Assembly: GCA_964199315.1 (NCBI GenBank)
Contig: OZ116700.1
Location: 6,262,001-6,326,000, forward strand
Source of the DNA: Orbicella franksi
Lineage: Eukaryota
Length of the DNA: 64,000 bases
Direction of reading: 5' to 3'
Made by a program: the position numbers and the translations under genes. Below, piece by piece: positions 1 through 64,000 of this stretch (its first letter is position 1; each line of letters begins with the position of its first letter). The notes under the pieces are model-generated. The model was not told the origin of the DNA, ran no database searches, and saw nothing but the letters and a program-made list of their open reading frames with translations.

Positions 1-53
1 CAGCAGTGCTTCGAAAACTACGAGTCCTGGTCGAGTCAAAACCTCCTTATTAG
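1..53 (+). CDS. Probable last codons of an upstream (off-window) kinase paralog
   Basis: Frame (T)AVLRKLRVLVESKPPY-TAG(51-53). The duplicate at 9865-9935 reads GTLEDVTAVLRKLRALVESKPSY*, resembling the terminal helix of the two kinases here (PTISDVIAVL, STMSDVITVL). Confidence 0.35.
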   Translation, partial: AVLRKLRVLVESKPPY

Positions 54-100
54 CAAGCCTGTTTTCAGTTCCTCAGGTTTGTTTCTTCGCCATTGATATA

Positions 101-511
101 CAGTCGAACCTCTCCACAAAGGCCACCTTGGGGACGAGGAAAGTGGCTGTTGTAGAGAGGTGGCAGTTATGGGGAGGTAGGGCTGTAATATGACACCTAT
201 TGTAGCATATAAACAAGAAACGCAATCAAGATATGTCGATAAAACAGAAATAACGTTAAGAAGGGATCAAGTTTCGTTACTTTTTCCGATGAAAAGTGGG
301 GTTTGTCTACACCTCTCGTCATTCGGTGATTTACTGGCCATTGTCGAGAGTATTTTGGCAGTTGCGACGAGTTTTAGTAGCCATTGCCGTTGTGGTCTTG
401 AGGAGAGGTGGCCTTTGTAGAGAGGTTAAATTAAGCGAATGTATGGACCGTCCGCCGGGACGTAAAAAAGTGGCCGTTTTAGAGAGGTGGCCGATAGTGG
501 AGGTTCGCCTG
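101..511. mobile_element. Tc1/mariner-pogo type MITE (second copy 9983-10394)
   Basis: TIRs CAGTCGAACCTC / GAGGTTCG(C/A)CTG flanked by TA on both sides; no transposase coding. Confidence 0.85.
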
Positions 512-526
512 TACAGAAGAAATCCT

Positions 527-855
527 CCCGAGGGGGGAGGGGTGGGGGAGAGACTTCCATATAGAAAGGACTGGGGTGCTGGTCGCAAATTCTGAAAAGA
601 ACCTCTAAGATGTACGAAGATCCTGTTTTGTGGGCGTGGCTTGAATTTTTTCACCCTAAGAGGTACCAACTCTAAGACAAAACATTATCTCCTGTCATAT
701 TTTTTCGTCTCAATACCATAAAAGGTACAGCAAAAGCTCCGCCTGTTGACCTTTTGAGGCTGAACACCCTAAGAGGTACCAAAACCATTTTTTTTTAACC
801 CCTTAAAAGTACGACGAGCACCCCCGTCCTTTATACATGGGAGTTTTCCCTCGGG
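527..855. mobile_element. GC-ended MITE family (copies 10410-10741, 22027-22237, 45351-45681)
   Basis: Termini CCCGAGGGG...CCCTCGGG with subterminal inverted CCCATAT/ATGGGAG and GGGGTGCT/AGCACCCC; shared core GATCCTGTTTTGTGGGCGT...CCCTAAGAGGTACC in all copies. Confidence 0.75.
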
Positions 856-1620
856 CAAATCCTAACAGGGACTTGCTTAAATGCGGAAAAAAATGTACTG
901 TCGATTCTTCATTTTTCAATAGGAAGACTTGCAACAGGATACAATTTGCTGAAAAGGTATACGTGCGAAAGTAGGCGGTAAATATGAACAGAGTGACAAA
1001 AAAGAAGTACGTAGGCAATCTTATGCCTTGCCGCTCGAGTGCTTTTGTTTTCACAGTTATTTATTATTCATTGTCTATAGTCATTACGTAGCGTGTATTT
1101 TGGGCATGAAAAGAGCTTCACAATGCATAATTGACATCAGCTAATATCAAGTTGTTTGGCCGTTGAATTATAAGCAGACTTCGAACACAGACGGATGTCC
1201 GCCTGTTTGTTTCAAGTAACAGTATATTCCGATCAGTTATACAACGACGTCCTCGAAGAAGATTAGATTTAACTTTGTTCTTCTCGGTACGGGGAGTCAA
1301 CTGAAGAAGTTTGTGCGTCCCTCTAAACTGAATTGAACTCCGTCGTAAGCCTTGGCCGACTGAAATCTTTTGTGTTAAAGAACGTGAGTCTCATGATTTT
1401 ACCACTGCTACGAAGATTCAGCCATGGGTAATACGGTAAGTTAGTGCTAACCTTGTTTCACCGCACTCTTTCTCAATATCGATGGATCGATTTGATAATG
1501 AGTTATAAAATCGCCTTTCCTGCTGGAGTTTTAACTCACGGTTGGCCAGTTAAAAATTCGCTTTACGATCCACTGTAACAATGGTAATAACATCTCAGCA
1601 TAGTCTTATGTTTACATGTA

Positions 1621-3242
1621 CCGTAGTTTCTCGGTTATAAGGCGCACGGTTTTTTCGAGGAAAATCTGTTTTTGCTTGGGAAGTTTTTGCCAAAATTGGG
1701 GTGCGCCTTATAGCCGAATATTTTCGCGCAAAAAAATCTAACGACAGCAATTTTACCGGAACTTACAGTTAAAACTAGACAAATAAAAGACACTAAACAT
1801 TGGTCATTGACTTTTTTAAGATTTGGTGGTTCTGAAAAGAACCGGGTGGCTCTGAAAAGAGCCGTTGTTGTTGTTTTGAAATTTATTGATGTCTAGTCTT
1901 CCTCCTCGCTATCCGTGTCAAACTCGTTCTCCAGTTCATCATCTGCTTCCTCGTCTCCAGCTTCTTCTTCGTCCCACACAGCTTCGTCCTCGGTGCCGTC
2001 CAGAGCATTTGATATTCCACAGCACTTGAATGAGTTCGCGATCAAATCAGCGGGTATCTCTTGCCATGCCTTTTGGATCCACTGCAAAACCAGTTCTTTG
2101 CTCGGCGCACGCTTCTTCCCCGACGGAGTGTAAGTGAACGGACCGTTCACCATCCAAGTCTGGTATTGGGATCGCACCTTGGTCTTAAAAGGTTTGTTGA
2201 TACACTTGTCCAGGGGCTGCAACACGGACGTAAGTCCACCCGGAATAACTGCGACTACTACGTTTCGCCTCGCCAGAAGATCTCTCACGGCGTTTGTCAA
2301 ATGCCCACGGAATGAATCCCACACGAGGAGAGCTCTTTGGTCTGGGGTGTACCGAAGATGGCGTCGAATCCACTCCATTACTCCTAGAAATTAATAAGAA
2401 ATACAGTCTTAGAATGCTAGAAAGCTTTATTATCAAGGCCGCATTGTGTTAAACAACTGCACGAGAAAAGCTAACAAACTGAAATTTGCATACGCGCGTA
2501 CGTGCTAAACAGCACGTGCTAGGTAACACGATACGTCAACAATGAAATTCGAATCTCGTTTCTGAGAAACAAGAAGTGTACTCGTCTCGCTCGCTTGTTG
2601 AAAAGATACTGCTCAGAATAAACAGTGTTTTAGCTTACCTTCTTCGTTCATCCAGCCCTTCTTGTGAACGGAGACCTGCATCCTTGGTGGCACGTTGATT
2701 TTCAGCTGTCGAACTCCTTTGAATATGACCTTCGGGGGAAGTTTCTCGCCGTTCGCTTTCACCGTTAGTGCAACTGTGAAACTCTGCTTGTCGGCACCGC
2801 ATGACAACACTGGAACTGTTCTATTCCCGGTGAACTCCAAGGTTCTGGATCTCTGGTTCTCGGATCGTTGAATATTTATTAGAATCTTTATAAAAAACGA
2901 AATATGTCTCCTGAGCAGGAAAGCTGAAATTAACGTGTATGCGTTGTCTGTTTACACGCAAGTTTATCATTAGAGGTGCGAACTTTTAGCTTTTGTTTTC
3001 GTGTATATCATTAAATGTGTGACTTTTTCACTTTTGTTGAAATTTGTTCACGTTTACAGAGAGTTCGCGTGCTAATTGTGCCAAGAGAATAAAATTTTAT
3101 CTTTATGAACTCTTCATTTCTTGGTGCGTCTTATAACCGAGTATTTTCACATAATTTTCAGTTTGGGAACTTTGCATGATTAAGTTGCCAAGTTTGGGGT
3201 GCGTCTTATAGCCGAGTGCGCCTTATAACCGAGAAACTACGG
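1621..3242 (-). mobile_element. Internally deleted pogo/Tigger DNA transposon
   Basis: Perfect 27-bp TIRs CCGTAGTTTCTCGGTTATAAGGCGCAC (1621-1647 / 3216-3242); TA TSD; empty site CATG-TA-TACGCC in the duplicate near 11507; subterminal GGTGCGYCTTATARCCGA repeats. Confidence 0.96.
1893..2840 (-). pseudogene. pogo DDE transposase remnant (two exons, N-terminal HTH missing)
   Basis: FTVALTVKANGEKLPPKVIFKG...GWMNEEG|VMEWIRR...LLVWDSFRGH...QPLDKCINKPFK and acidic tail; GT-AG intron 2384-2638 joins the two ORFs in frame. Confidence 0.9.
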
Positions 3243-5323
3243 TATACGCCAGTAGAAATCTGAGATTTCTGGCTAAAACAGTTATTGAGTATTAGACCCG
3301 GAAATTGTATGAACCTAATCTTCATTTCATGGTTATTTGTAGCTCTGTAATGTCCATCCGCTGACCAAAATAGCTTCACACCGTTAGCAATGATGTTATT
3401 TTCAGTCAGTATGCGAGAGTTTAATGACTTCTTCGTTTACTGGCTTGCATTTCACCTGTTAGTAACTCTTTTGGTGATGTAAGTCAAAATTTGCAAGGAT
3501 TATCTCGCAGTACGCCATAGAGACTTATCCGAGTAATAAATTTCGGACGCAGTAGGCAGTACTGGTGCCACTTTTCGCGCTTGTATAACACGTGTTTTAC
3601 ACTACAGAATGCAAAAGTAAATGAAAGAAAAACGCAAGAAAATGGCAATTGTTTCATTCATAGTGCTTGCGTTTAACTCAAAAGTGTAGTAGCTCTCGTA
3701 AGCTTGAAGGTTTTTTGCTTGTTAGCAGCTGTCATTGTTTTGGGGCAAGGGACATTGTTTCTGTTGTTTGTTCCTTTGTCCTCACAAAGGGTATCAAGCC
3801 ATTCATGTGAGAACTTAAGACAGCATCTACCCGACCCGTTTAACTGCGGTTTACTTTGCACTTTTTCGCGAGTTTTGTTAAGATGTTTTTGTGTCATTTA
3901 TTAATCGTGCGTTATAATTCAGTGGTTAATTAAAAAGGTAGATGAGCTGTCTATGGTGTTTTTCTTGTACACTTGGCGTCCGTTTAATTAATGTCGCCAG
4001 GAGACTGGGAGTTTAACTTTGTTCAATCTGTTGAAGCCTATAATCACCATCAACTGATCTGGTGCATATTTTTCAGGGTATAGAAGAGCTAGAAAGAATA
4101 GGACAAGTATCCGAATTTAACTTACAAGATTCTTTAGATGTTGAAAGATCTTTTCAAATTGTGGAGAACGAGAATGAAGAAAACACGGCACCTCCAGCCT
4201 CTTCAGGGATTCAGGATGTTGAAGAGTCAAGTGAAAAGCCGATTGCAAAAGCCAAAGGAAAGAAGGAGAAAAAACGTGAAAAATTCAAACAGGAGAGTTC
4301 CAACAAAAATGACGATGAACTTTTGGAAGTATATTTGGACAAACAAATTCCTCGTAACAAGAAGGCCATGAAAACAAAGTTGGAAAACGTATTGATTGAG
4401 TTACACCGTAAAAATGAAATTCTTGATCGCTTGACGAATGAGAGAGAGCGCCATTTGGAACGTATAGAGGAGAAAGAGAAAGTGATTGAAGGCAAAGACT
4501 TCGTCATTCAGTCTTTTGATGAGAAAATACAGGTTTTCAAACAACGGATCAAAGAGAAGGAGTCCGAGTTGAGAGAAAAAGAACGCTTGTTGAGAGAGGC
4601 AAACGAAAATGTCGACCAGTTAAACAGTGAGAACGAGAGATGCCTGGCAGAACAACTGCGTCTCTTGCAGCTGGAACGTGAACAGAAAGCAGACTTACAG
4701 GAAAGATTAAGAAATATGCAGATTCAAATGGATCAAGAAAGGAACAGGCGCATCTCTATTGAGAGAGAACTTACCGAGGAAAGATTGACCTTGCAGCAAG
4801 ATCGAGAGAACCTTGAACGAGAACGCGAACGTTACGAACAACGCATCCGCGACAGCGAAAGAAACGCGATCGAAAGCGAGCACCGCCTTCGAGAATTACA
4901 ATCAGCGGTATCTAGTGCGCGAGACACCCTGGCCGAGTATCGGCGACTCGAGCCACGTGATTGAGTCATCCGCCGTGACGAGGTCACCCTGTCTGAAAAC
5001 ATTTTAGGTGTAGGGGCCAGGGGCAAAGCCTACGAAGGCTCATTCCGCGGGTGTAAAGTTGCGGTGAAGCAGATTCACGAGCTTATCCTGTCTCCTCATA
5101 ATCGCAGATTGTTTGAGCGCGAAATGAGCATTGCGTCGCGTTGTCGACACCCGCATCTACTTCAGTTCATAGGCGCGACAAACGACGACGGAAGCCCATT
5201 GTTTGTGACGGAGTTGCTGGACACAGACTTGAGGAACATTTTGAACCAGCGCGCGTTACATCAAGAGGAGATCGTTTGCCTCGCTTTGGATGTTTCTCGC
5301 GGACTGAACTATCTCCATCTTAA

Positions 5324-8111
5324 GGTGGTCTTATACCCTAAAAATGAAATTTTTTATTAACTATCTTTGAATATATCTTTTTATACCATCTTATAGATTA
5401 TCACTTCCTGACTCCAAAATAACTGTTTTCACCTCGCGAATGTTAATAGTTAATGATTAACCAGCCCCCCACTGGTGAAAAATGTGGGTCTATTATAAGC
5501 AGCATAACTCCGCTTAGAATGGTCACAGAAAAGTAAAATTAGCTTTATTCTATTTCAAAATAAATTACCCAGGTGTTAAACCTCAAAAAACAAGGAAACT
5601 ATGATTGCTTTGATAATTTTTCCTATGAAAAAGGGAAAGCAATGACAGATACTTCAAAAACATTTTTACTGCAAGTACAGTGTTAAACATTCCCAATTTT
5701 TTTGAGGTTTGTCACCAAGGGAATAACATCAGGAAATAATGCTGAAAGTTTCAAGTCAATTAGTTAAAACCCCACAGAGATATCCTGCTTGGAAGTGTCG
5801 CAATTTGGTAATTTTCATAATTTGAGAAAAATGGTTCTAAAGTTGAGACATAATTTAATGAGATAATGTTCTTCTCATTTTTAATGAAATAACCTCAATT
5901 AAACTTTTTTCAGCCACAGTTTTGCTTGATAGCATTAAATAAGAGTTCAGAAGGATCCTGAGGCATAAGTCACTCCTTCTGTTTCTTGTGCTTGATCCCC
6001 TTTTTGTTTTCGACGGGCTCGAAGCAACTTTCTTTTTCGCTTAGAGGTATCTGTTTCTTTGTAAATTGCTTTGCCAAGCCTCAGTTTGTCACTTCTTTTC
6101 ATTTCCTCAACACAGAACTCCCCAGGTTCAATTCCACTGTTTGTGAGTGTATTTAATGCTGCTTGGCTTCCAATATTGAAGTGGGAAACAGCATCATTCA
6201 CTCCAAGCTTTAAAGTGTCAGCTCCCACAAACACATCTTTTGGCACTCGGTCCCATATCATCCCATTTATGGCTTCATTTTGATTCTGGGTCTTTCCATC
6301 CAAGCACCTGGTCAGCAGAGCATCCTCACTCAGCCTGAAGTAAATTGGCTTAAGCTCAGCAATGATTTCAACAGGGAGCCCAGGACCTGGTTGAACAACT
6401 TTGTACCATTTGCAATGTCTCTGTTGAAGCGACACCAGCTGTCTGCTCCTTCAGGGCAATAACAATGTAAATTGCGATCCTTTGAAGAGGCACAATGCAT
6501 GAGGCTAGCATAAATTGCCTTCTTCATTTCCGATAGATTGCCAACATTGCTTCTTATGGCAATCCCATTATAATTTTGCAGCCTGTCTATCATTCTATCA
6601 GTCAGCTTTCCTTTACCGCCCATACCTTTTTTCTCTTTCTTTAGTTTTCTTAAAGCTGTCCCCACACGCTTCTGGACATGTCCAACACATTCTTTCTTTA
6701 CAACTTTAAGTCCTTTGTCTATGTAAGTCTTCTCTACTCCATTGAAACCCTTGCTATCTCCATCCCCATAATATTCAGTGTAACGCAATTTGTGTTTTTC
6801 CTCACTTCTCTCAAAGATTCGCTTCACTCCTTCTGTTTCCATTGATGGAGCTGAGCCTTTAAAATTTGCTTTGCATTTTGGGGCATGGTTTATCTGCCAC
6901 TCCTGCTCTGCTTGGAGATCATTATTGGTCTCATGTCTTTGGCAGGTCTGGCAGACTTTGCTCAGCAGTTCAACATCAAGGCATTTCCCTGTATCAATTG
7001 ATAATACTGCTACACAACCATTCAATGAAGAGTGGCCTCTTTTCTGCCAGGTCCCATCGCAAGAAACCCCACAGTTTGAAAATCCTTCGACATCTTCACC
7101 TTTCAAATGGTGAATTTCTTTTTGGGCATCATTCATGGTCTGATTGGCCACAGCTTTTGCTGCTTTGAGCAAAGCTTTGTTGTGCTTACTGTATGCCTTT
7201 GGTTTTGGTGGGGGTGGCATGTTCATAATTCCACAAAATCTCCTAGCTGATGCTTCCCCTTGCGCAATCGTTCTCATCCCATAAACAAGTCTTCTGTTCA
7301 CCTCATAATATCTTGATATCTTTTTAGACGTGTAAAAACAATGGTTACACCCACAGTCCAAGCATAATAATCGAAGACATGATGCACAACCATGCCTTTT
7401 AAAGGATACCTCTGTTAACTGAATATTTGACTCACCACACTCTTGGCAACACAAAAGCCTCAATACATCAGCCAAGATTTCCACATCCATTAGACGATAT
7501 CCACTCAGACTGCTGCTGATTATTTCTTCTTTTTCTTCTTTAACCTCAAGCTTGGCCTTGATCTTCCTTTCTGAGGCAGACTGGATAGTTACATTTTCGT
7601 CGATAGGTTTTTCGATTTTCGCCGATTTAGGACTTCTCTGCATATGCTGATTTCCGTGGAACTTACGTTTACGGGGTCTATTGCCAGTTCTAGCCATCTT
7701 ATATCCAAATCTCTTTTGAAACCACAAAAGAAAGCTAAAACTTTACTCGAAGAAAAGCGAATGACACATTCGTCGATCGAAAGCCAAAAGTTTTAGTCCG
7801 TACGAAAAATATGGCCAGCGGTAAACACTATAAGAGCTACCAAATCATTTCCTCTAGAGAGCGGTCCCAGGGGCAAAATGGTTTCTTCACGATTTTGAAC
7901 CAACAACTGTAAACAGTCGTTGTTAGGGGCGTTGCTATGGCCAAAAATTAGACATATCAGTAGTTTTTGATACATTTTTCGTACAAATGACTTTTTCTGG
8001 TCAAAAACACCCTGGAATAATGCAAAGGGATGGTTAAAGAGTCTATTTATGACGTTTTCAAAAAATCGACCTTGTACGCAAAAAATGCGATTTTTAGGGT
8101 ATAAGACCACC
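5324..8111 (-). mobile_element. Kolobok-like DNA transposon, near full length
   Basis: Perfect 22-bp TIRs GGTGGTCTTATACCCTAAAAAT; TTAA TSD at 5320-5323 and 8112-8115; excision restores NYLHLNKPFPIMHRD. Superfamily call rests on the TTAA TSD plus GG..CC termini. Confidence 0.85.
5947..7697 (-). pseudogene. Transposase of the Kolobok-like element (about 583 aa, one frameshift)
   Basis: MARTGNRPRKRK start, Cys-rich zinc-finger-like region, CDGTWQKRGHSS, YYGDGDS, KKECVGHVQKR, TQNQNE. Two overlapping ORFs joined by one missing base near 6391 (TTC AA- CCA GGT). Confidence 0.85.
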
Positions 8112-8554
8112 TTAATAAACCTTTTCCCATCATGCACAGAGACATAAGTAGTTCCAACGTGTTGCTATGGAGACGGGATAACAGTTGGAGGGCCAAGTTA
8201 TCAGACTACGGAGCGGCAAATTTCATGCGTCAGTACATGACGGAGAATCCCGGAGCAAGGATTTATGCAGCGCCAGAGGCTCTCACTTCTCAACAGTCTC
8301 CAAAGGTGAGAAGAAATTTAGTAGTGAGGAAATTTCTGAATTCTTTTGGCCCGACACATTTCTATTTTATAAGGAACGAGGGGAGGAGGTGGGGCAACAA
8401 ATGATTCCTTACCTCCACACCTCCTCCTTTTTTTGCTCACCCCCTCTCCACTTCTCCCCATTTTTTCTCACCCCAGGCGCGCTCGTTTGCTTGCTCGCTT
8501 TCTCAATCTCTTCGCCTAGAAGATAGAAAGGAATCGTCTGCTAGTCAGGCTATC

Positions 8555-8758
8555 GTGCTTTTAAAGGCGCGCTCCTGTGGAGACAACCCTGCGAACACCC
8601 ATACCTGTACTCGATGTGGTAGAGACTGTCACTCCAGAATCGGACGGACCTGTCACAGCCGACGCTATTCCAAACGTGACGTCACCACAGCACCAAACGA
8701 TGACCCAGCGCATACTGACCGATGGAGGTCGACACTGACCGATGACGAAGACTTTTAA
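8555..8758 (+). mobile_element. RTE-clade LINE 3' fragment in intron of kinase A
   Basis: Translates as HTCTRCGRDCHSRIGRTCHSRR, the C-terminal CxxC...H motif typical of RTE ORFs, followed by a short repeated tail (CTGACCGATG x2). Confidence 0.7.
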
Positions 8759-9474
8759 CGAATATTCTTTACTTATTGTACTATTTTCCTCACAAACTTG
8801 TCTCTTGTTTTCTTCTAGGCGGACGTTTACAGTTTCGGTTTATTGTTGTGCGAGATGTGCATCAGAGAGCTTCCAGACCCTCAGCAGATCGACCAACAAA
8901 TAGTCCTGGTAACTAACGGTGTCCTTCGAGAGCTCATTATGCGTTGTGTCGAGTGGCATCCCGAAGCCCGTCCCACTATAAGTGACGTCATAGCAGTGTT
9001 GACGCAGCAAGCGGAGTCTTAACGAGCACAGGGACTGGTGACAATCAATGGAAGGACGGCTACCTTGTAGAATCTTATCCCTCAATCTTTATTTGTCTTT
9101 ATCTCGAGATTTGAGACTCTTTTTAAACGTCCAAGTTCTCTTTATAGACTTTTATGCCGTTCGATAAGATGTTTTATCGTCGCGCTTATTTGTGTTTTTA
9201 TGCTTTACAATGCAATAAATATAATAGTCATGTTATGTCTGTGACACTTGGTATTGTATGTCTTTGGGAAGCACTTAGTTACTTGGACTGTAGGGAAATC
9301 GAGCGCTGTCAGCCGCTACCCAAGTATCCGAGAACCTGGGTAAAGCGTGTGCCGTCCACTAGGGAAATACGCTTTGTTTAACTCGGCAAAAGGAGATGAC
9401 TAATCCATGGAGTGCAGTGGGGCGGGACGCATCATCTATGACTAATAAACTCGTTATTTTGTATGTAGGAACTA

Positions 9475-9854
9475 GGGCCCCGATCACACTACGCCGGAGA
9501 AATTTGAAAACAGAGGTTTCACTCTGAAAACGCATCAAATGTTTTCCGTCCACACTACGCCGGAGAAATTTAAAACCCAAGAATCACTGGCCATTTTGGA
9601 GTTGTGTTTGAGCATGGATAGTACAGTCTTCTACTATCCATGGTTTGAGGAAAACTCGGTCAGCAAAATCACATGATTGTCGTGACACCAGCGACTTCGA
9701 AAAGCTCCGTTTTCAAAATGTTTTCCGTCCACACGAAAACGAAATGTCAGCGTTTTCAAATTGCTCCTGTGTGAAGGGCGTTTTCGAAAAGCACCGTTTT
9801 CGTGACGGATTAGTGTGGACGGTAGGCCTAACCGTAGAAATAGAGCGGCGTTTT
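9475..9854. mobile_element. PIF/Harbinger-like MITE, right end truncated at the duplication boundary
   Basis: Left end GGGCCCCGATCACACTACGCCGGAG; colinear with the complete copy at 29274-29632 until about 9854. Confidence 0.75.
9613..9642. mobile_element. 30-bp hairpin micro-element with 7-bp TSD (P-superfamily-like termini)
   Basis: CATGGATAGTA-cagtcttc-TACTATCCATG flanked by GTTTGAG repeats; absent from the sister MITE near 29395-29403. Confidence 0.75.
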
Positions 9855-9882
9855 ACTTTAGTAGGGACGCTTGAAGATGTCA

Positions 9883-12800
9883 CAGCAGTGCTTCGAAAAC
9901 TACGAGCCCTGGTCGAGTCAAAGCCTTCTTATTAGCAAGCCTGTTTTCAGTTTCTCAGGTTTGTTTCTTCGCCATAGATATACAGTCGAACCTCTCCTCA
10001 ACGGCCACCTTGGGGACAGAGGAAAGTGGCCATTGTAGAGAGGTGGCAGTTATGGGGAGGCAGGGCTGTAATATGACACCTACTGTAGGATGTAAATAAG
10101 TAACGCAATCAAGATATGTCAATGAAACAGAAATAACGCCAAGAAGGGATCAAGTTTCATTACTTTTTCCGATGAAAAGTGGGGTTTGTTTCCACCAGTC
10201 GTCATTCGTTGATTTACTGGCCATTGTCGAGAGTATTTTGGCAGTTGCGACGAGTTTTAGTAGCCATTGCCGTTGTGGTCTTGAGGAGAGGTGGCCTTTG
10301 TAGAGAGGTTCAATTAAGCGAATGTATGGACCGTCCGCCGGGACGTAAAAAAGTGGCCGTTTTAGAGAGGTGGCAGATAGTGGAGGTTCGACTGTACAGA
10401 AGAAATCCTCCCGACGGGGGAGGGGGTGGGGGAGAGACTTCCATATAGAAAGGACTGGGGTGCTCGTCGGAAAATTCTGAAAAGAACCCCTAAGATGTAC
10501 GAAGATCCTGTTTTGTGGGCATGGCTTGAAATTTTTTCACCCTAAGAGGTACCAACTCTAAAACAAAACATTATCTCCTGTCATATTTTTTCGTCTCAAT
10601 ACCATAAAAGGTACAGCAAAAGCTCCGCCTGTTGACCTTTTGAGGCTGAACACCATAAGAGCTACCAAAACCATTTTTTTTTAACCCCTTAAAAGTACGA
10701 CGAGCACCCCCGTCCTTTATATATGGGAGTTTTCCCTCGGGCAAATCCTAACAGGGACTTGCTTAAATGCGGAAAAAAATGTACTGTCGATTCTTCATTT
10801 TTCAATAGGAAGACTTGCAACAGAATACAATTTGCTGAAAAGGTATACGCGCGAAAGTAGGCGGTAAATATGAACAGAGTGACAAAAAGGAAGTACGTAG
10901 GCAATCTTATGCCTTGCCGCTCGAGTGCTTTTGTTTTCACAGTTATTTATTATTCATTGTCTATAGTCATTACGTAGCGTGTATTTTGGGCATGAAAGAG
11001 CTTCACAACGCATAATTGACATCAGCTAATATCAAGTTGTTTGGCCGTTGAATTATAAGCAGGCTTCGAACGTAGATGGGTGTCCGCCTGTTTGTTTCAA
11101 GTAACATAGTATACTCCGGTCAGTTATACAACTACTTCCTCGAAGAAAAGTGCATTTAACTTTGTTTCTCTCGGTAGAGTCAACTGAAGAAGTTTGTGCG
11201 TCCCTAAACTGAATTGAACTACGTCGTAAGCCTTGGCCGACTGAAATCTTTTGTGTTTATAAAGAACTTGAGTCTTATTACTTTACCACAGCTACGAAGA
11301 TTCAGCCATGGGTAATACGGTAAGTTAGTGCTAACCTTGTTTCACCGCACTCTTTCTCAATATCGATCGATGGATCGATTTGATAATGAGTTCTAAAATC
11401 GCCTTCCCTGCTGGAGTTTTAACTCACTGTTGGCCAGTTAAAAATTTGCTTTACGATCCACTGTAACAATGGTAATAACATCTCAGCATAGTCTTATGTT
11501 TACATGTATACGCCAGTAGAAATCTGAGATTTCTGGCTAAAACAGTTATTGAGTATTAGACCCGGAGATTGCATGAACCTAATCTTCATTTCATGGTTAT
11601 TTGTAGCTCTGTAATATCCATCCGCTGACCAAAATAGCTTCACACCGTTAGCAATGATGTTATTTTCAGTCAGTATGCGAGAGTTTAATCACTTCTTCGT
11701 TTACTGACTTGCATTTCACCTATTAGTAACTCTTTTGGTGTTGAAAGTTAAAATTTGCAAGGATTATCTCGCAGTACGCCATAGAGACTTATCCGAGTAA
11801 TAAATTTCGGACGCAGTAGGCAGCACTGGTGCCACTTTTCGCGCTTGTATAACACGTGTTTTATACTACAGAATGCAAAAGTAAATGAAAGAAAAACGCA
11901 AGAAAATGGCAATTGTTTCATTCATAGTGCTTGCGTTTAACTCAAAAGTGTAGTAGCTCTCGTAAGCTTGAAGGTTTTTTGCTTGTTAGCAGCTGTCATT
12001 GTTTTGGGGCAAGGGACATTGTTTCTGTTGTTTGTTCCTTTGTCCTCACAAAGGGTATCAAGCCATTCATGTGAGAACTTAAGACAGCATCTACCCGACC
12101 CGTTTAACTGCGTTTTACTTCGCACTTTTTCGCGAGTTTTGTTAAGATGTTTTTGTGTGTCATTTATTAATCCTGCATTATAATTCAGTGGTTAATTAAA
12201 AAGGGAGATGAGCTGTCTATGGTGTTTTTCTTGTACACTTCGCATCCATTTAATTAATGTCGCCAGGAGACTGGGAGTTTAACTTTGTTCAATCTGTTGA
12301 AGCCTATAATCACCATCAACTGATCTGGTGCATATTTTTCAGAGTATAAAAGAGCTAGAAAGAATAGGACAAGTATCCGAATTTAACTCACAAGATTCTT
12401 TAGATGTTGAAAGATCTTTTCAAATTGTGGAGAACGAGAATGAAGAAAACACGGCACCTCCAACCTCTTCAGGGATTCAGGATGTTGAAGAGTCAAGTGA
12501 AAAGCCGATTGCAAAAGCCAAAGGAAAGAAGGAGAAAAAACGTGAAAAATTCAAACAGGAGAGTCCCAACAAAAATGACGATGAACTTTCGGAAGATTAT
12601 TTGGACAAACAAATTCCTCGTAACAAGAAGGCCATGAAAACAAAGTTGAAAAACGTATTGATTGAGTTACACGGTAAAAATGAAATTCTTTCTAAAGGCA
12701 AGCCAATTCTTGATCGCTTGACGAATGAGAGAGAGCGCCATTTGGAACGTATAGAGGAGAAAGAAAAAGTGATTGAAGGCAAAGAGTTCGTCATTCAGTC

Positions 12801-12902
12801 TTTTCATGAGAAAATGCAGGTTTTCACACAACGGATCGAAGAGAAGGAGTCCGAGTTGAGAGAAAAAGAACGCTTGTTGAGAGAGGCAAACGAAAATGTC
12901 GA
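9883..12902 (+). repeat. Segmental duplication, copy 2 (left boundary somewhere in 9855-9883)
   Basis: Matches 1-1620 + 3245-4615. Confidence 0.97.
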
Positions 12903-15344
12903 ACTACTGCAAAAGCAACTTGCTGAGCAAGAGGGGATCGTGAAAGAAATGCAGAGCGCGATGGAGAGTTTGAGCAACAAAAATACAAACCATACCCGTC
13001 AATCGCAAAGTGCGCTCAGAGCTGATTTAGACACCAGAGTTGAACTTGAATCGCTCAGAAGAGAGAACGAACGATTCAAACTTCAAATACAAGAAAAAAT
13101 CAGCACCCTGAGAGAGAGGGAGCAAGAGATTAATTCACTCAAGCGAGAAAAAGAAACTATGCAGCAAGAGAAAAGAGAGAGTGAAAAGATCAGCCTTGAA
13201 CGAAAGTTTTCGGTGGACAGGTTAAACAGAGAGAAAGAGAGAGGCCTGGCTTATCTTGGGCAACTAGAGATAAGATTAACAGAAAAAGAACAGGCCTTGA
13301 GGCAGGCGAGCAATGAACGTGCTGAACTGCGAGATCAACTGAGGCGGAAAGAAACTCTCCTTTTGGAGAAAGACAGAACTTTGGAGACTCTGGAGAACTC
13401 AAGGAAAGGTACAACTGACCGCTTGGATCGACTAGAGAAACAATGGCAGGACGAGAGAAGAGCGCAACGAAGTGCGTACGATACGTTACGTGACGAGAAG
13501 CGTGCTTGCGAAGAACGTTTGCAACGTGCTGAAACGGACGTGGAAACGTATCAAAGACGCATTCGCGTCCTAGAACACGAGATGGAAAGAGCTCGTCAAA
13601 CCACCGACATCTTCCGCGGGGATCAGCCGTGGATGATCTCGAGAGATGAAATCAAACTCTCCGACAAGGTCCTGGGTACTGGGGCGTGGGGAAGAGTTGT
13701 GGAAGGGAATTTTCGAGGTACGAAAGTGGCTGTGAAAGAAATCCACGAAATCATTCAGTCAGCACACAACAGGCTTCTGTTTGATCGCGAAATCACTTTT
13801 GCTACCTTAGTGAGACATCCCTGTATTTTACAGTTCTTGGCTGTGGCCGAATACCGCACTAGTAAGCCACTGTTAGTTGCAGAGCTCATGGATATGTCTC
13901 TCTCGCAATTAGTAAGGGATGAAAAATCTCTGGGCAATCGATTCATCCGAATTCTGGCGCTTGACGTGGCTTACGGACTCAACTATCTTCACTGCTTTCG
14001 GCCCAATCCCATTCTTCATCGTGACGTCAACAGTGGTAACGTCATGGTTTGGCGCCAAGGTGACAAGTGGCGCGGGAAACTCTGTGATTTTGGGTCAGCG
14101 GAGTTCATGGGCAGCAAAATGTCAGAGAATCCGGGCAATCCGTTTTACTCAGCTCCTGAGGCAAGCAACTCGAGCCAATCTCCCAAGGTAGGGCACTCAC
14201 ATTTATATCTTTTCATTTACTGAACTGTTATCTCTGTTATCTGGTTATTAATGAAACACTGAAGAAGCTCCCTAACTTTGTAGTCGTAAGTTTCCGTGCG
14301 CTGGATTTCAAACCAATAGGTCGAGATTAGAACCATACCTGGGGTCATTGTGTACGCTATTTAATTTTTTTCCTGGGACATATTTCGCTCTCACTGTGCC
14401 GGCCTTTCTAACCAGGACCGGGTTGTTCAAAGCAAGGTTAAGGCCACTCAAGATTACTGTAAGTTTTGATCCACTTTTGAGTTTGTAACTTTAAATAATT
14501 TGAATTTTGGTTCACTTTTGTACCTTTTAGTAAGGTCTGCTTTTTCCAGTTTTTGCTGTTCATTTCTGACCTGACTAATTTCAAACGATTAAATCAATGG
14601 CAATGACTGAAAGAGAAATCAGTGCCTCGGTCGGCTTGTTCAAAAGTCCGGATAGGCAGTATTCCTGGATTAGAGCTTGATCAAGCTTTTGTTGACGAGA
14701 TAAAACGGAAATCAAAATTTTCATTGACCCTGGATCTGCCTTTTGTCAGTGTTTAGAAAATATCGTCCTTGCGGTGTCTGACTTCATGATGATAAACCTT
14801 TTTTCCTTTGGTAACTAGGACGAGGCGAGCGTGGCCGAGTGGTTAGGGCGCCGGACTTGAAATCCGGAGGTAGCGGTTTCAGGTCCCGCTCTGACCACTA
14901 AGCTGGAGATATTTCTCGGTATAGACCCTAGTTCAACTCCTCGGACATGCTTGTAAATAGCCAACTGGTTTGCTTCCCCCCAGTTGGGATTTTCAAGCCC
15001 GTGTTATGTTCAGTTGATATATTTGTTTCTTTCAGTTTAAGTGACATGCCAGTAAACTAGCTAGGTGTAGCTAAGTGCATTGACCACTTTAAACAGTAAG
15101 ATTTGAACATTTTGAACTCTTTCTTTAATTGTCTCCCAAACAGATCGATGTTTACAGTTTCGGTGTACTTCTTTGTGAGCTTTGCATAAACCAAACACCC
15201 AATCCTGATGAAAGAGAGCGACAGATTGCATTGATGTGGAACAAAAATCTGCGAGATTTAACAGAGCAGTGTATTACAAAGGATCCCTCCAGGCGCTCTA
15301 CAATGAGTGACGTCATTACTGTGTTAGAGCCGATGACCATGTGA
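11308..15344 (+). CDS. Coiled-coil + TKL-like Ser/Thr kinase, copy B (apparently intact, about 685 aa)
   Basis: Exons 11308-11319 (gccATGGGTAATACG|gtaag; linkage inferred), 12343-14187, 15144-15344; all phase 0, 2058 nt. Motifs GTGAWG, VAVK, HRDVNSGN, DFG, APE, DVYSFG. Confidence 0.85.
14819..15118 (+). mobile_element. tRNA-derived SINE in last intron of kinase B
   Basis: A-box TGGCCGAGTGG (14832-14842), degenerate B-box, core GTAAATAGCCAACTGG...CCAGTTGGGATT shared with 45779-46070. Confidence 0.8.
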
Positions 15345-16522
15345 CTTCATACAATGATGTTACCATGGTGACTTGGTGAATATCTTGAAACCCTGATGAG
15401 CTGTTTAGTTATACAGATACTGTTACATTATTAATTGATTTTGCTCAAGCTTTGGAATAATGACATGCTTGTGAAAGACTAAATCTTTTATGTATAAGGG
15501 AATGACTTAGGGATCAGTTGAAGAAGACTGTGAAAGTTTTGTTTTATAAACTGGTTAGAAATAATAATAAACCAAAAAGGTTCAAGGATGGTGACAAACG
15601 ACGAACTTAAAAAATTTAGGCTAAACTTTTCAAAATGCGCAAACCGTGACTTAGCTCCTTTAATTAAGCAAGACTGTCTACACAGTTACAACAATGGCGG
15701 ATCTACTTTCTTCAATATAGGACTGCAAGGCCGCTAGCCATTCATAAGCCAGCCATTCCGGCATAAGAATGATTGACGGGGATCAGAGTTTTGAATTTGG
15801 ATCTTCAACTCGTGGTCATCACATGGCCCAAGCGCTCACATGAGCTCATCCACGACCCTTGATTTAGTATCGCTAACAAACCACAATTTTTGGTAAAAAA
15901 CGTAGATTTCAGGTTTCAAACTGTATGCGCGATGTTCTGAAGTCGTAAAGCTGGTTTATACATGTTGTGTACCAGCTCTTGTGGCACTGACCACCTCACC
16001 TCAACCACTTAGACCAGAATAAAACAATTGAAATTGTGGATAGGGAATGATTATTTTAGATACAATTTCGCCTCCCTTAATAAGCGGGGTAATACGGTGG
16101 GGGGGGGGGGGGGGGAATCTCTAGCACAGTTCACGAACGGAAAAAAATAGAGGATCACGGATCACGGATATATTTTCCCGAATCACGAAAATAAGCAAGT
16201 AAGATACTCTTTTTAATAACCTGTCCTTACACTAGAAAGAGTGTTTGAGGAAAACAAAATCGCGAAAGGCTAAGTAAAGGCTCCTTATCACTCTGGATAG
16301 ACGACTCTAACCATTCGGAGGACTAGAATAGAATAGAGTGGTAAAACCACGAATGTCGGTATAATAATTCAAGTTCTTCACGGGTCACGAAAACCCCTCA
16401 GGTAACGGATCACGAAGAGTAATTCCGAGTCCCTAAATTCACGTTCCACGGAAAATAAAATCAGCTAATCATGCGTCATGAGAATACCCCTGTACGACCC
16501 TCATTGCAGAGTGGTTTAGGGC

Positions 16523-16665
16523 AATAGGTCACTTTCTACATATTAAAGTGAGGCCTAGAGGACACAAACAAAAGAAATGAACAAACGTGTCATTCAATTC
16601 CCTCTGTTTGTGTCCTCTAGGACTCACTATCAAGTTGAATTTTGATATGTCGAAAACAGTCTATT
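16523..16665. mobile_element. Palindromic MITE (AATAG...CTATT ends)
   Basis: Arms GTGAGGCCTAGAGGACACAAACA / TGTTTGTGTCCTCTAGGACTCAC. Confidence 0.6.
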
Positions 16666-17148
16666 GTTCGTCTTGAAAAAGATCCATGTTCTGCTTACAA
16701 TATAGTATTTTTTTGTTACATTCTCCAATCAGAAACATTTTTTCTAGCTGGTGAATGTCAAAACATGTCACAAGACATCACATCACCTGTCATGAACGCA
16801 TTTATATTCGTGTAGTATTTACCTACAGTTTATTATCATATCCCAGAACTCAGGAAAACACCCGGCAAACATTAGATTATACCACGAGTAAAATTGAACC
16901 ATAACGGGTGATGATTTTGTCCTTTTTCAGCCCCATCGTTCATACAAAAACGTGCTTTTATAAAAAATAACGCAGTCATACATAACATACAATGTACTCT
17001 GATTATTTTGCTTTGCGACCCAGCAAAATTAAAATCGTTACATTTGACAGTTCAAATCGTGACAAGCCACCCATTGACCTCGTGCCTAAATGCTTATTTA
17101 AGAACCCCAGAGTGATTTTCGCATATATTTATCGTCTAGATTTACCTG

Positions 17149-20100
17149 ATGGCTGACTCGGAACGCGAAAAAGAGAAAATAAAAATTCCAGCGAGCTCGG
17201 GTTTGAGGAAAACGTACTCAGCGAAAGCTCGTTTGGATGAAGGCTGTTCGTGGACGGCTTGTGCGGTCGGTTTTATTGTGATGTTTATCATTGGTGGGCA
17301 GAATAACAGTTCAGGAATAATATTCACTGTGTTGCTGGATGAATTCAACACCAACCGCGGCCAGACCGGTAAGAAGTCGTTGTTTTGTTTTGGATCGAAA
17401 ATGTTTGGGCTCAGGTTATCGCTATATATATATACCGAAGAGAACCAAACAGGCATCAGATAACTGATACATCGTGGATCGCGTGCAGTGTATAATCTCA
17501 TGTGTATAATCTCAGCTCGGACTCCCTTAGTCCTTGTAAGAATTCGGCATCAGTGTGAAGGTAATGAAAAAAAAAAAAAAAAATGTTACAGGTGACCATT
17601 TTGCTTTCACTTTTAATTCCGTTTTCAAATCTTGACACAGAAAGCTCAGTTTTCCATATGGCTGATAATTTTTATTTGTCCAAGAGTAAACGTCACGAAG
17701 CGGGCCGTTTGTCAAACGTGGCATTTCTGCCGTGTTGAATTTAATCTTTACATTATGGAACATTTATGCTGATATATTGAAAATGCGATTCTTCAATATG
17801 GCGCCCTTCAGCGTCGTTGAGAGCGACTTGTGCACCGGAAGAGACGAAAGCTCTTTGTCTGACAAAGAACGTCGTTAGCAAGAGAGGAAAACCCTCGTAG
17901 GAAACGACATGTAGGAGCTGTAAGAAAACTATGATCAGTCAGAGTAGCTCTGAAAACTGTTATGACATCGAAGAAAAAGTGGACAGTGAGGATGTTCGGT
18001 CCCGCCAAAATCGCGTGACTGCTGCTGCTGAGTCGAGCCGGTTTATAGCCCCCTGGCCGGGTAACCCTTATGGAACCGGCTAGAAGGGTTGAAATGTCTT
18101 CAATTCTTTCATGTTAACACTGGGCTAAAAGCTTACCCACATTAATACTTTCAGTTTCAGTTTCACTCAAATAACCATGTTTCTTTCGTTTTTCCGTTTT
18201 ATTGTATGTACATCATGACCTCCCACCATTCCGCTGTACTGGACTTTGTAGGTTTTTTTGTTTGCCATCTTTCTAGCCCCTATTTTCTTTTTATTTCATT
18301 TGAACTACGTGGTTTATCAGTTCCAATGAAATCATTTCAATTCACTTAAATTTCCAGACGGTTACTTTTCTTTAGTTTGGGATGAACTTGACGGAAAAAT
18401 TATAAACAGTTCTGCAATCGAATATTTAGCGACAAGTTCGTCGCAAAAAGGTGCCAGTATTCGAATTAGCAAAATTGAAACAAAATGTGAATTTGATTTG
18501 CCGGTATTTCCATCATTGTTTCTTGGAGCCCGAACAAAGTCGTCCCGGGTAGGCGAGTTGTCTCTTAGCAGAGCGTTAACAAGGCAGCTACCCTGGCGCT
18601 AGGGTAACCCTATTGCTCAGCTCTGGCTATCTAGTGCCAGGGTTACCCTACGGCATATAATTCATGGTAGGACACATTTAGTCGCCTTCTCCTTCACCCC
18701 TTGAATGCTAACCGCAAGCAAAGAGCAGTAAATAAATGTTAACGGCAAGCAAACACAGTATGTAGACTATATAACTGCTAACCATATCAACCTTAAAACC
18801 CCAAAGGTGCCGCCACTACATTTGGTCGGGGCTACACGGTTCCTATTTTTCCTAATAAGAGGTTTCTTGTGCTTACGTGTCCGGCTTTGGCGTGTGTAGG
18901 ATGTTATTTGATCTATCTCCTATCCACTTTGTTGTAATCTTATTGTCACAATTAAAACATATCTTAGGCCTGGCTGACCAAAGCGCCCATGCCTCAACCT
19001 TTGAGCGTGTTCGGTTGTGTAGTGAGGGCAAAATTTGTTGTTTTCGCTAGTTAGATTGCAAAATTTAAGCTGTTATTCTTTTGTGTACTTGTTTGCTTGT
19101 TTCTATGCAGTACCATTTATGTTATAGGTCCTGTCTACAAGAAAGCACCGTAACTTCTAGTGCTGGGGCTAAGCACTCCCACATTAGTTAGGTCGCATAT
19201 GTAAACAACAGAATCATGAAAGATAAATCAGATAACGTTATTTACAAAATAAAACTGAATAAACCTTATGCGAAAGTGCCAGTGGCAAGGCTGACCGTAG
19301 AATGTCACAAGTTTCTCAACCGTCTCTTTTTACAAACGTGCATGCTAACCATGAGCCTTTGCGTACTATGCTCGCACCTGCTCGCACCCAGTTCTCTGTT
19401 CGATGTCGGCAAAATATTAATTTATGTCAATATTACATTTTGCTTGGAAATAGTAAGAAATAGCAGTTTTGCCAGAATACCTGTGTATGTAACAGACAGG
19501 CTAGGGGCGATAGTCAGACGACGGCTCGGAAAAGCGAGCGTGGTAGCTTTGTAGGTTTTCTCTTATGAGGGGGTTGGTAGCTCTCTTTTTTTTCTTCTTG
19601 TTCCACAGGTTTACTTTTACCTGTCCTCTCGCAAAAAGACCGCGACAGTACTCTAGCGTCAGGGCGCGGCTAATGACAGGCAAACTGAGACACTTTTTAT
19701 TTTTCGTTGTTTGTAGTCATCACAAACACCCTAAATACCTAGCAAGAGAATTAAGCCATATACATTGCCTCAGTCATATTTTTTTTTCTGGCCATGGCCC
19801 TATTGTTATGTCGTTGTCGGAACGAAAAAGAAGCAGCGTGACAAGTGCGTGACGCGAGGGACTGACGTCATGCTCTTACCCGAGAATTCATAGTGGTTTG
19901 TAAAGGAGTTTGCACTGCTAGCGTTCTAGATCGTTTTGTCTTTTTATCACTTCCCCGCTTTTTTCGCCTCCTTCAGTTTTTCGATTCACCTGCCAATCTC
20001 TCTCAGGCCTCCTTTATTTCCATTTATTTAAGTTGATTTCAACAGCGTCATCTGTCATAAGGACTCTTTTCCAATTCAGATCTTTTGAACAATAACCATG

Positions 20101-21417
20101 AAACTTTATGAGGTAGTTTCTATTTTAAAAGGCATTGCTTTGATTTTATATCTCCTCAGCTTGGGTGACCGCCATGGCAGCGGGAAGCATGCATGCGTTT
20201 GGAATGGTTTCCGCTCTCCTTGGTAACCGGCTTGGATTCGCTAACGTCATTGTGTTGGGTGGACTCGCATGTGCTGTTGGGATGTTTACGTCATCGTTCG
20301 CCACAAATATCTACTTACTTTACTTAACTTATGGTTTGGTGTGGGGCTTGGGCTCTTGTCTTTGTTACTGTTCCGCTTTGTTTCTGCTTCCTCAGTTTTT
20401 CCGGGCGCGACTCGGCTTAGCCAATGGGATCGTATTTTTTGGAGCTCCAGTTGCTACTCTGGTTTATAGTGCAGTTATGCAGAAACTTTTCAATTACTTG
20501 GGATTGGCAAAGACCTTTCGAATTTTAGCTGGAGTGCAGCTGGTTTTAGTGCTTTGTGGATTTATTACAAGATCGATTCTTTCACTTGGGTTTGACCAAA
20601 TTGAGTTGAAAAATATCAAGAAATCTAGTTTTGATTGGTCGATATTCAAGAACAAAAGCTTCATGGTTTTTGTGGCGTCCCTGTGCATGTTTATGCCTGG
20701 TTACTTGGTTCCTTATGTGCATTTAGTAAGTTAACATATCCTTCTTTGTTTTCGTCCTTTCATTCATCCTCCCTCCTTCCCTTCTGCTCTTCTTTTCAGC
20801 TCACAATTTATTACTGACTAATTGATTATTTCTTTTATCAGGTTCGACTTGCTAAGGATTCCGGTGAAACCTCCAACAGAGCAGTGTTTTTGGTTAGCTG
20901 TTTAGGGTTTGGTTCGTTAACAATTCGTCCTTTCTTTGGCAAATTCCTGGACCTGCCTCGAGTCAGTCGCTTAACCACTCTACAGATCACACTTCTCTTA
21001 ATCAGTGTTTTCACGACTCTTGTTCCCATAGCAACCAATTACGAATGGCTAGCAACCTATGCATTTATGTATGGTCTCCTAGAGGGATGTTTTTTAATTT
21101 CCTTGCCGTTAATTGTACAAGACTTAGTTGGAGACAGCAAATTGGCGTCTGCCCTGGGTACCTTGTACTGCCTTCTTTCTATCCCTAAAACCGCTGGCCC
21201 CTCGATCGCGGGCTGGATATACGACACATTTGACAGTTATGCCGTGGCGTTTTTTTGCGCAGGGGGATTTGCGATGGTTTCTACGTGTATTTTGTTAATG
21301 GTTCCACTGTTTAGAACGAATATTAATTCATTCTCCAGAAGTAAAGAGCTTGTTCATCTCGTGGTACGTTCCGAGTGCAACAACGAAGAGATCATAGGGA
21401 AAGAAACCTGTTTGTAG
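17149..21417 (+). CDS. Monocarboxylate transporter family (SLC16/MFS), 453 aa
   Basis: Exons 17149-17368, 20160-20725, 20842-21417 (1362 nt, frame-consistent). N-terminal DEGCSW motif, TAWV, multiple TM helices, YTFL-like GLLEGCF and AGWIYD motifs. Confidence 0.88.
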
Positions 21418-23000
21418 TTACAGTTATACTGAAGAGACGTCACCTGTTGCAATAACATAGAGTCAATATTGTCAGAGAGCACAATTATACGTTCTTTTTG
21501 AGCTCACAATCTTATTGTTAATTATTGGAGCACTAATTAAACTATCTTCAAAGAACGGTTGCTAATTCTTTCTACAATAGTAGTTTTAAACTTCTTCAAG
21601 TCGAAAGTCGCGTGTGGATTGAATTGTTCTTTGAAACTTCCGGGGAAGTGAATTACCTTGTAAAAATGTCCATTCTTAATGTGCCCCGAAGCATCGTCCC
21701 CGGCCGGGGAATTATGCGGACGACCTCCAACCCCTTGGCAGTTATAGTTCACTACCAAATGTTACCTTTCTCGTCCCTGACAAAAACTCATCACGTGGTA
21801 TGCTCAATTACCTTATAGAGTGTCCATCTATGGGTTGCTTTCAGACATTATAGCTCACCATTTAATTTTCTCCGATTCTTAGTATTGGCGGAGAGACACG
21901 ATCTGCCCTTATAATCCATCAAATACTATCATTCGGACGCGATTGGTCTAAACGCGTCACATGACTGAATATTCCTCAGCTAAAACTGTTGAGTGATATT
22001 CCCCAATTTCCCAAACCACGCGTGTTGGAAAGGCCGGGATGCTCGTGGAAAATTTCGTGAGAAATTTTGAAAAGAACCCCTAAGAGGTTCTAAGATCCTG
22101 TTTTGTGGGCGTCACTTGAATTTTTATTCATCCCTAAGAGGTATCAATTCTAAAACAAAACATTATCTCTGCCCTTTGAACCGCTAAAAGGTATGACGAA
22201 CACCTCTGTCCTTTTCATATGGGAGTCTCTCCCCCGGAGGGGGGAGGGCTTGAAAAATATTTGTAGGTCAATAAATTAAACAAAATAGCCACCGTGAGTT
22301 GGCGCGAAAATATGATCGGATATTTGTCCTTTGACATTATCTGTACCTCAGAGCTTTCAGTTTTCGGTTCTCTGAACAGATTATGTCCGCAGACAAATAT
22401 CCGAGCATATTTTCGTACGAAATGGAGGCTATTGTTTACATGGAACCTCGACAGAAAAAAATCTATTGTTACAATAGCGTTTGATAGCTCAGCCCAACAG
22501 ATTGCAACGTTGGCAGTTAGGAACAATGAGATGAAAACATTCTCACATCTTACATAGAGGATATTACATGACCGCGCGGGGATGCGAATTATATTCCCGA
22601 CCTCAGTTGAAGTGACCACTGTTTTCGGTGCAAATACGGAGATGTCTTAGATTTCGAGAAGATTAAATATTAGATATCCAGAAGATTAAATGGCCACTTG
22701 GGAATACCATGAGAGATACCATCTTTAAAGATAAAATTTGTATCTCCGTGCGTTATGTAAAATACTCTATAGAATGGGAGTCTTTCCTCGATGTCACCCG
22801 CTCCTCATTTCATATTTTCTGTTACCCTGACAATCTATTTGCCAACGGAATCAGACCTGGCAAGTATTTAATTCCGTAATGAACAGATTTATACCCTGCT
22901 CAACCCTGCTTTAAGTTATCTGGGGATTTTATTTTGGTATTTTTTTGACAGACTTGTTTTCTTCATAAAAGCGAGGAAGGAGTGGCGGAGTGGAGGGGGG

Positions 23001-23074
23001 ACTGACTGACCAACTGACTGACTGACTGACTGACTGTCTAACCGAACCAACGAACCAACGAACCAACGAACGAA
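23001..23074 (+). repeat. Compound microsatellite (ACTG)n-(AACG/AACC)n
   Basis: Directly visible tetranucleotide runs. Confidence 0.9.
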
Positions 23075-24143
23075 TGGACGGTCGGATGAAATACAAACAG
23101 CTGTCAATGTCCGGCCGTAAGTCACGTGACTCTAGTATTAAAAGAGAAGTTCCTCTAGGACATTGAAAGGTTCATTCCTCCCCCTCCCCCTCCCCCTTCC
23201 CCTCCCCTTACCCCTCCCCCCTCTACTGACATACCAGGAAGATTTGTTCGACCGCAGAAAACATTCGAGCCATGCATTTAAAACCATATTCAAGATTTCT
23301 GTTCATTTGAGATGCATTTATTCATGAACAGTAGAAATAGAGAAGTCTGGGTGTACCACTACTAAGCTCTTGTAAAATCCAATCTGTGGTTAGTTTATGT
23401 TTTAAGCAAAAAGAAAATCGAAAATCATAGGCAGACTACAGTGTGTGCGATGCTTTTAATTATTATATTATTGACCCATGAACATTTTTAAATTGAAAAG
23501 GGACAACATAGCTGTTTCGTTTTCATTTGGAAGAAAAACAATTAAACGTTTTCGAATTCAAATAAAATTTGTCGGACAGATCAAATAGTTTTATTGCGCA
23601 AAAGAAAGATATACATTTCTTTAATTAAACATGAAGGCGTAAACTCAAATCTGGGAAAGGGCGTAACGGGTGACCGAGATGAGTCACGCAACTCAGAAGT
23701 CAAGTGTTATGTCGGGCTGTCTGCAACAATGCTAGCTTTGATCAGATCAAGTTCAATTCATTGCGGACAAAGGGGCTGAAACATCTGCGGGTTGAAAAAC
23801 TCTTACAACAAAATGAATCCACCGGAAAAACTAGACAGTTCAACTGCTGCGTAGATTCTTCACCGAACGCGTGAAAAATTGAACATGAATTAAAATTACT
23901 TTTTCCTGGGTCTTCAACAGGTATAAGGTGGACGTAAATTAAACCTGAACTGATAAGGTGCCGAGCGGCCACCAATCTGCGCTCGTGAAAGAGGCCCACA
24001 CCTCAGGAGCTTTTGATAATTTGCATTTACTAAAACAACACAGACAGCGTTCCATAGATCACATTTTGCTTTATTCTCTACAGTGCAGCTGTACGCCGGT
24101 GGGTTGCAATCTCTGTTCTCACGAGCAAGTACAAGGGTACATC

Positions 24144-25049
24144 ATGGCCGACATTAAAATGGGTAAAGTTAAAGGAAAGCTGCAAGGCTTGAAGGATAAG
24201 ATCGAGAGCGCAGAAGAGAGGGAGATCACGGCCAAAGCCAAACATCGTGAGATGGAAGAAGATTGCGACAAAAATGAAAATGAGGCAGATTCATTCAGGC
24301 GAAGAATTACCCTCGTACGAGATGAACTAGCAAAATGTGACGAACATGTAAAGGAGAAGGAGGAAAGATTGGCCGAAGTTCAGGCGCTTTCAATGGAGCA
24401 CGAATGCGCTTGCAAACAACTGGAGGGAGACGATCGCGAAAGCGACGAACGCTTGATGCAGTTGGAACTAGACGTGTCCGAAGCCACGCAAACTGCAAAG
24501 GAGTCGGACGAGCGGCTACAGGAGTCCAAGCAAAAGTTGAAAGTCACTTTAGCTGAGGTAGAAAAGGCCAGGGAACGCGTTGAAAAATTGGAAAGCAGAG
24601 CCACTGAGCTGGAAGAAACAATTAGCGCAAATAGTACCAAATTGAGAGAAATGGAAACCGAAGATGCCCAGTACGCTGAGAACGAAACAGAGAAAAACGA
24701 GATGTTGGAGTTTTTACAAGAACAGCTAAAGGAAGCTGTGGCGCGCCTCGAAGAAGCTGCACGTAAGGTACAGCCACAAGAGGGCGTCATCGACGACCTA
24801 ACACAAGAACACGACATGATTAAGGAAAAAATCGCACATATCCGACAAGAGATGAAGGATATGGAGGAAATGGTGGAGCAATCCATAGACGACGTTGAAG
24901 TCCATGAGCCTAAAAAGGTGACAGACCGCTACCACGCTTATCAGGAAGAGCCCGAACCCGAACCCGCGGAGCCCGAACCAGCTGATCCCGAACCAGAGCC
25001 AGAGGCAGAGCGAGACGACCGATCGGCCAGCGAAGGAGAGGAAGATTAA
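24144..25049 (+). CDS. Tropomyosin-like coiled-coil protein, single coding exon, 301 aa with acidic Pro/Glu tail
   Basis: atcATGg start; MGKVKGKLQGLKDKIESAEERE, EADSFRRRITLVRDEL, ERLMQLE, AVARLEEAARKV resemble tropomyosin heptads over about 244 aa. Confidence 0.75.
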   Translation: MADIKMGKVKGKLQGLKDKIESAEEREITAKAKHREMEEDCDKNENEADSFRRRITLVRDELAKCDEHVKEKEERLAEVQALSMEHECACKQLEGDDRESDERLMQLELDVSEATQTAKESDERLQESKQKLKVTLAEVEKARERVEKLESRATELEETISANSTKLREMETEDAQYAENETEKNEMLEFLQEQLKEAVARLEEAARKVQPQEGVIDDLTQEHDMIKEKIAHIRQEMKDMEEMVEQSIDDVEVHEPKKVTDRYHAYQEEPEPEPAEPEPADPEPEPEAERDDRSASEGEED

Positions 25050-27613
25050 ACACATTTTACTCTCAGTGACTTTGTTACGTAAGTCTGACAGTTTCTGACA
25101 ATGCGGGCTGTTTTACAGAAAATCGATTTTCACCACTTTTGAATGTTTTTATTTCAAATTTCTTTAATCGTTAGCTAGTTTTCCATCTTCGATGAACTCA
25201 TTTTTTGAGCAGTTCAAATTTCCATTTTGCAGTTAGATTATTTCACTTTTCATTAACTAGATTTTTAAGATTTCAAGGCGGGCACAAAAGCCCAGTAGGT
25301 GTCGAATTAAATTAGCTAACAGTGTGTTTTTGATTGTCTGTCAGATCAATTAATGTTACCTGTTATTAACTAATACTTCTCGTTTAGTCAATATTTTTGG
25401 AATAAAATTCTACATTTTTATAGGATCAAGTGGTTTAAATCCTTTGTGATTGACCGTTCAACGATGCAATGGAAAGGATAGTTTATTTTCTTTGCGTGAT
25501 GAGTAATAACAAGATCACCGAAGCGTAACACGGCCAGACACGAACAACGTTCTGCTTGCGAAAATCACGAAGTTACAAAGTTTCGAAGCTTCGCAATTTT
25601 TCTTGCTAGCATTTGTTCAAAATCTTAATTTCCAAAGTCTCGATCCTACTCAAGTTGTTGTTATTTACAAAACAGAAAGCTTTAAAATCTTGCGGCATCT
25701 TTGCGTAGCATAAAAGCAATGGGGCGTTTTAAGCTATGCAATGTATGGAATGTTCTATCAGGCGATACGCAAATATTTCTTCTGACCTCACTAAAGTGAG
25801 GTTATACCGCAATAGGCCATTTTACAGTTGTGTCCTCAGTTACTTGGCTTATGAATGCAAGCAAGGCTGGAGGTGACCTTGCTCTGAGAAAAATATATAA
25901 ACTAGCCCATTACCCAATGAACGGCCGTGCTGTCACGGCCACTATTAGCATCAGTTGTAGTTTTCTGGATAGGATGAGTTTCCCAATCCGTGCCATCATA
26001 ATCACTTTTTATAGTTACAAGTCTTTGCAGCCAAACAACTTATGTTTCGTGAAAAGCAAACTAGGTTCAAGGCTCGCTTCGAACAAAAACGCTTCAATAA
26101 CAGGAAAAAGTCAATTTATTCGTAGTAAGTAAAGAGCAACAAGTCGATAATGACTTGTGACAATTTTGAGAAAGTTGACGGCAATAGTTTCGTTTGCATG
26201 ACAAGTGAGGACAGCACAGGATGTAACTAACTGTTTTCTTCATACATTATTTTTCCTTTATACGTGAGACACTTTGGATTCCTAGTTTAAGAGTGCTAGA
26301 CTTCCATGAATACAGGGCTCCCGACCGGTAAATCCCATATGTTAAGAGGCAACGTTAATGGGAATGTTTCGCGTAATAATTTTGTCTGCGGAGAAAAATC
26401 TTCAACCCCAAAACAAATTTAGTGCAAGAAAATTAAAAGTGAGCTTTACTTTGAGGTTTAGGAAGTTAAAACTCTCTGCATAATTAATTAGCTAAGACCG
26501 CCTTATTGACCCACAACGCGCATGCGTATCCGCGAAAAAACCATTTCTTTTTAACTTTTGATTATCGCTAGCTCCCACTGCAGGGATGTTTAAAAACAAC
26601 GTATTCCAAATTGACCACCAGTATCAAAAACCTTCACACACCTCCCTAAGAAGTCAAGTCATTGAGTAATTATTTGCCACATCCCATATGGATGACGCTG
26701 AGTAAACGGAAACATTAATATAGCGCGTCGAAAAAAGGGCTATTGGGATCCCCGATCCCGCATACTAAAGCCGTAGCGAATGGGAGATACCTAGCGGGCC
26801 TCCTGACTTGGAACGGCTTGGTGAAATCCGAAGGGTTAGCCACCCCCAGTTTTTTTGCCTTATCTTTAAAAGACTTTAAGAATACCAGTTGCAGCGCCCC
26901 TCCAATGTCTCTTCGTTGATACTTTCATTGATGGAAACGTGCCACTTGATGCAGTGGTCACTACCTGTTGATTTGTATGTCTTTTTCGTTTTATTGATGT
27001 TTTTATCGGCATATGATTTCTTCTCCAATCTTTCAATTGTTTGGTGCAAGAGATTGTTAGGATAAAATAATTTGTCACTTGAGGTGAAGTATCTCTTGAC
27101 TCAGCTTTAATTCCAGTACTTTGAGAGTTCGGGTCTGAAGATTGTGACGATTTCTATTGACCTTACCGGAACAATGTATTATATTTCTAGGAAATTTATC
27201 CAAGTTTAAAGCAGGCAAACAAAAATACAAAAAAACAAGAACAAAACAAAACAACAACAAATAAACGGCGACCTACCATATAAAAAACTGCGAGCAGAGG
27301 GAGTGGAAAAGACGGTTTCCTACTTGTTTACTTTTTATGTGTCTTGCACAGTTTTCTCAGTTCTTCGTTCTACATGATTCCAGACATATGGCAAGGCAGG
27401 TTATGTGTTCCTATTTTTTAAGTAAACAGCAATTTAAAAGTTTCGTGAAAAGAGGAAAATCTCAAACGTAAAATTCGTCACATGAGATCTGAAGAAAATA
27501 TATATATAACTCGCTAACTAGGCATTGAGTTGCAATTAAATTTAGACGGCAATTCTTGCTGTCTATTGACTGTGATAAACGATTTCAACATTTCATTGGA
27601 TTTACAACAGTCG

Positions 27614-38592
<10,979 letters not shown>

Positions 38593-41051
38593 ATTTCCGG
38601 TATCCTTTCGATAGAGTCTTACAGCACTGTTTATTGGTTGAATCAAGCCAAACTTGCTAAAGCGTTGCCTTGAGATAAACAGCCGCTGTAGCATAGAACT
38701 CGACAACAAGAGATGGTGTACTTTTCACCCCACCTTGCACGTGTATTACAAGTTTTATACACTTTTCTCACGCAATAGCCACACAAAACATGGACATCAC
38801 TTAGAAGCCTGGCCTTTTCTAGAAGAATCTTGGGCCTGGGGAGAATTAACTCCTAATGCCTGGCTATTTCTGAATAAAAATATTATGTGACCAAAATATA
38901 TCCTCGAGAAGAAGGTTCGTGATATGTGGATGGCCTTTCTTCCCGTTAGATGTGAAATGGTTAGGCTTTTTTCTCGTGAATTAGGATTTCGTTCGTAACT
39001 TAACTGGGCTGTGAATGGGAGCCCATGATATGCGCTCCTCAGGCTGTGAACCCTGATTTTTCAAAATGAAATGAGAAATAAACGTCTCATTCGCCGTGAA
39101 CCCTTATTCTGATTATGTTTTCTATTATTTGCGACACCGTCATTACGTAATAGACACTGCATAACCATGAAAGGCAATCTGTTCAATTCCTTCTGTAGTT
39201 CAGTGGGGTGGTGGTGTCGGTGGTGGGTCCCTTTCGCCCCTTGTGGAAAAAAAAAAAAAACAACAAGACTATGATTCAGACGTCGTGCCCAAGTCGTGCC
39301 AATTTTAGGATCTACAGAAGCCAAACAGTTGCGACCCGCCGACTAGGTATCAAAAATAGGTACTCAAATGGTACATGTGTGAGATACCTCATTTGCATTA
39401 ACGGACACAAGCCGATGACCATAGTGTGGGATACCACGGGTATCTCACACAAAAAGTAGCAAGGCTGCTAAACCAGCAAAGTTCAGGAGGGTCGTTACTT
39501 TTGGAAATTAACGGCATACGGGTTGCTATGGAAATTAAGAGTGTTTAGCGATTAAAGAACGAATTATGATGAATAAAATTGTGTACCTTACCTCTGTGAT
39601 GTTTATCTTCAGTGTGTGTTCTTTAGCTAGAATTCACTATTCCATGAAAACATGAAAAGTTCCGACTTTTTTACATAAAAATTGGTCTCTTTATTTCATA
39701 CACTTAGCCAACGCGAAATTTAGCAGCAGGGATCTATCATGGCACATTGTAGAGACAACGGAGAGAAATTTTTGGTTCACTACTTTGAAACAACGTTTCA
39801 AGAACGTTCCTCTCAAAATGTAATTTATTATTTCACGAAAAATCAGAGTACCGATTTTATCCGAGTGGTATCAAAAATCCCGTTTAGTGTAAACATAGTG
39901 GTGTAAAGAGGCCCTTAAGGGTAGACACGCAGGTGTCACGACTTAGCGATTCCGATTGCTTGCTTAAGTTCTCAGATGAAAGCGTCCTTCTCCTTTATTT
40001 AACAAAACAGCCAACAAATCACAAGACATCCGTTGAGCGGCAGGAGCAGTGACCCCACAAACAGGGGTTCCCGTGCTACCCGTCCTTAGTTGTGGTAGTA
40101 GAGTGAAGTTGTTGCTGTAGTTGAACGTTGTGACCGAGGTCCACAAACGCGCAAAAAAGGACGAGGTTAACATCGAGCCACCTCGGGTCAAACACACTTA
40201 TCTTGCGAAACACAGCTGGTAATCTCGTTTGCCTGAATTTGCCCGCTTGGATAGCCAATCACAAGGCCAGACTTGGTTCCTTGTATCCACTCACGGAGCT
40301 AGCCACATATTAAAAGGCAGTACCCCCGGAAGCAATGTCTCATTGCCACATTTTTGCACCCAGTGTTTGCGACCTTGTTACTAGTCCTACTATAACGAGT
40401 AACTTCTTCTTACCGAATGCATACAATTCTAATTCATACAATTCTCATGCTACATGTAAATCAGGACAATTATCTGCTAAACTCTTATCATTTATCTGCC
40501 TGACAACTAAATCTCACCCGAGTGTTTATTGGCAAAATACACGTTAATTGTGAATTACAAAAGTTGTTACTTTCTCTACTAACAGAAACAAGTTTTTTTT
40601 TCTTTAAGAAAAAGTTTTCTCCTGTGATTCACTGATTAATGGCATCAGCATAACTTTTCTCTCGTTCTTGCTGGTACCCAGACTACAGCTTGATTTTATT
40701 TTGGCCTTTTTATGAGCCCCGACGCTTAGCTTTGTACAATGAACTGACAAATTTTATAATCTCTAAGCCATCGACACTAAATGCTAACATTAGCCAACAA
40801 AAAGAACCAAATTTTTAAAAACATATATACATTTTTAACAAAGTCAGGGCTATAGCTATAACAGACAAACCCAAGCACTTGTCTCAGTCATTTTTTCGTT
40901 TTAGTTGTTTATAGTTATCATAGGCACGCTAAATAAAAAGGAAGAGAATTTAATCATCGGCATTAGCCCAGTCATAATTTTCCTCTGGCTATAGCCCTGA
41001 AAGTAAAATATGCATCATGAAGTTTCTTACTCATAGTCTTGGGAGAAGTTA

Positions 41052-41272
41052 TAGACTGTTCACTGCTCTCTATTTTCCTGTATTTTTATTTGATGGTTTT
41101 ATGCGCGGATAGAATCACGAGAGAACTGGATGCCAGCACAAAATGGGAGACTTGACAGGGTAGGGGGCTCGCTTTGCTCAACTCCTCACCCCCACCACCG
41201 CATGCTTCACGCTCAATTCACTTGCTTTTTCTTTTGTATGCGTTGAAAAATTGAGAGGCTGTGACCAGTCTA
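41052..41272. mobile_element. TAG...CTA MITE with perfect 9-bp TSD (AcademH-like non-autonomous)
   Basis: TIR TAGACTGTTCAC / GTGACCAGTCTA; TSD GAGAAGTTA at 41043-41051 and 41273-41281. Confidence 0.75.
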
Positions 41273-41833
41273 GAGAAGTTAATCAGTGCCATGGCCCTCT
41301 AATGACTATTGCCCAGGATCCATTGTAGCCAATGCTGCAAACTCGCAAGCTAACCACCTTAAAGCTGAAAAACTGTTCAGTGCAATGGTTGGCAAGTAGA
41401 AAGCTGTACAATAATGGTTTTGTTTACTTTTTTCTTACAAACACGTCACCCTACCACAATGTTTACCAAGGGTTTCATTATAAGGGCTGGGTGCTGAACA
41501 AATTGGCTGGCTGCCCACCTGGTTTGACCATCTAGTGGAAAGTTTTTCTTAAAGAAGACTTTCCATTCAAATAATTTTGCTGGCCTGTGAAAACCAGTTG
41601 CCCTCCTACTGAAAAGGTTAATGAAACCCCTGTTTAAAAAAACAAATTGTCCTTAGCTGCTAACACAAATCATGAAGAAAATTTTTAACTAAGCCATACT
41701 GAAACAAGCTCTGTTGGTACTGAGATAGCACATTATGCAGTTAGAAAATGCAAAACTGTGCACAATCCTGCTTGTACATTGAGTTCTGTCCCAGCCGATT
41801 ACAAATGTACCTTAACAAGGCTGAAGGTACACC

Positions 41834-44639
41834 TCAGTAACTTGGATATGGTTGTTGCTGCTGTTGATAGTTATAGCTATATTGGTTGTACCCCTGTTGC
41901 TGTGGATACTGACCACTTGGATACCCTTGAGTGCTACCATAACCACCCTGTGCAGCAGGTTGCTGTTGGGATTGCGGCTGCTGCTGCTGCTGTGGATAAG
42001 CCGCTGGATACTGTGTCTGGGCCTGTCCTGTTCCAGAATAAGGTGCGACCCCAGTAGCTGAGTAACTTTGGCTTTGCGGAGTGTAACTTTGTTGACTAGT
42101 TTGACTATAGGCTTGTTGAGCTTGGCTCACGGGATATGCTGAAGATGAGCTGGTCATACCAGGGTAGGTTGACTGGGTCTGAGTGGAAGTGGGAGCATAA
42201 GCTTGTGAAGATGCTTGACCAGCTTGGGTAGCCTGCTGAGGATACTGGGTCTGCTGTGCATATGAAGCTGCTGAAGGTGCTTTGTTTGCTAGTGGTGACG
42301 GCGCAATGTTCTGTTGTCCTGGAAGCTGCATCTGCTGTGACGCAGGGTTGGACTGTTGGGGATACCCTTGGGAACTTGGATCTTGGTTCTTTAAACCTGC
42401 AGGTGCAAAATATTTGGAACAATTTCGGTTTGTACCTACATCCTGTTAAATATCTTTGTGAGATGTGATCAATATTCAATCGTTGGATCAAGTGTAATTT
42501 TGAATAGTTAACAATACTTTCGATAAGATCTTGATATACTGCCAGATTGCACTGCAGCTTTATATCACTTTTGACAGTTTAAAATGCAAAATAATCTGAC
42601 CTCCATCAGCAGGGCTGCTGGGGTATAGCTGTCGAGAGATGCTCGCAGTGGAGCTGTCTGGCTGCTGTTTATCCTTGGCAAGGGGATCAAACATGGTCAC
42701 CTCTGGGGTGGGCTTGGGAGGAACGGGTATAGATGGCAATCCCTCCTGAGTAGAAACTAAAGAATACCATTGATAATATATTACACTTATTTACTTCTTG
42801 TTCTGATAACATGATAAGCAGCCTTTTTGAACTAAATGTGCACATAAAAAGAAGTAAACAGAGATCTTGTAAATGTGTAATTATCATAGCAGATGGTATT
42901 TCTGTATGCTAATAGTATTACTCAAAGAAATCTTCTAAGGCAGGGAAGGGTGCAAAGAAAATGAGGTCATTTTACAATTATACAAGTTGACCCAGGATGA
43001 TTCACCAACTAGTTTCCACATGCATGCAGCTATTACCATCTTATAATCTATCAGATTTTCATAAAATATATTTTTCTCAGTGCATCTTTTTAGAAGATGA
43101 AGAACACTATTTGGATAGTAGCATAGATCACTTCCTTAAGTACAGCTTTTTAAAGTAAATCTTCATACTTTTTACTTTATACTGTGTACTGTACTAGATA
43201 TTTCTTAAAGTTATACTATGACACTGCAAGTAACCCACAAACCTTGTGTAGGTTGCTTATCAATTGGTTGCTGCTGTCCACCTTTGGGCTGGTCACTTTC
43301 ATCATTTATCTCCAATCTATTTAGGAGATAATTTATCCTATCCCTAATCTGTGTCAATTCTCTTCTAAACTCTGCAACAAGGGTGTGTTCAGGAGGTCGA
43401 GGTACTCCATTAACTGAAAAACATTCAATTTATATATTATGCCAACAGAATAGGACAGGTCAAATATCATTAAAATAAATAATCATAATAATCATACTAC
43501 CATTTGACTAAACAAGGTCAAGAGAAGGTGAATGTGGCTGGTAGTTACCTCGCTCAAGTGATGTTACAGAGTAGGTTTAAATATTTTTTAATGCTGAACT
43601 ACATGTATCAACATTAACGAGCTTGCAAAAGAGGTGATGTATAGTTAATAACTGAAGGATCACAATAACCTGTACTTGACTTGTAACAAGTTTATTGTTT
43701 ATTTATCACCCTTGAGCATTACTCATGGCTGACTATTGGCAAACTCAAAATCTGACTGGCTACACAGAGTGACACTGTCTATCAACCAGATGATGGTCTC
43801 TTGATATCTACTGGTAAAGTCTGCACGTGAGCCAAGTGGCTCATCAGGCTGGAGCTTGTTCCGTTTCTTTAGCATGAAGTGAGTAGGAGTATTTTCACTC
43901 CATCCTAGATGGGATGCTAGACCATTGCTGGGTTACACTCACTCACTTACCTTCTTGTCATCAGTTTCTCAAGTAACAGGACGACATGTACATACTACAT
44001 TTAGTCCCACGTATTGAACAAAAATTCTTACAACCAAAGTACAGCATTTAGTTCTAGCAGACATGATTGATAATAAACACAGTTTTCAGAACTTACCTAA
44101 TTAAGCTTTAACTTTGGCTTAATTAACTTAATTGTGCAGTAACAACTGAAGACATGTTTTATGATAAGAGATTACATTACGTTACACTGCTTTAATCAAA
44201 CTTACCAAACAAAGTTATCCTTAATATTCTGCAAACGGTTCTTGCAAAGGCAAGGTCAGAACTATCGAAAATCGTTATAAGATCGCCATCTGAAACAAGT
44301 ACAAAGCTGGATTAGCTCAATGACCTAGAAACTTGTTAAAGGGCAACCTCATAAAGAATATTACTTTATAAGCTACAAACCATCCGAATAGGTACCTTCA
44401 TCCTTGTATTTAATTGTGATATCATCCGTGTTACTAAGTTTGCCACGGTATACTCTCTGCATCATCAACAGCAAGTCATCATAAGTCAGATCTTCGTTGT
44501 GAATTGGTATGCATCGTATATCATCACCTAAACGAGCTTTGATTATAAGGGTTCCACTGAGATCCACATTCCCACCTACAAAATTCACCCCTCTATTTCC
44601 AGGTACACCAATAGAGAACGTTTCTGGAGTGTAATTCAT
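41834..44639 (-). CDS. TFG: Protein TFG (PB1, coiled coil, P/Q-rich tail), about 405 aa
   Basis: Exons 44396-44639, 44206-44289, 43243-43413, 42601-42756, 41834-42396 (1218 nt). [48 protein letters not shown] and MFDPL match TFG. Confidence 0.92.
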
Positions 44640-44845
44640 TTTTGGATGATGAAATCTTGAAGCAGAGAATTATTTCCCTGTTCTAGATCCTTACCGAAAA
44701 TTTTTCAATACGTGCTTCTTCCAGTTTGGGAATGACTTCATTCGCTTCCAGTCTTCAAACGAGCACCGTGAAAAAACAGTGCTTAGTCCTCACGCAGTTC
44801 AAAGAACGCCTTGTTATTTCTGCTATCGACCACCTTTACAAGAGG
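44640..44845. promoter_or_regulatory. Probable bidirectional promoter TFG / NSUN
   Basis: Only 206 bp between two divergent start codons. Confidence 0.7.
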
Positions 44846-57600: not shown

Positions 57601-60542
57601 GCTCAAGGGTATCCTCGGGTGGCAAGAATCCGCTGAACAACTTGAGTGCAGGCGCAGGGTTACGTGGAGGACAGACCCATTCGACTTTGCGCCTGCACTC
57701 ACCTCGCACGGCGGCTTTCTAAAGCGAAGGTTTCAACCCTCTTTTAGAGAGGAGAGAGCCTTTATTCGTCTTGGGCTCATTCTGGGGAAGGGTAAAGATT
57801 TAAGGGCCATCAAGATGAAGCTAATCCCAGAATTGGGATTTCAGTTTTTATAACTTTTCAGAGGTTTGCGGTTTATATTACCTATCCTCCAGTTTTTATA
57901 TTAACTAAAACATTAGCAATGGAAAGCACTTTAAATTTATTTAATTTAATTCATAAATCCTAGATCCGTGTCAATCAAATTTTCAAATAACAGGGAACTA
58001 ATCTTTGAAGGAAATGGGAATGGATGCCAATGGCATGATGCAACAAAGAAGAAAGTGCATTTCTGGCAACATGATTTTATCGAGCTCCTCAGTTAATGAT
58101 GGCTGCTGTTCAATATTAAATATGGCACTAGATATCGGAGAAGCTTTTGACCTCTCCACATACAAATATTTCTAACATTATTCACCTCCAAAACTTTGGA
58201 TAACAAATGGAATAATGTACTGTGGATGTCAAGTTTTGGTTATAGAGAGGACATAATGAAGCTGTGAGAATCAAAGCACTACTATATTAAGGATGTTAAC
58301 AAGACCTTCATCATACACATTCAGGACGGAGTAAATAAAATGTAATTAAGTTTAATAAATATTATTTGTAACTATTCTAACGACTGGTGATGCCTTTTAT
58401 AAGCTTTACTTATTGTATATATTTACTACCTATAGTCTGTTACTCTAAATTAATCCCCTTTCCCCCATCCCTGACACACAATTCCAAGGGAAATCACAAT
58501 AGTACTAACAGGGGTGATTAGTAGACTGCCTCCTTTTAGAATTTTCATTTCAAATTTGCAGTTGCTATAAAACATTATGGTACACTGTACCTATCAAAAA
58601 CTAGATTAACAGCCAACTTGGCTGTGCTGTATTTAAAACTACAGTGAAACCTATAGTAATTAGCAGACCCCATATTAAATGGACAACCTCTATTAACTGG
58701 ACACCAGCTTGAGTCCCTAAATGTCCTTCTCCCATTTACTGTAAAATAAACCTGCATTTAGTGGACACCTCTGTTAAGCGGACACAGACACCAATATTAT
58801 GCCATTTTGTTGCACAAAACCTGCAATAAGCGGACACGCCAAAGACTACTAAAAGCTCAGCTCAGACTCCTTTAATTCCTGTGGCCAGGAGCATAACTGA
58901 GAGTCCACTAATTGAAAGTGTCTGTTTATAAGTAGCAGTTGACTATTCAATACAACAGATATTTAACACAAAAGCCACCATAATGACTAAGGTTTAAAAG
59001 CAATCACATTATAATTAGCTGCATAAACAAGTGCTCTATTTATAACTTCCTATGAATGTTGTTAATTTACATGGCAGCTTCTGAGTTGTATTAAACAATA
59101 AAGCTCAATAATTTACTGTATCAATTTAAAGGTCCTTTCTGTCCTTGATTTAAGAGTAGCTAATGAACCCAAGTTGGGAAATTCCTTAGAGTAGACCAGT
59201 ACCCCATCCAGACAGAGTACTCCTGGACAGTCAGTAAACACCACTTTCTCTTGCCACTGGGCTCTGAAAGAATCTTTCAGAAGGTATTCCCGTATTTATC
59301 AGAATTACGGCTCACTTAATTAATTTCCAATACATGTACATGTAGACATTCTCAGGGCATATTCCATCAAAGCAAGGCTCATCTGGATCGTATTATTTCA
59401 GAGTACTGCTTGGAAAAGTGAAGGTAATCCATAGCATAAAGTGCCTGGGAGAGATGATACTCCTCCTGGATGAGAAACCTCAGCATTTTGTTAGTTTGCC
59501 GTAAAAGTTTGCCGGTACCCATTTCTGCTTCTGCATGGAGAGTAGCATTGCAAGTGTGAAGTTGTATGCTGAAGAACACATAATCTTGAACAGTGACCCA
59601 GCTAGCACATGTACATGTACCTGGTCAGGCCACTGCATCTATTTCGAAAACTAAACACAAATTCTGTCTTATCCATGATTCAAGAATTAAATCAGTGAAA
59701 AATTTCTTCACTGAATCCCAAGCCAGGCAGTCACTTGAACTAAGAAGTCAGCAACATACTTATTCTTGAGAAAATTCATCTGTAATCATATACATGTATC
59801 AGCCAAGTAATTCCTGATTAAAATATACTAATCTGTTTCTAATTCTTATAACTAACATAGAGCATAAAAATATTACTGCTTCAGTTTCTCTGTTCTTCCA
59901 TTTAATCATTAGCATGTTTTTCCACGAATTAAGAGGCTAATTGTGGTTCCCTTGTTGAGGGAACGACTCACTGAAACAGAGAGGATCTAAAGGCACCAAT
60001 CAGAGCTGTTGAAAACCAACCAGTTCTTGGTGGATACAGTGGAACCCCGTCTTACGGCCACCTCATCAATACGACCACCTCATTATTATGGCCACTTTAT
60101 TCCAGTCAGAGCAAAAGCTCAGTCAGTCATTTTCATATTTCAAGAACCCCTTAATACAGCCACCCTGTTAATATGGCCGAATTTTTGTGGCCCATTGGTG
60201 ACCAGATTAACAGGCTTCCACTGTGACAGGTAAACACTTAACCTCATTGTCTAGTGAGGGTAGCAGTATACAGTTGAAATGCTGTGATCTAAATCACAAT
60301 GGTTTATGGTACATGTAGATTAACATGATACAATTTGTCATTCCAATCAATTGGCTGACTTTTCTTTGCCTTAGTAGTACCAAAAACATAAACATTACTC
60401 TAACAGATTATTACAAAACAGGCCAATGTTTATCCACAAAGTCATTTTCTCAACAAATTTGGGCCCAGTCATACATAACAGTTGGAAAATGTACATGCAA
60501 ACTTGCCTTTGCTCCATCTCCAAGTCAAACCTCTTAAGAATT

Positions 60543-61682
60543 CTAGGAACTCCAGTTGTAGAAATAAATCTTCTGCCATGTTGGAAGGTAGTCTAACAGT
60601 GGATTGAGTGCAAAAGATAATCCTGGAACAGTGTCACTCATGAACTTCAGGAAACCAAGAATCCTTGTTTTTGAGTAGGTATCATAAAATGGAGACCTCA
60701 AAAGATAAAACAGAAGAAGAAGTGTTCTTCTTGACAGCTCTGATCTTTCCTCTTCACTGAAGTCGCTTGAGTCACCCATAGCTGCTAATGATGTCACATC
60801 AACTCCGCAAGAAAGCAACCAAGGTTTCCATGAAGCTTGTCCAAACACAAACATACTTGTGATGTGGATCAGAGGTCTGCAGATGTACAGACTTTCTGCG
60901 AACAGTCTTCTGTTGGACAGATCTGTTGGTTGAAATACTCTTTTTGATTCAGAAGTTTCCTTTGGGAGCTTCCAAGAACGCGAGGAGCCACTCGATGTGG
61001 CACTTAGGGACCTTACAAGTCTTCCTGACCGAGCACCTCTCCAAACTGACTCCGCGGGAACAACGTCGGTTTGTTCGTCTTCTTCTTCGGGTTGTGCTTC
61101 TTCTAACTCTTCCCCACTTCCGGCATTTGTTGAATCTTCGTCAACTGCTTCCTCGCGCTTCAAGAGGCTAGATCGGTCAAGGGGAGGAATGAGAGGCGTC
61201 CTCTGAACGCCCGATTTATATTTGAAGAGCAGGACGAATCTCAAAGCTGCCTTTGCGATCTGCAAGATGACGACAATGATCCATTTGCCTGCTTCTCCCC
61301 ACAAGCGGCTTGCACCCAACTCAATAAACACTTCTAAATATTCAACCACAGTCAACCATAACAAGATGCGGTGTCGTTTAACACAAGTCACATCACAGGT
61401 AACCTTGCTTTTCCCTTCACGAAATATCCCATCGTTTAACAGAGTAAGAAGCTGTGAGGCTGAAAACACGAGCTCCGACAATGCTTCTGAAGCTCCAAAC
61501 CGTCCGGAAAGAATGTACGACAGCGCACGCAAAACAGACTCGATCTTCGAAATGGTCTCTGGATTGTGTAGAACAAATCTTCGATACTTCTTCTGAAGAA
61601 CGATTGCTTGTGATGTTCCCAGCGTTATCAATTCTTGCGTTTTTTGGAGCAAATTCGAAAGACTCACATTTCCGTCCGCCAT
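60543..61682 (-). CDS. PEX16: Peroxisomal membrane protein PEX16, single exon, 379 aa
   Basis: aaaATGGCGG start; NPETISKIESVLRALSYIL, SELVFSASQLLTLLND, WLTVVEYLEVFIELGA, LLYYL-like LLLFYLLRSPFYD and PLLDYLPTWQKIYFYNW match PEX16. Confidence 0.92.
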   Translation of the reverse strand: MADGNVSLSNLLQKTQELITLGTSQAIVLQKKYRRFVLHNPETISKIESVLRALSYILSGRFGASEALSELVFSASQLLTLLNDGIFREGKSKVTCDVTCVKRHRILLWLTVVEYLEVFIELGASRLWGEAGKWIIVVILQIAKAALRFVLLFKYKSGVQRTPLIPPLDRSSLLKREEAVDEDSTNAGSGEELEEAQPEEEDEQTDVVPAESVWRGARSGRLVRSLSATSSGSSRSWKLPKETSESKRVFQPTDLSNRRLFAESLYICRPLIHITSMFVFGQASWKPWLLSCGVDVTSLAAMGDSSDFSEEERSELSRRTLLLLFYLLRSPFYDTYSKTRILGFLKFMSDTVPGLSFALNPLLDYLPTWQKIYFYNWSS

Positions 61683-61960
61683 TTTACTTTCGATTTTGAG
61701 TGACCTTCTGCGCATGACGGATGATTTTCTTGTAAACCATCTGGAACCTGGGTACGAATCCGACCGAAGTCCACGAATAGATGGTTTCCACTGTCACGAA
61801 ACGAAAAAATAAATCGAAAACTATTCAGTGGATAAAGTCAAGAAATTGTAATGTTATAGGAGATAGGTAAAGAAGACATTTCTCCAAGTTTTGGGTCTTC
61901 GCGTTTTCCCAAACTTCGGATATTCGTCGAAATGTTTTGCGCAAATTTACAAAGCCCAGT

Positions 61961-62083
61961 TAGCATGCGAACAGGCTACCGGCGAGGACGGAAAAAAATT
62001 TCGGCGAGGACGAAACAGAAGAATTCGGAGAGCAAAGCGATCGGGGCTTCGTTCGGGCTCACCGGGAACCTGTTCGCAGGCTA
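61961..62083. mobile_element. 123-bp TAG...CTA MITE nested in another repeat, 9-bp TSD with 1 mismatch
   Basis: TAGCATGCGAACAGG / CCTGTTCGCAGGCTA; flanks AAGCCCAGT / GAGCCCAGT. Confidence 0.68.
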
Positions 62084-62200
62084 GAGCCCAGTACGGAGTC
62101 GCCATGTTGGTGGAGCTCTGTGCTCCACCAATATGGCGGCCGGAAAATTAAATAATGCAAACATCTGAAACTTTCTTTGGCTATCTAGGCGACTGATTAT

Positions 62201-62613
62201 CTGAACTGAACCAACAAACATTTACAGATACTGTAGAAAAGAATGTCCTAAACTTGTTTTATTTCAGTCTATTTTGGTAATAAGTGTGTGTTATGAAGTT
62301 ATAGTGTTACATTCACAAACGGCAAGCAGAACATCTGCTAAGACATTGAAGAGGTAACGAAAAATGACAGCTGACGATGGGCCAAAAAAGATTAAATACA
62401 ATAGAACACCGCTATCTCGAGCTCTTAAGAGAAATAAAAATTAGCCGGAAAGGTTAATCAATGGTAACGAGTGAAATTAGGAAATAATTTCACGAGTATA
62501 CTAGTTGATGATCTTGTAATATCCTGAACTGAACCAACAAACATTTACAGATACTGTAGAAAAGAATGTCCTAAACTTGTTTTATTTCAGTCTATTTTGG
62601 TAATAAGTGTGTG
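62201..62613 (+). repeat. Local direct duplication of about 90 bp (62201-62290 and 62524-62613)
   Basis: CTGAACTGAACCAACAAAC...GGTAATAAGTGTGTG occurs twice, essentially identical. Confidence 0.9.
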
Positions 62614-64000
62614 TGTAATAAGTGTGTGTTATGAAGTGTGTTATTATGTGTGTTATCATTATTATTATGACAAATTACACTTACAATCCTGGCAAATGAT
62701 TGCTGCGACTTGTTTATTGTATTGAGAAATTTCGCGCCAAACGTTGGCATGGCAATTTTGTAATTTCACATGTGAAATTGCAAATTAGCGCTGAAATTTC
62801 TCATTTAGGAGAAAAAAACTGATTTAGGAGTAATTTGTCAACTCTGATATTATTCAAGATATTGGGGTCAGACGAAGTCGATAGCTTGGAGTTCGAAATA
62901 ACCAATTTCGAGAGAAAGCGAGGTTTTTATGTTTTATTTTTTTTTTTTCCGATTTGAGCCTCAAAATATTCTTAACATGCTCTTACGTCCCACAATATTT
63001 GAAAACTTGCTTGCTAATTTTAACAATGTAAATATATTGAAATTGAAGTTCTGCGTGGTTACTATTATCAAATATGCATTTAAACAATTAGGGCTCAGCT
63101 GACCTGGGTATATATCTACTTTTGTGTAAATGTTAACTTTTGCTTTACATATTTTTCGAAAGGAAAATTTAATTGAAGTATTTTTTAATAGCTCTTGGCT
63201 GTCTTAACTTGAATGATTTCTTAGCATGTTCTTGAAAACTTTGATCATAGTTCAGTGACAGAGGGGATTGGTTTTGTGATGAAACCAGAAAAAGTTTTTT
63301 GTTGTATGTTTTTGTTCGCTTCTTGTGGCCATGACCGTGCACAAAACACAATGGACAATGCATGCCCGCGAGAGCCACTAACCGATAGAACGGTTTCGGT
63401 TACGTTTGTCATGCATATTACGTCAGCCGAAAACAAAAGTTTGCGCACGCGCGGTTGTGGATCTCCCAACACACATCTTGTCATCTCTGTTACTTCGTTT
63501 GAAGTTTGCCGGGCTTCATATAGCTATTCTTCTTTATTTACTATACTTAATCAGCATTCTCGCAAAATAAATTTTTACAAAAAGAGTTTTTATAAAAATA
63601 AGGGTGTAACTGCAATCCCCCGCCCAATGAAACCCTCCCCCCAATGAATCCTTTTTTTAACAAAAATAAGTCACGTCAAACGTGCAATATGCGCTTTCTT
63701 TATGGTACAAATTCCGTATAAATATCAGAAAACAACACAACACGCCATTAACTTTTCTCTCAGTTCTTACAATTGCATTATTATCTTGCAGGAACAGCTG
63801 TTTGCCAAGGCTTTTTAGATTTATTTCACATCGTGACTGATTTTGAACGAACTAACTATTAACACTTTCTCGACTCTCGATACTTTATAAACAACTATTT
63901 GGAAAAAAATCTAATTACGTCCGGAAAACTGCTGAACCTGCGTAAGCTCTACTCAAAATATGTTTTACACGTAGCACTTATTTCAGTCTTTTCTCTACGA

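Follow-up and report, generated by a model that had tools for sequence, protein, structure and literature searches.

A hybrid coiled-coil kinase gene between its two parents in the coral Orbicella franksi, very probably formed by tandem duplication

On its sequence, gene A of a kinase array in Orbicella franksi is a derived junction hybrid, and its neighbors B and Z are its intact parents. A tandem duplication of about 5.5 kb, with its ends inside Z and B, very probably produced A, gene conversion and decay coming later. A preliminary description of the window (the whole 64,000-nt stretch of contig OZ116700.1 that was analyzed) had noted a promoter, MGNT exon, intron and about 180 codons that are near-identical in two places, and had proposed that at least one gene is a chimera. 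Both claims hold: the two copies are about 95% identical by blastn, and the promoter, exon 1, intron 1 and ~180 codons of B stand in frame on a different kinase module. The description had also called the donor direction unresolvable and had invoked recombination within low-complexity coiled-coil DNA. The direction can in fact be read, because gene Z lies in the sequence just upstream of the window, and the event is probably a tandem duplication ending in two genes rather than an exchange between two existing kinases.

Gene order and the duplicated unit

Z, A and B form, in this order, a three-gene tandem array that the window enters midway, intact gene Z sitting 0.3-2.6 kb upstream of position 1 (negative coordinates below). 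The adjacent parents Z and B are both on the + strand, and A, placed between them, has its 5′ end from B, the downstream parent, and its 3′ end from Z, the upstream parent. Comparison of the window with itself (blastn) pairs A 1-1620 with B 9883-11508 at 94.7% identity and A 3242-4615 with B 11506-12902 at 95.8%. Likewise, Z -2554 to -1881 pairs with A 4647-5320 (97.8%), Z -1886 to -407 with A 8107-9612 (89%) and -180 to 1620 with 9696-11508 (94%). One contiguous unit, consisting of the 3′ part of Z, the intergenic region and the 5′ part of B, occurs twice, head to tail: copy 1 spans -2554 to 4615 and copy 2 spans 4647 to 12902, with lengths of 5549 and 5464 nt, respectively, once the private transposon carried by each copy is left out. 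In copy 1, the intergenic region and promoter upstream of gene A (1-1423, + strand) match 9883-11307 at 95.5%, with 4.45% mismatches among aligned sites outside gaps. The block is present twice as described, but its start at position 1 does not stand, as copy 1 reaches past the window start and meets the 3′ end of Z at about -180. The part of copy 2 that precedes gene B (9643-11307, + strand) comprises the 3′ flank, the intergenic region and the promoter, and the right end of the unit is at 12902, within B exon 2.

In the mechanism we propose, a ~5.5-kb unit running from the middle of Z exon 2 to the middle of B exon 2 (the Z 3′ end, the intergenic region, the B promoter, exon 1, intron 1 and the start of B exon 2) would have been copied in tandem. 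The join between the copies would have created gene A, placing the B promoter and ~180 N-terminal codons in frame onto the distal coiled coil and kinase of Z, and the duplication would have left both parents intact.

All three genes encode coiled-coil proteins with a TKL-type protein kinase. Exon 1 of A (coding part 1424-1435, + strand) and of B (11308-11319, + strand) both begin ATGGGTAATACG, followed by the gt donor, encode MGNT and splice to exon 2 at 4077 and 12343, respectively. N-myristoylation of MGNT was considered and dropped: the PROSITE-type pattern fails at position 6. Exon 2 of B (12343-14187, + strand) is intact and consists of the N-terminal gamma module (12343-12902) and of beta, its own coiled coil and kinase (12903-14187); exon 3 (15144-15344, + strand) ends in the stop at 15342-15344. 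The resulting 685-aa model has the same length as an independent protein (P0001, 98% identity), and full-length B orthologues are 64-98% identical. In Z, exon 2 contains an open reading frame of 589 aa, and exon 3 follows. The glycine loop, VAVK lysine, HRD loop and DFG/DYG motif are all found in both B and Z, and the B kinase domain matches Pfam Pkinase / PK_Tyr_Ser-Thr. Its best solved relatives are the TKL kinases TNNI3K, CTR1 and TAK1/MAP3K7 (E 1e-11 to 2e-20), at low identity and with no orthology claimed; unlike them, the coral family has its own acidic and coiled-coil N-terminus in a single large exon.

Z and B diverged long ago as paralogues, and their kinases are now ~45% identical. 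The downstream halves of A and B likewise share about 45% protein identity and no nucleotide similarity, with the motifs reported earlier (HRDISSSN/DYG in A, HRDVNSGN/DFG in B). The kinase of A, previously described as divergent, does differ from that of B, but is a copy of upstream Z. The predicted incongruence is also found: the 5′ part of A groups with B, whereas in the kinase tree A is sister to Z and nested in the Z-orthologue clade, B falling in a separate clade (100/100 support). At least 20 family paralogues exist in the genome, mostly in one cluster on contig C13. A search of the genome for the gamma module found it only in A and B, which argues for one event and against the module swapping throughout the cluster suggested at first. 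Recent conversion of the Z 5′ half from another locus was rejected, there being no near-identical copy and a best match of 46% in protein.

Junction anatomy and polarity

Near-identity between A and B extends to ...AATGTCGA at 4615/12902, beyond which in-register alignment returns random-level matching. In A and B alike, the reading frame runs open through this point (ORFs 4062-4964 and 12328-14223); alignment and ORFs thus agree with the abrupt, in-frame end of identity first described. In A exon 2, the gamma part (4077-4615, + strand), ~180 codons corresponding to B 12343-12902, is followed after 31 nt by alpha part 1 (4647-5323, + strand), a copy of Z -2554 to -1878 encoding coiled coil and kinase N-lobe.

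The intervening segment (4616-4646, + strand) is of B type, matching B 13218-13248 (+ strand) at 26 of 31 positions; the next-best score is 18 and the maximum among 500 shuffles is 21. A genome-wide search returned no second copy within 3 mismatches, making the segment unique. In the wider comparison of 4611-4649 with 13213-13251, the 32/39 count given earlier is correct, but its reading as old homology fails, since the sequence found there in Z and in three Z orthologues is unrelated. The 31 nt are a B-type remnant rather than old Z-type homology, and they are homologous to a longer B-derived stretch in a second haplotype, H2 (genomic contig L075). The present assembly joins B 13248 to Z -2554 and lacks ~100 B codons at the junction, whereas H2 joins B 13469 to Z -2526 and retains ~220 nt more of B-type sequence. 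Each has sequence missing from the other, and at least one further rearrangement, or separate origins, must therefore be invoked.

Separate origins, in which duplication or crossing-over between Z and B would have happened twice to give the two A-type genes, appear quite unlikely to us. The differing second junctions and the mutually missing sequence would fit such a history, as would private gamma differences (15 and 18) that exceed the shared ones. Both forms, however, lack nearly the same ~100 B codons, their first junctions are only 12 nt apart, and both carry the Gln-to-Arg change at 4920 as well as derived states at 5-6 gamma sites and at one base of the 31-nt segment. We prefer a single duplication followed by later deletions, whose order can be proposed only tentatively.

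The Z, A, B order is that of anti-Lepore hybrid globin genes, in which unequal crossing-over leaves parent 1, a hybrid (5′ of parent 2 plus 3′ of parent 1) and parent 2 in a tandem paralogue array. Anti-Lepore crossovers take place at homologous positions within long, highly similar sequence. Here, in contrast, no nucleotide similarity between Z and B is detectable around the breakpoints, the overlaps at the joins are 2 nt (GC) in the present assembly and 4 nt (AACG) in H2, and the distance from breakpoint to kinase differs by 22-42 codons between the parents. Unequal homologous crossover of the Lepore/anti-Lepore type was rejected on these grounds, as was a model in which GTCGA / GTGGA pentamers steered a template switch, given that H2 has 12 more nt at that join. 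Rather than a clean homologous crossover, the junction is one that lacks B codons and retains a short B-type remnant, with overlaps of only 2-4 nt.

Related assemblies give the polarity. In the related L069, L071 and L072 and in the more distant L070, a Z-type gene, promoter and B-type gene follow one another with no A, both genes run unbroken across the breakpoints and B is contiguous over 12902; in a fifth (the contig of P0062), gene calls give Z-type then B-type. Wherever the contig of a related coral assembly extends as far as the upstream gene, B follows Z without an intervening A. A search with the 295-aa ORF of A found no full-length relative in other assemblies, within a length window that excluded an intact ~517-aa exon 2 ORF. 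We also considered an origin without any unit duplication, in which A would be a third paralogue of long standing and gene conversion from B overwrote its 5′ part. The abrupt boundary at 4615/12902 and the signs of gene conversion elsewhere at the locus would suit such an origin. Nonetheless, the 3′ half, intron 2, exon 3 and 3′ flank of A are Z copies (89-98%), the flank runs on into the promoter copy, in related assemblies Z and B stand with no third gene in between, and the A kinase nests within the Z-orthologue clade, all of which makes overwriting highly improbable.

Under the tandem duplication that we favor, the copies have not diverged evenly. Differences between unit copies range from 0% to 18%, with none in 273 nt beside the junction (A = Z) against 9-18% divergence in intron 2. 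A single event followed by clock-like decay does not fit such unevenness without added gene conversion, and the unit copies would have traded sequence in this way after the duplication.

Decay, transcription and possible intact alleles

The block in A matches B as first described, but is interrupted at 1621-3241, in intron 1, by the remnant of a pogo-like DDE_1 transposon (Pfam DDE_1, E 3e-19; no strand assigned). This element has 29-nt inverted ends (1619-1647 / 3216-3244) and a TA duplication and is missing from B, where the empty site is at 11508. Four lesions affect the coding sequence. The first is a TGA at 4962-4964, which is TGG in Z and the Z orthologue, and the second a Trp-to-Arg change at 5019-5021 that turns the glycine loop GVGAWG into GVGARG. 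The third is a 2.8-kb transposon (5324-8115, - strand) with 36-nt inverted ends, a TTAA target duplication and Mutator-like transposase ORFs on the minus strand, inserted 9 codons before HRD, between LNYLHL and NKPFPIMHRD; its removal in silico together with one TTAA restores the reading of Z. Beyond it lie alpha part 2 (8116-8305, + strand), which contains the catalytic loop HRDISSSN and DYG and runs to SPK and the gt donor, and exon 3 (8819-9070, + strand), the end of the kinase C-lobe, where the fourth lesion, a premature stop at 9020-9022, precedes the native stop (9068-9070) by 16 codons.

The present assembly lacks an uninterrupted active-kinase domain with Pfam PF00069 features in A, the TGA standing just before the domain. 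From the reading frame, the kinase half of A is broken in this assembly, and its product can be at most a 299-aa coiled-coil protein without kinase. The proposal that the shared module was coupled to another catalytic module is therefore right about the in-frame joining, but the kinase half it was joined to is broken by the stop, the glycine-loop change and the transposon. Decay in the assembled haplotype comprises the nonsense codon, the glycine-loop change, the TTAA transposon and the late stop. The 299-aa truncated form consists of the N-terminal module of B and part of the Z coiled coil.

Substitutions polarised with L069 give 22 nonsynonymous and 7 synonymous changes on the A branch, plus the stop and a 7-codon deletion, against 0 and 7 on the Z and B branches (Fisher p = 0.0004), and constraint on A appears clearly relaxed relative to its parents. 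With four lesions and this relaxation, A has the features of an unprocessed pseudogene. Along A, the counts are 15 nonsynonymous to 0 synonymous upstream of the TGA and 7 to 7 downstream (Fisher p = 0.002). Positive selection on the A ORF was considered but is not claimed: site-based tests are not significant and the Logan contigs are mosaics of paralogues. In gamma, dN/dS is 1.8-3, not significantly above 1 (Fisher p 0.13-0.75). Diversification like that of immune-type gene families, to which the description had compared the cluster, is at most a candidate reading.

Despite its lesions, A is transcribed, spliced and polyadenylated. One polyA-RNA contig aligns to 4558-6309 with a single mismatch and crosses the junction and the TGA as well as the transposon end; a second covers 6494-8306 and splices to A exon 3 (loose ends at 8306). 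RNA contigs also use an in-frame alternative acceptor at 4293 in A exon 2 (loose end 4292). A JGI transcript contig (L074) is identical to A 1293-1436 at 144/144 positions (92% to B), splices A exon 1 to A-type gamma and carries the exact 45-nt junction. The records that bridge 4615-4647 are RNA or transcript contigs. Only 45% of the 31-mers in 4380-5320 also occur in Z or B, and 20 runs drawn from 13 studies each contain 73-96% of the full set. DNA runs X14 and X15 contain the right junction of the 2.8-kb transposon, and RNA run X5 contains the left one. False tandem copies, assembled by joining two haplotypes or collapsed repeats, might be feared given the similarity of the copies (about 95%) and the high heterozygosity of corals. 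The locus, however, has no N runs, each copy has its private transposon, the 31-nt segment at the junction is unique, A-specific 31-mers occur in those 20 runs of 13 studies, and an independent RNA contig and the JGI contig span the junction; we regard such an artefact as exceedingly unlikely.

Possibly only the assembled haplotype of A is dead. L074 and L075 combine A-type junctions with open kinase ORFs and may represent intact alleles or assembler path switching. It is somewhat unlikely that the population retains a living hybrid, with intact A alleles encoding a working chimeric kinase whose N-terminal coiled coil is under diversifying selection and with the assembled copy a null. In L075 (protein P0043), a 565-aa ORF stays open across both junctions and on through the kinase, the TGA and the transposon are absent, and the downstream flank proper to A follows (98.1% to 9643-10322 against 91% to the post-Z copy); L074 joins the junction of the present assembly to an open 497-aa ORF. 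The 5-6 derived gamma substitutions are common to both A lineages, gamma differs between them by 25 nonsynonymous and 2 synonymous changes (dN/dS about 3, against 0.085 for B vs outgroup), and each of the six coding indels of the A lineage has a length divisible by three. Against this, the kinase halves of both open-ORF contigs are Z-like at diagnostic sites (23/23 and 134/139), and Z-likeness begins within the 273 nt of A-Z identity, where an assembler could switch from A to Z. The excess of dN/dS over 1 is, moreover, not significant, indels in multiples of three are usual anyway in heptad-periodic coiled-coil DNA, and the broken form is the one in the 20 runs.

We may speculate further that the Z/B hybrid is a young segregating gene, with an intact kinase under the B promoter in some colonies and the expressed 299-aa truncation in others, its N-terminus diversifying while conversion keeps the kinase Z-like. 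This is unlikely; if true, a module-shuffled signaling kinase would be naturally polymorphic in a reef coral, for presence or absence as well as for functional or null state.

Relation to known chimeric genes

Tandem duplication across parts of two adjacent genes is a known route to chimeras, and the geometry is the same here: the duplicated segment begins in one gene and ends in the next, and at the junction the downstream gene contributes its 5′ end with the regulatory region, the upstream gene its 3′ end. The parents stay intact in the known cases, as Z and B do. Our locus differs in that the parents are paralogues of one kinase family, making the hybrid domain-preserving and in frame, and in its extra junction deletions, the remnant of the 5′ parent and a probable continuing exchange between copies. 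Loss is the usual fate of such genes according to a paper on chimeric genes via tandem duplication. The locus is a clean case of a known route to new genes, not a new mechanism.

About a third of the genes of reef corals are tandem duplicates (PMC10236652), and the array described here is likewise a lineage-specific tandem expansion of a gene family. That study, however, counts whole-gene duplicates, and kinases (0 occurrences) and natural hybrid genes go unmentioned in it. The present locus adds a fully resolved case of natural exon and promoter shuffling, very probably by tandem duplication, in a coral, its sequence recording parents, hybrid, unduplicated outgroup state, junction anatomy, gene conversion and decay alike. 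The catalytic half of the assembled A copy is dead. Large tandem kinase arrays of corals can nevertheless be seen to yield new domain combinations besides extra copies, and A provides a concrete locus for asking whether such hybrids persist or vanish.

The duplicated unit of Z, A and B

Genes A and B, tandem plus-strand genes for a coiled coil and a TKL-type kinase, share a 5′ block whose matches in the window self-comparison are collinear: A 1-1620 corresponds to B 9883-11508 (94.7%) and A 3242-4615 to B 11506-12902 (95.8%). In A, positions 1621-3241 (1.6 kb) are occupied by the remnant of a pogo-like DDE_1 transposon, which shows a TA duplication and inverted ends of 29 nt; B represents its empty site. 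Coding exon 1 (ATGGGTAATACG followed by gt; A 1424-1435, B 11308-11319) and the exon 2 acceptor (A 4077, B 12343) are contained in both copies. The in-register alignment is almost perfect until ...AATGTCGA at 4615/12902 and random beyond, and the frame is open across the break in both genes, so the shared block and abrupt break of the preliminary description are correct. Self-comparison found no nucleotide similarity between the downstream halves, which have a common kinase fold at ~45% protein identity.

Within exon 2, an alternative 3′ acceptor (4293 in A, about 12559 in B) skips 72 codons in frame and joins MGNT directly to ESSNKNDDE...; its use is shown by an RNA contig with a loose end at 4292 and by the JGI transcript contig L074. 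A ~300-nt dispersed repeat (546-850, 10430-10736, 22055-22235 and 45372-45674; 82-88% identity, both orientations) has copies in the duplicated promoter region and two more elsewhere in the window, and intron 1 holds a ~160-nt repeat (about 11943-12102) with dozens of copies in the genome.

A protein search of the 497-Mb genome, in which the window covers contig C3 6262001-6326000, returned about 20 paralogues. Most of them group together on contig C13, and one, Z, lies directly upstream of the window. The kinase domains match Pfam Pkinase/PK_Tyr_Ser-Thr, the closest solved structures are those of the TKL-group kinases TNNI3K, CTR1 and TAK1, and NCBI lists as an Orbicella faveolata kinase a Z-type protein that is 99% identical across the half of the query region it matches, which makes an Orbicella genome probable. 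The main arrays of the family, at 11.36-11.80 Mb and 2.47-2.58 Mb of C13, comprise at least 17 copies, and several of these contain internal stops; the B kinase stands on a very long branch, separate from the rest of the family.

When 8 kb of upstream DNA (L062; negative coordinates precede the window start) were compared with the window, Z -2554..-1881 matched A 4647-5320 (97.8%) and Z -1886..-407 matched A 8107-9612 (89%), while -413..-255 matched 9643-9801 and -180..1620 matched 9696-11508. A single unit thus occurs in two head-to-tail copies, copy 1 (-2554..4615) and copy 2 (4647..12902), each of ~5.5 kb after subtraction of private transposons. It begins with the distal half of Z exon 2, continues through intron 2, exon 3 and the 3′ flank into the intergenic region, and ends with the B promoter, exon 1, intron 1 and about 180 codons from the start of exon 2. 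Z is intact (exon 2 ORF of 589 aa, normal exon 3) and its N-terminal coiled coil is its own, unrelated. The geometry is the one expected of a tandem duplication whose ends fall in Z and in B: the order becomes Z, hybrid, B, the hybrid being the 5′ part of B joined to the 3′ part of Z. Gene A is this hybrid. Behind the kinase gene lies a tandem repeat of ~90 nt (L062 7640-7910, or window -360..-90; and 9696-9801), with a larger number of units following Z than following A.

Polarity and the junction in two haplotypes

Full-length relatives of B (64-98% identity) occur in many other coral assemblies. Three related ones with 89-93% DNA identity in the B region (L069, L071 and L072) and the more distant L070 carry a Z-type gene, one promoter region and a B-type gene, both genes unbroken at the breakpoint positions, and no A-like gene was found between them in these four; a fifth assembly has the order Z-type then B-type (gene calls only). 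A maximum-likelihood tree built on the kinase domains places A next to Z as its sister within the Z-orthologue clade, and B with its orthologues forms a separate long-branched clade (support 100/100). The incongruence expected of a chimera therefore holds, A going with B in its 5′ part and with Z in the kinase tree. Within this genome gamma, the B-type N-terminal part of exon 2, occurs in A and B only, with no sign of the wider module swapping proposed for the cluster. The donor direction had been called unresolvable; relatives without A, the gamma distribution and the kinase tree settle it: Z and B are the parents and A is the derived hybrid. An MFS-transporter-like gene downstream of B (20139-21449) is syntenic in related assemblies, with Pfam MFS_1 found in L069, L071 and L072 at 91-93% DNA identity.

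In A, B-type identity stops at 4615 and Z-type identity starts at 4647. The 31 nt between are unique in the genome and match B 13218-13248 at 26/31 positions (next-best 18, shuffle maximum 21), forming the core of a 32/39 match previously read as older homology. Because Z and its orthologues have unrelated sequence there, the segment is B-type rather than old Z-lineage homology, a remnant of the 5′ parent. A thus lacks B 12903-13217 (315 nt, 105 codons) with the frame kept. A second A-type haplotype, H2 (protein P0043 on genomic contig L075 of another public assembly), connects B 12909 directly with 13212 and so loses 303 nt, and the first join of the window A equals this join minus four further codons. 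H2 retains B-type 13212-13383 and 13423-13469 and passes over to Z at -2526 (overlap 4 nt), whereas in the window A the change is from B 13248 to Z -2554 (overlap 2 nt); as each holds sequence absent from the other, at least one later rearrangement took place. Both forms have in common 5-6 derived gamma substitutions, one derived base in the 31-nt segment and a Gln-to-Arg change at 4920, shared states that favour a single origin. A's product has the arrangement of an anti-Lepore gene, but extended homology is absent at every join of the window A and H2, and this is not a classical homologous unequal crossover.

Decay, probable conversion and possible intact alleles of A

An in-frame TGA stands at 4962-4964 of A in place of the Trp codon of Z, its orthologue and B, the glycine-loop sequence is GVGARG versus GVGAWG, and a premature stop (9020-9022) lies 16 codons ahead of the native one. 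A 2.8-kb TTAA transposon (5324-8115; 36-nt inverted ends, TTAA duplication) interrupts the coding exon after LNYLHL and before NKPFPIMHRD; deleting it with one TTAA gives back the reading of Z exactly. The longest protein that A can encode is MGNT followed by 295 coiled-coil residues. Of the proposal that a shared module was coupled to a different kinase, the chimera stands, but the catalytic half is dead in this haplotype. The TTAA element, whose minus strand contains long Mutator-like (PF20700) ORFs, has no second near-identical copy in this assembly (next-best 66% over about 430 nt); in one DNA run its left end lies beside a different flank, implying other copies in other individuals.

Divergence between the unit copies is patchy (2-7% over most of the unit, 9-18% in intron 2), and gene conversion among Z, A and B is the simplest reading; the low divergence beside the junction consequently gives no date for the event. 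A and Z do not differ at any of 273 nt at 4647-4919 (L062 5447-5719; P about 6e-5 for an assumed local rate of 3.5%). This stretch, beyond which they differ by 3-5%, looks like a recent conversion tract ending where homology ends. The 3′ part of A intron 2 (8666-8913), with 29 private differences in 220 aligned sites and 18% from Z, far above its surroundings, may be an old patch that escaped conversion, or may have come from elsewhere.

Polarised with L069, the A branch shows 15 changes in alpha, the Z-type part of exon 2, 8 of them nonsynonymous (including TGG->TGA at 4962 and the glycine-loop Trp->Arg), and in gamma 14 nonsynonymous, no synonymous and a 7-codon deletion. The Z and B branches have 6 and 1 synonymous changes and no nonsynonymous one, giving nonsynonymous:synonymous totals of 22:7 (A) versus 0:7 (Z + B; p = 0.0004). 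Between the window A and the H2 lineage gamma shows 25 nonsynonymous and 2 synonymous differences (dN/dS about 3, the excess over 1 not significant); for B versus an outgroup the gamma ratio is 0.085. Each of the six coding indels of the A lineage has a length divisible by three; selection to keep the frame open may account for this, or just the periodic nature of coiled-coil DNA.

Behind an A-type junction the kinase half is Z-like at 23/23 diagnostic sites in L074 and 134/139 in L075. Intact A alleles kept Z-like by conversion are possible, the ORF being open in both contigs and L075 running on into A's own downstream flank (98.1%, versus 91% for the copy after Z); it is also possible that assemblers crossed from A to Z within the 273 identical nt.

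Independent support and precedents

Across 13 studies, twenty public runs, labelled as three organisms or as coral metagenomes, contain 73-96% of sampled 31-mers of 4380-5320, only 45% of whose words are common to Z or B. One polyA RNA contig lies on 4558-6309 with one mismatch, spanning the junction, the TGA and the transposon left end; another (6494-8306) continues into exon 3 and is thus spliced. The right transposon junction is present in two DNA runs. Raw stranded reads place RNA on the plus strand, and since most carry Z diagnostic bases (8251, 8269) they give little information on A. L074, found by the exact 45-nt junction, is cDNA-like: its exon 1 is that of A (144/144; 92% to B), spliced to the in-frame acceptor 4293 and followed by A-type gamma, the 31 nt and alpha. 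Together with the RNA contigs, this structure shows that A's own promoter copy is active and the junction real.

Tandem duplications that disregard where genes begin and end, and so fuse a 5′ end to a neighbour's 3′ end, are documented at population scale in Drosophila yakuba, where most such chimeric genes are lost (PMC5460883); the mechanism is the one proposed for A. Pervasive tandem gene duplication is described in corals in a study that does not treat kinases or natural hybrid genes (PMC10236652). A is a tandem-duplication junction gene with known parents, made by an already documented rather than a new mechanism, and the case would gain weight if intact alleles and diversifying selection were confirmed.
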